Source: Bdellovibrionales bacterium (lineage in GTDB: Bacteria > Bdellovibrionota > Bdellovibrionia > Bdellovibrionales > UBA1609). Taken from it: a stretch of 64,000 bases of DNA. Where the stretch lies: positions 544,001 to 608,000 of the forward strand of contig CBDCMT010000001.1 of NCBI GenBank assembly GCA_965219095.1, read 5' to 3'. Below the pieces are notes generated by a model that had not been told where the DNA came from, ran no database searches, and worked only from the letters and a program-made list of their open reading frames with translations. Positions 1 through 64,000 of the stretch are shown here, piece by piece; positions within the stretch are counted from its first letter, which is position 1; the number at the start of each line of letters is the position of its first letter. The translations under genes were made by a program, and so were the position numbers.

Positions 1-226
1 TCTGCTTTCTTGATTTCCACTTCTGTTTAAGTAAGCTGAAACATCTCTTGTTGATATAATCTCTCCGTTCACAGAGGCGGCTTTTTGACCAGATAAACTA
101 TCAGTTCCTGTAAAAACTCCTGCAAGAACAAAGGCTAAAACGGCCATGACAAGAAAAAGTACGAATTTGAATTTAGCTATGAGTTTTTTTAAGAAATTTA
201 TTACTAGGCTCCTTAGAGTTATTCAT
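1..226 (-). CDS. SurA/PpiD-like N-terminal domain protein, 5' part only (runs off window); 1-nt frameshift in a T7 run
   Basis: Manual translation MNNSKEPSNKFLKK/LIAKFKFVLFLVMAVLAFVLAGVFTG..AASVNGEIISTRD. A TM anchor followed by A.VNGE.I is typical of PpiD/SurA N-termini. The ATG at 226 and the downstream frame differ by one base at T7 (184-190). Confidence 0.5.
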
Positions 227-268
227 TTTTATATTGATTTTATACCATGAGATTATAAACTATACAAA

Positions 269-1108
269 GTGATTTTTTCTAGATGGGGTTATCCTAAGAT
301 TTTTGGTCTTTTATTCATCGTACTGGTTCTGCCCTTTATGATTTTTCAGAACGAAGATAAGAAGCCTAGGGGTGTAAGTTTTATTCTGAGCCCTTTGTCT
401 TTTATTGTGGGAGAGGGTCAAAGCCTTTATTTTAACTTCCGTTACGATCTTGTTAGTACTTTATCTCTTTATCTCAATTTAGTAGGTATAAGCGAAAACA
501 ACAGAGTTTTGAGAGCAGAAAACGAAAGGCTCAAGAGTAAAGTCCAGCTTTTTGAGGAGTTGAAGAAAGAAAATGACAGGTTGAATAGGCTTTTAGGGTT
601 TCAGAAACAGGAGCCTATAAAGTTAGCAGCTGCTAAAGTCATAGGCACAGATCTGATTCCTAATAGAGAGACTTTAATCATCAATAAAGGCTTTGAACAT
701 GGAATCAAAGTCTTTATGCCTGTTGTAGTACCCTCAGGAGTGGTAGGCTATATCTTCCGCATCCAAGCCCATTCCTCCCAAGTGTTACTTTTAACTGATT
801 CTTATGCAGTTGTTGATGCTTTGGTCCAACGTTCAAGAACTAGACTTCTTGTAGAAGGCCATAACTTAAAAACTTTGACATCAACATATTTTAAAGAAGA
901 CCCCGATATAAGAGAAAATGATTTGATTGTAGCAAGTGGTTTAGACAACATTCTTCCTAAAGGGTTTCCCATAGGGACTGTGATTTCTGTTCATAAAGAT
1001 GTTTATAGTGCAACGCCCTCTGTAAGCATTAAACCGAGAGTTCCTTTAAATCGTCTTGAAGAAGTTTTTGTTGTATTAAATCTTGCCCATAAGAAAGGAA
1101 GTTTATGA
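269..1108 (+). CDS. mreC: rod shape-determining protein MreC
   Basis: TM, coiled coil (ENERLK, ENDRLNRLL), LIINKG..GI, SGLDNILPKGFPIGTV; first gene of the mreD-mrdA-rodA run. Confidence 0.93.
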   Translation: MIFSRWGYPKIFGLLFIVLVLPFMIFQNEDKKPRGVSFILSPLSFIVGEGQSLYFNFRYDLVSTLSLYLNLVGISENNRVLRAENERLKSKVQLFEELKKENDRLNRLLGFQKQEPIKLAAAKVIGTDLIPNRETLIINKGFEHGIKVFMPVVVPSGVVGYIFRIQAHSSQVLLLTDSYAVVDALVQRSRTRLLVEGHNLKTLTSTYFKEDPDIRENDLIVASGLDNILPKGFPIGTVISVHKDVYSATPSVSIKPRVPLNRLEEVFVVLNLAHKKGSL

Positions 1109-1599
1109 GTCGCACAAAATTTAATTTTTTCTTTTTATATTTAAGTGCTTTATTGGTTTTATTTTTACAAACCTCTGTATGGCCTAGGTCTTTTACCTCT
1201 CCTCAACTTGTAGTTCCTTTTTTGGTTTTTGCTGTCTCTTACAGAGGGCTTATTGAATCCACGTTTTCATTTTATATTTTTGCAAGCCTTTCTTCTCTCT
1301 TCACGGCTACAAGCTTTGGAACTTTAGTCTGCACTTACTTTCTTCTTTTTATTTTAAATGTTGTTGTTAATGACAGGTTTTTTAAACGTGAAATTAACTA
1401 TTTCAGCACTTCTTGTTTTGTAAATACTTTCGCTATGGGAGTTTTTTTTTCAGTGCTTTCTCCAGTTCCTTTTTATATATTGAGTTGGACTTTAAGCTCA
1501 ATTTTTACATTTTTTGTCTCCTTTCCTCTTTACCTTTATTTTATATGGCTTGACGAGAAAACACAAAAAGAAGATGTCTCTGAGGGTATTTTGTTATGA
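1105..1599 (+). CDS. mreD: rod shape-determining protein MreD (probable)
   Basis: 164-aa very hydrophobic protein between mreC and mrdA with overlapping start/stop codons; called by position. Confidence 0.7.
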   Translation: MSRTKFNFFFLYLSALLVLFLQTSVWPRSFTSPQLVVPFLVFAVSYRGLIESTFSFYIFASLSSLFTATSFGTLVCTYFLLFILNVVVNDRFFKREINYFSTSCFVNTFAMGVFFSVLSPVPFYILSWTLSSIFTFFVSFPLYLYFIWLDEKTQKEDVSEGILL

Positions 1600-3527
1600 G
1601 TTTAATTCATGACATCACTTCCCATGAAGCTATGAAAAATTTCAGAACACGCTACCAATGGCTATATATTTGTTTGACTTTTTTTGGCCTCTTTATTGTG
1701 TTTCGCTTATGGCACTTGCAGATTATAAAAGGCGATGAGTTAAATGATTACTCGAAAAGAAACCTTATTAAAGAAACCAAAATTCAAGCTCCTAGAGGAA
1801 TTTTCTTTGATAGGGAGGAGAGGATTCTTGTAAAAAATAAAGTGGGTTTTTATTTGACTTTAAAACCTCAGTTTACCAAGGATAAAGAAACTACACTTAA
1901 AGCTATTCAACCTGTTATAGAAAATCGTATAAAAAAACTTCTAAAAAAAATTAAAGTTAGTGAAAGAAAACATGGACTCTTTCAAGATGTTGTTTTGAAA
2001 GAGAACCTGTCTTTTAATGAAGTTAGTTTTTTAAAAAGAATCTTATTTGCTTATCCTGGCCTTTCTGTGAAAAAAGTCATTTTAAGAAAGTACCCTTTGA
2101 ATAAAAATGGAGCCCAGCTTTTTGGCTATGTAGGTGAGATTTCAGAAACAGAGATTAAAAAATACAACAAAAAAAAGTCAGATGTTTGGTTTGAACAAGG
2201 AGATATTATTGGGAAGAGCGGTCTTGAAAGAGAGTGGGAGGAGGAGTTAAGAGGACAGAGAGGGGCTTTTTATGAAGAGGTGGATGCTTTAGGACGAGGA
2301 CAGATCACTCAGTTCTTAGGTTTAAAAAATAAAACAGCAAATCAAGGGCATCACTTGGTGTTAACCCTTGATAAAGATCTTCAAGAAGCTAGCTTTAAGA
2401 GTATGAAAAGAAAAGATCCTATAGGAGAGAGAATAGGAGCTGTTGTGGCTATGAAAACCAACGGTGAGGTTTTAGCTTGGGTTAGTCTGCCTTCTTTTAA
2501 CCCTAATGTTTTTACAGAAACCATTGGTACAAAGGTGTGGAGTGACATTTCGTTAAATTCCTATAAACCTTTTAGAAATAAAGTGATTCAAGATCATTAT
2601 CCTCCCGGTTCAGCCCTTAAACCTCTTATAGGTTTGATAGGCCTTCATGAAAACAAAATCTCTCCAGAAGAGAAAGTTTTATCTCCTGGATTTATAAAGC
2701 TGGGTAGAAGAAGATGGCATGATCATAAAAGAGGAGGCCATGGAGAGATCAATTTAATTCAAGCTATTGAGAGATCAAGTAATACCTTTTTTTATAAACT
2801 AGGTATGAATTTGGACATAGATCATGTAGCCCATTGGGCTTCTTTGTTTCAGTTAGGCCAAAAAACAGGAATTCAATTAGAACATGAAAAAGAAGGCCTT
2901 GTTCCATCTAAAACTTGGAAGTTAAAAAGAACAGGTGAACCTTGGCAACTAGGAGAAAATCTCATTCATGCTATCGGACAAGGGTTTTGGCTTGTCACCC
3001 CCTTACAAATGGCTGTTTTATTTAATGCTTTAGCTTTGGAAGGAAAAGTTTATCGTCCTTTTTTAGTCAAACGAATCAAAAACTCAAAAGAAGAAATCAT
3101 CAAAGAATTTAAACCTCGTTTGATACGAGAGATAAAGAGCATACCAAAAGCACATTTTCAAACTGCTAAAGCGGGAATGTTTCAAGTCTCTAATGGAGAT
3201 TATGGAACAGCTCGTTTTTGGAAGATAGGAGGTGATGTAAAGTTTTCAGGAAAAACGGGAACCGTTCAAATAAAAAATCTCTCTGCCTCTGAGGTCTACC
3301 AAAAGTGTGAAAATTTAATTTTTGACAAAAGACATCATGGTTGGTTTGCAGGATATGCTCCCAGCAAAGCTCCTGAAATTGTAGTGGTGGTTTTTACTCA
3401 GCATTCCTGTCATGGCTCAACAGGATCCGTTCCTGTAGCTAGAGATATTATGAGAGCTTATTTAAAAAAATACAGGCCAGAGCTTATGAAAAAGAAAGTA
3501 CTCAAGAAAGGAGGAAAAAGTGCTTAA
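1596..3527 (+). CDS. mrdA: penicillin-binding protein 2
   Basis: RLWHLQI, APRGIFFDR, SxxK (SALK), SxN (SSN) and KTG motifs. Confidence 0.95.
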   Translation: MSLIHDITSHEAMKNFRTRYQWLYICLTFFGLFIVFRLWHLQIIKGDELNDYSKRNLIKETKIQAPRGIFFDREERILVKNKVGFYLTLKPQFTKDKETTLKAIQPVIENRIKKLLKKIKVSERKHGLFQDVVLKENLSFNEVSFLKRILFAYPGLSVKKVILRKYPLNKNGAQLFGYVGEISETEIKKYNKKKSDVWFEQGDIIGKSGLEREWEEELRGQRGAFYEEVDALGRGQITQFLGLKNKTANQGHHLVLTLDKDLQEASFKSMKRKDPIGERIGAVVAMKTNGEVLAWVSLPSFNPNVFTETIGTKVWSDISLNSYKPFRNKVIQDHYPPGSALKPLIGLIGLHENKISPEEKVLSPGFIKLGRRRWHDHKRGGHGEINLIQAIERSSNTFFYKLGMNLDIDHVAHWASLFQLGQKTGIQLEHEKEGLVPSKTWKLKRTGEPWQLGENLIHAIGQGFWLVTPLQMAVLFNALALEGKVYRPFLVKRIKNSKEEIIKEFKPRLIREIKSIPKAHFQTAKAGMFQVSNGDYGTARFWKIGGDVKFSGKTGTVQIKNLSASEVYQKCENLIFDKRHHGWFAGYAPSKAPEIVVVVFTQHSCHGSTGSVPVARDIMRAYLKKYRPELMKKKVLKKGGKSA

Positions 3528-4641
3528 TTTAGAAAAAGAACAGGAGAAATCCTTTTTCAAACGTTTTGATTTTTTATTATCAACAAATATTTTTCTTCTC
3601 CATTGTATAGGTTTAGTGGTCGTTTATAGTGCAACTCATGACATACAGTCTCAACATTTAAGCTCTCTTTTCAAATCTCAAGCGATTTGGATTCTCTTAT
3701 CTTGGATTCTTTATTTGTCTTTAACATTGTTTAATTACAATTGGTTTAAAAAAATAAGCTACCTCCTCTACTTTATCAATGTATTAGCTCTTCTTCTTGT
3801 AGCTTTAAGTGGTAAATCTTCTTATGGAGTTCAAAGGTGGATTGACTTGGGTGTTTTTTACTACCAGCCCTCTGAAACCATTAAGATTGTTTTAGTTATG
3901 GTTTTAGCCTATGAGTTCTCATCAAGAAATTTATACGAAAGTCTTGATCTAAAATCCCTCATAAAACCCCTCTTCCTGATTTTTATTCCTTTTTTTATGA
4001 TTCTTTCCCAACCAGATTTAGGAACAGCCATGATTTTTTTTCTAATAACAGGGTCTTTATTGCTTTTTGTAAAGGTGAAAAAGTCGATCCTTATAAGCTC
4101 TTTGTTCCTTCTTGTTATGTCTTTACCACTTGTTTGGAGTTATGGTTTAAAAACTTATCAAAAAAATAGAGTGCTTACCTTTTTAAATCCTGATAAAGAT
4201 CCTCGAGGAGCAGGCTACAATAGTATTCAATCTAAAATTGCTGTGGGAAGTGGTGCGTTTTGGGGAAAAGGTTTTTTAGGAGGAACTCAGTCGCAATTAG
4301 CTTTTTTACCGGAAAGACATACAGACTTTATTTATAGTGTCTTAGGTGAGGAGTTTGGTTTTGTAGGGAGTGTGGTTACTTTTATGGCACTTATTTTCCT
4401 GCTCATACAACTCTTGCAAATATCCTTTCATTCAAAAGATTCTTTTGGGGCTTTACTTGTTCTGGGGGGAGGATTTTATCTTTTTTGGCATATTTTTGTA
4501 AATATAGGTATGGTTTTAGGGCTTTTACCTGTAGTAGGGGCCCCTCTACCCTTTCTTTCCTATGGCGGTTCAAGTCTCATGACAACTATGTTTTTTTTAG
4601 GCCTTGCCTCTTCTGTTTCATTACGACGCTATATTTTTTGA
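3520..4641 (+). CDS. rodA: SEDS peptidoglycan glycosyltransferase RodA
   Basis: QRWIDLG, QPSE, QPDLGT, LPERHTDFI, LPFLSYGGSS. Confidence 0.95.
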   Translation: MLNLEKEQEKSFFKRFDFLLSTNIFLLHCIGLVVVYSATHDIQSQHLSSLFKSQAIWILLSWILYLSLTLFNYNWFKKISYLLYFINVLALLLVALSGKSSYGVQRWIDLGVFYYQPSETIKIVLVMVLAYEFSSRNLYESLDLKSLIKPLFLIFIPFFMILSQPDLGTAMIFFLITGSLLLFVKVKKSILISSLFLLVMSLPLVWSYGLKTYQKNRVLTFLNPDKDPRGAGYNSIQSKIAVGSGAFWGKGFLGGTQSQLAFLPERHTDFIYSVLGEEFGFVGSVVTFMALIFLLIQLLQISFHSKDSFGALLVLGGGFYLFWHIFVNIGMVLGLLPVVGAPLPFLSYGGSSLMTTMFFLGLASSVSLRRYIF

Positions 4642-4779
4642 ACATGTTTTCTTTTGAGTCACTTTTCTTTTTTATTGACAAAGTAAAAAAAATTATGAGA
4701 CAATGAAATTGAAAGTAAAAAGTAATTGACATTAGTTTTTATAGAATTTTACTTTCTGTTTAAAGAAAGGAGAGGTAAA

Positions 4780-5064
4780 GTGATTTGTTTTAAGTTTGAT
4801 GGATTTGAGCCTTCGGTTCAGCTTCATAGATTAGCAAAACAAGTGCTTTGGAGCATTGAAAACAGTTCCCCTTCTTACTCAAGGCTTCAAGCTTCTATGA
4901 AGAAAGAAGGCAAGAGATTCAAAGGATCCATTAGAGTTTGTTATGGTAAGGGCTGTTTTGAAATTAGTGCTGAAGATGAAAAAGCTGAGGTTTTAGTTGA
5001 AACTCTTAAAAGTGGTATTGTTACTAAAATTGGTGATTGGAAAAAAAGAAGAAAAGTTGCTTAA
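4780..5064 (+). CDS. small hypothetical protein
   Basis: ORF; GTG at 4780 follows AGGAGAGG; function not recognised. Confidence 0.55.
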   Translation: MICFKFDGFEPSVQLHRLAKQVLWSIENSSPSYSRLQASMKKEGKRFKGSIRVCYGKGCFEISAEDEKAEVLVETLKSGIVTKIGDWKKRRKVA

Positions 5065-5097
5065 TATCTTTTTGATATTTATAATACAAAGGTTTTT

Positions 5098-5586
5098 ATG
5101 AGCTTTTGTATTAAGCTGTCTAAAGAAGACTTTAAATTTTCTGTCGCTCATTTTGCTATTTTTGGGCCCAGTTGTGCGGAGCGGTTCCATGGACACAATT
5201 ATTATGTAAGTTTTGAATTTGAATTAAAAGCTATAAGCTCTGATTTGGGTTTTTCTATTGAATTTAACGAATTAAAACCTCTTTTAAAAGAAGTTTGCAA
5301 GACCTTAGACGAGTTTATTTTAATTCCTAAAAGCTCCCAACACTTAAAAATCAAAGAAAATAAGACTCAAGTCGAGGTATACTTTCATAAAAAGCTCTAC
5401 TCCCTTCCTAAAGAAGATGTCCTCCTCTTAGCTTTGAAAAATATCTCTTGCGAGGAGTTGTCTTTTTACCTTTGGAAAGAGCTTAGAACGATTTTACCCC
5501 CTCCTTATAAGAAAAGGATCATAAGAATGGGAGTTGAGGTTCAAGAGACAAGAGGGCAAAAGGCTTTGTATAAAGGGGAACTGTAA
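5098..5586 (+). CDS. queD: 6-carboxytetrahydropterin synthase / PTPS family
   Basis: FSVAHF, CAERFHGHNY, LDE, SCEEL, VQET motifs. Confidence 0.8.
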   Translation: MSFCIKLSKEDFKFSVAHFAIFGPSCAERFHGHNYYVSFEFELKAISSDLGFSIEFNELKPLLKEVCKTLDEFILIPKSSQHLKIKENKTQVEVYFHKKLYSLPKEDVLLLALKNISCEELSFYLWKELRTILPPPYKKRIIRMGVEVQETRGQKALYKGEL

Positions 5587-5587
5587 A

Positions 5588-5977
5588 ATGAAAGAGGCCT
5601 TTAGAAGTGCTAAAAAGGCTTTAGAAAAGGCTTATGCTCCCTATTCTCAGTTTTTTGTGGGGGCTAGTGTTAAGGCTAAGAGTTTCAATGAAATATTTAC
5701 AGGCACTAATATTGAAAATGCCAGTTATGGAGCCAGTGTGTGTGCAGAAAGAGTAGCTCTTTGGCATATGGTGCATAAATTAGGGGGAACTCAAACAGTA
5801 GAGTGGCTTTGTTTTGTTACAAAAACAAAAGAACCTAGTCGCCCTTGTGGCCAATGTCTACAAGTCCTCTCTGAGTTCTGTGACTCTGAAACAAAAATTT
5901 ATTGCTATACTTTTGATGGTATGTTAAAAGAAAGTCTATTTAAAGAGTTATTTCCAGAACCGTTTAAACTGAAATGA
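5588..5977 (+). CDS. cdd: cytidine deaminase
   Basis: AYAPYSQFFVGA, NIENASYG..CAER, PCGQCLQ; ATG at 5588 preferred over the ORF-track start. Confidence 0.93.
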   Translation: MKEAFRSAKKALEKAYAPYSQFFVGASVKAKSFNEIFTGTNIENASYGASVCAERVALWHMVHKLGGTQTVEWLCFVTKTKEPSRPCGQCLQVLSEFCDSETKIYCYTFDGMLKESLFKELFPEPFKLK

Positions 5978-6684
5978 AACCGCAAAAAAATCCTATCTTA
6001 GAAATCCTCATTAACGTTATCATTCCAGTAGTCCTTCTTCATCGTTTGTCTAAAATCATAGATCCCCGCATAGCTTTGGTTACGGCTTTAGCTCTTCCTC
6101 TTGGCTACGGTCTTTATAACTATATTAAGTCCCATAACAAAAATATTTTTTCTATTTTTGGTTTTTTAAATATTCTTTTAACAGGAGGCCTGGCTCTTAT
6201 CACTTTTGAAGGAATATGGTTTGTGGTCAAAGAAACAGCTGTACCTGCACTTTTAGGTCTTATCGTTATTTTAACTCGCTTTACGAAAAGGGTTGCTTTT
6301 TCCTGGATTTTTTACAATTCCTATGTCTTCGATAAAAAGTTTGTAGAAAAAAAATTAGAAGAAAGAAAAAATAAAGTTAAGTTTAGAACTCACTTGAAAA
6401 GATGTAATGACCTTTTTGCTGTTAGTTTTTTCATAAGTGCTCTTTTGAATTTTTTATTAGCAAAGAACATTTTTACAGCACTTCCTTCTGAGCTGAGTGA
6501 GCTTAAAAAACAAGAACTTCTTAATATGCAAATTGCTGATATGACTTGGAAAAGTCAAATTGTCATTGTAGTACCACTTATGATTTTTGGACTTTTAACT
6601 TTATGGTATTTTATATCAAAAACCCTCAAATATATCAAATTAGAATACAAAGATTTAAATAAAATTTTAATTAAAAAGGTGTAG
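5974..6684 (+). CDS. VC0807-like multi-pass membrane protein
   Basis: ILINVIIP, LALPLGYG, NILLTGG, WFVVKE, SFFISALLNF pattern. Confidence 0.65.
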   Translation: MKPQKNPILEILINVIIPVVLLHRLSKIIDPRIALVTALALPLGYGLYNYIKSHNKNIFSIFGFLNILLTGGLALITFEGIWFVVKETAVPALLGLIVILTRFTKRVAFSWIFYNSYVFDKKFVEKKLEERKNKVKFRTHLKRCNDLFAVSFFISALLNFLLAKNIFTALPSELSELKKQELLNMQIADMTWKSQIVIVVPLMIFGLLTLWYFISKTLKYIKLEYKDLNKILIKKV

Positions 6685-7087
6685 GGGGAAAGAAGTATTT
6701 CTTTTTTAATTTATAGAATTCATTTCGTTTTTTAATATAAGCTTTTCTAGCCTTTTCTTTTTTTAAAGCTCTTTTTTTCATTCTTTCTAATTTTATTTGA
6801 AAATGTTTTTTTGATGGAATGGCTTTAGATCTCTCTAAAATATACTTTTTTCTCAAGCTCTCTTTCTGTTTAAGATAATTTATATACTTTTTTTTGGAAG
6901 AGGTGTACTCTTTTCTCCTTTTCTTTTCTAAGAGAAGCCTCTCTTTTTTATGAAGTTCAAAGCTCATCCTTTTTTTTCTAAATTCTCTTATAAGTTCTTT
7001 TGAATTTAAATTTTCCCACCACCCACAATGAGCCTTAAAGGTTAAAGAACATATGAGAAGAATTAGGTTTAAATAACTAAAGTACAT
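6671..7087 (-). CDS. Lys/Arg-rich hypothetical protein with signal peptide
   Basis: ORF with hydrophobic N-terminus; AGGAG just upstream of the ATG. Confidence 0.55.
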   Translation of the reverse strand: MYFSYLNLILLICSLTFKAHCGWWENLNSKELIREFRKKRMSFELHKKERLLLEKKRRKEYTSSKKKYINYLKQKESLRKKYILERSKAIPSKKHFQIKLERMKKRALKKEKARKAYIKKRNEFYKLKKKYFFPPTPF

Positions 7088-7274
7088 ACTCCTATTATCT
7101 TGATGGGAGATATTTTAATAAAGCCCAAGTTATATCTATAGACCTGTTTTTTAGATTTTAACCCTATAAACTTATCAAAAGTCCATGGTCTTTTGATAAG
7201 TTCTTTTTCTTTTACATTTTATCATATAGACTTAAATAAGAACAATTTGTATTAAATTTTTTTAAGGAGAATTT

Positions 7275-8345
7275 ATGGACTTATTCCTCTCAGTTTCAGT
7301 GTTTTTTCTTAAGGTCATTATCATTGTTACAGGAATTCTTGTTATTATAGGCTTCTTTTTCGCTATGATTCAAAAGTCTAAAGAGAAAAGCCCTAAAATC
7401 AAAGTCAATCATGTGAACAAAAAATGGAAAGAACGTTTGCAAGCCATAAACTCTCGTATTTTAAGTAAAAAGGAAGTAAAAAAACTAAAAAAACAACAAA
7501 AAGCAAAACAAAAAGATAAAAAAGATAAGAAAAATAAGACTATTTATGTTCTTTCCTTTAAAGGTGATGTCAAAGCCTCCCAAGTAAAAAATTTACGACA
7601 AGAGGTCTCAGTTCTTTTAGAATTGGCTGATAAAAAAAAGGATGAGGTTGTGATTCGTGTAGAAAGCCCAGGGGGGACTGTTATGGGTTATGGTTTAGCA
7701 GCTTCTCAACTCATGAGATTGAAAGAAGCAGGACTCAAGCTTATCGCTTGTGTGGATAAAATTGCAGCAAGCGGAGGATATATGATGGCCTGTACAGCTG
7801 ATCATATTGTAGCCGCCCCTTTTTCCATTATAGGTTCTATTGGAGTGGTGTCGAGTTTTCCTAACTTTCACAGATTTTTAAAAGGAAAAAATGTAGATTA
7901 TTTACAAATCACAGCAGGCGAGTACAAAAGAACCATAACAGTCCTTGGTGAAATAACAGATAAAGCAAAGCTAAAACATCAAGAACAAATTGAAAACATT
8001 CATACTCTTTTTAAAAACTTTGTGTTTAAAAACAGACAGAAATTGAATCTTTCCCAAGTAGCTACAGGAGAATATTGGCTAGGCTCTGATGCACTTAATT
8101 TAAATCTCGTTGACGAAATAAAAACAAGTGATGAATATCTTTTTTCAAAAAGAAATGAAGCTGAGATTTATGAAATATCTATTGACGATTTAGATAAAAA
8201 GAATTTTTTAAAAAAACTTATGGAGGCAGGTCTATTTTATGACAGAAATTTTTTTGAATTCTATGGCCTTAAGAATTCAAAAAGAGAGAATATAAAAGAT
8301 CATAAAACGTCTCCTCATCCTTATGAAGACTTGATGTTTTTATAA
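7275..8345 (+). CDS. sohB: S49 family protease SohB
   Basis: F.GDVKAS, ESPGG, GYGLAASQL, AASGGYMMAC, TAGEYKRT, ATGEYW; RBS AAGGAG. Confidence 0.93.
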   Translation: MDLFLSVSVFFLKVIIIVTGILVIIGFFFAMIQKSKEKSPKIKVNHVNKKWKERLQAINSRILSKKEVKKLKKQQKAKQKDKKDKKNKTIYVLSFKGDVKASQVKNLRQEVSVLLELADKKKDEVVIRVESPGGTVMGYGLAASQLMRLKEAGLKLIACVDKIAASGGYMMACTADHIVAAPFSIIGSIGVVSSFPNFHRFLKGKNVDYLQITAGEYKRTITVLGEITDKAKLKHQEQIENIHTLFKNFVFKNRQKLNLSQVATGEYWLGSDALNLNLVDEIKTSDEYLFSKRNEAEIYEISIDDLDKKNFLKKLMEAGLFYDRNFFEFYGLKNSKRENIKDHKTSPHPYEDLMFL

Positions 8346-8566
8346 AAAAGTGTTCCATATGTTTTAGGAAAGCCTGTAAATTCCTTTAATTCCTTAGCTT
8401 TTGTTTTTCCCGACTTCAGCGTTTTCCACTACTAAAACTTCATAAAAGTGTGCGAGCTATGTTTAGAACAGAGTTGGGTGGTATTTTTCCAGAAAGTGCA
8501 TTTGTAGTGTCAGAAATCTTTTTTTGAGGTCTTTTCAGGGCTGGAAATTTCTTTTAACATTTAAAT

Positions 8567-8761
8567 ATGTTTGTAAAAAAGATTCCAAGAAAAAATGGTT
8601 CTATTTCAGTTCAGATTGTAGAGAACAAGAGAGTACAGAATAAAGTCATCCAAAAAACCATTCAACATTTGGAGCAATATACAGATAAGAAGAGGTTGGA
8701 ACAAACCCTATCTTTTGCAGAACAGCTTATTATACTATTTCCAAAAAATAAGTCATTTTAA
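8567..8761 (+). pseudogene. IS1634-family transposase N-terminal fragment
   Basis: MFVKKIPRKNGSISVQIVENKRVQNKVIQKTIQHL resembles IS1634 N-termini; only 64 aa. Confidence 0.6.
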
Positions 8762-8805
8762 TGAGTTTAGTCTTTTTCACATGCGACTGTTTAGTAAAAA
8801 TACAT

Positions 8806-9702
8806 TTACTGAAGAAAGAAAAGACCCATTAAGTTGTAAACATTTTGAGTGGGAATACCCATGTGAGTTGCTACTTTTCCAAAGAGCTTAGCAAGTCCAA
8901 TAGGATCTGTGGCTGTGGCTTTTTCTACCTCATCAAATGAAACTCCAATTATTTTTTGTGCATACCGATTAGTCGTCTCTCTGTCCAGACTATCTGGATC
9001 AAGGTTTGCAAATTCAATAGCCAGCTCTGCTATTACTGAGGTTTTGTCTTCAGACACATTAAACTGAGTACGTAAGATTTCAGAGAATTTCTCAACTTTA
9101 CTTTCTTCCATAAAGCCAAGTTCCATTCCTGTATAGTAGCTGTAAGTGTCTTTTAGATCGCTGTACTCTCTTCCTGTATTAGAATCTGTATAGACGTAAT
9201 CGTTGATAGAATGCTGAGTATAATTATTATTTTTTCTTGTAATGTAGAAATCAGCTTCAGATTTTCCTTCTGATCGCACAAGGTTAACTACAGAATTTTC
9301 TCTATAGTAAGAGTCAAGATCAGGATAACCACCAATTATCCTTTTATAAATGAGATACCGAGTCCCCTGACTGTTTCCCCTCTTATAAGAGTCATCAGAA
9401 TAATAACTCTCCATAAAATTGTTAAAATTCACAGCTACATATTCATTGGTGTTTCTGTCATAATAAACAGCATAGCCTGTTTGTTTAGTCCATTTCTTTA
9501 CGAGTACAAGATTATGGCGTCTACCTTTATCACCTAAAACCTGATTGAGCATATTTGAAAAAAGTATGGCTATATTCGCATGGTCTATGTCTTGTCTTGT
9601 ACCTTTGCCTTTAGCATTGCCGTTGTTGTCACCACCACCACAACCTATGAGTAAAAAAGAACCGCAGATGATTGTTATTAAAATTTTTGATATTGTTTTC
9701 AT
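8806..9702 (-). CDS. hypothetical lipoprotein
   Basis: ATG at 9702 with RBS GAGGAGG; MKTISKILITIICGSFLLIG-C lipobox. Confidence 0.75.
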   Translation of the reverse strand: MKTISKILITIICGSFLLIGCGGGDNNGNAKGKGTRQDIDHANIAILFSNMLNQVLGDKGRRHNLVLVKKWTKQTGYAVYYDRNTNEYVAVNFNNFMESYYSDDSYKRGNSQGTRYLIYKRIIGGYPDLDSYYRENSVVNLVRSEGKSEADFYITRKNNNYTQHSINDYVYTDSNTGREYSDLKDTYSYYTGMELGFMEESKVEKFSEILRTQFNVSEDKTSVIAELAIEFANLDPDSLDRETTNRYAQKIIGVSFDEVEKATATDPIGLAKLFGKVATHMGIPTQNVYNLMGLFFLQ

Positions 9703-9813
9703 GTTTTCCTCCTCTTTTTGTTTATTATTTTTATTTATCTTGAACCTTATTTTTTTACTTCCTAACTGCACTATCCAATCTAATGCAACTTGAAAGTTAA
9801 TTAGCAAACATCT

Positions 9814-9846
9814 AGGGCGTGTCCTCATTTGACTGGACCTTTGCTT
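9814..9846 (-). mobile_element. IS5-family (IS427-like) right-end remnant
   Basis: AAAGGTCCAGTCAAATGAGGACACGCCCT also occurs near 12762-12791 and 56444-56472, where it follows an IS5 transposase C-terminus (ACIFIWLKL). Confidence 0.7.
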
Positions 9847-10642
9847 ATTTCATAGACTAAGGTGAGATACTGATGGTTCTTTTTCCATTGTATTTCATCT
9901 ACACCTATAGCTTGTATTCCCTTTAAAACCCTTTGTTTTAAACCATATTCTACGACCCATTCTACCGAAGCATAGACCTGATTCCAACTGACATGAAACT
10001 TACAAGAAACCTCTTTCCAAGACAGGTGACGACACCAGTCTGCTAAGTACTTCATGTAAAAGATCGTTAAACTCTTCTTACCATCGGCCCAAGGTAAATG
10101 TTCAACTTTTACCCCACAGCAAGGACAATTGACTCTTCTTACAGCATAAACAAAGAACACCCTGTAACTTAAAATAGGAAGGGATTCAAAGTCCCGTGAT
10201 GATTTACTGCTGTCATACACTGAACAGGGCTTCTTACAAACACTACAAAAAGCTTGGCCATTTTTACGAGCCTTAATAGGAACATTAATTGACTTTCTAT
10301 CTTTTGAAAAATAAATGTCTTCGTACACAAAAGACTTCCATCTTAAACAATCATTTAGTATAGTCTTCAAAAGCATCTCTTCCCTCCTTTTTTTTTTTTT
10401 TGAATAACATTTTAAGGCATCTGGGAAGTAGGTGCTTCTTTTTTAAAATTTTAATGTAACACAGCAAATAAAAGCAAATAAAATGAATGTTTTTGAGTTC
10501 AATCACCGGAGGTGATAGAGGCCAGTAAGGGCCTCAAAGAACTCAAAAATACAAGATAGGATGTCTTACTCTTACTTTGATTAATATGAGCCTTTTTGGG
10601 GGATTTCTACTACTTTTCACCCACAGATTCCCGGGAGGAGCC
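9839..10642 (-). mobile_element. truncated ISL3 copy (left IR plus N-terminal part of transposase, 9825-10376)
   Basis: Near-identical to 44466-45271; IRL GGCTCCTCCCGGGAATCTGTGGGT starts at 10642; fused to an IS5 end at AAGCAAAG. Confidence 0.92.
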
Positions 10643-11097
10643 ATATTTTTAAGTTTTGGATTTTCTTTTTCAAGAACTGTCATGGAATCATCAATTCTTT
10701 TACCAATATTTGTCTGCTTGGCATCGTCTTGAAGGCCACGAACGCCTGTTACAGTATTTCCAAACCACCTTGCTTTTGGAGGCACCCAGAAAACATTTTG
10801 AGCTGTGTAATAATCTCTGTCTTCTAATTCTTTTTCAATTTTTTCTGGTGCTGCATTTTTATAGTAATGACTGTGCTTAGGGTTCTTAAATTGCTTTTTC
10901 AAAGTTTCTCGAAATTCATCAAAGCTATCAGAAACATATTTTAAAAATATCAAACTTAAAACTACGTGCTTATACTCAGCCGCATCCATATTAGCTCTAA
11001 GTTTATCAGCAGCTTCCCAAAGTTTTTTTTCAATGTCCGCAAGAGACTGGGATTTAGAGGTGGCTTTTTTCTTAGTCGGTTTCTTTCTTTGTTTCAT
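10643..11097 (-). pseudogene. hsdM: type I R-M methyltransferase HsdM N-terminal domain, cut by ISL3
   Basis: LWEAADKLRANMDAAEYKHVVL..IFLKYVSD, NVFWVP..ARW, IDD.M..LEKENPKLK, then reads into the ISL3 IR; catalytic domain absent. Confidence 0.9.
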
Positions 11098-11236
11098 AAT
11101 AATTTTTTAGTTTCTCAGTATAAAGGATTTTGAGCTTTTTATATAGCCTAACCATATCCCTCTGCCTAATAAATTTTCTGAGTATGTCCGTAGTTCCGTT
11201 AAAGTTTGCTAAAGAGGCCTCCTTCATAATTTAGAC

Positions 11237-11347
11237 TGTGCTGAAAAAGTGGAATCAACATTAACGTATATGCAATGCATTAGTTTTAGATTTTCAGTCT
11301 CTTCTCCTAGGGGGAATAGATGGAAAATCTAAGTGCTGTCACTATAG
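11237..11347 (+). repeat. 110-bp direct repeat copy 1 (contains IS630-like MITE hairpin, 11267-11346)
   Basis: Matches 12621-12730 with 4 substitutions and 1 indel; internal IR TTAGATTTTC/GAAAATCTAA. Confidence 0.92.
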
Positions 11348-11440
11348 ACGCCTTATGAGGGGCAAAAAAGGAACTCAAAACTCCACTTTTTTTATAATAA
11401 TGGACTTTACAACTCCATTATTTATATTAAAATCTTAAAT

Positions 11441-12601
11441 ATGTATAAAAGGCTCTTTTCACCCCCTCAGGATCAAAGCTATTTTCTCCTTGGCCCCCGA
11501 GGGACGGGAAAAACTTCTTTTATTAACTCTTTTTATAAGAGCTCTTTGAAATTTGATCTGCTCAACTCAGAGTTGTACCACAGTTTTTTAAGCTCTCCTA
11601 AAAGATTGTCTGAAAGAATCCCGTCTTCTTACAAAGGTTGGGTTGTCATTGATGAAATTCAAAAAATCCCCTCCCTTTTAGATGAAGTTCATCGGTTGAT
11701 TGAGACACGCAAACTTCGTTTTGTCCTAACAGGCTCCAGTGCTAGAAAGTTAAAGTCTAAAAATGCAAACCTTCTAGCAGGACGAGCTCTCAAATGCCAC
11801 ATGTACCCCTTGACCTCTGAAGAGTTAGGAGAGGACTTTCATTTAAATCGTTCTTTAAAATACGGAAATCTTCCTCAAGTTTTTTCATTAAAAAACCCAA
11901 AAAAGTTTTTACAAAGCTATGTACAAGTTTATCTTAAAGAAGAGATTAAAGAGGAAAGCTTAACGAGAAGTCTTCCTTCTTTTAGTCGGTTTTTAGAGGA
12001 AGCAAGTTTTTCTCAAGCAAACCCTCTTGTTATCTCTAACGTTGCACAAGACTGTCATGTAGAAAGAAAAGTTGTGGAAAATTACTTCTCTATTTTAAGA
12101 GACACTCTTTTATCTTATGAAATCCCTGTTTTTTCAAAAAGAGCTAAAAGAAGTCTTCTTTCTAAAAGAAAATTTTATTTTTTTGACACAGGTGTTTTTA
12201 GAGCCTTACGACCCCAGGGACCTCTAGATTCTCCAAGTGAGCTTAATGGAGCTGCCCTAGAGACTTTAGTTTTACAAGAAATTTTAGCTCAAAAAGAAAT
12301 CAAAAACTGGGATTACGAACTTTTTTACTGGAGAACCCAAAGGCATGTAGAAGTGGATTTTATCTTATATGGGAAAAAAGGCTTTAAAGCCATTGAGGTG
12401 AAAGCTTCCCATCGAATAAGAAAAGAGGACTTCAAAGGGCTTTTAGAATTTAAAAAAGATTATCCTGAATGTGAGTCTTTCCTCCTTTATACTGGAAAAG
12501 AAAACTATACAGAAAAAGATATTCATATTGTGGGAGTTGAAGACTTTTTGAAACATCTAGAAGATTTTATCGGCACATCAAAAAGCAGATCACTGGTTTA
12601 A
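11441..12601 (+). CDS. AAA_14 ATPase with DUF4143 / PD-(D/E)XK-like C-terminus
   Basis: Walker A GPRGTGKT, Walker B VVIDEIQK, LTGSSARKL, KFYFFDTG, FYWRT..EVDF..AIEVK. Confidence 0.88.
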   Translation: MYKRLFSPPQDQSYFLLGPRGTGKTSFINSFYKSSLKFDLLNSELYHSFLSSPKRLSERIPSSYKGWVVIDEIQKIPSLLDEVHRLIETRKLRFVLTGSSARKLKSKNANLLAGRALKCHMYPLTSEELGEDFHLNRSLKYGNLPQVFSLKNPKKFLQSYVQVYLKEEIKEESLTRSLPSFSRFLEEASFSQANPLVISNVAQDCHVERKVVENYFSILRDTLLSYEIPVFSKRAKRSLLSKRKFYFFDTGVFRALRPQGPLDSPSELNGAALETLVLQEILAQKEIKNWDYELFYWRTQRHVEVDFILYGKKGFKAIEVKASHRIRKEDFKGLLEFKKDYPECESFLLYTGKENYTEKDIHIVGVEDFLKHLEDFIGTSKSRSLV

Positions 12602-12615
12602 GCCATCATAGTGAT
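12570..12615 (+). mobile_element. IS110 family-B left-end remnant
   Basis: ATCAAAAAG.CAGATCACTGGTTTAAGCCATCATAGTGA matches the reverse complement of 58937-58975. Confidence 0.7.
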
Positions 12616-12620
12616 TAGGT

Positions 12621-12730
12621 TGTGCTAAAAAAGTGGAGTCAAAATTAACGTATATGCAATGCATTGTTTTAGATTTTCATTCTCTTCTCCTAGGGGGAAT
12701 AGATGGAAAATCTAAGTGCTGTCACTATAG
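12621..12730 (+). repeat. 110-bp direct repeat copy 2
   Basis: About 95% identical to 11237-11347. Confidence 0.92.
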
Positions 12731-12885
12731 CCTGTTTGTTTATTTGGCTTAAACTTCAAAGCAAAGGTCCAGTCAAATGAGGACACACCCTAATCATCGA
12801 AGAAGAAATTTTTTCTGAATTGAAAATAGAAGATGTAGCTCATAAAGATCATCCCCTTGTGATTTTAGCTGATAAAAGAGATTGA
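12727..12885 (+). mobile_element. IS5 right-end remnant followed by a fragment of a different IS5-type transposase N-terminus
   Basis: IACLFIWLKLQSKGPVK* plus terminal GGACACACCCT; then EDVAHKDHPLVILADKRD, resembling the HPLxxLAxxIDW motif. Confidence 0.6.
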
Positions 12886-13005
12886 AAATTCATAAGTAAA
12901 ATCAGTCGTTTACATTTTGTAAAAAAAATTATCTCATCAGATAAGTAAATTATATCAGCTATTGAAATAATTTGACTTCCAAATTTCAAAAAATTAAAAT
13001 TAAGT

Positions 13006-14199
13006 ATGAAAAGCTACAAACATCCCCAGTTTTTTAAACTTAAAAAGCGGCTCAAAGATTCCAGCCGCTTCATTCAAGTTCTTTCGGGGCCTCGACAAGT
13101 AGGAAAAACAACATTAATCCATCAAGTTTTAAAAGACCTAGGGCTTCCTTGTCTTTATGCAACCGCCGACGAACTTTTTTTACAAAGTCCTCAATGGATT
13201 TATCAACAATGGGAGGCTGCGAGAGAACTGGCGAAAAAAGAAAAAACAGCTATTTTAGTTTTAGATGAAGTTCAAAAAATTAAAAATTGGTCAGAGAGGG
13301 TGAAGCTTCTTTGGGATGAAGACCAACGCAAAAACATTTCTCTTAAAACTGTTCTTCTTGGATCCTCTCCACTTTTAATGAAGCAAGGATTAGGCGAAAG
13401 TTTAACAGGACGTTTTGAAGTTCTTCCGATGAATCATTGGTCTTTTCAGGAAATGAAAACAGCTTTTCATTTTACTTTGGAAGAATACATTTACTTTGGA
13501 GGATACCCTGGAGCAGCTCCCTTTATCAAAGATGAAGAGAGGTGGAAAGAGTACATTATTCACAGTTTTGTGGAAACAGCCTTATCTAAAGATATTCATT
13601 CGACTCATACAGTGCATAAGCCGGCTCTTATGAGACAACTCTATCAACTTAGCTGTGAGTTCTCTGGGCAAATCTTATCCTACCAAAAAATGCTAGGTCA
13701 GCTTCAAGATTCTGGAAACACAACCACTCTTGCCCATTACCTTCATATCCTTTCTACAATGGGTATGGTCTGCGGTCTTGCAAAATACTCTCCTAATCTT
13801 ATTCGCAAAAGAAGTTCTAGCCCCAAACTGCAAGTCTATAATACCGCTTTAATGAGTGTATTTTTTGAAAAAAACTTTCAGCACATAAAAAAAGATAAAA
13901 AACTTTGGGGGAGACTTGTTGAATCTTGCATCGGTACTCACCTTGCTAATCATTGTTTGACAGAGAACATTGAGCTTTACTATTGGCGTGAAGCTCAAAG
14001 AGAAGTGGATTTTGTTTTTAAAAAAAGAAATAAAGTTATTGCCCTTGAAGTCAAAAGCAATTTAGTACCAAACTATTTAGAGGCTCTTGAATTTTTTAGA
14101 AAAAAATACAATCCCTATAAATGTCTTGTAATAGGAAAAAATGGCCTAAGCCTCGATGATTTTCTGTCTCAACCTGTGAGTCATTGGTTTACCGATTGA
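13006..14199 (+). CDS. second AAA_14 ATPase with DUF4143 domain
   Basis: GPRQVGKT, LVLDEVQK, LLGSS, ESLTGRF, YFGGYP, YYWRE..EVDF..ALEVKS. Confidence 0.88.
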   Translation: MKSYKHPQFFKLKKRLKDSSRFIQVLSGPRQVGKTTLIHQVLKDLGLPCLYATADELFLQSPQWIYQQWEAARELAKKEKTAILVLDEVQKIKNWSERVKLLWDEDQRKNISLKTVLLGSSPLLMKQGLGESLTGRFEVLPMNHWSFQEMKTAFHFTLEEYIYFGGYPGAAPFIKDEERWKEYIIHSFVETALSKDIHSTHTVHKPALMRQLYQLSCEFSGQILSYQKMLGQLQDSGNTTTLAHYLHILSTMGMVCGLAKYSPNLIRKRSSSPKLQVYNTALMSVFFEKNFQHIKKDKKLWGRLVESCIGTHLANHCLTENIELYYWREAQREVDFVFKKRNKVIALEVKSNLVPNYLEALEFFRKKYNPYKCLVIGKNGLSLDDFLSQPVSHWFTD

Positions 14200-14241
14200 T
14201 CAAGCGGTGCTGTAAACCAATTGTGTAACTGTTAGATCATA

Positions 14242-14330
14242 TAACGGTAAATAGAAAAGGCATGTCACTGTTTTAACTACGATAGTTGCTCATATGGATG
14301 ACCAATCAGTCAAGCAAGAAAAGCAACTTA
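14242..14330. mobile_element. degenerate IS110 family-B left end abutting an inverted family-A right end
   Basis: TAACGGTAAATAGAAAAGGCATGTCACTG resembles the reverse complement of 58955-58985; TATGGATGACCAATCAGTCAAGCAAGAAAAG resembles the reverse complement of 59055-59085. Confidence 0.65.
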
Positions 14331-14605
14331 TAGGTAGTTAAGTTGACTTCAGTGAGGTTTGACTTATTATAAATATTATGAAAAATGTCATTGTAATCCT
14401 TTGTGTCATTTCCTTAGGTTTCTTAGGCTATAAAATGTTTTTTTCTCTTTCTGATGAACAAAAAATTTTAAAAGTCTTAGAAGAGTTTAAACAAAAGGCT
14501 TACATTACAGAGTCTTTAGGACATCTTGCCATAGTGGGAAAGGCAAAAGAGTTATCAGGTTTTTTTACTGAAAACGTAAAGTTTGTTTACAATACAAAGT
14601 CAAGG

Positions 14606-16000
14606 GAGGATGTCCCATTTCTCGGTGGAATTCTGTTCAAAAATGGAGCAGATAAGAGGACTCCCTGGTGGATTTTTAAGTCCACCTAGGATTTAATAAA
14701 TATTTAGAATGAATTAAAAATTAAACAAAAGGAGTCCAAAATGAAGAATACAAAAGAAAAAATATCAATTCAAGAACTATCGGATCACAAGGAGATTCAA
14801 GATGCTGTTCATAACTATATGAAGCATAGAATTCTTGACGTAATCTACTGGATATTTAATGACGAAGTCACTAAGCTCTGTGGTCCACTATACGATCGAG
14901 AGGAAGAATGCATGCGAAATGGAAGCGATCCTGGGTCTGTTTATGCTCAAGGACAAAGAGTTTCGATTCGAAAGCCCAGAGTTAAAAAAGACGGAAAAGA
15001 TGTCAAACTGCGAACATACTCTGCTTTGAGAAACTACGATGTTTTCACTGAAAAGATTCAGAACCACCTTCTCCATGGAGTTTCAACAAGGGACTACGAT
15101 CCTCTTTTAGAGGAGATCTCTGGTGGCACAGGAGTTAAGAAGAGTTCTGTTTCTAGAGCTTTTGTAAATTCCTCTAAGAAGGCTTTAGATGAGATAAGCT
15201 CTAAGGACTTGTCTAAGCATGAGTTTGTTTCAGTCATGATAGATGGAGTAGGCTTTGGAGATCGTACAGTGGTGGTTGCTTTAGGTATCGACGTGACGGG
15301 CAAAAAGCACATTATAGGGTTACGAGAAGGAACTACAGAAAATTGCGAGCTGACAAAAGATCTTTTAGAGAACCTTGTTTCTAGAGGTATGGATTCAGAT
15401 AAGGGCTATCTTTTTGTTATTGATGGTTCTAAAGCTCTAAGGAAGGCTATCAAGGCAGTTTGGGGAAAAAAGTCTGTTGTTCAACGTTGCATTCGTCACA
15501 AAGAAAGAAATATCCTCAATTATTTGCCAAAAGAAAGACATCAAGAGTTTCGCATTCGTTGGAAAAGACTTCATGGTTCAGTAGATTATGAATCGGCTTT
15601 GAAAGAGCATGAGGAGTTAGTTTGTTGGTTGAAACAGATCAACCATTCAGCTTTAGAATCTCTTGAAGAAGCTTGTAAGGAGACTTTGACTGTGATTCGT
15701 CTTAAAGCTACCCCCTCCTTAAAAAAGACTTTACTGTCTACAAATCCTATAGAGTCCATGTTTTCCTACACAAGGTATAGAACAGGGAGAGTTAAGAACT
15801 GGAAAAGAGGAGCAGACCAAGTGAGTCGTTGGGCTGCTGTTACTCTCTTTGATGCTGAGAAAAGATTTAAACGAATCAGAGGCTTTATGTATTTAAAAAA
15901 CTTTAAAGAAAACTTAGAAAAAATGGTTGCAAAACAAAGAAAGGTCGCTTAAACATGAAATCGCCCTCTAACTAATTCCACCGAGAAATGGGACATCCTC
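14606..16000 (+). mobile_element. complete IS256-family element
   Basis: Perfect 27-bp IRs GAGGATGTCCCATTTCTCGGTGGAATT; 8-bp TSD AGTCAAGG (14598-14605 and 16001-16008). Confidence 0.95.
14741..15952 (+). CDS. IS256 (Mutator-like) transposase
   Basis: GVSTR, MIDG, VALGID..G.K, VIDG, QRCIRHK.RN, STNPIES. Confidence 0.93.
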   Translation: MKNTKEKISIQELSDHKEIQDAVHNYMKHRILDVIYWIFNDEVTKLCGPLYDREEECMRNGSDPGSVYAQGQRVSIRKPRVKKDGKDVKLRTYSALRNYDVFTEKIQNHLLHGVSTRDYDPLLEEISGGTGVKKSSVSRAFVNSSKKALDEISSKDLSKHEFVSVMIDGVGFGDRTVVVALGIDVTGKKHIIGLREGTTENCELTKDLLENLVSRGMDSDKGYLFVIDGSKALRKAIKAVWGKKSVVQRCIRHKERNILNYLPKERHQEFRIRWKRLHGSVDYESALKEHEELVCWLKQINHSALESLEEACKETLTVIRLKATPSLKKTLLSTNPIESMFSYTRYRTGRVKNWKRGADQVSRWAAVTLFDAEKRFKRIRGFMYLKNFKENLEKMVAKQRKVA

Positions 16001-16270
16001 AGTCAAGGGCCTATAATACTGTTAAAAATAAAGAAAACTTAAAACAAAAAACTTTTTTTATCTATAACTATATTCAATTTTTAAAGCTAGAGAACTCGCA
16101 TTTTCAAGTAGAGATAAAAAATAGAAAGGCATATGTAACGTTTAGAGGGAAGGCACTCTGGAAGAAAAGAAGGAGTTCTGAAATGCGTTCAGAAACCATG
16201 AATCTTAAAGTAAGTTTTCAAAAAAATGAAGACAATGAATGGAAATGTTTTTTAGCAGAAAATATAGTTT

Positions 16271-17029
16271 CTAATTAACTTTTTTATTTTTTTTATGAAA
16301 AAAGACTAGATAACAAAGAGCCACAAGTGATAAAAGGATAAAATGTAAACTGATCCAACTAGGTGCTTTAAGACCAAAGGCAAGTGCAGGGCCTCGGTAA
16401 TCATCTCTGAAAGGCTCTATAAGAATCCTCAAAAGACAATGCCCTAACAACCATGAAAAAAACAGTACTCCTTGTTTGGGCTTCTTATGCTTTTCTAGAA
16501 AAAGAAGAAAGCTTAATAAACATAGTTCTGAGAAAGAGGAATAAAGTTGAGTGGGATGTCGTGAGTAAGGAGAGAACTCAAATTGCACAGCCCAAGGAAA
16601 ATTACAATACATTCCATAACAGCAACCGTGAAAAAAACAAGCAAGCCTTCCTATTCCACAGCCCAAAGAAACAGGTAAAGAGAGTTTATCAGCCCAAAAC
16701 AAAAAAGGCTCTTTTTTCAAAGAACAGAACAGAAGACAAGCTAAAAGTCCTCCTATCAAACCTCCAAAAAAACCAAAACCTCCATCCCAGATATAAAAAA
16801 CATAAAAAGGCCGATCTTTGTAAAACCAAGGAACTTCATAAATAACATGATAGAGTCTTCCTCCTAAAAGTCCTCCTGAAAAAAGCATGAAACTTAAAGT
16901 CATAGCTAAAGAACGAACTCCTTTTGTACGTTTAAAGAAATAGAAGATTCCTATAAGAAAAGCTAAGCTTACTATAAGCCAGTAAACTTCTATTTCAAAA
17001 AGACTGAAAATATTAAGATGGGGTTTCAC
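16271..17029 (-). CDS. lgt: prolipoprotein diacylglyceryl transferase
   Basis: GGRLYHV, IWDGG..FFGG, IGRLACFFHGCCYG, RHPTQLY. Confidence 0.9.
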   Translation of the reverse strand: MKPHLNIFSLFEIEVYWLIVSLAFLIGIFYFFKRTKGVRSLAMTLSFMLFSGGLLGGRLYHVIYEVPWFYKDRPFYVFYIWDGGFGFFGGLIGGLLACLLFCSLKKEPFLFWADKLSLPVSLGCGIGRLACFFHGCCYGMYCNFPWAVQFEFSPYSRHPTQLYSSFSELCLLSFLLFLEKHKKPKQGVLFFSWLLGHCLLRILIEPFRDDYRGPALAFGLKAPSWISLHFILLSLVALCYLVFFHKKNKKVN

Positions 17030-17501
17030 TTTTTTCTTCCTTATGGAATATAAAAATACCTATAAGGCCTATGACAATAGCTGAATCAGCAACATTGAAA
17101 GCAGGAAAATGATAACTTTTATAGTAAAAATCTAAGAAGTCTATAACGTAGTCATAACGAAGGCGATCCATGTAATTTCCAAGGGTTCCTCCACATACAA
17201 GAGCAAGAAAGAAAACTGGTAGTTTTTGGCTGTTTTTAAGATCTTTTAACATATAAAATATAGCGATTAAAACCAAAGGTGGTATGGTAAGTAGAAGTGT
17301 TTTTCTTAGATCATAGTTAGCATTCTGTAAAAACCCAAAAGCAGCTCCCTTGTTTTTAACAAAAGTGATGTTAAAAAAATTATGGATTACAGGAACACTT
17401 TCTCCTAAGTAGAATTGAGTATGAATGTAAACTTTTGTAGCTTGATCGAGAAAAAATATAAAAAGCCCTACAAAAAGGGAAGCTAGGTATTTTAGTTGCA
17501 T
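17013..17501 (-). CDS. lspA: lipoprotein signal peptidase II
   Basis: DQATK, NKGAAFG, GNYMDR, VIDFL, FPAFNVADS. Confidence 0.95.
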   Translation of the reverse strand: MQLKYLASLFVGLFIFFLDQATKVYIHTQFYLGESVPVIHNFFNITFVKNKGAAFGFLQNANYDLRKTLLLTIPPLVLIAIFYMLKDLKNSQKLPVFFLALVCGGTLGNYMDRLRYDYVIDFLDFYYKSYHFPAFNVADSAIVIGLIGIFIFHKEEKSETPS

Positions 17502-20251
17502 GATAAAGCCTCTTGGCAACTTTTACATATAGGTTCTTCAAAGTCTAAATAGAAACTAAGCTCTTTATAAAACTTCCAACAACGAGGGCATTTTTCATTT
17601 GTGGTTTTGGAAGCTTTAATGCTTTGCTCTCCTTGCTTTAAAAAAATTTCTGATACAATAAAGATTTCTTTTAAATACGGATAAAACTCTTTTAAAATTC
17701 TATAAGTTTCTTCATTGACTTGTAGATGGACTTCAGCCTCTAGGCTAGAACCTATTACTTTATTAGTTCTTAACCTTTCAAGATCTTTTGTCACAAGCTC
17801 TCTTAATTTTAAAATAATTTCTATCTTTTCAGAAAGTCCTTTTGCACTCCACTCTTTACAGACTGTAGGAAAAGGCTCTAGGAATACACTCAATTTCTTT
17901 TCTAAAAGAAATTGATATACTTCCTCTGAAGTAAAACTCAAAATAGGGCACATCATGCGTGCGAGGTAATGAGTTAGTAGGTAAAGAGAGGTTTGGGCTG
18001 AACGTCTTTTTAAACTTTTTTTGCCACTTGTGTAAAGCCTGTCTTTTAAAATATCTAAATAAAAAGACGAAAGTGTGACTGTGAAAAATTCGTTGAGTTT
18101 GTGGTAGCTTTTATGAAATTGAAAGTCATCGTAGTATTGGTTTATATTTTTTATCAGCTTATTGAGTTCTAAAAGAGCCCACTGATCAAGAGGTAGCATA
18201 TTCTTAAAATCTACCTTATCTTTAGACATATCAAAGTCATGGATGTTTCCCAGAAGAAAACGGAATGTATTTCTTATCTTGCGGTAGGATTCGGAAAGCC
18301 TTTTAAAGATATCAACCCCTACGGTCACATCACGACTGTAGTCTTCATGAGCTACCCAGAGACGTAAAATTTCAGCCCCATACTCTTGTATCACTTTTTG
18401 AGGAATTACAACGTTCCCCTTGCTTTTAGACATTTTATGCCCTTTAGCATCGTTTACAAATCCATGAGTTAAAACTTTTTTAAAAGGAGGTTCATTATAA
18501 GCGGCTAGAGAGGAAAGAAGGCTTGTTTGAAACCAGCCTCTGTGCTGGTCACTTCCTTCTAAATAAAGATCGGCAGGAAATCTGAGAGCTTTTCTTTTCT
18601 TTTGAACAGACGTATGACAGCTAGCACTATCGAACCACACATCAAGTGTATCTGTGCTTGATACGAACTCTTTTTTTTGACATTTTTTACACTCATAACC
18701 TTTTGTCCAATAAGAGGCAGGTTTTTCATAAAAAACGTTAGAGCCTTCTTGGTGTTTTTCCGTTTCATCAGCAACTTTATCTAAAAGTTTTTCTTCTAAA
18801 AGAGGAGTTTCACATGACTTGCAATAAAAAACAGGAAGAGGTACGCCCCAAAGTCTTTGACGGCTGATACACCAATCAGGATTGTTTTCAATCATGGATT
18901 CAAATCGTTTTTGTCCCCAAGGGGGAATGAATTGGATGTTATTTTTTGCTACATCTAAGGCTTTTTTCTTAAGTTTTTTATTTAAACTTTCTACAGCCAC
19001 AAACCATTGAGAGGTCAAACGAAAGATGGTGGGCTTTTTTGTACGTTCATCATGAGGATAGGAATGAGAGATCTCTTCGTGATGGACTAAAAGGTTGTTT
19101 TGTTTAAGCTTCTCTATAATAAGAGGATTGGCCTTCCAAACTAAAAGACCTTCATAAGAGGGGACGTCCTTTGTGAACTTGCCATAAGAGTTTACAGGGC
19201 ATGGAGTAGGTAAGTTATAAGCTAAACCCACTTTATAGTCATCTAAACCATGTCCTGGAGCAATGTGAACACAGCCTGTTCCTGCACTCAATTCCACATG
19301 CTCGCTTAACACAACTACAGAATATCTTTTTAAAAAAGGATGCTGGGTTCGAATTCCCTCTAATTGGGATCCTTTTAAGATTTTGATCTTTCGAAAGTTT
19401 TTTTGCCATTTTTTCTCTAAGCTCTCTTTAAGAAGAGTCGCTAAAATGAAGGTTCTTTTTGAGTCTAAATCTTCATAAAGACCGTAATCAAAATCTTTGC
19501 CAACAGCAAGGGCTGTATTTGAGGGTAAAGTCCAAGGCGTTGTAGTCCAGATGACAAAATATGTTTCTTGAGGCAGTTGAAAAGGTGAAGAAGTCACTTT
19601 GAAAAGTACATCAATGGAAGGGCTTTTGATTTCCTTATAAATGATCTCACTGGCAGCTAAAGCTGTACCTAAAAAAGCAGACCAGTGAACAGGCTTTTTC
19701 CCTTGAAATAAAAAGCCATTTTTGAAGATCTTTTTTATCAGTCTAATTTCATCGGCCTCGTAACTGGCTTGTAAGGTAAGATAGGGATTTTTCCAGTCCC
19801 CTATGGTTCCAATTCTTTGAAATTCTTTTTTTTGTATTTTGTGCCAATAAATAGCTTCTTTTCTGCATTTATTCCTAAATTCAGCCTTTGAAAGGTTTTT
19901 TTGTGTTCTCTGAAGTTTTTTAGAGGTTGTTATTTCAATAGGGAGACCATGGCAGTCCCAACCAGGAATGAACTCACATAAAAAACCTTTCATGTTTTTG
20001 TATTTAACAACCATATCCTTTAAAATGCGGTTGAGACAGTGGCCGATATGAATGGCTCCGTTGGCATAAATAGGGCCATCAACTAAAGTAAAAGGGCTTT
20101 TATTTTTATTTTGAGCGACCATTTTATAGTAAACCCCCTCTCTATTCCAAAATTCTATAAGTTCAGGTTCTTTTTGGGTTAAATGAGCTTTCATAGGAAA
20201 ACTTGTTTGAGGTAAAAGGATGGTGTCTTTGAAAACAGAAGCTTTTTTCAT
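17492..20251 (-). CDS. ileS: isoleucine--tRNA ligase
   Basis: HIGH, GWDCHGLPIE, WTTTPWTLP, EGSDQHRGWF, KMSKS, C-terminal Zn finger. Confidence 0.97.
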   Translation of the reverse strand: MKKASVFKDTILLPQTSFPMKAHLTQKEPELIEFWNREGVYYKMVAQNKNKSPFTLVDGPIYANGAIHIGHCLNRILKDMVVKYKNMKGFLCEFIPGWDCHGLPIEITTSKKLQRTQKNLSKAEFRNKCRKEAIYWHKIQKKEFQRIGTIGDWKNPYLTLQASYEADEIRLIKKIFKNGFLFQGKKPVHWSAFLGTALAASEIIYKEIKSPSIDVLFKVTSSPFQLPQETYFVIWTTTPWTLPSNTALAVGKDFDYGLYEDLDSKRTFILATLLKESLEKKWQKNFRKIKILKGSQLEGIRTQHPFLKRYSVVVLSEHVELSAGTGCVHIAPGHGLDDYKVGLAYNLPTPCPVNSYGKFTKDVPSYEGLLVWKANPLIIEKLKQNNLLVHHEEISHSYPHDERTKKPTIFRLTSQWFVAVESLNKKLKKKALDVAKNNIQFIPPWGQKRFESMIENNPDWCISRQRLWGVPLPVFYCKSCETPLLEEKLLDKVADETEKHQEGSNVFYEKPASYWTKGYECKKCQKKEFVSSTDTLDVWFDSASCHTSVQKKRKALRFPADLYLEGSDQHRGWFQTSLLSSLAAYNEPPFKKVLTHGFVNDAKGHKMSKSKGNVVIPQKVIQEYGAEILRLWVAHEDYSRDVTVGVDIFKRLSESYRKIRNTFRFLLGNIHDFDMSKDKVDFKNMLPLDQWALLELNKLIKNINQYYDDFQFHKSYHKLNEFFTVTLSSFYLDILKDRLYTSGKKSLKRRSAQTSLYLLTHYLARMMCPILSFTSEEVYQFLLEKKLSVFLEPFPTVCKEWSAKGLSEKIEIILKLRELVTKDLERLRTNKVIGSSLEAEVHLQVNEETYRILKEFYPYLKEIFIVSEIFLKQGEQSIKASKTTNEKCPRCWKFYKELSFYLDFEEPICKSCQEALSCN

Positions 20252-20584
20252 AAATTGAGAGGTCTTTTTTGAAAACTTAAGGGGATTAAAATTAAGTATA
20301 CATTAGAGCAAGAACTCATAAATTTGATTTTAACGATTTTTGAACCTCTTGACAAGAGGTGAGGATTTTATTTCTAAAAACCCGAGTTTTGACTTTTATA
20401 TACTGCTCAGAAGCCTCTGTTCTTGAGTGGAGGATTTTTTAGATTTTAAGCAAGTAAGAGATGAGGGTACCTAAAAGATTGACGACAAAATTTTGTGGGC
20501 TGCGATGGCGAGAATGAAGCCTGTAAGAGCCTAAATTGTGGAGCCTGTAAATTAAATTGTGTAACTTCTGTCGAGGCACCTCTG

Positions 20585-22379
20585 TATTAACCTCCTTTCG
20601 TAAAGTAAAAAAAATCGTAACTGCTCACCTACATTGTTCAGTTATCCCTAACTTTAGACCTGTTTTAAGATAAAAGTCTTGTTCTTACAGATTTTCTTTT
20701 AAATACTTTTTTCAAATGACAATAAATAAGACCTCCATCAGAAATGAGATTGAAAATATAAGAAGTGACTTTGATAAGCTTGCAAAGAAAGGTTCTGTGC
20801 CTACTGAGATTTCTGTGGTTTTTGAATCTCTCTTTAAGGTTGTGAACATTCTGATTGTTGTGCTTTTAGAAAAACAGGTTCGAAAAAATTCCAGCAACAG
20901 CGGTCTTCCTCCTTCGCAAGATTTTAGTCGTCAAGGGAATCGTAATAAGAAAGCTAGTGGGAGTCAAAAAAAGGGCTCTAGACTTGATAACAGTAAAGAT
21001 ACAAACAGTGAGGAGACTGTCTTTCCCTCAGAGTGTTCTCAGTGTGGGATGTGTTTAAAGACAGCAGAGGTAAAAAGCCTTGAAAAGCGTAAAAAGATTG
21101 ATATTTTTTATGAAATTCAGACCCATACTGTAACTTCTGAAGTTAAGAATTGTCCCTCATGTGGAGCTAGAAATAAAGGTCAATTCCCTAAAGGTATGAG
21201 TGGTCCTCTTCAGTATGGTATAGGCATTAGAGCTTCCATCATCAATTTCATTATAGTTCAGATGCTGTCTTTTAGAGCGTGTTGGGGAACATTACATGGG
21301 GCTTATAGGTCGAATGATTTCTCCTGCAGTTATGTTGAGATACATTGCTGAATTAGGAGAGTTTCTTAAAAGTTGGGAAGAGCAGATGAAAGAAAAGATA
21401 CTTGAATCAGAGGTCATTCATGTTGATGAGACCTCTATGAGGGTTAAGGGTAAAAACTACTGGATTCATACTTATAGTTCAGGAGAATTAGTCTTGCAGT
21501 TTCTCCACCTTTCAGGTGGAAGGGAAGCCATAAAAGATATTGGTCTCTTGGATAGATATGGAGGAGTGCTTGTGCATGATTGTTGGAGTCCTTACTTTTG
21601 TTATGATAAGATAACTCATGCTTTGTGTGTGGCTCACCTTTTGAGAGAGCTTAAATTTATAGAAGAAAGCAATGGATTCAAATGGGCTACAAATCTCAAA
21701 AAACTTCTTAAAGAGACTGTGGAGTTAGTTCATAAAAAAGAGTCAAGAGTTCTGACTCAAAAAGAGTACGAAACTCTTCAGAGAAGGTATAGGAGTATTC
21801 TTACAAAAGGCTTAAAAGAGCTTCCAGAATTTCCTAAGAAAAATGGCAAGAAAGGACGAATAAAGCATACACAAGCTCAAAACCTTTGGCTGCGATTTAA
21901 AAAGTATGAAGCAGAAATACTGTGTTTTGCTAAAAGAAAGAACGTAGATCCTACTAATAACAGAGCTGAAAGAGATCTAAGAATGACTAAGGTGAAAAAG
22001 AAAGTGTCAGGGTGTTTCAGAACAGAAGAAATGGCGAAATATTTTTGTCGCATTACCAGCTATGTTAAAACAATGAGAAATAAAGGGTATTCTTCTTTAG
22101 AAGCCATCTCTATGGCTTTAAATAAAAATTTACGAGAGTGAGCAGTTACAAAAAATCATCCCATAGTCCTTTTTGTATCCATCTATTAAAACGGTTGTAT
22201 GCTGTCTTCCAAGGACAGAACTGTTCAGGAATATCACGCCAGGGACAGCCTGTACGCAGTTTCCACAAAATGGCCTCTCCATGACATTACGATTGATTAG
22301 ATGAGTTATAACAACTCTTTGTTTTCATAATAGCACTTAACTGTTGCCAAATAGAATCTGTTAAAACTTTCCTTATCAT
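20585..22379 (-). pseudogene. decayed IS5 (IS427-group) transposase interrupted by IS66 copy 1
   Basis: From ATG 22379: MIRKVLTDSIWQQL..AILWKLRTGCPWRDIPEQFCPWKTAYNRFNRW, with frameshifts. Confidence 0.75.
20617..22149 (+). mobile_element. IS66-family (single-transposase, ISBst12-like) element copy 1
   Basis: IRs GTAACTGCTCAC/GTGAGCAGTTAC; 8-bp TSD AAAAAATC; KNSSNSGLPPS, CxxC Zn finger, HVDET, TNNRAERDLR; split into ORFs 20716-21351 and 21296-22141. Confidence 0.92.
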
Positions 22380-22658
22380 ACGAAAATCCTCCTTTGCTTT
22401 TTGTTGTAATAAATGAAAAGTCATTGTAAGCTTTAATCTTAATTGACGATCTCTCTCTAATAGCACATGTAAATCTTACGACATAAAATCTGAAATATCT
22501 AAGTTATTTCTTAACAGCTTCTTAGGATTTAAAAGTATCTTATTTTGATACATAAGAAAGAAAATGTATAAAACTTAGACAAGTGTTTCTCCAAATTTGT
22601 CTTTAAGATCGAAAAGCAAAGCTTTTTAGGGTTTATAGGCCTTAGATTGAAGGATTTT

Positions 22659-22674
22659 GGGCATAGAGCTTGCA
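22659..22674 (+). promoter_or_regulatory. sigma-54 (-24/-12) promoter
   Basis: GGGCATAGAGCTTGCA = GG-N10-GC, 30 bp upstream of the lipoprotein ATG. Confidence 0.65.
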
Positions 22675-22703
22675 ACTTAAAGAAGTAAGAGGAGGGATTT
22701 ATT

Positions 22704-23324
22704 ATGAAAACAAAATATCATTTTTTTATAAGCTCTATTGTTCTGAGCTTTTTCTTAATCGGCTGTAATAAGCACACAGACCAGGAGGGTTTTTTAAGCC
22801 CAGTTCATAAATTTGATGAAAGCTCTTTAGTTCAAGTTGTGATGAGTTGTTGGGAGCAAATTTATTCATCAAGAGATAATAGAACTTTTTCTGACAAGGC
22901 TTCTGACTTTCTTACAGGGTTTAATGATCCTTTACTAGATGACTTCAATTATGCGTCTCTGAAAGCAGGTTGTGAAGGAGAGTCTCAAACTGACGTAAGG
23001 ATTTCCACAAGGATCTATGATTACGGCAAGGGTGAGATTAAAGTGTCTTTTAGAGACTATGAGATTTATTCAGATGAAATTGTTAATTATCGTGAAAATA
23101 ATGAATTTCTTGAAGTAACCTTTGCTTTTAATGATGGAGATAGGGGAAGGAACCTATTGAATCTTAATGGAACTCTTTCAGATTTTGAAAGTGATAACGG
23201 CAAAATTTATGAAGTGTTTTACGGAACAGTAAGTTTTCAGAATGACTATGACTACAGTAGAGTTGATAATAATGGTTTGAGAGGAAATCTTGGTGAGTTT
23301 GTAACCGTCATAAGTGTTGAGTAA
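22704..23324 (+). CDS. hypothetical lipoprotein
   Basis: RBS GAGGAGG; lipobox LIG-C. Confidence 0.75.
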   Translation: MKTKYHFFISSIVLSFFLIGCNKHTDQEGFLSPVHKFDESSLVQVVMSCWEQIYSSRDNRTFSDKASDFLTGFNDPLLDDFNYASLKAGCEGESQTDVRISTRIYDYGKGEIKVSFRDYEIYSDEIVNYRENNEFLEVTFAFNDGDRGRNLLNLNGTLSDFESDNGKIYEVFYGTVSFQNDYDYSRVDNNGLRGNLGEFVTVISVE

Positions 23325-23416
23325 ATTATTGAGGTACTTATAGAAAAAAATTCATTTGTTAAGCTATAAAAACTGCAATTTTTTACAGCACTTACACTTT
23401 TTATTTTAGATATTTT

Positions 23417-23460
23417 AAGCTCTTAAGTAAATCCCCCCATTTTATTTAAGAGCTTTTTTT
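23417..23460 (+). terminator. intrinsic terminator of the lipoprotein gene
   Basis: AAGCTCTTAAGTAAA-loop-TTTATTTAAGAGCTT followed by a T run; IS66 copy 2 inserted in the T tail. Confidence 0.6.
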
Positions 23461-25048
23461 GTAACTGCTCACCTACATTGTTCAGTTATCCCTAACTTTA
23501 GACCTGTTTTAAGATAAAAGTCTTGCTTTTACAGATTCCCGGGAGGAGCCAAAAGGCCTCCTCAAAAGAACCTCCGGGAACCCACAGATTCTTTTGAGGA
23601 GGCCTTTTTTCAAATGACAATAAATAAGACCTCCATCAGAAATGAGATTGAAAATATAAGAAGTGACTTTGATAAGTTTGCAAAGAAAGGTTCTGTGCCT
23701 ACTGAGATTTCTGTGATTGTTGAATCTCTCTTTAAGGTTGTGAACATTCTGATTGTTGTGTTTTTAGAAAAACAGGTTCGAAAAAATTCCAGCAACAGCG
23801 GTCTTCCTCCTTCGCAAGATTTTAGTCGTCAAGGGAATCGTAATAAGAAAGCTAGTGGGAGTCAGAAAAAGGGCTCTAGACTTGATAACAGTAAAGATAC
23901 AAAACAGTGAGGAGACTGTCTCTCCCTCAGAGTGTTCTCAGTGTGGGATGTGTTTAAAGACAGCAGAGGTAAAAAGCCTTGAGAAGCGTAAAAAGATTGA
24001 TATTTTTTATGAAATTCAGACCCATACTGTAACTTCTGAAGTTAAGAATTGTCCCTCATGTGGAGCTAGAAATAAAGGTCAATTCCCTAAAGGTATGAGT
24101 GGTCCTCTTCAGTATGGTATAGGCATTAGAGCTTCCATCATCAATTTCATTATAGTTCAGATGCTGTCTTTTAGAGCGTGTTGGGGAACATTACATGGGG
24201 CTTATAGGTCGAATGATTTCTCCTGCAGTTATGTTGAGATACATTGCTGAATTAGGAGAGTTTCTTAAAAGTTGGGAAGAGCAGATGAAAGAAAAGATAC
24301 TTGAATCAGAGGTCATTCATGTTGATGAGACCTCTATGAGGGTTAAGGGTAAAAACTACTGGATTCATACTTATAGTTCAGGAGAATTAGTCTTGCAGTT
24401 TCTCCACCTTTCAGGTGGAAGGGAAGCCATAAAAGATATTGGTCTCTTGGATAGATATGGAGGAGTGCTTGTGCATGATTGTTGGAGTCCTTACTTTTGT
24501 TATGATAAGATAACTCATGCTTTGTGTGTGGCTCACCTTTTGAGAGAGCTTAAATTTATAGAAGAAAGCAATGGATTCAAATGGGCTACAAATCTCAAAA
24601 AACTTCTTAAAGAGACTGTGGAGTTAGTTCATAAAAAAGAGTCAAGAGTTCTGACTCAAAAAGAGTACGAAACTCTTCAGAGAAGGTATAGGAGTATTCT
24701 TACAAAAGGCTTAAAAGAGCTTCCAGAATTTCCTAAGAAAAATGGCAAGAAAGGACGAATAAAGCATACACAAGCTCAAAACCTTTGGCTGCGATTTAAA
24801 AAGTATGAAGCAGAAATACTGTGTTTTGCTAAAAGAAAGAACGTAGATCCTACTAATAACAGAGCTGAAAGAGATCTAAGAATGACTAAAGTGAAAAAGA
24901 AAGTGTCAGGGTGTTTCAGAACAGAAGAAATGGCGAAATATTTTTGTCGTATTACCAGCTATGTTAAAACAATGAGAAATAGAGGGTATTCTTCTTTAGA
25001 AGCCATCTCTATGGCTTTAAATAAAAACTTACGAGAGTGAGCAGTTAC
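23461..25048 (+). mobile_element. IS66-family element copy 2 (two frameshifts; ISL3-derived insert in leader)
   Basis: Same IRs as copy 1; TSD CTTTTTTT; near-identical to copy 1; ORFs 23614-23910, 23855-24250, 24195-25040. Confidence 0.92.
23531..23608. mobile_element. ISL3 IRL remnant plus ISL3-derived palindromic mini-element
   Basis: ACAGATTCCCGGGAGGAGCC (reverse complement of IRL), then a 20-bp perfect stem AAAAGGCCTCCTCAAAAGAA/TTCTTTTGAGGAGGCCTTTT. Confidence 0.85.
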
Positions 25049-25084
25049 CTTTTTTTTATATTGGAAATATGGTAAGATGCCCTT

Positions 25085-25846
25085 ATGTTAAAAGTTCTTT
25101 TCTTATTAAGGGGGGGGTTGTTTTTACCCTTTGTAATCATAATGATTTTTATTTGCTTTATAGGGCTTTTGTTATTTGCTCTATTAAAACCTTTTCTTTC
25201 TTATAAAAGTGCCATAAAAATAGGTGATTTTTGGATTTATTTTTTTAACAAAGGCATTGTGTTGTTTTTAAATCTTAAAATTGAAGTGGAGGGAAGAGAA
25301 AATGTTCCTTTGTCTCAAAAAGGATGCTTATTTTTATTTAAACATGCAAGTCATTTGGATATACCTGTTTTATCAATTTCCCTTCCAAGAAGCTTTAGAT
25401 TTGGAGCAAAAATAGAGCTTTTTAAAATTCCTTTTTTTGGAACTTGTTTAAAAATGATCGATACTCTGCCTGTTGACAGAAGGGCTCGCAAGAAGGTTTT
25501 AGTTCTTTACGAAAAGTCCATTATCAATGTTGAGAAAGGTTTAAGTTATGCTCTTTCTCCTGAAGGAACTCGTTATGAAGAGGGAGTCTTAGGGGGTTTT
25601 AAAAGAGGACCCTTTTACTTTGCTGTTCATGCCAAAACGGATATCCTCCCTGTCCTTGTTTATGGGACTGCTAAGGCCTTTCACTCAAAAGACAAACTTG
25701 CCTGCACAAAAGCTTGGACTCATAAGATAAGACTGAAAATTTTGGAACCTATAAGTACAAAACACCACTCTGAACAAGAGGTAAATGCTTTAAGGGACAA
25801 AGTCTACAAGATTATGTTAAAAGCTTATAAAGAGAAGGGTCTTTAA
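25085..25846 (+). CDS. plsC: 1-acyl-sn-glycerol-3-phosphate acyltransferase
   Basis: HASHLD (HxxxxD), AKIELFKIPFFG, PEGTR, FKRGPF. Confidence 0.85.
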   Translation: MLKVLFLLRGGLFLPFVIIMIFICFIGLLLFALLKPFLSYKSAIKIGDFWIYFFNKGIVLFLNLKIEVEGRENVPLSQKGCLFLFKHASHLDIPVLSISLPRSFRFGAKIELFKIPFFGTCLKMIDTLPVDRRARKKVLVLYEKSIINVEKGLSYALSPEGTRYEEGVLGGFKRGPFYFAVHAKTDILPVLVYGTAKAFHSKDKLACTKAWTHKIRLKILEPISTKHHSEQEVNALRDKVYKIMLKAYKEKGL

Positions 25847-25941
25847 ACTAAAGTTTTTTTAAGTATTTTTATAGGTGACTTAAGTGGTTTTTTGGTATAA
25901 AGATAAGTGAAGGTTAAAAGACAAGAAAGAGAAGGGATGTT

Positions 25942-26781
25942 ATGAAGATTGGAGTTTTAGGTTCAGGGCAAATGGGAAGTGGTATTTCACAAATTATAGC
26001 GAAGAAAAATCATTCTGTAATTCTCGTGGATGTAGATCAAAACGCCTTGGATCGAGCTTTAGAGATTATTTCAAAGAGTTGTGATAAGTTTATAGCTAAA
26101 GAAAAAATGACCGATCTTGAAAAGACCCATCTTTTAAACCTCATCAGAACATCCACTCAGATGAATTCTTTTAAAGATTGTGATGTTGTGATTGAAGCTG
26201 TTGTAGAGGATAGAGACCTTAAAAAAAAGGTGTTTAAAGATTTAGATAGAATCTGCCCCTCTCAAACACTTCTTTTATCAAATACATCTTCTATCTCTAT
26301 TACAGATATAGCCTCTAGTACAAAACGTCCTGAAAAGGTTGCAGGCATGCATTTTATGAATCCAGTTCCTGTTATGAAACTTGTTGAAGGCATAAGAGGT
26401 CTTGCTACATCGGATGAAACTTTCTCTCAAGTCAAAAAATTTTCTGAAAGTTTGGATAAAGTTTTTATTGAAGCAAAAGATTTCCCTGGTTTTGTGGTTA
26501 ACCGCATTCTTATGCCTATGATCAATGAAGCTATTTTCACTCTTTACGAGGGTGTTGCTTCTGCAAATGACATTGATTGTGCTATGAAACTAGGAACTCA
26601 TCACCCTATGGGGCCTTTAGCTTTAGCTGATTTTATTGGCTTAGACACCTGCCTTGCTATTATGAAAGTTTTGCATGATGTTTTAGGAGATAGTAAGTAT
26701 AGACCCTGCCCTCTTTTGATTAAGTACGTAGAAGCCGGCTGGTATGGACGTAAAACAAAAAAAGGGTTTTATGAATATTAA
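25942..26781 (+). CDS. hbd: 3-hydroxybutyryl-CoA dehydrogenase
   Basis: [37 protein letters not shown]. Confidence 0.92.
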
Positions 26782-26820
26782 AAAGATAAGAGATCTCATA
26801 AAAGCAAGGCAAAGCTTTCT

Positions 26821-29800
26821 ATGAAACTTAAAAACTCAGTACGTATTGTAACAGCCACAGCTTTATTTGATGGCCATGATGCAAGCATTAACATTATAAG
26901 AAGAATCTTGCAGGACGGAGGGGCTGAAATTATTCATTTAGGACACAACCGTTCCGTGAAAGAGGTTGTAGAAACAGCTCTTCAGGAAGGAGTGCAGGGA
27001 ATTTGTATCAGTTCTTATCAAGGAGGGCATTTAGAGTATTTTAAGTACATAAAGGATCTTTTAAATGAAAAAGGCGGGTCTTATGTAAAAATTTTCGGCG
27101 GAGGAGGCAGTGTTATTGTTTATGAGGAAAAAAAAGAGCTTGAATCTTATGGAATTACAAGAATCTTTCACCCTCACGAGAACCGTAAGATCGGTTTAGA
27201 AGGGATGAAGAATTTTATTTTACAAAGCTGTGATTTTGATCTCAATGAATCTTTCTTATCAAAAAAACCGAAAGGGAAAACAAAAGAATTCCCTCATAGA
27301 GATTTGGGTCTTTTATGTTCTTCTGTAGAGAATCAAAAAGATGTGAAAGAATTTAGAAAGCTTCTTGATTCTTTTAAAAAAGAAAAAAAACCTCCTATTA
27401 TAGGAGTGACAGGAACGGGGGGATCAGGAAAGAGTTCTTTAGTCGATGAGTTAATACAAAGATTTTTAAACTTTTATCCTAAACTTCATGTAGCTGTGAT
27501 TTGTGTTGATCCCAGCAAGAAGAAAACAGGAGGTGCTCTTTTAGGTGATCGGATTCGTATGAACTCTTTGAAACGTGAAGGTGTTTACATGAGATCCTTG
27601 GCCTCAAGAGAGTCGAGCAATGAACTCTCTCAGTCTCTACCTCTTATACTTAATGAACTTAAAGCCTTGGATTTTGATCTCATCATTGCGGAATCTTCTG
27701 GCATTGGGCAAGGAGGTTTAGCTATCACAAAGATTTGTGATGAAAGCCTTTATGTAATGACTTCAGAATTTGGTGCAGAAACACAGCTTGAAAAGATTGA
27801 AATGATAGATCACGCTGATTTTATTGTGATCAATAAATCCGATCATCGTGGATCTGAGGATGCTGTTCGTAGTGTAAAAAAACAATACCGTCGGTCTAAA
27901 AAACTCTTCTCTTCCGCAATCAGTGAGTTTCCCATTTATTTAACACAAGCCAGTCAGTTTAACGATCTAGGAATAAACAAGCTTTTTTTAGATCTCTCTT
28001 CAAAGCTTGCAAGTTATGACACCCTCTGGTCTCACTCAAATTATAATACTTATTCATTGAATTCCTCAAAAAAAGAAATCATCATTCCTTCAGAAAGACA
28101 AAATTATTTGAGTGAGATTGTTTCAACAGTAAGACAGTACAAAAAACGTGTCCATAAAATAGCTCAAAAGGCTTCGCAGTTAGGAGCTTTAGAAAGGGTA
28201 AAAAATTTGGGACTTTATACTTCTGATATGAAAGAAAAACAAACCCAGTTAAGAGAAGAGTTCCATCATGAGGAGTTAAAGCTTCTAGAAAGCTATGAAC
28301 AAAACTTACAGACTTACAAGAAAGAAACTTTGGTTTATCGTTCTAGAAAAAAAATCTCTCAACCCCTTTACTTAGAAAGTCTTTCAGGGTCTCGTCTTCC
28401 TAGAGTGTGCTACCCTGTTCTTCAAGACTGGGGAGAACGATTTGAGTTTTTATGTTTAGAAAACGTTCCAGGGGAATTCCCTTTTACATCAGGAGTTTTT
28501 CATCTCAAACGTCTTGATGAATTACCTCTTAGACAATTTGCTGGTGAAGGCACTCCTTCGCAGACAAACCAAAGGTTTCATTACTTAAGCCAAAAAAACA
28601 CAGCCAAGCGACTTTCTACAGCTTTTGATAGTGTTACTCTTTACGGACAAGATCCTCACGAGAATCCTGATATTTACGGTAAAGTGGGTGAAAGTGGTGT
28701 GAGTGTTTCTACTTTAGATGACATGAAAGAGCTTTATAAAAATTTTGATCTTTGCGATCCTCTTACAAGTGTAAGCATGACTATCAATGGACCAGCACCT
28801 ATGATTTTAGCTTTTTTTATGAACACAGCTATTGATCAACAAGTTCAGAAAAAACACAAAGAGTTAGGAAGAGACTTAAGTCTAAAAGAATATGAAGGAA
28901 TAAAAGCCTTTACTCTCAATACTGTAAGAGGCACCGTGCAAGCCGATATTTTAAAAGAAGACCAGGGGCAAAACACTTGTATCTTTTCTATTGATTTTTC
29001 GCTTAAGATGATGGCTGATATTCAAGAATATTTCGTTCAAAATAAAGTCAAAAATTTTTATTCTGTGAGTATTTCTGGTTATCATATTGCAGAAGCAGGA
29101 GCTAATCCCATAACACAATTGGCTTTAACCTTAAGCAATGCTTTTACTTATGTAGAATATTATTTAAGCAGAGGCATGCGTATTGATGACTTTGCCCCTA
29201 ACCTTTCTTTTTTCTTTTCTAACGGTATGGATCCTGAGTATACAGTATTAGGTCGCGTAGCTCGACGTCTTTGGGCTATTAGTATGAAGGAAAAGTACAA
29301 GGGAAATGTTCGGTCTCAAAAACTAAAATATCACATTCAAACTAGCGGTCGTTCTCTTCATGATCAAGAGATCGAGTTCAATGACATTCGCACCACTTTA
29401 GAGGCTTTAACAGCTCTCTCAGATCACTGTAACTCTCTTCATACTAATGCTTATGATGAAGCAATCACAACACCCACAGAAGAGTCAGTCAGACGTGCTC
29501 AAGCCATACAGCTTATCATTAACAAAGAGTACGGTTATTCTAAAAATGAGAACCCTTTACAGGGGAGTTATTTTATTCATTATTTAACAGATCTTGTAGA
29601 AGAAGCTGTTTTGGATGAGTTTTTAAAACTTAATGAAAGAGGAGGAGTTTTAGGAGCTATGGAGAGACAGTACCAAAGAAGCCAAATTCAAGAAGATTCA
29701 CTTTATTATGAAAGTTTAAAGCATAACGGAAGTCTTCCTGTTATAGGAGTAAACACTTTTATTGATCAAAAAGTTCTGGAAGAAAATTATGAGCCTCCTA

Positions 29801-30036
29801 AAATTAACATGACAAGGTCTTCTCAAAAGGCTAAGAAAACACAATTGCAACACATAAAAAAATACAAAACAGTTCATAAAAAAGAGGCCAAGAAAGCTGT
29901 AGAGGATTTGAAGAAAGCTGTTTTAGAGGGGAAAAATACCTTTGAAATTCTTATGAAGGTTTGTTCTGTACTCACCCTTTCGCAAATGACACAAGCTCTT
30001 TATGAAGTTGGTGGAGAGTACCGTAGGAATCTGTAG
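26821..30036 (+). CDS. icmF: fused isobutyryl-CoA mutase / MeaB-like GTPase
   Basis: N-terminal B12-binding domain (DGHD), P-loop GTGGSGKS, DRIRMN, mutase barrel (GTVQADILKEDQGQ, YHIQTSGRSL, SLHTNAYDEA). Confidence 0.93.
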   Translation: MKLKNSVRIVTATALFDGHDASINIIRRILQDGGAEIIHLGHNRSVKEVVETALQEGVQGICISSYQGGHLEYFKYIKDLLNEKGGSYVKIFGGGGSVIVYEEKKELESYGITRIFHPHENRKIGLEGMKNFILQSCDFDLNESFLSKKPKGKTKEFPHRDLGLLCSSVENQKDVKEFRKLLDSFKKEKKPPIIGVTGTGGSGKSSLVDELIQRFLNFYPKLHVAVICVDPSKKKTGGALLGDRIRMNSLKREGVYMRSLASRESSNELSQSLPLILNELKALDFDLIIAESSGIGQGGLAITKICDESLYVMTSEFGAETQLEKIEMIDHADFIVINKSDHRGSEDAVRSVKKQYRRSKKLFSSAISEFPIYLTQASQFNDLGINKLFLDLSSKLASYDTLWSHSNYNTYSLNSSKKEIIIPSERQNYLSEIVSTVRQYKKRVHKIAQKASQLGALERVKNLGLYTSDMKEKQTQLREEFHHEELKLLESYEQNLQTYKKETLVYRSRKKISQPLYLESLSGSRLPRVCYPVLQDWGERFEFLCLENVPGEFPFTSGVFHLKRLDELPLRQFAGEGTPSQTNQRFHYLSQKNTAKRLSTAFDSVTLYGQDPHENPDIYGKVGESGVSVSTLDDMKELYKNFDLCDPLTSVSMTINGPAPMILAFFMNTAIDQQVQKKHKELGRDLSLKEYEGIKAFTLNTVRGTVQADILKEDQGQNTCIFSIDFSLKMMADIQEYFVQNKVKNFYSVSISGYHIAEAGANPITQLALTLSNAFTYVEYYLSRGMRIDDFAPNLSFFFSNGMDPEYTVLGRVARRLWAISMKEKYKGNVRSQKLKYHIQTSGRSLHDQEIEFNDIRTTLEALTALSDHCNSLHTNAYDEAITTPTEESVRRAQAIQLIINKEYGYSKNENPLQGSYFIHYLTDLVEEAVLDEFLKLNERGGVLGAMERQYQRSQIQEDSLYYESLKHNGSLPVIGVNTFIDQKVLEENYEPPKINMTRSSQKAKKTQLQHIKKYKTVHKKEAKKAVEDLKKAVLEGKNTFEILMKVCSVLTLSQMTQALYEVGGEYRRNL

Positions 30037-30047
30037 TAAAAAATAAG

Positions 30048-30091
30048 TGATCTTTCCCCAAAAAACTGTCCACTTTTTTGGAGAAAGATCA
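30048..30091. mobile_element. 44-bp IS3-like IR-IR scar (hairpin) just after icmF
   Basis: TGATCTTTCCCCAAAAAA-CTGTCCAC-TTTTTTGGAGAAAGATCA; TG...CA termini. Confidence 0.65.
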
Positions 30092-30099
30092 ATCACATA

Positions 30100-30196
30100 A
30101 AATGATTCATAGTGGTAAACCTATTAACAAAGTCAAAGTAGCTTGTGCTAGAGAGATGTTGGGTTTTGTATTATGGGAGTGTTTCAATGAAGTGAC
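30100..30196 (+). pseudogene. IS110 transposase C-terminal remnant (probably family A)
   Basis: KMIHSGKPINKVKVACAREMLGFV..W matches the GK..N...VA.AREL.GF.W C-terminus of IS110 transposases. Confidence 0.65.
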
Positions 30197-30218
30197 TCAT
30201 TCGCATCATTGAAACACA

Positions 30219-30291
30219 TATAGTGAATACACTTAGATTTTCTAGTCGATTCTCTAGGGAAAAACCTGAAAACCTAAATGAAATTACTATA
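30219..30291. mobile_element. IS630-like MITE
   Basis: TATAGTGAATACACTTAGATTTTC...GAAAACCTAAATGAAATTACTATA; ends resemble the IS630 IR at 57240-57263. Confidence 0.65.
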
Positions 30292-30369
30292 CAAAGATTG
30301 TATTTTTTATTTTTAGGGTAAGGAAGTAAGTCAAAACATAAAAAAGTGCATTTAAGTCTTTTTGGAGCT

Positions 30370-30555
30370 TTTACGCTGTCCTAGATGACATACATAGCAA
30401 AGTCGTTGAAAAAAGATTAAGCGGCAAAGCTCTTTCGTGTCATCTTAATGCGTTAACCAGCATGCAGATATGAGGTTGATAGTACAGAAGACTCATTTTT
30501 GAAAAACTTTTTTGTAAATGGAGAAGTGTTTTTTCTTGATATACTTTTTGATAGA
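30370..30555 (+). mobile_element. IS110 family-A 3' non-coding region (unsplit) fused to a family-B right end
   Basis: 30392-30453 matches 57266-57328; 30451-30514 matches 58980-59044; 30508-30555 matches the reverse complement of 57328-57375. Confidence 0.8.
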
Positions 30556-31076
30556 CACTCTAAAAATTTAACAGAGTTTGATTAAAAAGACAGGATGCTA
30601 TGCGTTAAAAAAAATGTCGAATTAATTTTTGGAAATGGTATAAGAAGGGCTTTTTGAATAAACTTTGTAAATTTTTCAAGTAGATAGAAGACAGTGAGGC
30701 TTCCATGGAGGTTTTTGTTTGTTAAGAAACAACAAGTTTACACAAAGTGACTCATTGGCATGAGTAGAAATAGTGGAGTAATTTTTTAAATTTGATATTT
30801 AAGAATAAGACTGATAATTTGCTACATTATTTTCTAAAGCTTCTAACAGACTGTTTTTAAAGGGTTTTTTGTGGTCCAAAGAAAATTCATAAGAAATCCA
30901 CATTTTTTCTGTTTTTAAAAACCACTCTAAAACCTTTGTAAATGAGGAAAATTTAAATTTTTCTTGTTTTTTTCTGCTTTAATGCTATAAGTTCAAACAA
31001 AAGAGAAGGAATGAAAAAAAGCGTAGCTTGTAGAGTGGAAAAGCTTTTATTGATTCTTTCTATACGGTAGGAAAGA

Positions 31077-31754
31077 ATGATGAGTTTAAAATTCGATCTT
31101 AAAGATCCACTATTCCAAAAAGCTCTTACGCATAAAAGCTATAAAAGTACTCATAAATACTTTGGAAACAATGAGAGACTTGAGTTTCTAGGAGATGCTG
31201 TTTTAGACCTTATCCTTAGCGAGTATCTTATGGATGAACATCCTAAAGCTCAAGAAGGAACCCTTTCTCTTTGGAGGGCTAGTCTTGTCAACATAGAGAC
31301 CTTGTATGAAGTAGGAACTCAATTGGAGCTTGAAAAGAAAATTCTTTTGGGAAAAAGTGAATTAAAACTAGGTTGTTGTAAAAACAAAAGGATCATTGCT
31401 TCTACTTTAGAAGCTTTAATAGGGGCTTTTCATTTAAAGTACGGTTTAAAAAGCACAAAAAAAATTGTTATTCATCTTTTCAAATCTTATTTAGATAAGC
31501 TTTCTTATAAAGTAAAATTTGAGAAAGATTATAAAACAAGATTACAGGAGTTTTTTCAAAAAAAAATTAAACGTCCTCCTTATTACAAAATTATTGAAGA
31601 AGAAGGACCTCCTCACAAGAAGACTTTTACTGTGCAAATTTTCTTTGACAAATACATGATCTCTCAAGGGGAGGGGAAGAATAAAAAAGAAGCTTCACAA
31701 AATGCAGCCCAAAAAGCTATGGAAAAACTCCCAGAAATTGAGACACTTTTATGA
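31077..31754 (+). CDS. rnc: ribonuclease III
   Basis: ALTHKS, NERLEFLGDAVL, dsRBD DYKTRLQE..GPPH..F. Confidence 0.95.
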   Translation: MMSLKFDLKDPLFQKALTHKSYKSTHKYFGNNERLEFLGDAVLDLILSEYLMDEHPKAQEGTLSLWRASLVNIETLYEVGTQLELEKKILLGKSELKLGCCKNKRIIASTLEALIGAFHLKYGLKSTKKIVIHLFKSYLDKLSYKVKFEKDYKTRLQEFFQKKIKRPPYYKIIEEEGPPHKKTFTVQIFFDKYMISQGEGKNKKEASQNAAQKAMEKLPEIETLL

Positions 31755-32629
31755 AGACAGGTCTTATCACACTTTTAGCACAAGCTAATGCAGGAAAAAG
31801 CTCACTTGTAAACCATATTGTAGGACAAAAACTCTCTATTGTTACCAAGAAACCTCAGACTACGAGAAAAAAAATACGAGGAATTTATCTTGATTCTGAA
31901 AGACAGGTGGTTTTTATCGATCCTCCTGGAATCATCAAAGCTCATAAAGGTCTTAACAAGTTTTTACAAAAACAGTGGATAAGTGCTGTTAAAGAATGTG
32001 ATGGAATCCTAGCTCTTTTTAATATTGATGAAAAAAATATTGAATGCATAGAAGAACTCTTTCAATTAGCCTATAAAGCTAAGAAACCTTGGGCCGGAGT
32101 AATTACAAAAACAGACCTAAGTTTTTCTCACAGAATAGAGATTTTAAAAAAAAAGTTACAAGAAGAGAGCATTCCATTTTGTTTAAGCTCGATAAAAAAA
32201 TCTGAAAAAATAACTGAAGACGTTTTAAAACTCATAGACCCTTGGCTTAAAGAATCAGATTTACTTTACCACCAAGATCTTTATACAACACAAACTTTAA
32301 GGGAAATTTTTTGTGAATTTACTTTAGAAAGCTGTTTTAATTGTTTGCACCAAGAAATTCCCTACCAAGTAGCTGTCAAAGTACAAAACTTTAAAGAGTC
32401 TCCTCAAAGTCTTATAGCTCATATAAACATCATTGTTCATAAAACCGGCCACAAAGCTATTGTTCTTGGAAAAGGGGGCTCTAAAATCAAAGAAATAAGA
32501 GAAATGACTCAGAAATCCTTAGAAAAACATCTTGAGAAAAAAGTAACTTTAAAGTTCTACATTACTGCAAAACCTCATTGGTTTGATCATGAAAAAATGA
32601 TAAAGGAGTTAGGTTATGTCACAAATTAA
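31751..32629 (+). CDS. era: GTPase Era
   Basis: NAGKSSL, KPQTTR, HQEIPY, KH motif LGKGGSKIK; between rnc and der. Confidence 0.92.
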   Translation: MKTGLITLLAQANAGKSSLVNHIVGQKLSIVTKKPQTTRKKIRGIYLDSERQVVFIDPPGIIKAHKGLNKFLQKQWISAVKECDGILALFNIDEKNIECIEELFQLAYKAKKPWAGVITKTDLSFSHRIEILKKKLQEESIPFCLSSIKKSEKITEDVLKLIDPWLKESDLLYHQDLYTTQTLREIFCEFTLESCFNCLHQEIPYQVAVKVQNFKESPQSLIAHINIIVHKTGHKAIVLGKGGSKIKEIREMTQKSLEKHLEKKVTLKFYITAKPHWFDHEKMIKELGYVTN

Positions 32630-33980
32630 CACCAAGCCTCAAGTGGCTCTTATAGGGCCTCCTAATGCAGGAAAAAGCACTCTCTTTAACATCCTTATTA
32701 AAACACGAAAGTCTTTAGTTAAAGACCAGCCTGGTGTGACCAGAGATGTTCTTATAGGAGAAGCTCATTGGTGGGGACAACACTTTACAGTAGCTGATAC
32801 AGGGGGGCTTGATTTTACAAATAAAAATATTTTTGCCAAATCTATTAGAGAACAAATTACTAATCTCTTAAAAGACGTTAAAGCCTTTGTTGTAATCTAT
32901 GATGCTAAAAGAGGGTTCCATTTAGAAGATAGAGAGCTTTTAAAATTTGTAAAAAAAATTAACAAAAATATTTATCTTGTTGTGAATAAAATCGACAACT
33001 CTCATGATAGTTATAAATTGAATGACTTTTATGGATTAGGAAAAGAAATTCATGAAGCCTCTTTTGAAAATCATAAAGGAGTTCCTGAAATTATAGAATG
33101 GATTACGAACCTTCTTTATCAAAAAACAAAACACAAAAGCCTTCCTCAGAAAAAGAACTTTAGACTTGCTGTTTTAGGGAAACCTAATACAGGGAAAAGT
33201 TCTTTTTGCAATTACCTTCTAGGTTATCACCGTATGATTGTTACAGAAAAAGCAGGCACCACCATAGATCCTGTAACAGAATCTTTTTATTTTAAAGAAA
33301 AAGCCTATGAACTGATTGATACAGCAGGTCTTAGAAAAAAAGCTAAAAGAAAAGATCACATAGAGCTTCTTTCAGGACTTAAAGCTCAAAAAACCATTCA
33401 AACATGTGATCTTGTTTTATATTTTATCGATTCCCTTATTTATCCTTCAGTTCAAGATGCCAGAGTCATAGAACTCATTCAAGAAAACTATAAACCTTTT
33501 ATTGTTTTAGGAAATAAGAGCGATTTAGCTCGTCTACAAAAGGAAAATCACGCACTTGATTTCAGACGATGTGTAAAACAAATTCTTCATTTTATTGATG
33601 AAAAGAATCTTTTCACTCACCTCATAAGTGCTAAAACAGGAGAAGGTATAGAAAAACTCTTCAGAAAGATAGAAGATATTAAAGAAAAACTTTCTATAAA
33701 AATTAAAACCTCTGATGTAAACGAAGGAATTAGAGAAGTTTTTAAAAGACTCCCCAGCCCTCTCTATAGAAATAAATCCATAAATCTTTATTATGGAACC
33801 CAAACACATCAAACTCCTCCCAGCTTTCTCATCTTTAGTAATTATCCTGAAGGATTAAAAGATTCTCATAAAAGATTTCTCGTGAAGAGTTTAAAAAAAA
33901 GATGGAGCTTGCAAGGAATCCCTTTAAGACTCTTTTTTTTAAAAAATAGGGTTCAAAAAAGAAGTTTCTCTAAATTTTAA
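32616..33980 (+). CDS. der: ribosome biogenesis GTPase Der (EngA)
   Basis: Two G domains (GPPNAGKS, GKPNTGKS; DTGG, DTAG) and a KH-like C-terminus. Confidence 0.95.
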   Translation: MSQINTKPQVALIGPPNAGKSTLFNILIKTRKSLVKDQPGVTRDVLIGEAHWWGQHFTVADTGGLDFTNKNIFAKSIREQITNLLKDVKAFVVIYDAKRGFHLEDRELLKFVKKINKNIYLVVNKIDNSHDSYKLNDFYGLGKEIHEASFENHKGVPEIIEWITNLLYQKTKHKSLPQKKNFRLAVLGKPNTGKSSFCNYLLGYHRMIVTEKAGTTIDPVTESFYFKEKAYELIDTAGLRKKAKRKDHIELLSGLKAQKTIQTCDLVLYFIDSLIYPSVQDARVIELIQENYKPFIVLGNKSDLARLQKENHALDFRRCVKQILHFIDEKNLFTHLISAKTGEGIEKLFRKIEDIKEKLSIKIKTSDVNEGIREVFKRLPSPLYRNKSINLYYGTQTHQTPPSFLIFSNYPEGLKDSHKRFLVKSLKKRWSLQGIPLRLFFLKNRVQKRSFSKF

Positions 33981-34006
33981 ATTTCTCTAAAGAGAAATTT
34001 AAAATT
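33973..34006. terminator. hairpin at the der stop codon
   Basis: 16-bp perfect IR AATTTTAAATTTCTCT-AA-AGAGAAATTTAAAATT. Confidence 0.5.
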
Positions 34007-34330
34007 ACCTGACCGCTTAAATGAGTCACTATGTGAAAAAGTGGCAATTAGCTAAAATAACTTGCTTTTTTGCGATTTTTTACTGAAAATCATTGCAAGA
34101 AAAACAGCAAAAAACTTTAAGGTGTAAAAAAAATTTTCAGAAACTAAAATATTGATGCTGTAAAAGAGATTCTTCCACAAAAATGCTCCAAAGTTGATTG
34201 ATTCTCCTCCAAATTTTTATCTGGATTTTAAAAAAAACTTCTGACTTTTCATCTTACGACTAACCTATGAAAAGTTCCTTTTACATAAAAAAGTAGTTTC
34301 ATAAGATATGTCCTCAAAGTTCTTTCATGT

Positions 34331-35344
34331 TTATTCTTTCCTTTTGACTTTTTTTGTTCTCTCACAGCTTTCAAAAGCCATTCTATAAAGTTTTATCCAA
34401 TCCGTAATATTATTAGCTAAAATTACACTTTTAGCTTTCAGAAACTCCTTAAAAATCTTTGCAGAAGATAAAGTGCAGGCTTTTTGAAAAAGCTCTAAAG
34501 CTTCTTTATATTTTTTTAACTCAAAAGAACTTAAAGCAAAGCCTTTCAGTGCTTCAAAGGAATCTTTCTTGTTCTCATAAGCCTTTTTGTAGTATTTGTA
34601 AGAGAGAGAGTAATTTTTTTTCTCAAAATAAAAATCACCTAAAACCCTCTGAACAAACTCAGAGTGAGGGAATTTTTTAGATGAAACAATGTACTGTTTT
34701 TGCCTTTGATCTTCTCTGCTATTAAGAAAATACGACTCAGCCAAATAAATGTTAAGTTCTTCATCTTGAGGCCATGCTTTCAAGGCTTTTTGACAGACTT
34801 CTAATGATTCTACAGCTAACTTAATATCTAAATACACTTTGCAAAGTTTTTTAATATATATAGTTTTGTTTCCAAAACGTTTGATCATATCCAAAAGAAG
34901 TTCTTTTGTCTCATAATGGCTGTTTTGTTGAATTAGCACTTCTAAAAGAAGGTCGTAAGCTTTTTTGTCTTTAGAGTATTTGAAAATAATTCTGTTATAC
35001 GTGTGTATGACTTTATCTTTTTTATTTTGTAAGTTGTAAAGTTCAGCTTGAAAATAAAGAGCTGGCTTATAGTCTGGCTTTTTTAAAAAAAGTAAATTCA
35101 AATGGTTTTGTGCTTCTTTGTAATTCTTTGTTTTTTGAAAGCATTTAGAAAGAATAAGAAGGCCTGAAACAGGTAGAGTTTCAGAATGAGGGCTTAAAAA
35201 CTTAATGCAGGAGGAAAAATCCTGTTCCTTATAAGCCTTTAGTCCTTTCTTAGACTGCTCTAAGGAGCTTGCCTCCAAGAAAAAAGCCATCATAATGATT
35301 AAACAAATAAAGATTTTTTTCCGATAAAGGTTAAGAGATGTCAC
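34331..35344 (-). CDS. TPR-repeat exported protein
   Basis: Signal-like N-terminus; TPR-like helices (LGDFYFEKKNYSLS..YYKKAYE). Confidence 0.75.
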   Translation of the reverse strand: MTSLNLYRKKIFICLIIMMAFFLEASSLEQSKKGLKAYKEQDFSSCIKFLSPHSETLPVSGLLILSKCFQKTKNYKEAQNHLNLLFLKKPDYKPALYFQAELYNLQNKKDKVIHTYNRIIFKYSKDKKAYDLLLEVLIQQNSHYETKELLLDMIKRFGNKTIYIKKLCKVYLDIKLAVESLEVCQKALKAWPQDEELNIYLAESYFLNSREDQRQKQYIVSSKKFPHSEFVQRVLGDFYFEKKNYSLSYKYYKKAYENKKDSFEALKGFALSSFELKKYKEALELFQKACTLSSAKIFKEFLKAKSVILANNITDWIKLYRMAFESCERTKKVKRKE

Positions 35345-36171
35345 TCTTTATTATAAAACCAAATTTTAGATTTTGTCGAGAGGGGTACTATAGTAAAGGA
35401 CAGGCTCTTTTAGAAACCCTTCTTCTAGCTCTTCTTTCTGTTTTTTTTGTAGCATCTCTTATTTCTCAATTTCATACGACTTTTGATTCCTATATGGAGT
35501 CTTATTTTAAAGATTATATTGCCTGTCTTCTAGAAGTAGGAGAGTTAGCTGTAGCCTCCCCTGAGTGTAGAAAAGTTTTAGAAGAAACCTCTTTACGTAT
35601 TAGAGAAAGTGAAGAGCAGAGGAGAGAAGCTCAAAGGAAAAAAGCTCAAAAAAAAGCTCAAGAACAAAAAAACTCTTCCTCTTCTTTATCTTTTTCATCA
35701 CTACAACAAAGCCAAATAAACTCATCTCAAAATAGCTTCCTCACACCTCTTTCTCATTCTAGAAAGAGAAGCTTTTTTACGAAAGGAAGAAAGAGAAAAA
35801 AAAGAGTAAAACCTCAAAATTCTTACCTCAACCCCTCTGCTCAAGCTTCAAGGAGTATTTCTGAAGACACAAGCTCAAATACAAGAGACCTTAGTTTTTT
35901 TACACCTGAAGAAGAGTTCTATAATACAGAGGATGAAAATATTACAAACAAAACTACTAAAGCTTCTTTCGATAAAAATGTGGATTCCTCTTCTCAATTT
36001 GTCGCATTTAAAAGCACGAAAGAAAAAAAGAAAAATTTACAAAAAAAAGAAGATGATTGGGCTTTTTTAAACCTACCTAACATTCTTAAATGGGTTTTCA
36101 TTATTTTTATTATACTCGTTATTATTATATACATTGGTGGTCAGATGCAGCAAATTGCAAAATCACTCTAA
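35338..36171 (+). CDS. membrane protein with TadE/prepilin-like N-terminal motif
   Basis: KGQALLETLLLALL (GQ..hE) helix, low-complexity middle, C-terminal TM; start uncertain. Confidence 0.5.
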   Translation: MSLFIIKPNFRFCREGYYSKGQALLETLLLALLSVFFVASLISQFHTTFDSYMESYFKDYIACLLEVGELAVASPECRKVLEETSLRIRESEEQRREAQRKKAQKKAQEQKNSSSSLSFSSLQQSQINSSQNSFLTPLSHSRKRSFFTKGRKRKKRVKPQNSYLNPSAQASRSISEDTSSNTRDLSFFTPEEEFYNTEDENITNKTTKASFDKNVDSSSQFVAFKSTKEKKKNLQKKEDDWAFLNLPNILKWVFIIFIILVIIIYIGGQMQQIAKSL

Positions 36172-36283
36172 AATAAAGCTTGATTCTTTAAAAATCTTGT
36201 TCTAACAGAATATGAATTTTGAGAGTTTGAATTGATAACTTATATCTTTCTTAAAGCTCATAATTATAAAGAAGGTAAAAAAA

Positions 36284-36682
36284 ATGAGTGTATTTTATAT
36301 TCCTTTTAAAAAGAAAACTTGGTCTAGAAATGAGGCCTATGACATACTACCCCTTTTAAGGCGAATCACCTTTGAGCATAAAAAAGAATTTGAAAATATC
36401 ATAGAACGCCTTCAGATTTTGACTCATGGCGATACTAATTACAAGATCGCACAAAATTTAGAAAACCTTTGCGATACGGCAATCAGGACTTGGGAAAGGA
36501 AATTGAAAGTTTTAGGGGTAGGAACTCTCGGTCTTTGGCAGATTTTATTCGATATAAAAGACAAAGGTAGTGAAAAAATAATTTATGGTATATGGACTGT
36601 ACGTTCTGATAAAATCAAGTTTATCAAGAAATCAGGCCTAAGGGTTTCTCATAAAAAACAGGCATTTTCTAAGAGGTTTTAA
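36284..36682 (+). CDS. DUF2203-like protein
   Basis: W...EA..ILPLLRRIT, W..KL..LGV...GLW.I.FD. Confidence 0.6.
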   Translation: MSVFYIPFKKKTWSRNEAYDILPLLRRITFEHKKEFENIIERLQILTHGDTNYKIAQNLENLCDTAIRTWERKLKVLGVGTLGLWQILFDIKDKGSEKIIYGIWTVRSDKIKFIKKSGLRVSHKKQAFSKRF

Positions 36683-36727
36683 CACAAACTTTGTCAAAAT
36701 CTCTTATTTACTGTATTTTAAGTAAAG

Positions 36728-38338
36728 ATGAGAATAGCTATTGCACAGATGAAATCTGTTCTAGGAGATTTATCTCATAATGTAGAAACCATAAAATCTT
36801 TTGTTAAAAAAGGTAGGGATGATGATCTTATCATTTTTCCAGAAAGTACTTTAATAGGCTACCCTCCTCAAGATCTTTTACAAAGATTTTCTCTTCTTAA
36901 AGCCCAGAGAAAAGCTCTTAAGGTTCTATCCCAAGAGCTTTCTGAAAATCAAGCTCTTCTTTTGGGGCTTTTCACTCAAAGTTCTACAAGCTCTGACCGA
37001 AAAACTCTTAACTCAGCCACTTTTTTACAAAAAAACAAGCCACCTCAGTTCTTTTATAAAACTCTTATTCCTCATTATGGCTTGTTTGATGAGTTGCGTA
37101 ATGTAGAGCCTTGTCTTGAACCTAAAAACAATTTTTTCTGTTTAAAAGGATTTCGCTTCCAAGTTTTAATCTGTGAAGATTTATGGGGCTTTAGTGAAAG
37201 TGAAAAACATTTTTCTTATAAAAAAAATCCCCTTTACAAATTTAAGAATGAAAAAAAAGATGCTATCTTAAGTTTAAATGCTTCTCCTTTCTGTCACAAT
37301 AAACCAGAGAAGAGAAAAAAAATGGCTCAATCGATCGTATCAGAACTCAAGGCTCCTTTAATCTATGTCAACTCTGTAGGAGCACAGGATGAAATCATTT
37401 TTGACGGAAGAAGTTTTGTTATGGATAAAGAACAAAACATGGCTTTAAAGCTTAAAAGTTTTAAAGAAGATCTTAAAAGCTTTACTTTTCCTTTGGAAAA
37501 AACTAAAAAATCTCTTTCTTATAAAAGTAAAAAAGAGGACTCAAAAGATGCCCTTCTTTTAGGTTTAAAAGAATTCTTACAAAAAACAGATCAGAAAAAC
37601 GTATGTTTAGGACTCAGTGGCGGTATTGATTCGGCACTTGTAGCAAGTTTAGCCTCTGAAGCTTTAGGGTCTGATAAGGTTCACTGTATTGCTATGCCTT
37701 CTTCTTTTAATCTAAAGGAAAGTCTTACCTTAGCTAAACAGCTTGCACAAAACTTGAATGCTCATTTTTATGAATTCCCCATAACCAAACTCTATGAGGT
37801 GATGAAAGAAGATTTTGAAAAATATTTGGGAAATCTAAAAGAAAGTATCACTTTAGAGAACTTACAAGCTAGAATAAGAGGTATGATTCTTATGGCTTTT
37901 AGTAATGACAAAAAAGCTCTTCTTCTTTGCACAGCCAACAAAAGCGAACTAGCAACAGGTTATATGACCATGTACGGAGATGCTATAGGAGCGATCGCTC
38001 CTATAGGTGATCTTTTGAAGACAGAAGTTTACGATTTTTCTAAAACCCATTACTCTCATATGATTCCTAAGGAGATCATACTGAGGGCTCCATCTGCTGA
38101 ACTCAAAAAAAACCAAAGGGATCAAGACACCCTCCCTCCCTATGAGACACTTGATGGCTTTATTGAAAGTATGATTCACAAAGGGGAGTCTTATAACAAC
38201 AAAGAAGAAAAAAAGTGGCTAAAAATTATACTTAAAAATGAATTTAAAAGAAGGCAAGCTCCTCCTAGTTTACGAGTCCATGAGGTAAGTTTTAATTTAA
38301 GTTTGAAATTACCTCTTCAACCAAAATTCTGGTTTTGA
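36728..38338 (+). CDS. nadE: glutamine-dependent NAD+ synthetase
   Basis: Nitrilase domain with E-K-C triad (FPE, YKT, ICEDLW); SGGIDS, ENLQARIR, NKSE, APSAEL. Confidence 0.93.
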   Translation: MRIAIAQMKSVLGDLSHNVETIKSFVKKGRDDDLIIFPESTLIGYPPQDLLQRFSLLKAQRKALKVLSQELSENQALLLGLFTQSSTSSDRKTLNSATFLQKNKPPQFFYKTLIPHYGLFDELRNVEPCLEPKNNFFCLKGFRFQVLICEDLWGFSESEKHFSYKKNPLYKFKNEKKDAILSLNASPFCHNKPEKRKKMAQSIVSELKAPLIYVNSVGAQDEIIFDGRSFVMDKEQNMALKLKSFKEDLKSFTFPLEKTKKSLSYKSKKEDSKDALLLGLKEFLQKTDQKNVCLGLSGGIDSALVASLASEALGSDKVHCIAMPSSFNLKESLTLAKQLAQNLNAHFYEFPITKLYEVMKEDFEKYLGNLKESITLENLQARIRGMILMAFSNDKKALLLCTANKSELATGYMTMYGDAIGAIAPIGDLLKTEVYDFSKTHYSHMIPKEIILRAPSAELKKNQRDQDTLPPYETLDGFIESMIHKGESYNNKEEKKWLKIILKNEFKRRQAPPSLRVHEVSFNLSLKLPLQPKFWF

Positions 38339-38489
38339 TTTTTTTCAAGACTTCTTTTTCTAAAAAAGACCCCTTGGTTTTTGAACCACTCTTGATTTAA
38401 GCCTGCTATGAACAGATTTGCTATTGAATATGAGGGGAGGTTTGATTAGGAAGAACTGTAACTCGGTTTTTTAACCTCCCTTAACTTAT

Positions 38490-38537
38490 CCTCCTCAAAA
38501 GAACCTCCGGGAACCCACAGATTATTTTGAGGAGGCC
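38490..38537. mobile_element. ISL3-derived palindromic mini-element, second copy
   Basis: CCTCCTCAAAAGAACCTCCGGGAACCCACAGATTATTTTGAGGAGGCC; one mismatch to 23557-23604. Confidence 0.85.
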
Positions 38538-38587
38538 ATTTTATGAAGGCTTCATTAACTTGATTCTGGTATGAGCATAAGAGTAAC

Positions 38588-40180
38588 CTATGTCTTAGGA
38601 AGGGTGTTTTCTAAATGAACAGTTTGGGTAGGGAAAGCAAAGCTAATTTGTTCTTTATGAGCCAGTTTGAGAATGGACATGAAAATATTTTGCTTTTCTT
38701 TAAGTTCTTCCTCCCAACTCTTTGTGATTAAAAAAAAATAAAGTAAAATGTCTAAACTGTAAGCTCCGTAGTTTGTGAAAACCACATGGCATGAACCCTT
38801 ATAGCTTGAAGGATGGGCTAAAATAAGATCTTTTAGTTTTTTGATAAAAACTTCTAATTTTTCAGGAGGTGTGTCATAGGTGAGTCCAAGGGTTGTTTTT
38901 ATTCTTCTCATCTTTCGTTTACCCATATTATCAATGGGAAGAGAGGCTATCTCAGAATTAGGAACTGTGACAATTGAATCATAAAAGGTACGTACTTTCG
39001 TAGAACGTAATCCTATATCTTCCACAGTTCCTTCTGTAGAACCTGTTTTAATCCAATCTCCTGCTGAAAAAGGATGATCCACTAAGATCATAAGAGAACC
39101 AAAAAAGTTAGCTGCTGTATCTTTAGCCGCTAGGGCTAAAGCTAGACCTCCAATTCCTAAACCTGTAAGGATAGAAAAAATGTTAAGCCCCATATTTTGT
39201 AGTGTCATAAGAGTACCGAAAACGACGACAAAAATTCTCAGGGACTTTAAGAGAAAGGGGTAGAGTTTATCGTCTAATGATGTTTCTGTTTGTGAACTAA
39301 TTTTTTTTAATAAAATACCTAAAATGTTAATTAAATTGTAAGAGGCCCAAATAAGACTGAAACTTAAGGTGAGTTTGATTGCCATGTTTAAGAGAGTGAG
39401 CCATATTCCATCTAGTTGTAGAAGCTCAATACAAAGAAGCCATAACAAACTAGCACTTATCCAAGACAAAGGTTTTTGTAAGTAGTGAAAAATGGTTTTT
39501 CTAAAATTATCTTTTGTTTTAGGACTCCATTTTTCAAAAAATAAAAGTATATTTTGAAAGAAAAAGCGAATAACATTTCCTAATGCAAAAACGAGAAGGA
39601 TGAAAATCCATTTCCACAAAGGAAGGCCTAAAGCACTTTCTTTAGACCATTCAGGTAAATACTGTTGAGCCAAAGGAGGTTTATACAAGGCTCCCTGTCC
39701 TGAGCCTTCTAAGTAGCCTAGATGCTTTACAAGACTATAGAACTCACTAAGACGCCTTATAGTTTCTTTGGAAAAAAGAAACTGCCCTTTTCTATCACCT
39801 TCACTCACTTTTGAAATGTAAATTTCTGTACCCTTTAACCTCCATGAACTTAAATGAGGATCTTCAGGAATCAGATTCAAATTGATTACAATCACCCTGT
39901 CTATGATCTCTTTAAGAAGTATAGCTTTTTGAAACCTTTGAGCATAATCTAGTGGAGGAATGTTAAGAGTTCTGGTAGCTTTTGAAAGGCTTAGCTGAGC
40001 TTGTTCTTTGTTTTTTTGTAGCTTGTACTTTCTGTAGCTATTCATCGCCATTATAAAGGATGTCATAGTATCCCTAGGATGATCCAATTTAACAGGCTCT
40101 AAAGGTGAGCTTTGGGCTGAAAACCCTAAAAAAAGGTTCAAAGAACAAATAAAAATAAGTTTTCTAGCTTGATACAACAT
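38588..40180 (-). CDS. MscS-family mechanosensitive channel (large form with periplasmic N-domain)
   Basis: GLGIGGLALALAAKDT, PFSAGDWI, GTVEDIGLRST, FAFPTQTV. Confidence 0.92.
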   Translation of the reverse strand: MLYQARKLIFICSLNLFLGFSAQSSPLEPVKLDHPRDTMTSFIMAMNSYRKYKLQKNKEQAQLSLSKATRTLNIPPLDYAQRFQKAILLKEIIDRVIVINLNLIPEDPHLSSWRLKGTEIYISKVSEGDRKGQFLFSKETIRRLSEFYSLVKHLGYLEGSGQGALYKPPLAQQYLPEWSKESALGLPLWKWIFILLVFALGNVIRFFFQNILLFFEKWSPKTKDNFRKTIFHYLQKPLSWISASLLWLLCIELLQLDGIWLTLLNMAIKLTLSFSLIWASYNLINILGILLKKISSQTETSLDDKLYPFLLKSLRIFVVVFGTLMTLQNMGLNIFSILTGLGIGGLALALAAKDTAANFFGSLMILVDHPFSAGDWIKTGSTEGTVEDIGLRSTKVRTFYDSIVTVPNSEIASLPIDNMGKRKMRRIKTTLGLTYDTPPEKLEVFIKKLKDLILAHPSSYKGSCHVVFTNYGAYSLDILLYFFLITKSWEEELKEKQNIFMSILKLAHKEQISFAFPTQTVHLENTLPKT

Positions 40181-40555
40181 TTACCAACTAAACATAAAGA
40201 TAAATCCAATGGCTCTAAAAGTAAAGGCTATAAACCCTATTTTTTTATGCCTTTGGTTGATTTTTTGACAGCTGGGCTTTGTTTTTAAACGTAAAACACC
40301 ATAAATGACTGTGGGTATATAAAAAATAACAGCTAGGGTGGAAAAGATGATATGGATTTGTTGGAAGATCTCTGATGAAAATGACAAAGCTGTATCAAGA
40401 GCTCCTCTTTTGAATTCTAAAACTAGTATGATGGCAAAATCAGATAAAATGGCTGAAAGCATAAGAGGAACATGGAAGATTTTTTTCTTTCTTAAAAAAA
40501 GCCCTAAGCACAAAGCTAAGAAATTGAGTATGGCTATACTTTGATAATGGCTCAC
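40181..40555 (-). CDS. small 4-TM membrane protein
   Basis: Hydrophobic ORF with His residues, directly upstream of the MscS gene. Confidence 0.6.
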   Translation of the reverse strand: MSHYQSIAILNFLALCLGLFLRKKKIFHVPLMLSAILSDFAIILVLEFKRGALDTALSFSSEIFQQIHIIFSTLAVIFYIPTVIYGVLRLKTKPSCQKINQRHKKIGFIAFTFRAIGFIFMFSW

Positions 40556-40603
40556 TCAAATCTCTTTTCTTGTAATTTATAATCGTATATTTCCATATAT
40601 TCT

Positions 40604-41284
40604 TTAGCAGTCTCCTTTTTCTCCGTAGAGTGCGTTATAATTTTCATAGGCCTCTACTTGGTAGATCTGCCTTTCTGGAAGAACAAAAGCAGAGAGTTTT
40701 TCTCCATAAACGCAACCTGAGTCAAGTCCTATGGTGTTCGTTCTTTCTAAAAGACCCTGTAAAGACCAGTGGCCGTAGATGACAGGGCGGGTTTCTTCAT
40801 AAAAATCATACCAAGGAGGACAGTCCTTTCTATTAAGGTTTTTCCCTGTTTTGTCCCAAGTACGTATGTTGGTTAAAATATATCTTGGAGTTTTTGAAGG
40901 GTGTGTATAGGGTTTAAGACCTGCATGTACCACAAGAAAATCCTCTTCTTCAATATAAAGAGGGAGATCTGAAAGCCATTTTTCCCATAAGGACAACTGA
41001 TAACTCATATGTTCTTTTAAGCTCCTTAGAGCTTTGTAGTTGAGTTTTGTGTTTTTTTGCAAATGCTCTAAGAACTGAAGCTCATGGTTCCCTAAAACAC
41101 ATTCTGCATTTAGAGATCGAACAAATTCTAGTGTTTTTAAAGAAAAAGGACCTTTATTGATCAGATCACCTACAAAAATAAGGCGTTCTTTTGAACAATA
41201 GTTCAGTTTATCAAGAAGCCTTTTTAATTCGTAAAGACAACCATGTACATCTCCTATAAAAATGGTTCTCATGTCCTTTTCCAT
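40604..41284 (-). CDS. metallophosphoesterase (ApaH/PrpA-like)
   Basis: GDVHG, GDLINKG, GNHE, VHAG, YGHW, LDSGCVYG; the true start may be 41272. Confidence 0.88.
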   Translation of the reverse strand: MEKDMRTIFIGDVHGCLYELKRLLDKLNYCSKERLIFVGDLINKGPFSLKTLEFVRSLNAECVLGNHELQFLEHLQKNTKLNYKALRSLKEHMSYQLSLWEKWLSDLPLYIEEEDFLVVHAGLKPYTHPSKTPRYILTNIRTWDKTGKNLNRKDCPPWYDFYEETRPVIYGHWSLQGLLERTNTIGLDSGCVYGEKLSAFVLPERQIYQVEAYENYNALYGEKGDC

Positions 41285-41348
41285 GAAGAAATTCCAAAAC
41301 TGATTTTTTTATTCCTTCCCTTAAGATGGTTGAAAACAAAGTACATTT

Positions 41349-41891
41349 TTAATTCTTTTTTTCTTTGATTTTACTTAAGTAAAATTTTAGTTCTTCAATG
41401 CTTTCTAAAATATCGTTTTTGGCACGATGGGTTCCTTTTTTTTCTTTGTATTTAATATTTAAAATGGGGGCTAAGACAATTTTAAAGGAACTGACATCAA
41501 GGATGCGGTAGTGAAGGTAAGTAAACCAATTTTTGAAATAACGCCTGATAAAAAGTCTATCGTGGTGAACAGAGTTTCCTGCAAGAATGATCTTCTCTTT
41601 TTTAAAATGTTTTTTTGAAAGTTTGATAAGGTCCTTTTCTACAGTCTTCGGATCAAGGCCATGAGGAATTTCCTCTAATAGTCCCGAAAGGGTGTGTTGG
41701 TTTTTATTCCATTTATCCATATGATCTATATAATGTTGAGCTTGCTTTACTACGGCATGGTAGGAGTCAAGTACCTTGAATTTGTTGTCAGTAACGATAG
41801 CAGCAACTTCAATAATGACTTCTTTTTCTACATCTAGGCCTGTCATTTCTAGGTCAAGCCATAAAAATTTACTGTTTTTTATCTTTGACAC
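41349..41891 (-). CDS. orn: oligoribonuclease
   Basis: WLDLEMTGL, GNSVHHDR, HYRILDVS, HRAKNDILESI. Confidence 0.95.
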   Translation of the reverse strand: MSKIKNSKFLWLDLEMTGLDVEKEVIIEVAAIVTDNKFKVLDSYHAVVKQAQHYIDHMDKWNKNQHTLSGLLEEIPHGLDPKTVEKDLIKLSKKHFKKEKIILAGNSVHHDRLFIRRYFKNWFTYLHYRILDVSSFKIVLAPILNIKYKEKKGTHRAKNDILESIEELKFYLSKIKEKKN

Positions 41892-42730
41892 TAAAAACCT
41901 TGCAGTGGGATTGATGAAAAATATATCATAATATTGACTTCATTCATTTTTAATTAAGAAGACTAATGAAAAAACAAATAAATTTTACTCATGTAATAAC
42001 TTTAAATTTAAAATTTCCTGTTAAACTTATAGTTCCGTCTTTTAAATTTTAAACTAAAAATGAACCTTAAAAACTTCTTTACCTCTCCTCACCCTTACTT
42101 TAGTTTTATCTTAATTTTTGAGATTTTACAACTATTTTAAAAGCTCTAAATGTCTGTATGCTCCATAGGTCTTTCTCTAAAAACCTTTCTTTAGGGGTTC
42201 TGGAGAGTCCTGTCTTTCAATCACTCCATGCTTTTTACCTTCTCTTTTATTAAGAACTTTTCTAGCTCCTCTTTTTTCCTGTTATTTGTCCTCTTGCTTC
42301 ATAAGGGTTTTTTAACAGGATTTTACCTAATTCCCGTCTTTTTCAAAACTAAGAAACTTTTATCTTTTCTTTAGAAAAAACAAAACCTCCTCTTTAAGCT
42401 CTTTAGGGTAATAAAGCGAGACTTCTTGTTTTCATTTTTCTGATTATGATGCTCAACTTTCTCTTTAAAAAATCTAAACCCTCTCCCCATACAGTTTTTT
42501 TTAGAAAAAATTCTTTTGAAAATTATAGCTCTGTATAAGGTGGTTTAAAGACTTAAACTATGGAGTTTTGTTTTTAAGGATAGGCTTGAACATCTCTTAG
42601 AAAGAGAGCAAGAGTTCCATGTTTTCTTTTTCCTATAATCCGTGTAAGACAAATAAAAACATTTTGAAGTACATTTTTTGTCACTTTATGAAAAAAATAC
42701 AAATCCTATAGCTCTTATTTTTTCTCACTT

Positions 42731-42746
42731 TGGCATAGAATTTGCT
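42731..42746 (+). promoter_or_regulatory. sigma-54 (-24/-12) promoter
   Basis: TGGCATAGAATTTGCT = GG-N10-GC. Confidence 0.65.
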
Positions 42747-42777
42747 ACGTAATTTGTATGAGTATTGCTATTTAAGC

Positions 42778-43809
42778 ATGAAAGAAATAAGAAAGAAGCA
42801 AAGAAAAATGAAAAGAAATATATTTCAAAGAAAAATAGTTGAATTTTTTTTAATATCTGTTTTATGCACTTTCCTTTGTTCTTTTGTAAGAATTCAAAAC
42901 AAGGCAGTTTCTCAAAAACTAGAACACCCTTCAAATGTTTATATTTGGTCTATTGAAAAACCTGGATTTAAAACTTCTTATATATTAGGATCTATTCATG
43001 TTAATGTAACTTCAATTATGCCTCCTCAATGGGTGGAAGATAAACTCAGGACAGAAACTCGGCTATTTCTCTTTGAACTCTGTCCTTCAGAATTACTAGA
43101 ATTTGAAAAACAAGAAAAAGAAAAAAAAATATTAAAATTAAGGGATCTTCCTGAAGGTGTGACGTTAGATCATCTTTTATCAGGAAGCTCTTATAAAAAA
43201 TTAGCTAAACTTTTTCTTGAAATCATAAATACTTCTGAAATGAAACTAAAATCCACAAGTCCACTTGGTATTGTTTTATTTCTTATGGAACTATCTTTCT
43301 TGGAGTTTCTTAGAGATAAAGGTCATACATTTTCTGAAAAAAAATATGATGATCATTTGTGCGAAATAGCTAAATCTGAAAATAAAGAAATGTCTGAGTT
43401 AGACAATTTAGATTTATTTTTATTCACATTTTCTCAACTTTTTGATGTAATTTTTTTAGAAAAATTACTTAGAGATATTGACATGGATAAAGTTCAAAAC
43501 ATAGAAGATGTTTTGAAACTAATTAGGAGAAATAATATACTCAATCAAGATAGTAGAGGGTTTGAACTCTTTCATTTAGGTGATCTTGAAAGTATAGAAG
43601 ACTTAATAATTGAAATAAAGCAAGAAGCTTACGAATATTATTATTTGATATTTGAAAATAGAAATCATCTCTGGAAAAAGTTAATCATAGAGGCCTTAGA
43701 GCGGGATTCTTCTTTTATTGTTGTAGGGATTGGTCATCTCGTCGGCCCCCATGGCCTTTTAAAAATTCTTAAAGAAAGGGGGTTTTCTGTTAAGAGGTTG
43801 TATGAATGA
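42778..43809 (+). CDS. TraB/GumN (TIKI) family protein
   Basis: W.IEK..SYILGSIH, RNHLW, FIVVGIGHLVGPHGLL..L..RGF.V; start at 42778 or 42808. Confidence 0.85.
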   Translation: MKEIRKKQRKMKRNIFQRKIVEFFLISVLCTFLCSFVRIQNKAVSQKLEHPSNVYIWSIEKPGFKTSYILGSIHVNVTSIMPPQWVEDKLRTETRLFLFELCPSELLEFEKQEKEKKILKLRDLPEGVTLDHLLSGSSYKKLAKLFLEIINTSEMKLKSTSPLGIVLFLMELSFLEFLRDKGHTFSEKKYDDHLCEIAKSENKEMSELDNLDLFLFTFSQLFDVIFLEKLLRDIDMDKVQNIEDVLKLIRRNNILNQDSRGFELFHLGDLESIEDLIIEIKQEAYEYYYLIFENRNHLWKKLIIEALERDSSFIVVGIGHLVGPHGLLKILKERGFSVKRLYE

Positions 43810-43919
43810 GTCTGTAAACTAGGGGGTATCGTCAATGGATTTAATATGGTAATTGGTACAATCTTAGCTCAAGAAAAGGAGTGAAGGATATCAAGAAGAT
43901 AGAAATTAACAACTTAAAA

Positions 43920-44285
43920 CATGGAAGAAGATAGAGTTTTTACTTCTCGGTCGGAAAAAAGTAGTAAGAGTTAGAAGCAAAAAACAACCGAAAATTTGTT
44001 AACTTAAGTCCTATGGATTTTGGGGGCTGGATCCTCTTGGAGGTCTCTTCCAGAACCTTATAGACACTCAAAGAACGTTAGCTTTCGTTTCATTTGTTGG
44101 GAGAAATCTGGAATTTCTAAAGAAGATTTTTTTCATCTTATAAAAAATTCTAAAAATGAATATCTTTTTATTAATAGCACTATAGTACGAGTTCATCAGC
44201 ATTCTTTTAGTGCATAAAAGAAGGCTTTGGCTTTGAGGCGTTCCAGAGGAGGTTTAAGTGGAAAAATTCATCTTGTATAGATATC
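43920..44285 (+). pseudogene. decayed IS5 (IS427-group) transposase
   Basis: WIL.AGSSWRSLPEPY, INSTIVRVHQH, RSRGGLSGKIHL, with stops and frameshifts. Confidence 0.75.
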
Positions 44286-44465
44286 CATAAAAGTTTAGCT
44301 ACAATTGCATAATTTTCTAGATTGATTATAATGTTGGTATGAGATGAGAACATGCAAGTTACGAAAACATTGACTTTTTTCATGATAGGTCACTCTTAGT
44401 GGGAGCAAGTTTCTGGACTTTAATTCAGAGGCTACAGGCAATAAGAGTGAGTAGTTACAAATTTT

Positions 44466-45987
44466 GGCTCCTCCCGGGAATCTGTGGGTGAAAAGTAGCT
44501 AGAAATCCCCCAAAAAGGCTCATATTAATCAAAGCAAGAGTAAGACATTCTATCTTGTATTTTTGAGTTCTTTGAGGCCCTTACTGGCCTCTATCACCTC
44601 CGGTGATTGAACTCAAAAACATTCATTTTATTTGCTTTTATTTGCTGTGTTACATTAAAATTTTAAAAAAGAAGCACCTACTTCCCAGATGCCTTAAAAT
44701 GTTATTCAAAAAAAAAAAAAAAGGAGGGAAGAGATGCTTTTGAAGACTATACTAAATGATTGTTTAAGATGGAAGTCTTTTGTATACGGAGACATTTATT
44801 TTTCAAAAGATAGAAAGTCAATTAATGTTCCTATTAAGGCTCGTAAAAATGGCCAAGCTTTTTGTAGTGTTTGTAAGAAGCCCTGTTCAGTGTATGACAG
44901 CAGTAAATCATCACGGGACTTTGAATCCCTTCCTATTTTAAGTTACAGGGTGTTTTTTGTTTATTTTGTAAGAAGAGTTAATTGTCCTTGCTGTGGGGTA
45001 AAAGTTGAGTATTTACCTTGGGCCGATGGTAAGAAGAGTTTAACGATCTTTTACATGAAGTATTTAGCAGACTGGTGTCGTCACCTGTCTTGGAAAGAGG
45101 TTTCTTGTAAGTTTCATGTCAGTTGGAATCAGGTCTATGCTTCGGTAGAATGGGTCGTAGAATATGGGTTAAAACAAAGGGTTTTAAAGGGAATACAAGC
45201 TATAGGTGTAGATGAAATACAATGGAAAAAGAACCATCAGTATCTCACCTTAGTCTATGAAATAAGCAAAGAAAGTGTTCGTTTGCTATGGATAGGAGAA
45301 AAAAGAACAGAAAAGAGTTTTAGAAAATTCTTTGATTTACTAGGAGAGAAGTCAAAAGATATACGGTTTGTGTGTTCTGATATGTGGAAGCCTTATTTAA
45401 AAGTCATAAAGGAGAGGGCAAGTGGAGCTTTACACATATTAGATCGGTTTCATATCGTAGCAAGACTCAATAAGGCTTTAGACGAAGTGAGAGCTTCAGA
45501 ACACAAAAAAATGAAAGAAGACGGGTATGAACCCCTTTTAACAAAAGCTAGATGGCCCTTGTTAAAAAATGCAGAAAATTTAAAATCTTATGAGAAAGTA
45601 AAATTAAGGCATTTAATACAGTACAATTTAAAAAGTATCCGCTGTTATCTTTTAAAAGAAGACTTCCGACAGTTATGGACCTATGTTTCACCAACTTGGG
45701 CTGGTAAATTTATAGACAGTTGGACGAAACGAGTCATGCTTTCAAAAATTGAACCTATGAAAAGAGAAGCAAAAACCATACGAAGACATAAGCTACTTAT
45801 TCTTAATTACTTCAAGGCTAAAAAAACCTTCTCCTCAGGGATTGTAGAGGGTTTAAACAACAAAGTAAAACTCACTATGAGAAAATCTTACGGCTTTAGA
45901 ACCTCTAAAGCTATAAAAATCGCCTTATATCATAACCTTGGAAAACTGCCAGAACCTCCGGGAACCCACAGATTCTTTTGAGGAGGC
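44466..45987 (+). mobile_element. complete ISL3-family element
   Basis: 24-bp imperfect IRs GGCTCCTCCCGGGAATCTGTGGGT / GCCTCCTCAAAAGAATCTGTGGGT; 8-bp TSD CAAATTTT; preceded by an IS66 right-end remnant GTGAGTAGTTAC. Confidence 0.95.
44734..45981 (+). CDS. ISL3 transposase
   Basis: Zn finger, IGVDE, CSDMWKPY, LDRFH, EGLNNKVK, SYGFR. Confidence 0.95.
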   Translation: MLLKTILNDCLRWKSFVYGDIYFSKDRKSINVPIKARKNGQAFCSVCKKPCSVYDSSKSSRDFESLPILSYRVFFVYFVRRVNCPCCGVKVEYLPWADGKKSLTIFYMKYLADWCRHLSWKEVSCKFHVSWNQVYASVEWVVEYGLKQRVLKGIQAIGVDEIQWKKNHQYLTLVYEISKESVRLLWIGEKRTEKSFRKFFDLLGEKSKDIRFVCSDMWKPYLKVIKERASGALHILDRFHIVARLNKALDEVRASEHKKMKEDGYEPLLTKARWPLLKNAENLKSYEKVKLRHLIQYNLKSIRCYLLKEDFRQLWTYVSPTWAGKFIDSWTKRVMLSKIEPMKREAKTIRRHKLLILNYFKAKKTFSSGIVEGLNNKVKLTMRKSYGFRTSKAIKIALYHNLGKLPEPPGTHRFF

Positions 45988-45993
45988 CAAATT

Positions 45994-46281
45994 TTAAACT
46001 TTTTTTTGGGAGTTTTTTTTAAGCTCTTCTTCATAAGCTTTAAGAACAGTTTTTTCTATGTGAATTCTCGCCTCTTTTGTAATGGGATGAACTATGTTCT
46101 GAAAACTACCATCTTTTTTTTGCAAAGAAGGCATTGAGAGAAAAAGACCTTTCTGTCCTTCAATGATTTTAATTCTTCTAATAATAAAACAAGATTCGAA
46201 AACAATTGTAGCATAGGCCTTCAATTTACTATCTTGACTCTTTTGCGGGATGAAAATAGACGTTTCTGATATGTTAAGCAT
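45994..46281 (-). CDS. spoVG: SpoVG family nucleic-acid binding protein
   Basis: LKAYATI.F, IKIIEG..GLFLSMPS, F.NIVHPI..EAR. Confidence 0.9.
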   Translation of the reverse strand: MLNISETSIFIPQKSQDSKLKAYATIVFESCFIIRRIKIIEGQKGLFLSMPSLQKKDGSFQNIVHPITKEARIHIEKTVLKAYEEELKKNSQKKV

Positions 46282-46680
46282 TAGGACCTCCCTATAGTTA
46301 TTATAAAAGATTTTTTCAAAAAAAATAAGAGAATGTTAATTTTTGAGAAAAAGACTTTTTTTACATTTTAAACATCTTTTTTGAAGTCATAAAAAAGATG
46401 TTTAAAATTAGGAATTAGATAAGGTGAAGGGCTTTGCCTAATAATTCATCTTAATATGGTTTTAAATGATTTGAGATTTTTTCCTTTTCAAATCAAATTA
46501 AATTGACTTTGAGGTATTTATTCAACAAAGCTGGCTTGAAGTTTAAAGTTTTTTTAAAAAAGAAAGATGTTTCAAAAGAATACATACTCATATGGATGAC
46601 TAGCTTTTTTAAACGAGGGATTTTCGCACTAAGACAAAGCTAGCAAAACCCTCTCTTAAGGGGTAGGCTTTAAGAGATTT

Positions 46681-47208
46681 ATGGAAGAGTCAAAAGTTTT
46701 GATTTTAAGCCTCTTAGAGGTTTTAAAAGAGTTAGAAAAACTTCTTACTTCCCTTTCTAAAAAGGATTATATTTTAGAGAATTCTTCATCCTCCATAGGG
46801 GCTCATGTACGTCACTGTATAGAGCATGTAGAGGAGTTTCTCAAAGGTTGTCAAACAGGGAGAATCAACTATGATAAAAGAAAAAGAGACAAAGCCCTTG
46901 AGACCTCTTCTTCTTTAGCTCTAGAAAAAGTCCAAACCCTCAAAAAAAAGTTAAAAAATTTACAGAAATCTAATTCTTTTAAGAAGAAAGATTTGGTCTT
47001 AGATTTCATTCTACATGAAAAGGAGCAATTTCGTTATTTGTCTTGTCCATCAAATCTTTCAAGGGAGTTATTGTTTCTATTTCAGCACACACTCCACCAC
47101 CTTGCTCTTTTGGATCTCATGCTAAAAGAGCGTAAAATTGATATATTTCTTTTATCACAAGCTCCTTCTACTTTAGCTTATAGAAGACCAATTTTTCTTG
47201 CTAAATAA
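46681..47208 (+). CDS. DinB-family metalloprotein
   Basis: SIGAHVRHCIE, INYDKRKRD, REL.FL..HTLHHLAL, APST. Confidence 0.85.
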   Translation: MEESKVLILSLLEVLKELEKLLTSLSKKDYILENSSSSIGAHVRHCIEHVEEFLKGCQTGRINYDKRKRDKALETSSSLALEKVQTLKKKLKNLQKSNSFKKKDLVLDFILHEKEQFRYLSCPSNLSRELLFLFQHTLHHLALLDLMLKERKIDIFLLSQAPSTLAYRRPIFLAK

Positions 47209-47210
47209 AA

Positions 47211-47993
47211 ATGTGTACTTTGGCTATTTTATCAGATAAAAGATCAAGCCTCATTGCCATGAACAGAGATGAAGCTTATGAGAGGCCTAGTACAAAAAAT
47301 ATTGTTATTAAAAGAGCTTTTCAAAAAGAGTTTTTAAAAGCAAGTATGAGTCAAAAGGATTTTCATAAGCCTTATGTTTTTACTTATCCTGAAGATGAGC
47401 TTAAAAAAGGAACTTGGATAGGAGTAACAACTCATAAGATGGTTATTTGTGTTTTAAATAACTACAAAAAGGCTTATAACACTCAAAAAGCAGACTTTTT
47501 TTCTAGGGGAGAACTTCCTCTCCTTTTATCGGAAGAAGCGTCTTTATCGGATTCAGAAGAGAGGCTAAAGAGTTTAGATCTTAGCCATTATAAACCTTTT
47601 TATCTTGTTTTGTTTCACTATAAGGAAGGGTTTAGGCAATTTGTTTTTGATGGAAAGGACTTTGTGGTGATAAAAAAAAGTTTTAAAAGTTTTTTTCTTA
47701 CTACATCAAGATATAGCCAGGATATTCATTCTTTTCGTTATAAGATGTTTGAGTCCGTTTTAAAAGCCCCTAAAAATAACCAAAAACTTGAACTTAGAAG
47801 AGCTTTCTTCCAGAAATTTCAAGAAGATAAAACAAAAGGGATCTCTATGGAGGGTTCTCATTCAGGGACTAAAAGCTATACTGAGATTCTTATAGAAGAT
47901 TCTTCTGTGATGTTCTCCTATTATAACTTTCCTCCTTCTCATTATTCAGAAAGAGAGTTTTTTAAACGTGCGTCTTTTGTGCATTTGCTTTAA
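47211..47993 (+). CDS. NRDE / TANGO2 family protein
   Basis: Starts MCTL; NRDE motif, GTWIG, SRG.LP, YKPFYL. Confidence 0.88.
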   Translation: MCTLAILSDKRSSLIAMNRDEAYERPSTKNIVIKRAFQKEFLKASMSQKDFHKPYVFTYPEDELKKGTWIGVTTHKMVICVLNNYKKAYNTQKADFFSRGELPLLLSEEASLSDSEERLKSLDLSHYKPFYLVLFHYKEGFRQFVFDGKDFVVIKKSFKSFFLTTSRYSQDIHSFRYKMFESVLKAPKNNQKLELRRAFFQKFQEDKTKGISMEGSHSGTKSYTEILIEDSSVMFSYYNFPPSHYSEREFFKRASFVHLL

Positions 47994-47995
47994 TA

Positions 47996-48104
47996 GAGAA
48001 AATCTTACGGCTTTAGAACCTCTAAAGCTATAAAAATCGCCTTATATCATAATCTTGGAAAACTGCCAGAACCTCCGGGAACCCACAGATTCTTTTGAGG
48101 AGGC
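47996..48104 (+). mobile_element. ISL3 right-end remnant (109 bp)
   Basis: Matches 45879-45987 with one mismatch. Confidence 0.9.
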
Positions 48105-48307
48105 AAACTTTTAAGCATATGCTAAAGATATTCTCTCATAAAGGAAATTTAATTTTTACTTCTTTCATAGATTTAGGGGGTTTTCATGGAAATGGGGCTT
48201 ATTTTATAGAAATTGAAGTTGAAAAAAATCCTTTATTTAAGTTAAAGAAAGGTTCAAAAACACTTTGGCTTCAAGGAAGTATTTATTTGAAACCAAATTT
48301 TAAAAAT

Positions 48308-49198
48308 TTATAAAGTTAAATCACATTTTTTTGTATCGTTTTCCTTACTTTTCCTTTCGACTTTTATAGTGAGAGTATTATCTTCACTTTTCTCACTGAA
48401 AGCATCTATAAGTTTTTGAGAGGAATCAAGAGATGTTTGGTTCACTTCTAAAAGAACGTCTCCCTTACTTAAAACTCTCAAAACCTTAGGGGATAAGACA
48501 TTTTTTACTTTTAATAGACCTGAATCTTCTTCGAAAAAAAAGCCTTGAGCTTCTCTGTCATTTATACTTTCATTTTCAAAAGCAGTTTTCAAAGCATCAG
48601 ACAAGTCTTCCCAAGAGTTGAATTCAGAGAAAGCATCTAGGAGTTTATAACTGGAAAGTTCAGAAAAATTGATCTTATCGATGGGGAAACCAAGTAAAGA
48701 ATATTTTTCATTTTCTTTAGGTTCTGGATTTATGAAGATGATCTCTTGTTTTTTATTGATTTTAAGTAAAGCGAATTTTTCCTCTTCAAATTCTTCTACA
48801 GTTTCTCCTACAAGCTGAGTACTATAAGCTTGATTATTGAAGATAACAAAGATTTGAGGCAGGTTTTCAAGGAGGTCGCTTCTTGCTACAAGGAAGCCTT
48901 CTTTGTGAACTATAAGGCTGTTTTCATGTTGTATTTGAAGTTGGCAGACGTCTTCTAGATCTTGTGTCACAAGTTGTAGGGGAAGGATTAGATCAGGAAG
49001 TGAGGAGGGAGTTTTCCCCCTAGCTCTTTTTTCAGGAGGAGTTAGGGATTCTTGAGAGTCAGATTCATCTTTATTGGATTTTGTTAATTTTGTATTGGTT
49101 TTAAATGGTTTTAAAAATTGTGTTTCCTCCATTGAGCTTGAACATGCTGTGATGGAAAAGATGAACGTTAAAAATAGTTGGTTTTTATAATTTTTCAT
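48308..49198 (-). CDS. lipoprotein with C-terminal PDZ-like domain
   Basis: ITA-C lipobox; GLLKV..V.SP...L.KGDVLLEVN..LTIKVER. Confidence 0.65.
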   Translation of the reverse strand: MKNYKNQLFLTFIFSITACSSSMEETQFLKPFKTNTKLTKSNKDESDSQESLTPPEKRARGKTPSSLPDLILPLQLVTQDLEDVCQLQIQHENSLIVHKEGFLVARSDLLENLPQIFVIFNNQAYSTQLVGETVEEFEEEKFALLKINKKQEIIFINPEPKENEKYSLLGFPIDKINFSELSSYKLLDAFSEFNSWEDLSDALKTAFENESINDREAQGFFFEEDSGLLKVKNVLSPKVLRVLSKGDVLLEVNQTSLDSSQKLIDAFSEKSEDNTLTIKVERKSKENDTKKCDLTL

Positions 49199-49560
49199 AA
49201 AATCACTCCTTTTCTTGTTTTTTTCTTACTTTTTAAGACTGCAAGCTATGCCACCTTCCTTAGGGCCTTTATTTTAATGTAAGCAAGCTCTCAGTTTTTT
49301 GTGACAAAAAGGGCTTGTCAGTTGATCAATTTTTATACACTTTGACTTCTTTTCTTTTAAGGGTACGTCTTGGACTACAGACCTTACTATAATTGGCTCC
49401 TCCCGGAAATCTTTATTTTCAGGTTAAAGGACTTTTCTTTAAGTCTTCTCTTCCAGAAAAGGATAAAAAATCATCCTCTTCTCATTCGGCTAAAAAAAAG
49501 AAATAAAAATTAAAAATCACATCCACTGTTAAAACTAGAGAATCTTGATTTTGAAGTTTT

Positions 49561-49925
49561 TTAACAGTTGATTTTCAGATCTACTAAATTGTCAAACAAA
49601 GCTTCTGCATTATCTGCATTAAGATTAAAAAGGAAAGACCTGTCTTCGATTGAAGCTCCTAAAAACTCAATAAGCTGAACAATGTTAGAAGCTGTTATCC
49701 ATGTGCTTTTTCTACCGTCTTTTAATTTCTCATAGTTTTCTAAATTTAAGGCTCCTCCCGGGAACCCACAGATTCTTTTGAGGAGGCAAATTTAATTTCA
49801 AGAATTTAGCTACTTCCATAACTGATTTGTTAGATTTTAGTCGAATGTTTTTCAATTTATAGCAAATACAAAGAGCAAAAAAAATTCCTTCAGACTCTTT
49901 TTTGGGTATCTTATAAAGTTCGACA
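49561..49925 (-). pseudogene. HTH (XRE-like) protein interrupted by a 38-bp ISL3 scar
   Basis: After removing the scar and one TSD: YKLKNIRLKSNKSVMEVAKFLKLNLENYEKLKDG...DLKINC*; 5' end unclear. Confidence 0.55.
49750..49787 (+). mobile_element. 38-bp collapsed ISL3 (IRL fused to IRR)
   Basis: GGCTCCTCCCGGGAA+CCCACAGATTCTTTTGAGGAGGC flanked by 8-bp TSD AAATTTAA. Confidence 0.9.
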
Positions 49926-50060
49926 TATCAAGAAAGAATTATAAAATCAAAAGTAGGTCTTTTGCAACTATCACATTTTATGCTGTATGATCTTTATCTC
50001 TGTTACTTTCTACTATAGAGGGTTAAATATTTTTTCATAGACGTCCTATTACATTTTTTT

Positions 50061-52025
50061 TTAACGACCACGACTGCGGCCTCCAGAACGTGAACGTCCC
50101 CTTCTTCCTCTTTCCTCTCCATAATACCTTCTTCCACCTCTATATCTACCGTAGTAAAAATCACCACCACCACTAAAGTCACCATAAATATAATCTCTAT
50201 ACACTTCTTGAACCTGAGATTGAAGAATGCCCATTTGTTGATACAATCCTTGCAATCTTTGTTGAGCTATTTGTTGGTTTTGTATTCTTCTTTGTTGGTA
50301 TTCCATAGCTACTTGAATGGCTTGAAATTGAGAACCGCCTAAACCACCGCCTCCTAAGCCACCTCCTAGAATTAAGTTCAATAGTCCATTGCCGCCTCCT
50401 AAGCCACCGCCTCCTAAGCCACCGCCTCCTAAGCCACCTCCTAGAATTAAGTTCAATAGTCCATTGCTGCCTCCTAAGCCACCGCCTCCTAAGCCACCGC
50501 CTCCTAAGCCACCTCCTAGAATTAAGTTCAATAGTCCATTGCCGCCTCCTAAGCCACCGCCTCCTAAGCCACCGCCTCCTAAGCCACCTCCTAGAATTAA
50601 GTTCAATAGTCCACCGCCGCCGCCTCCTAAGCCACCGCCTCCTAAGCCACCTCCTAGAATTAAGTTCAATAGTCCACCGCCGCCGCCTCCTAAGCCACCG
50701 CCTCCTAAGCCACCTCCTAGAATTAAGTTCAATAGTCCACCGCCGCCGCCGCCTCCTAGACCTGGATTAGCATAAAAAGGACTTAAACCAGAGCGAAGAA
50801 GCAAAGGAAGAGCTTGAGGACCATAAAGAGATAGGAGAGAATTATAACCAAAGTTTCCATGAAGATTCCAAGCCCCATTAGTTCCTCCTCCTAGACCACC
50901 TGATCCATACATTTTTGAACAAAGAAGAGCATGTTGAGAAGAATTGCCTCCGGAAAATAAAAAAGGCCAAAGAGCTGAAATACCTGCACCAGCAACTGCT
51001 CCTGATGGAGTAGGAAACCCTAAACGACTACGATGATCAATAGCTCTATCAGCTAAATATACAGAAGTTCCCACACCAATAGCAGCACCTAAGACTCTTT
51101 CAAAAATATCCCAACCCGACTGTTTTGGTTTTTGATAACAAAGCCCTGAAGGACAATGAGCCTGCAAACTGCCGGACCGTATTTTTTTCTGCAAACTTTC
51201 AATCGCATCTTCTTTTTCATCTTCATGATCGTCTAAAGCATCTTCTAAATTAGTAAATAGTTCTTCAAGGGTTTCAATATAATTTATTTGATTTTCTCTT
51301 GATTCTAAGGCATTTTTAATTTGTTTTTTACATGGGATTAAAGAGGTTTTTTTACAAACTATACCACTTAAAAATTCTGTCGCATTATCTTTGTCCATTT
51401 TACCATTATTACATACTTTCTCATTAGAAGTGTTAACAGTATCATTATCATTTTCTTTGCATTTACCCTCCTTAAAGTTATCTTGATTAATTTTGTTTTT
51501 ACACCCAAGATCAGGATACCTATGCACTAGATCAATAAGTTCACTTTTCGAAACACCCACATCTGTACCATCTCTTTCACACTTAAGGTTATCCTTAATA
51601 AAATCTCCTTTGCTAAACTTACGAGAAATTCCCTTTTGTATATCATCATCACCTCCATGATAGCCTGTTAAAGTACAATTGTCTGCTATCTCATCGAGAT
51701 CAATTTCTTCATTATCATTATCTTCAAGTGTAAAAAGCTCATCTATATCTTCTATATTAGAAGGATCAACTTCCAAATTTATTTTTAAACCGCAATATCT
51801 TTTTGTTTCCTTTGAAAGGTCTCTTATCTTATCTTTTATTTTTTCTATATTATTTTTTATATCTTTAACATTTTTTTTATAACCTTGATGGTGTTGTACC
51901 AACAAATCATTTATTGTAATAGGCTGGGGGCATCGATTAGATAACCACTGTGGTGTATATAAAAAGCCTGAAGCTGAAACTCCAAAGGTTAACGTCAATA
52001 TTAAAAGACTGTACTTAAATTTCAT
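50061..52025 (-). CDS. secreted Cys-rich / coiled-coil protein with Gly-rich repeat region
   Basis: ATG at 52025 with RBS GAGGGGG; signal peptide; GGGL repeats; Gln-rich helix; Arg/Gly-rich tail. Confidence 0.8.
   Translation of the reverse strand: MKFKYSLLILTLTFGVSASGFLYTPQWLSNRCPQPITINDLLVQHHQGYKKNVKDIKNNIEKIKDKIRDLSKETKRYCGLKINLEVDPSNIEDIDELFTLEDNDNEEIDLDEIADNCTLTGYHGGDDDIQKGISRKFSKGDFIKDNLKCERDGTDVGVSKSELIDLVHRYPDLGCKNKINQDNFKEGKCKENDNDTVNTSNEKVCNNGKMDKDNATEFLSGIVCKKTSLIPCKKQIKNALESRENQINYIETLEELFTNLEDALDDHEDEKEDAIESLQKKIRSGSLQAHCPSGLCYQKPKQSGWDIFERVLGAAIGVGTSVYLADRAIDHRSRLGFPTPSGAVAGAGISALWPFLFSGGNSSQHALLCSKMYGSGGLGGGTNGAWNLHGNFGYNSLLSLYGPQALPLLLRSGLSPFYANPGLGGGGGGGLLNLILGGGLGGGGLGGGGGGLLNLILGGGLGGGGLGGGGGGLLNLILGGGLGGGGLGGGGLGGGNGLLNLILGGGLGGGGLGGGGLGGSNGLLNLILGGGLGGGGLGGGGLGGGNGLLNLILGGGLGGGGLGGSQFQAIQVAMEYQQRRIQNQQIAQQRLQGLYQQMGILQSQVQEVYRDYIYGDFSGGGDFYYGRYRGGRRYYGEERGRRGRSRSGGRSRGR
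50334..50760 (-). repeat. coding tandem repeat with six LLNLILGG units
   Basis: AGAATTAAGTTCAATAGTCCA recurs at 50368, 50443, 50518, 50593, 50656, 50719 (periods 75,75,75,63,63), separated by 15-bp GGGGL subrepeats. Confidence 0.95.
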
Positions 52026-52536
52026 AAAATCCCCCTCTATAATAGACACTTCCTAGATTACCATACACAGGAAGAAAACTCAAAATAAGGCCTTTCAGAA
52101 AACAGGACTTGAGTCCTGTTAATTTTTTAGAACAATTCCGATTCTGACAGATAACAAAAGAGTTTTTTTAAACTTTGGAAGAGACAATCACATTTTTGCT
52201 AATCTAACTATATATGACATTTCTTTTTTTTTACTTTAGTCTAGCTCTCTTTCAAAATTTGATCCTGCTTCAAAGGGGAAAGACTTTTTCTCTCTTCCTT
52301 ACCTTTAATGAGATTTACAACTTTAATGCAAAAGTTTTAATATAAAGACCAGCAAAATAAAATTCAGATATAGCACTCAAAAAGAATAGAACTTTTCTTC
52401 ATTTAGGTTAGAAGAGTTCTGCTGTTCAACTGTGTTTCAAAGAAGATTCAAAACTTAGTAAGCCTTTTGAAGTTTTTTGTTTGAAATGAGAAACTTTTAG
52501 CTACAAATTTTCAGGAGAACTTGAAAAAACACAAAT

Positions 52537-54291
52537 TCAATTCTTATGGAATTTCCTTGTAGTACACAAGCCAAGATTTAAAAGCTGTTCAGAACTTATA
52601 GGAGAAGGACTTTGTATCATAAGGTCCATAGCACTTGTTGTTTTAGGAAAGGCCATAACATCCCGAATGTTATTTGTATCTAGTAAACACATCATAAGCC
52701 TTTCAAGCCCTATAGCAAAACCTCCATGAGGAGGAGTTCCATGCTTTAAAGCTTCCAGGAGAAACCCAAACTGCTTATAAGCTTGATCTTTACTAAAGCC
52801 TAAAATTTTTAAAATTTGTAACTGTAAATGAGGATTATGGATACGCAGACTCCCCCCTCCTAATTCATGACCGTTACAGACAAGATCATAAGCACGAGCT
52901 TTCACTTTAGAAATAAAGCCCTCATCATTAAGCTGATCAAGAAATTCTTCATGAGGTGCTGTAAAAGGGTGATGGCAAGCAACCCACTTTTTTTCTTCTT
53001 CATCAAATTCAAAACTAGGAAAATCCACAATCCATAAAAACTGATCATCTTTGTTGTTTGCAAACCCAAGCCTTTGTGCTAAATGAACCCTTAAGGCCCC
53101 TAAAGACTCACAACAGATCTTATGTTCGTCAGCAATGATGAAGGCAGTGCCTGTTTTTTTTCCTCCCAGCTGAGAAAAAACATACTCTAAGAACTCTTGG
53201 GATACAAATTTTTTAAAAGAACTAGTCCACTCCCCTAAATCATTCACCTTAAGCCAAGCTAAACCTTTAGCTTGAAAACCTTGTACAAGTTTATTGAAAC
53301 CATCCAAATCTTTTCTAGAAAATAAATTTTCCACAAAAAAACCTTTAATAGATTTTTTACTCTTAAAAGCTTTTTCAAAAACTTCAAAACCACAGCCCTC
53401 GATTCCTGGAACATCCACAAGCTTCCAAGGGATTCTCAAGTCAGGCCTATCAGATCCGTACTGATTCATAGCTTCTTCATAGCTCATAACAGAAAAAGGT
53501 TTTAAGTCTTTGTTTTTAAACTTTTTCCATAAAAAACATATAAGTTTTTCTATAACACTCATAACGTCTTTTTCACTCACAAAACTCATCTCCAAATCAA
53601 TCTGACTGAACTCTGGCTGACGATCCGATCTTAAATCTTCATCTCTAAAACATCGTGCTATCTGAAAGTAACGATCCACTCCAGATGACATAAGAAGTTG
53701 TTTTAAAATTTGAGGGCTTTGAGGAAGGGCATAAAAAAAGCCTTTATAAAGGCGGGAGGGAATTAAATAATCTCTTGCTCCCTCTGGAGTGCTTTTACAA
53801 AGTATAGGAGTTTCTATCTCCCAAAACTTCTCATTTGATAAATAATTACGAATAGCTAAAACAACTTGATGGCGTACTTTAAGATGGTTCATTATCTTTG
53901 GTGAACGTAAATAAAGATAACGGTACTGAAGTTTAAGATTCTCAGAAACTTTCTCATCATCAACCAAAAAGGGCAAGTTCTGTGCTTGATTGAGAATCCT
54001 ATACCCAAAAGGGTGAACTTCTATTTTACCTGTCGGCATTTTAGGGTTGATATGATTTTCAGTTCTTTTTAGCACTGTACCCTCAATTTCTAAAATACAT
54101 TCTCTTTTGATCTCTTTTGCTAGAGGAAATCTCTCAAAATGTAACACAACTTGAACGAGACCTGTACGATCTCTTAAAGTGACAAAAATAAAATGCCCGT
54201 AATCTCTTAAGGAATGGACCCAGCCCACTAAAAGTACTTTTTTTCCATGATTCTGAACGTCCAATTCGCCGCAATAATGACTTCTTCTCAT
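52537..54291 (-). CDS. aspS: aspartate--tRNA ligase
   Basis: RSHYCGEL, STPEGARDY, FRDEDLRSDRQPEF, PPHGG.A.GLERL. Confidence 0.97.
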   Translation of the reverse strand: MRRSHYCGELDVQNHGKKVLLVGWVHSLRDYGHFIFVTLRDRTGLVQVVLHFERFPLAKEIKRECILEIEGTVLKRTENHINPKMPTGKIEVHPFGYRILNQAQNLPFLVDDEKVSENLKLQYRYLYLRSPKIMNHLKVRHQVVLAIRNYLSNEKFWEIETPILCKSTPEGARDYLIPSRLYKGFFYALPQSPQILKQLLMSSGVDRYFQIARCFRDEDLRSDRQPEFSQIDLEMSFVSEKDVMSVIEKLICFLWKKFKNKDLKPFSVMSYEEAMNQYGSDRPDLRIPWKLVDVPGIEGCGFEVFEKAFKSKKSIKGFFVENLFSRKDLDGFNKLVQGFQAKGLAWLKVNDLGEWTSSFKKFVSQEFLEYVFSQLGGKKTGTAFIIADEHKICCESLGALRVHLAQRLGFANNKDDQFLWIVDFPSFEFDEEEKKWVACHHPFTAPHEEFLDQLNDEGFISKVKARAYDLVCNGHELGGGSLRIHNPHLQLQILKILGFSKDQAYKQFGFLLEALKHGTPPHGGFAIGLERLMMCLLDTNNIRDVMAFPKTTSAMDLMIQSPSPISSEQLLNLGLCTTRKFHKN

Positions 54292-54369
54292 ACTAACATC
54301 TAAATTATAGGGAAGTCTTAAATATAAGACAAGAGATTTATAGGGGCTTTTCTATCTATAAAAGTCTTT

Positions 54370-54399
54370 TTGACAAAGAGGCTTTCCTTCATTTATAAT
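54370..54399 (+). promoter_or_regulatory. sigma-70 promoter
   Basis: TTGACA-18 bp-TATAAT, ending 6 nt before the ATG at 54406. Confidence 0.7.
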
Positions 54400-54405
54400 G
54401 GAACT

Positions 54406-54720
54406 ATGCCAAAGTTAGAGTTAGAATTTAAAACAAAACAATCTGCTAAAGGTACTTTTAGTACTTTAAAGAAGATCTTACCTCAACACCCTCGTTTCAA
54501 AAAACTAGACCCTTCCTTTACTTGTAAATTTCATTCTAATCATTTGAATGTAGATATTAAAAGCAAACTTTTTAAAGCCCATGTGTCTTTAATAGAAAAT
54601 AAGTCTCAAACGACAATTAAAATCAAGGGAGAGATCCCTTTTGCTATGGCTCTTTTTAAGGGGCAGATAGAAAAAGCTTTGAAAAGTGAGATGAACAAAG
54701 CTTTTTCTGATCTATCATGA
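54406..54720 (+). CDS. small protein resembling the polyhydroxyalkanoic-acid-system family
   Basis: MPKLELE..., LDPSFTC.F, FKA, IPFAMALFKGQIE. Confidence 0.55.
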   Translation: MPKLELEFKTKQSAKGTFSTLKKILPQHPRFKKLDPSFTCKFHSNHLNVDIKSKLFKAHVSLIENKSQTTIKIKGEIPFAMALFKGQIEKALKSEMNKAFSDLS

Positions 54721-55679
54721 AAAAGAAAAAAAACAAAGCTTTCACAAAAAAAAAGAAACTACTTAGAAAAAAGACACTTCAAAAAACAAATAAAACCTTC
54801 GCAAAACTCAAGCCTATTAAGAAGGAACTTGTTAAACCTACTTCCGCACCCTCCCTCTATGATCCTCTGTCTGTGTATATATCTCAAATTCAAAAATATA
54901 AAATTTTATCTAAACAAGAAGAGAAAAAAATTGCCATTGAATACAAAAAAACAGGAAACAAAGATCTAGCTCAAAAGCTCATAACCTCTAACCTTCGCTT
55001 TGTAGTTAAAATTGCAAGCCAGTACTCTCAACTAGGAGTTCAACTCATTGAACTCATACAACAAGGCAACATCGGTCTTATGCATGCTGTAAAAGAATTT
55101 AACCCTTATAAAGACATTCGTCTTATTACCTATGCTGTATGGTGGATTAGAGGCTACATTCAAGAGTACTTAAGAAACCAGTACTCTATTGTCAAAATAG
55201 GCACCACCCCTGAACAAAGAAAACTTTTCTACGCTCTACAAAGAGAAAAAAGCAAAATTGATGAATTAGGCTACTCCACAGTCATAAGACAACTTAGTGG
55301 AAAGCTCAACATAAAAGAAAAAGATGTAAAAGAAATGGGGGAAAGAATTTTACAAAGAGATATAAGCTTAGATCAAAAAATAAAACCCGATCAAGAAAAA
55401 ACTTTCTTAGAAATGCAACCAGAAGAAGAATCTCTTGAAGAAAAAGTAGCCTACAGGGAGCAAATTTACAAACTCAAAGAGAGTATTGAGAAACTAAAAC
55501 CCCAGCTCAATGAAAAAGAGCTTTTTATTTTAAATCATCGTATTATGTCTGACTCCCCTATGACCCTTCAAGATATTGGAAATCACAGAGGCGTTAGTCG
55601 TGAATCAATAAGACAAATGGAGGCTCGTATTATACAAAAAATAAAAAATTTCACTCACAAACAACTTAAAAAAGAATAA
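54717..55679 (+). CDS. rpoH: RNA polymerase sigma-32 (RpoH-like) factor
   Basis: LITSNLRFVVKIA, GNIGLMHAVKEF, YAVWWIR, RpoH box VKIGTT..QRKLFY.L, region 4 VSRESIRQ.E. Confidence 0.85.
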   Translation: MKKKKNKAFTKKKKLLRKKTLQKTNKTFAKLKPIKKELVKPTSAPSLYDPLSVYISQIQKYKILSKQEEKKIAIEYKKTGNKDLAQKLITSNLRFVVKIASQYSQLGVQLIELIQQGNIGLMHAVKEFNPYKDIRLITYAVWWIRGYIQEYLRNQYSIVKIGTTPEQRKLFYALQREKSKIDELGYSTVIRQLSGKLNIKEKDVKEMGERILQRDISLDQKIKPDQEKTFLEMQPEEESLEEKVAYREQIYKLKESIEKLKPQLNEKELFILNHRIMSDSPMTLQDIGNHRGVSRESIRQMEARIIQKIKNFTHKQLKKE

Positions 55680-55799
55680 ACTTTAACTTTAAGTAACTGT
55701 TTGAAAAAAATCTAGTTATGTTTTCAGATTTTTTGAGTTGAGGTCTAGTTTTTATTCTAAGGCCTTGATAAAAAGTCATTTATTTTTAAAAATAGTTTC

Positions 55800-55850
55800 A
55801 TATGACAATTCTCCCTTTAGATTCTAAAAACCTAAACGGAAGTACTATAT
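55800..55850 (+). mobile_element. IS630 right-end remnant
   Basis: AAAACCTAAACGGAAGTACTATA vs AAAACCTAAACGGAAGCACTATA at 57241. Confidence 0.7.
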
Positions 55851-56214
55851 GAGCAAGAATGAAAAGCCTAAAAACGACAATCACAAGGCTCTTTCAAGAG
55901 TGTCTATCAAAAAGAAAATATGGATGACCAGCCTTTTTTTGAAAAGCTGGGACTTAAAAACCCTGATTAGAAGAGTTAGACTCATCTAAGAAGTAAGCTC
56001 ATAAAAAGGAGCTTACTATTAACAATAAAAAAGGAGGTCATCCAATGAAAAATATAATGTATATCGGACTAGACGTCGATGATAAAAGTTTCACAGCTAG
56101 CTTAGTCAAAGAGGGCTTAAGCGACGAGGTCATAAGTATAAAGAGCCGTCCCAACTTTAAAGCCTTTCAGAAAAAGATAGAGAGGTTTATAAAAGAAGGC
56201 TACCAATTAAAGGT

Positions 56215-56390
56215 TGAACTTCCCCTGTTTCTGCGGACAGTCAATTTTCTCTTAAAGTCTCCGTAAAATGGAGGTAAAAGAAAGAATGAAAAAGTAAAAC
56301 AGTACTCGGAAGAGTTTAAAAAGCAAGCCATTGAATTGGCAGAGGAAATAGGTGCAAAGGAAGCCTCAGAGAAGCTAGGACTGAGAAATT
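56215..56390 (+). mobile_element. IS3-family left end and orfA fragment
   Basis: TGAACTTCCCCTGTTTCTGCGGACAG; ATG 56286 MKKVKQYSEEFKKQAIELA (HTH_Tnp_1-like). Confidence 0.8.
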
Positions 56391-56472
56391 TCAAAGCTAT
56401 GTTATCTATAGCATGTATTTTTATTTGGCTTAAACTTCAAAGTAAAGGTCCAGTCAAATGAGGACACGCCCT
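56384..56472 (+). mobile_element. IS5 transposase C-terminus and right end
   Basis: RNFKAMLSIACIFIWLKLQSKGPVK* followed by GGACACGCCCT. Confidence 0.75.
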
Positions 56473-56473
56473 A

Positions 56474-57263
56474 AGAAAGAGGAGAAAATGCTTTTAAAGG
56501 AATTAGAGAAAAGAATTTTTCCATCATCACAATCTGTTATCCAGTTCATTGAGGAGAATTTTGGTGTTACGTACTTTAACAAGTGGTGTAATTGATCTTC
56601 TCCATCGCCTTGGTTTTTCTTATAAAAAAGCCACAGCGATACCGGGTAAGGCAAAGAGAGAAGAGCAGAAAAAGTTTGTGCGTAAATACAAGAGAATTAA
56701 GAAGAAAGACGGTCCTGTTTACTTTGCTGATTCCACACATCCTGAGTGGGGCCCTACGATTTCATATGGTTGGATAAGAGAGGGTAAGAAGTTTGAAGTG
56801 AAGACCAATTCAGGCTGGAGAAAAAGAGTGAATGTTTGTGGAGCTATTGAGATCAATAGTTTGAAGACGGTAGTCAGGAGTTATAAGACAGTTAACCATG
56901 TTTCCATATGTGATATGCTCCATCATATTCGCAAGAAGCATCCCGATGAAAAAGAGATTCATCTTATCTTAGATGGGGCCGGATACAATAGATCGAAGTC
57001 TGTCAAGAAGTTAGCGAAAGAGTTGAATATAAAACTTGTTTATCTTCCTCCGTACTCACCGAATTTAAATCCTATAGAAAGACTTTGGAAGTTTATGAAA
57101 AAAGAAGTCACGGCGAATCGATATTATGAAAACTATGACGATTTCAAGGGAAGTTTAAGTCAATTTTTTAGAGGAATACGAAAACACAGATCTAAATTAG
57201 AAACTTTGATAACTGATAACTTCTCTATCTTAGGAAACTGAAAACCTAAACGGAAGCACTATA
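56474..57263 (+). mobile_element. 5'-truncated IS630-family element
   Basis: LHRLGFSYKK, YFAD, LILDGAGY, LPPYSPNLNPIERLW; right IR ends CACTATA. Confidence 0.88.
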
Positions 57264-57328
57264 TAACATAGCAAAGTCGTTGAAAAAAAGATTAAGGGGC
57301 AAAGCTCTTTCGTGTCATCTTAATGCGT

Positions 57329-58979
57329 CTATCAAAAAGTATGTCAAGAAAAAACACTTCTCCATTTACAAAAAATATAAAAAATTTTTTTTTGCATACG
57401 GTCACGAATATTCTAATCACCTAAGAAAAAACTTCCTGCATTTCCTTTCCATTTTTTAATGACTCTTCCTTTACACATTGTAAAACAAACATATTCCTAT
57501 TATGCGTCTATCTGAACCTTTTTTAGTTTTAAATCATGAATTCCAAAGATTTAAAACTTTAGATTATAGTAAATTTCAGGAATAGAGGATGTGCTATTCG
57601 TCGAAATGAATTTTTTATAAATATCATTTTTATTAAGCTATCTATCCTCACCTCATAAAGTCATTATTTGTATTGTTACTTACTATGCAAGAAACTTTAA
57701 ACAGATGATTTTACAAGGTTGTTTTATTATTATTTACATTTTTACGTTCTTCATAAGGTTTATATTTTTTTCCAGACTTGAAAACACCTAAAGTTAAAGC
57801 TGCAATTCTTCTAGTTGGTAGCGTTTCTAGCAGTGTGTGGTGGTAAATTTTTTTTGATCAATTCTTCATAAAAATCATTAAATTCATTGTTATTTCCTAT
57901 AACTGAGAGTGCAGCTATCTTAAAAACACTTTTCATTTGTGGGCAAAACCTAGACTTCTTAGTTCCATAAGACCTTCCACTACTCATTTTATGTAGCTTT
58001 ACAAGTCCGCAGTCCACTCCACCAGGAATTACGTTTAAATCGATGAGGCACTACAACCCTGGCTACAATCTTGATAGCCTTGATAGAACCAATTCCTGGA
58101 ATGCTACTAAGATTTCTAATATCTTTGTGTTTTTTACTTAGCCTCTTAAACTCTGCTTCATAACGTGCTTTCTCCTCCCCATAAGCACTGATAGCTTTAT
58201 CTAAGCCTTCTAGAACAAATATATCTCTTCTGCCCGTTTTAATTGAGTCTGCTTCTTAGCATCAAGATGGGAAGCTCGAAACAGAGCTGATCTTTGGTTT
58301 TTAACACGAACTCCTCTTTTAACTACATCTTCATACCCACTGACAATCTTACGAAGGTAAATGAATTCATCACCTGAGTGAAAAACTGGTTTCAAAAGGC
58401 CAGAGCGTAACAATAAAACAAGTTTTTCAGCATCAATTTTATCAGTTTTAGCCCCTTCACTTAAAAGTCTGTTCCGAAGAGGATCACAGACTATGAACTC
58501 ATCAACACTATCCTTTAATTCTGAATACAACCACTATCGAAGTTGTAGTCTCTTCGATAGTCAATATCTTCTTACCTTTCAGAGTTTTTAAATAGGCACG
58601 AAGATTCCCAAGATCTGAAATCGTGTCCATAGTCTTAATATCTTTTGATTTGCCTGTCATCCTTGAAATGGCCATGTTACTTTGTGCCCAATCTACGGCT
58701 ATATAGTGATCATACATTTTATTTTCCTCCTTTGTTGGTTTGTTTATAAATAAAGTCTTGAAATCCTATTTTACATCTTTTTTTTGCTTTTTCCTTTTTT
58801 TCGAGTAAGCCTTCACAAAAATACAGGCTTAATCGAAAAAAAGGGAAAACACCCTTTGAGGCCTTAAAAAGCAGGACAGCTAAAGGGTTTAGAATTTGTT
58901 TCAACAAGTTAACCTCCTTCTGCAAGTACTTTAGGGTCACTATCATGGCTTAAACCAGTGACCTGTCTTTTTGATTTAC
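57329..58979 (-). mobile_element. IS110 family-B element; transposase pseudogene at about 57737-58717
   Basis: YIAVDW, EET, KTDKIDA..L, SIPGIG, CGL...SSG, split by about 4 frameshifts; subterminal IR ATCAAAAAG/CTTTTTGAT; TTGACA near the right end; CGT core at both junctions. Confidence 0.85.
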
Positions 58980-59143
58980 CGTTAACCAGCACGCAGATAT
59001 GAGGTTGATAGTACAGAAGACTCATTTTTGAAAAACTTTTTTGTCAATGACTTACTTTTCTTGCTTGACTGACTGGTCATCCATAAGAGTATACATACTC
59101 TTATGACTTGCCAAGAACTTTGAAACACATGATAATGAGTGGT

Positions 59144-60115
59144 ATGCAACATATCTCCTTACAAGTTTTTAAATTTCTCCAAAAAACCTTTAAAAAACAG
59201 CCTTTAGTTGTGCAGAAGCTTATAGGAGATGCGAGCTTAAGGAATTATTTTAGGCTTTCAATGAAAAAACAGACTTATATAGTTATGGTTACAGATTCTT
59301 TTTTGTCAAAGAAAGATTTATTCTTGAAAGTTCAGGACTCTTATAGAAGGGCTTTCGTTCAGGTACCTCAGATTAAAACTTACTCAGAAAAGTTAGGAGT
59401 GATTGTCTTAGAGGACTTAGGAGACAAGGCTTTAGAAATGTTCCCCCTACCTCAATATACAGATCTTTATAAAAAGGCTATTGATGAACTTATGAAGATT
59501 CACTTTAAAGTCAGTTCTAAAAGTATAGGGTATAAGACGAGTTTTGATGTCAAAACGTTTATGTGGGAGATAGATCATTCTTTAGAGTATTTTGTGAGAA
59601 AGAATATGAAAATTAATCTTGAAGATTCTTTTAAAAGAGAGATTCGAAGGGAGTTTTTAGATATCTGTTCTAAATTGTCTCTTATGTGCCACTTTCTTTG
59701 CCATAGAGATTATCACTCAAGAAACATCATGGTCTATAACGATAAGACTTTTGTAATAGATTTTCAACATTCAAGAAAAGGACCTTTGGCTTATGACATT
59801 GTAAGCCTCCTCCATGACCCTTATCATGAAATGAATTATTATATGAGAAAAAAATTTTATGACTACTTTCTTTACAGAACACAAGAGTTTTGCAATCTTT
59901 CAAAAGAAAATTTTAAATCTCAATACCACTTACAGATTTTACAAAGATGCTTTAAGATCTGTGGTAATTATGCGGCCATTTTTCACTTAAACCACAATAA
60001 CAGATATTTAAAGTACATACGGCCTTCTGTGAGAAGTCTCTGCGAAGGTTTTTATTTTCACCCCTATTATAAACATATAGGAATGTTGCTTGAACGCATC
60101 AAAGGTTTTTTATGA
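59144..60115 (+). CDS. APH-fold phosphotransferase, AmgK-like
   Basis: GDASLRNYFR, LEDLGD, HRDYHSRN, IDFQ, YDIVSLL.D; upstream of a MurU-like gene. Confidence 0.85.
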   Translation: MQHISLQVFKFLQKTFKKQPLVVQKLIGDASLRNYFRLSMKKQTYIVMVTDSFLSKKDLFLKVQDSYRRAFVQVPQIKTYSEKLGVIVLEDLGDKALEMFPLPQYTDLYKKAIDELMKIHFKVSSKSIGYKTSFDVKTFMWEIDHSLEYFVRKNMKINLEDSFKREIRREFLDICSKLSLMCHFLCHRDYHSRNIMVYNDKTFVIDFQHSRKGPLAYDIVSLLHDPYHEMNYYMRKKFYDYFLYRTQEFCNLSKENFKSQYHLQILQRCFKICGNYAAIFHLNHNNRYLKYIRPSVRSLCEGFYFHPYYKHIGMLLERIKGFL

Positions 60116-60921
60116 CGGGTATGATTTTATGTGCAGGACGGGGTGAAAGGTTTAAACCTTATACAGAGCTTCTTCCTAAACCAGCTTTACCTTTTTTAGG
60201 GGCACCTCTTATAAGCTACCCCTATCATTATTTGAAAATGTGTTCAGACCTCCATAAAATTGTGATCAATACACATCATCTTGCTTATGAAATGAAAAAA
60301 CAAGCAGAAAAGATTATTAAAGACAAAACTCTTCTTTTTTCAGAAGAAAAGGATTTACTTCTTACAGGAGGGGGGGTTGTGAAGATGGCATCTTTGGTTT
60401 TTGAAAAGAAAGATTTTCTTGTTCTCAATGGTGATTCTGTTTTTCTCCACCCTAATGTCAACTTTTTAAACACTGTTTTAGAAGTTCATAGAAGCTCTCA
60501 AGCACAGGCCACTTTAGTGATCACTTCACAACCTTATGACAAAAATACATCCTTTTCTCCAGTATGGTATGAAGCCTCTACAAAAAAAATCTCTCTTAAA
60601 AAAAAGAAAGGATTTAGTCCGGCTCTTTACATAGGAGTTATGGCTTTATCTTATTCTCTCATAAAAAAAATGCCTTCCAGAAAACCCTTTCACATCTTTC
60701 AAGAAGATTTTTTCAACGAAGAAAGTACAAAAGCTTTCTATGATCCTCAAGTCTTGTGGTTTGAGATAGGGGATTTAAAGTCTTATCTTCGCTCTAGTGT
60801 TTCTGTTTCTCAAATTTTAAAACAAAGCCCTTATCTTTTAAAAAATTTTTTATTTCAAGATGTTTTTTCTTTTTCACATTTTAAAGAGGAGGATTTTAAA
60901 TCCCTTTTACCGCAAAACTAA
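60112..60921 (+). CDS. sugar-phosphate nucleotidyltransferase, MurU-like
   Basis: MILCAGRGERFKPYT..LPKPALP, INTHH, NGDS. Confidence 0.85.
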   Translation: MTGMILCAGRGERFKPYTELLPKPALPFLGAPLISYPYHYLKMCSDLHKIVINTHHLAYEMKKQAEKIIKDKTLLFSEEKDLLLTGGGVVKMASLVFEKKDFLVLNGDSVFLHPNVNFLNTVLEVHRSSQAQATLVITSQPYDKNTSFSPVWYEASTKKISLKKKKGFSPALYIGVMALSYSLIKKMPSRKPFHIFQEDFFNEESTKAFYDPQVLWFEIGDLKSYLRSSVSVSQILKQSPYLLKNFLFQDVFSFSHFKEEDFKSLLPQN

Positions 60922-61199
60922 AGAGTTTCTTTAATTTCAAAGAAAAGAAACTCTTTTTGTTCTTCAATATGGCTGATTTCTACTTTCTCTACAACAGATG
61001 CAGGAGGACCTTGATAACTCCACTCCAGCATCTTTTTCAGAGTATTTTTGTTTTGGGATTGAATGTAGGCTTCAACAGATCCGTTCTTTCTGTTTCTCAC
61101 CCAACCTGTAACGGATAGCTCTAAGGCTTTTTCTTTCATACTATTTCTATAAAAGACCCCTTGCACCTTTCCATAAATACGCAGAAGTTTAGAGTTCAC
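60918..61199 (-). CDS. acyP: acylphosphatase
   Basis: GKVQGVFYR, GWVRN..NGSVE, GPP. Confidence 0.93.
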   Translation of the reverse strand: MNSKLLRIYGKVQGVFYRNSMKEKALELSVTGWVRNRKNGSVEAYIQSQNKNTLKKMLEWSYQGPPASVVEKVEISHIEEQKEFLFFEIKETL

Positions 61200-61659
61200 T
61201 TTTGATATCTCTTATGAGACCCTTACAGGCATCTTCTAAAATATCTAAAACTAAATCAAAACCTTCACCTCCTTTTTGATAAGGATCGGGAACTTCGTCT
61301 CTATTATGTATTTTACAGAAACTGGTCATTTTAAAAACTTTACTTTTAAATTCTTTCTTAAATGTTAGGCTTATAATATCTTCGTAGTTAGATTGATCCA
61401 TAGTGATGATTTGATCAAAAATTTCAAAATCGTTAAGAGTAAAAGCCCTTGAAAGGCTTGTAAGCTCATATCCTCTTTTCTTGCCATAACTTACGGATCT
61501 TGGATCAGGAAGTGAATTTTTATGATAAGACGAAATTCCTGCTGAGTCACAAGTTATGTGCTTTTCCAACTCCTCTTCTTGAATCATTTTTTTAAAAATA
61601 GCTTCTGCTGTAGGAGAACGGCAGATATTTCCTAAGCATACAAAAAGGATTTTTTTCAT
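61189..61659 (-). CDS. low molecular weight protein-tyrosine phosphatase
   Basis: VCLGNICRSP, DSAG, DPY. Confidence 0.93.
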   Translation of the reverse strand: MKKILFVCLGNICRSPTAEAIFKKMIQEEELEKHITCDSAGISSYHKNSLPDPRSVSYGKKRGYELTSLSRAFTLNDFEIFDQIITMDQSNYEDIISLTFKKEFKSKVFKMTSFCKIHNRDEVPDPYQKGGEGFDLVLDILEDACKGLIRDIKSEL

Positions 61660-62054
61660 GACTTTCTTTTAAAGTGAAGGGCAAGAGAATTGATGCAGTA
61701 TCTTTTCCCTGTAGGTTTAGGACCATCTGAGAAGAGATGTCCTAAATGGGCATCACAATGAACACAAAGCACTTCTATTCTTTTTCTGAAGAGAGAAAAA
61801 TCAGGTTTTGTACTAATGTTATTTTGATTATAGGCATCATAAAAACTAGGCCAACCTGTTCCAGAGTTGAATTTAGTTTCAGAAGAAAAAAGCTCTTTAT
61901 CACAACAAACACAGTGATAAAGACCTTTTTGTGAAGAAGATTCTTTTTCTGTAAAAGGTTTTTCGGTCGCTTTTTTACGTGTGATTCGAAATTGCTCTTT
62001 TGTGAGACGTTCTTTCCAATAAGATTTAGGTTTTGATTTTAAGTCTTCTGTCAT
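61656..62054 (-). CDS. msrB: methionine-R-sulfoxide reductase
   Basis: TEKPFT, SGTGWPSF, HLGHLF.DGP, RYCINS. Confidence 0.95.
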   Translation of the reverse strand: MTEDLKSKPKSYWKERLTKEQFRITRKKATEKPFTEKESSSQKGLYHCVCCDKELFSSETKFNSGTGWPSFYDAYNQNNISTKPDFSLFRKRIEVLCVHCDAHLGHLFSDGPKPTGKRYCINSLALHFKRKS

Positions 62055-62372
62055 GACTTAAGAATATACTAAAATTTATTTCTGTCAAACTGACTTCATA
62101 CATATGAGTATATAAAATAGCCTAAAAGGATTTTATGAGAAGTTCTTTTTCGTTGGAGAATAATAAGAGAAGTAATAGGATTCATTAGGGCATTTTATAC
62201 GTTATTACAATAATAAGGTACTCCTTACTCCTTAACCAGGCACATAGACTATAAATTTGACAACAAAAAACCACATTCTACAAGAAAGACTTTATAAAGT
62301 TTTTACTCTTTCCTTCTTGACAAACTGGTTCTCCCTATGAGAGCGGTTAAAAGGCCTAAGTTAATACCTTAG

Positions 62373-62921
62373 ATGTTAAGGACTTTTATGATCTATTACG
62401 AAAGACGCACCATTCATCTTTTTAAAGATGAAAAAGTTGATAAAGAACTTGTGAAGAAAGCTCTTTCTACAGCTCTTTATGCACCTAATCACTTCCATAC
62501 ACAACCTTGGTCTTTTGTTTGGTTGGGGACTAAAACAAGAAAACAGCTTGCAGAAAGAAGCTTTGAGTTAAAAAAGGACGGATCTGAAATGGTAAAGAAA
62601 AAAATTCTAGAAAAATTTATGACTCCCTCTGATTTGATTGTGCTGTTGTGCAAAAAATCATCTGATTTCCAAAGATTTTTAGAGGATTACGCTTCTGTGG
62701 CTTGTGGTGTACAGAATATAAGCCTTTTTTTATGGTCTCAAAAAATAGGGACCAAATGGTCAACAGGGACTATAACTCAAGACTATAAACTCTATGAGTT
62801 TATAGGAATTGACCCCCTACAGCACCAATCTGTAGGGTTTTTGTGGATTGGTGTGCCTAAAAAAATTCCCCCTTGCCCCCCTAAAATCTCCTTGAATTCA
62901 GTGTTGAAGTATGTTCCTTGA
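62373..62921 (+). CDS. nitroreductase family protein
   Basis: RRTIH.F, APNH..TQPW.F, ACGVQN, GTKWST. Confidence 0.88.
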   Translation: MLRTFMIYYERRTIHLFKDEKVDKELVKKALSTALYAPNHFHTQPWSFVWLGTKTRKQLAERSFELKKDGSEMVKKKILEKFMTPSDLIVLLCKKSSDFQRFLEDYASVACGVQNISLFLWSQKIGTKWSTGTITQDYKLYEFIGIDPLQHQSVGFLWIGVPKKIPPCPPKISLNSVLKYVP

Positions 62922-63077
62922 TGCAAAAAAGGATTTGAACCTTTTTTAATAAAATAGGATTGACATAGAGGAAAATCATTATACTCTATGGTTTTAAGAA
63001 AATGACAAACTTTATGGATTAAAGTTCGCATTTTTTTAGAGATCTTATTTTCTTGTGACAAAGAAAGGAGTTTGGAT

Positions 63078-63785
63078 ATGAGAGCCCTTGTTTTTGAAAA
63101 CAATAAAGTCCCCTATTTTCCTGAATCTTTAAGGCATTTCATACGTGTGCCACAAGTGATGAGTAAAATTAATGAAGTACAAAGTATTTGGAATAATCAT
63201 TTTGATTCTGAGTTCAATCTTATCAACCGCATTACTTTAGAGGGACATCTTATTTTATCTAACGAGAACTTAAGGTCTCTTCTTTTAGGGGTTGTACAAA
63301 TTGGGTTTTTTCATCGCTACATAAGCAAGAACCCTTACCCACAAGTCGTTATGGGTCAAGTCAGTGGGTTTTCTCCTATTCTATCTTGTATTAATAAAGT
63401 AAAATTTGAAGATGCTGTTTTAAGTTTTCTTAAAAAGGACGGATTTTGGAAACTATCTACTTGTGAGTTAAGTCAAGAAGAGCAGTTAAAGCAGTATGAA
63501 AAGGATGAGTTTCATATCTTTAAATTGTGTCAAAAAGATGAATCAACTTTCTACGAAAAAGTGTTTGGGGGAGAATTTCAAACGTGCATGAAACAACTGA
63601 TTGAGAAAGACAGCTTTCCTTCCTTTGTCTGGATAGGAAATCATTCTATGATAAAAAAATTAGAACATCAATTCAAGAAAGTCGATTTTAAGGATATTGT
63701 GGATTTAGAGCCAGAATTTGCTCAAGTTTATTGGAAAGACTTAAAGGAGTGCCTTGGAATTCAGCCACCTAGGTTAGATCACTAG
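63078..63785 (+). CDS. hypothetical protein
   Basis: ORF with RBS AGGAG; only a weak resemblance to degenerate FabD-like proteins. Confidence 0.55.
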   Translation: MRALVFENNKVPYFPESLRHFIRVPQVMSKINEVQSIWNNHFDSEFNLINRITLEGHLILSNENLRSLLLGVVQIGFFHRYISKNPYPQVVMGQVSGFSPILSCINKVKFEDAVLSFLKKDGFWKLSTCELSQEEQLKQYEKDEFHIFKLCQKDESTFYEKVFGGEFQTCMKQLIEKDSFPSFVWIGNHSMIKKLEHQFKKVDFKDIVDLEPEFAQVYWKDLKECLGIQPPRLDH

Positions 63786-64000
63786 TTCTTTATCCATAAG
63801 GTTTCTTCTTTGTTGCTTAAGTGATTTAAAAATCGAGCAAGAACAAATAAATAATCGCTTAAACGGTTGAGATATTTTACAAAAAATAGATTTTCTAAAT
63901 TTTCTTCTGATAATAAAACTACAACATGTCTCTCAGCTCTTCTACAAATAGTACGAGTTTGATGGGCTAAAGAGGCCGACATACAACCTCCAGGTAAAAT
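63782..64000 (-). CDS. PduO-type cob(I)alamin adenosyltransferase, 3' part
   Basis: LPGG..AH..RTICRRAER, YLNRLSDYLFVLAR. Confidence 0.9.
   Translation of the reverse strand: MLPGGCMSASLAHQTRTICRRAERHVVVLLSEENLENLFFVKYLNRLSDYLFVLARFLNHLSNKEETLWIKN

What the first reader, a model, noticed from the sequence alone, without database searches (positions are those of the whole stretch)
57266..59085. One IS110 inserted precisely into the putative bridge-RNA region of another IS110 family, with the empty site in the same window
Seen: at 30392-30514 the family-A 3' non-coding region reads ...CATCTTAATG-CGT-TAACCAGC... without a break. At 57266-59044 the same sequence is split by a 1651-bp family-B element (57329-58979, minus strand), with CGT at both junctions (57326-28 and 58980-82) and no long TSD. 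Established: IS110/IS1111 recombinases join donor and target at a short shared core, guided by a bridge/seek RNA from a non-coding end. Inference: family B may target the guide-RNA locus of family A, i.e. parasitism or conflict between RNA-guided recombinases.
Basis: partly seen in the sequence, partly recalled or inferred. Interest (0 to 1): 0.72.

Follow-up and report, generated by a model that had tools for sequence, protein, structure and literature searches.

The report
Two IS110 elements targeting each other
In this transposon-crowded bacterial genome, two unrelated RNA-guided jumping genes sit inside one another: one carries a guide that spells the other's end, and a minor guide variant of the other best fits the first one's guide-RNA gene, which looks like mutual targeting between programmable elements, although both are now broken.

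Summary
Observation confirmed. A 1.65-kb IS110-family element of IS1111 type (B, minus strand) splits the 3' non-coding end of a second, ~23%-related one (A). It sits on the top base of a conserved stem inside A's predicted donor-binding loop. Five of 10 loci holding this A hairpin are broken at that base, four by B ends. But A is a minor B target (3 of 50 B ends): B's main guides spell two sites of an IS630, and the window copy's own guide does not fit A. A third B guide (2 copies) has A's hairpin as 4 of its 5 best genomic sites. The stronger signal runs the other way. A's guide spells B's 3' end (30 of 31 perfect sites are B-like ends), and 16 of 29 A left ends sit at that base. So the nesting is mutual: A→B well supported, B→A probable and probably in trans. 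Both families are broken here; the junction was not found in 150 other genomes of the order. IS110s aimed at other mobile elements are known, and this scan noted IS110-in-bridge-RNA nesting on other DNA. Reciprocity was not found in print.

The parts
57328..58981 (-).
   Evidence: empty joint skips 1654 in short-read contigs
57711..58717 (-). B recombinase pseudogene (DEDD domain; two frameshifts, one near codon 65 shared by 17 of 19 copies that cover it)
57490..57660 (-). Predicted B bridge RNA: target loop then donor loop
   Evidence: fold with two internal loops, z -1.58 only; guide register checked in relatives
57600..57633 (-). B target guides, variant V1 (left guide 57625-57633, right guide 57600-57606): spells the IS630-C right end, not the A site
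57505..57574 (-). B donor guides (57569-57574 and 57505-57511) matching B's joined ends
   Evidence: read from sequence; the right donor guide motif recurs in relatives
57331..57339 (+). B sub-terminal inverted repeat at its 3' end
58967..58975 (+). B sub-terminal inverted repeat at its 5' end
57334..57346 (+). Unoccupied 13-nt target of A's guide inside B's 3' end, next to a TTGACA hexamer on B's strand (57341-57346)
57266..57327 (+). A non-coding end, 5' part: rest of target loop and 5' half of donor loop
58982..59089 (+). A non-coding end, 3' part: hairpin loop, right donor guide (58997-59003), sub-terminal repeat and right end
55903..55914 (+). Last 12 bases of a B 3' end: the site into which this A copy itself inserted
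55915..56204 (+). A left end (sub-terminal repeat) and N-terminal coding piece (from 56045)
   Evidence: 46% to P0002 residues 3-57
56205..56400 (+). Fragment of a high-copy repeat interrupting A; IS3-like by its translation (label recalled, not profile-tested)
56471..57265 (+). IS630-family element whose end sits at the TA inside A's left target guide
30084..30188 (+). C-terminal coding scrap of A
   Evidence: 63% to P0002 residues 336-369
30378..30480 (+). Uninterrupted predicted A bridge RNA: target guides 30386-30393 and 30410-30415 (spell B's 3' end), B landing point 30452/30453, right donor guide 30468-30474
30508..30556 (+). B 3' end fused onto this A copy, followed by an IS630-C 5' region

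Best explanation
A and B are two distantly related IS1111-type bridge recombinase elements, each with a guide RNA downstream of its gene, and in this lineage each came to carry a guide for the other. SHOWN in sequence: A's target loop spells 13 bases of B's 3' end (core AG), and A and its 29-47-bp mini-derivatives sit at that base. B's target loop exists in at least three variants: two spell an IS630 exactly; the third (V3) fits A's donor-loop hairpin best and an IS481 end less well. INFERRED: the window's B, recombinase-dead and carrying the IS630 guide, was placed in A by a recombinase and V3 RNA made by another B copy, or had its guide swapped later by recombination between copies. INFERRED from the known bridge mechanism: B's insertion separates A's right donor guide from the rest of the RNA and should disable it. 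A's insertion moves B's -35-like hexamer away from the circle junction but leaves B's end and repeat intact, so B may lose its junction promoter yet still carry A. The likeliest benefit is a harmless, abundant landing site in a genome that is one-third repeats; harm to the rival may be a side effect.
For: A→B: 30 of 31 perfect guide sites are B-like ends. 16 of 29 A left ends follow a B 3' end and 2 more a B-like 5' end; 16 of 50 B 3' ends carry A. Mini-A elements with both junctions in a B-like end at C2:781967 and C2:2131560. Two B-end alleles and at least 9 different outer flanks. A's guide positions predict flanks in G243, G298 and two G391 elements. B→A: 3 left and 2 right junctions at one base, plus one foreign join at that base. 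The three left-junction B ends differ in SNPs. V3 has no perfect site; 4 of its 5 one-edit sites are A hairpins; a random guide is that close about 1 time in 100,000. B's guide register matches flanks at 7 or more bases in 8 of 17 relatives' loci with a readable flank. Trans action: guide and flank agree in only 5 of 13 V1/V2 copies with a flank, and 17 of 19 copies share one frameshift.
Against: A is a minor B target (3 of 50). No V3 copy sits in A: the one V3 copy with a flank is in an IS481 end, a site 3 edits away that took 7 of 50. The V3-A match needs a one-base bulge. The window B shows no special closeness to the V3 copy. Junction counts are inflated to an unknown degree by duplication and rearrangement. 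Among 29 A right ends only 4 continue into a clear B end, 5 more are within one mismatch of the guide, and 16 are unrelated. No intact recombinase of either family was found and no RNA was observed. The junction is absent from 14 A-bearing genomes and 150 genomes of the order; among 35 distinct A-family rows, the one flanked by a B-like end was from this genome.
Confidence: 0.65

Rival explanations
1. One-way targeting: A is programmed against B, while B's hits in A are off-target or half-match events of a guide (V3) kept for the IS481 end or for a site now lost, later multiplied by duplication.
For: IS481 ends took more B insertions (7 of 50) than A hairpins (3 of 50), and the V3 copy with a flank is in IS481. 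One- and two-mismatch off-targets, and half-matches, are documented for IS621 (PMC11208160 passages; 10.64898/2026.08.31.748434 section 8).
Against: V3 fits A (1 edit) better than IS481 (3 edits) and matches both arms. IS481 ends are about four times more numerous (39 empty), so per site A is hit more often (4 of 10 loci). The filled copies differ in B-end alleles.
Confidence: 0.22
2. Selected conflict: each element was retargeted because disabling the other pays (an arms race), B cutting A's guide RNA and A cutting B's promoter.
For: Each lands in a functional part of the other: an A motif conserved in 12 other genomes and a spot beside B's TTGACA hexamer. A-family guides elsewhere aim at unrelated sites, so the anti-B guide is a local acquisition.
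Against: B's main guides aim at IS630, which is no RNA-guided rival. The window's A was also broken by other ISs. No clear escape-and-chase series was found. No recurrence in other genomes.
Confidence: 0.1
3. Chance nesting in a repeat-saturated genome, or an assembly artefact.
For: 33-43% of the genome is repeated; no listed short-read contig bridged a filled junction.
Against: Same-base recurrence at separate loci with different SNPs, and guides that spell the sites.
Confidence: 0.03

Closest known systems
IS1111-group elements with a right-end seekRNA/bridge RNA (ISEc11; PMC11187229, passages read; PMC11208160, passages read)
   Same: DEDD recombinase, sub-terminal inverted repeats, long downstream non-coding end with guides matching target and donor, no target duplication, RNA and enzyme able to act in trans
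   Different: A and B are separate, decayed lineages; their targets are each other and other ISs; B carries at least three guide variants within one genome
IS4321/IS5075 (target Tn21 terminal repeats) and IS1383 (targets IS1384 inverted repeats); titles seen only, in the reference list of PMC11208160
   Same: An IS110-family element aimed at the end of another mobile element, as A does to B and B does to IS630 and IS481
   Different: There, by their titles, the host is not described as an RNA-guided element and no return targeting is stated; here both partners are bridge recombinases
ISEc21, which targets the catalytic codons of IS3-family transposases (PMC11187229 passage)
   Same: Guide aimed at a conserved functional part of another IS
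   Different: The part hit here is a conserved RNA hairpin of another IS110's guide RNA, and the match is imperfect
IS621 bridge RNA (PMC11208160)
   Same: Order of target loop then donor loop, two-base core, tolerance of mismatches
   Different: Guide at the right end; A shows no clear left donor guide

Membership tests
IS110 family (B) | DEDD RuvC-like recombinase domain | tested here: met
   PF01548 31.2 bits, cut-off 29, on a fragment. The intact relative L020 scores 116.8 on NF033542, below its cut-off of 140.
IS110 family (A) | DEDD domain plus Transposase_20 domain | tested here: met
   P0001 hits PF01548 below cut-off; full-length relative P0002 (61%) carries both domains and passes NF033542; pieces tile P0002
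IS1111 group (A and B) | Sub-terminal inverted repeats of 7-17 bp | tested here: met
   B 9 bp; A about 14 bp
IS1111 group (A and B) | Longer non-coding region, holding the guides, downstream of the gene | tested here: met
   B about 380 nt downstream against 260 upstream; A guides downstream in relatives
IS1111 group (A and B) | Recombinase related over full length to that of IS1111 itself | not tested
   No comparison with IS1111 or tree was run
Bridge/seek RNA systems | Target guides that change with the target site | tested here: met
   B relatives, B variants V1/V2 against 47 and 25 exact sites, A relatives
Bridge/seek RNA systems | Donor guides that match the element's joined ends | tested here: inconclusive
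   A's right donor guide changes with the right end in 5 of 7 distinct pairs, one mismatch in 2; no left donor guide was identified for A; B's left donor guide is a 6-nt match only
Bridge/seek RNA systems | No true target-site duplication; crossover in a short core | tested here: met
   junction series
Bridge/seek RNA systems | RNA expressed and bound by the recombinase; circular intermediate | not testable with these tools
   No RNA holder listed

The most novel reading that the evidence does not exclude
A natural pair of bridge recombinases that were each retargeted against a functional part of the other (A against B's end and promoter, B's V3 guide against A's donor-binding loop), i.e. reciprocal RNA-programmed antagonism between mobile elements, with the guide changes still readable in one genome.
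Probability: 0.3. Interest if true: 0.8.

Novelty: new variant of a known kind. Interest (0 to 1): 0.6.

Why it matters
How bridge RNAs acquire new targets in nature, and what those targets are for, is open. This genome holds three guide variants of one element with their matching sites, evidence that guides act on sister copies in trans, and two recombinases nested in each other at guide-specified bases. That makes retargeting, bulge tolerance and element-versus-element interference directly testable with short synthetic substrates. It is one genome, and both elements are dead.

Tried and rejected
Rfam on 55500-59300: only chance hairpin hits below cut-off. DNA search of 40 relatives: no B or A homolog, four short weak hits. 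Junction patterns: 0 of 14 A-bearing or A-like genomes for the left junction; one match for the right (G316), with no IS110 in it; 0 of 150 genomes of the order; one viral contig, with no IS110; the intact A motif in no viral contig. The metagenome collection was searched only with an A protein piece (1 weak locus), not for junctions, so recurrence there is open. L054 holds an intact A relative about 25 bases outside a B-like end: adjacent, not inserted in it, with a poor guide match; not counted. My first reading of A's hairpin (TTAA/TTAA) was replaced by the consensus stem GCGT/ACGC; its covariation is thin (1 double change; 24 of 500 shuffles as high). Single-sequence folds were not significant (z -1.58 and -1.66). 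No linear promoter was found at B's end; the junction promoter is inferred, with a weak -10. Looking for V3 ancestry in the window B: nothing. Sequencing runs: no RNA holder listed. The gene right of the locus is an AmgK-like sugar kinase beside MurU, below cut-off, not a resistance gene. Literature: searches and a term search of 10.64898/2026.08.14.744561 gave no report of reciprocal IS110 targeting. Only listings and abstracts were seen for most papers, no supplements were read (target tables there could list such cases), and Partridge and Hall 2003 was not held.

Full report
Setting. The window lies in a 3.11-Mb, two-contig, 34% GC genome, of which 33% is covered by five or more other copies and 43% by at least one. 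B's closest relatives are in records titled Bdellovibrionales (75% identity), so the host is probably of that phylum (inference).

Observation. Confirmed as written. B carries a frameshifted IS110 recombinase, 9-bp sub-terminal inverted repeats and a long 3' non-coding end. Junction series show that the donor supplies ...TTTACCG and TCTAT..., so B is best bounded 57328-58981, inserted between G and T with no duplication. A is a second IS110: its scattered pieces tile the full-length relative P0002, which is 23% identical to B's intact relative. No intact copy of either recombinase was found in the genome. The whole locus is a stack: B 3' end (55903-55914), A left end and N-terminus, a repeat fragment, an IS630, A's non-coding end, B, and the rest of A.

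Is the site in A's bridge RNA? Yes, by prediction. In 16 aligned sequences (4 from this genome, 12 from relatives) the stretch around the site is the most conserved part of the non-coding end, and the motif is intact in 12 other genomes of 400 searched. The consensus fold puts a 5-bp stem with an 8-nt loop inside an internal loop whose 3' strand is the right donor guide. That guide changes with the element's right end in 5 of 7 distinct pairs. B sits at the top of that stem and separates the donor guide from the rest. Covariation for the stem itself is weak.

What does B aim at? Twenty-four copies or fragments of B's target loop were found: 7 of variant V1 (including the window), 9 of V2, 2 of V3 and 6 truncated. 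The guide register was checked on relatives: the left guide matches the flank at 7 or more bases in 8 of 17 loci with a readable flank, at 6 in 3 more, and poorly or mis-parsed in 6; the other 22 of 39 loci gave no guide or no flank. V1's 47 perfect sites are all the right end of an IS630, and V2's 25 are all a 5' site of the same IS630. Of 50 B 3' ends that the pattern classified, 19 and 9 are at these two sites, 7 at an IS481 end, 3 at A's hairpin, 1 at B's own donor guide and 11 elsewhere. Of 51 matches to B's 5' end (about 3 look like chance), 2 are at A's hairpin. The window copy's V1 guide is 7 edits from the A site. V3 has no perfect site; of its five one-edit sites four are A hairpins; the IS481 end is 3 edits away. 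A random guide comes this close to the A site about once in 100,000 draws. Against this, the one V3 copy with a flank sits in IS481, and the A match needs a one-base bulge.

Recurrence. Of 10 loci holding at least half the hairpin, 5 are intact, 4 are joined to B ends at the same base and 1 is joined there to foreign DNA. The three left-junction B ends differ in alleles, and filled and empty copies occur in both upstream contexts. I read this as at least two independent insertions; recombination between copies could mimic it. Guide and flank agree in only 5 of 13 V1/V2 copies with a flank, and 17 of 19 copies share one frameshift. Both fit movement in trans, which is shown for ISEc11 (PMC11187229 passages).

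The reverse relation. A's target guides, whose positions predict the flanks in G243, G298 and two G391 elements, spell 13 bases of B's 3' end. Thirty of 31 perfect sites are B-like ends. Sixteen of 29 A left ends follow a B 3' end at that base and 2 follow a B-like 5' end; 16 of 50 B 3' ends carry A. Two of seven mini-A elements have both junctions in a B-like end. Right ends are less clean: 4 of 29 continue into a clear B end, 5 more are within one mismatch of the guide, 4 within two, and 16 are unrelated, as expected in a genome this rearranged but also a caution. The site lies next to a TTGACA hexamer on B's strand; in ISEc11 the joined ends form a promoter, so A may remove B's (inference; the -10 here is weak).

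Generality. A-family relatives aim elsewhere: 1 of 35 distinct rows had a B-like flank, and it was from this genome. B-in-A junctions were not found in 14 selected genomes, 150 genomes of the order, or viral contigs. The metagenome collection was not scanned for junctions.

Comparison. It works like an IS1111-group bridge/seek RNA system and meets the features I could test. Targeting of other mobile elements is known: IS4321/IS5075 and IS1383 (titles only) and ISEc21 (passage). Off-target and half-match insertion are known for IS621. Six literature searches found no report of two IS110s targeting each other; supplements were not read. Earlier unchecked notes of this scan describe IS110s inside another's bridge RNA in other genomes, and an IS-end-targeting IS1111 relic in this genome; none held reciprocity between IS110s.

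Verdict. A real, RNA-explicable nesting. A→B targeting is well supported; B→A is probable but rests on a minor, imperfect guide; selection for conflict is unproven. New variant of a known kind; interest 0.6.

Noticed in passing
genome-wide; e.g. G000:C1:158099, C2:1243560, C2:2131560, C2:781967: Seven 29-47-bp mini-A elements, near-perfect palindromes made of A's two ends, inserted at AG cores; likely moved in trans.
   Followed up: partly
window 57264-57265; G000:C2:1558481, C2:1720477, C1:65098: An IS630 end lies at the same TA inside A's left target guide at four loci, in both orientations, suggesting a hot spot.
   Followed up: partly
L079 (G000:C1:127382): B's V2 site overlaps the probable GTG start of the IS630 transposase.
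   Followed up: no
G000:C2:715158: A B end is joined at B's own right-donor-guide DNA, which resembles half the donor: a possible donor half-match event.
   Followed up: no
G000:C1:65098 and C2:249167: An A copy with a changed right target guide, and an A junction whose flank matches that change.
   Followed up: partly
G000:C1:430727: An A left end directly follows a B-like 5' end remnant; perhaps a B variant inserted at A's left boundary.
   Followed up: no
L057, L069 (G391); L093, L105, L113 (G316): A-family relatives insert at ribosome-binding-site-like sequences just before start codons.
   Followed up: no
L054:2900-4400: An intact A relative lies about 25 bases outside a decayed B-like end in another genome.
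   Followed up: yes
L019 downstream of 3319; L028, L051, L052 flanks: B relatives lie next to sequence that looks like group II intron RNA (recalled resemblance, not tested).
   Followed up: no
G276: 31 copies of the A-family hairpin motif in one genome.
   Followed up: no
window 50064-52049: 662-aa ORF with internal tandem repeats (50335-50754) and no Pfam match.
   Followed up: no
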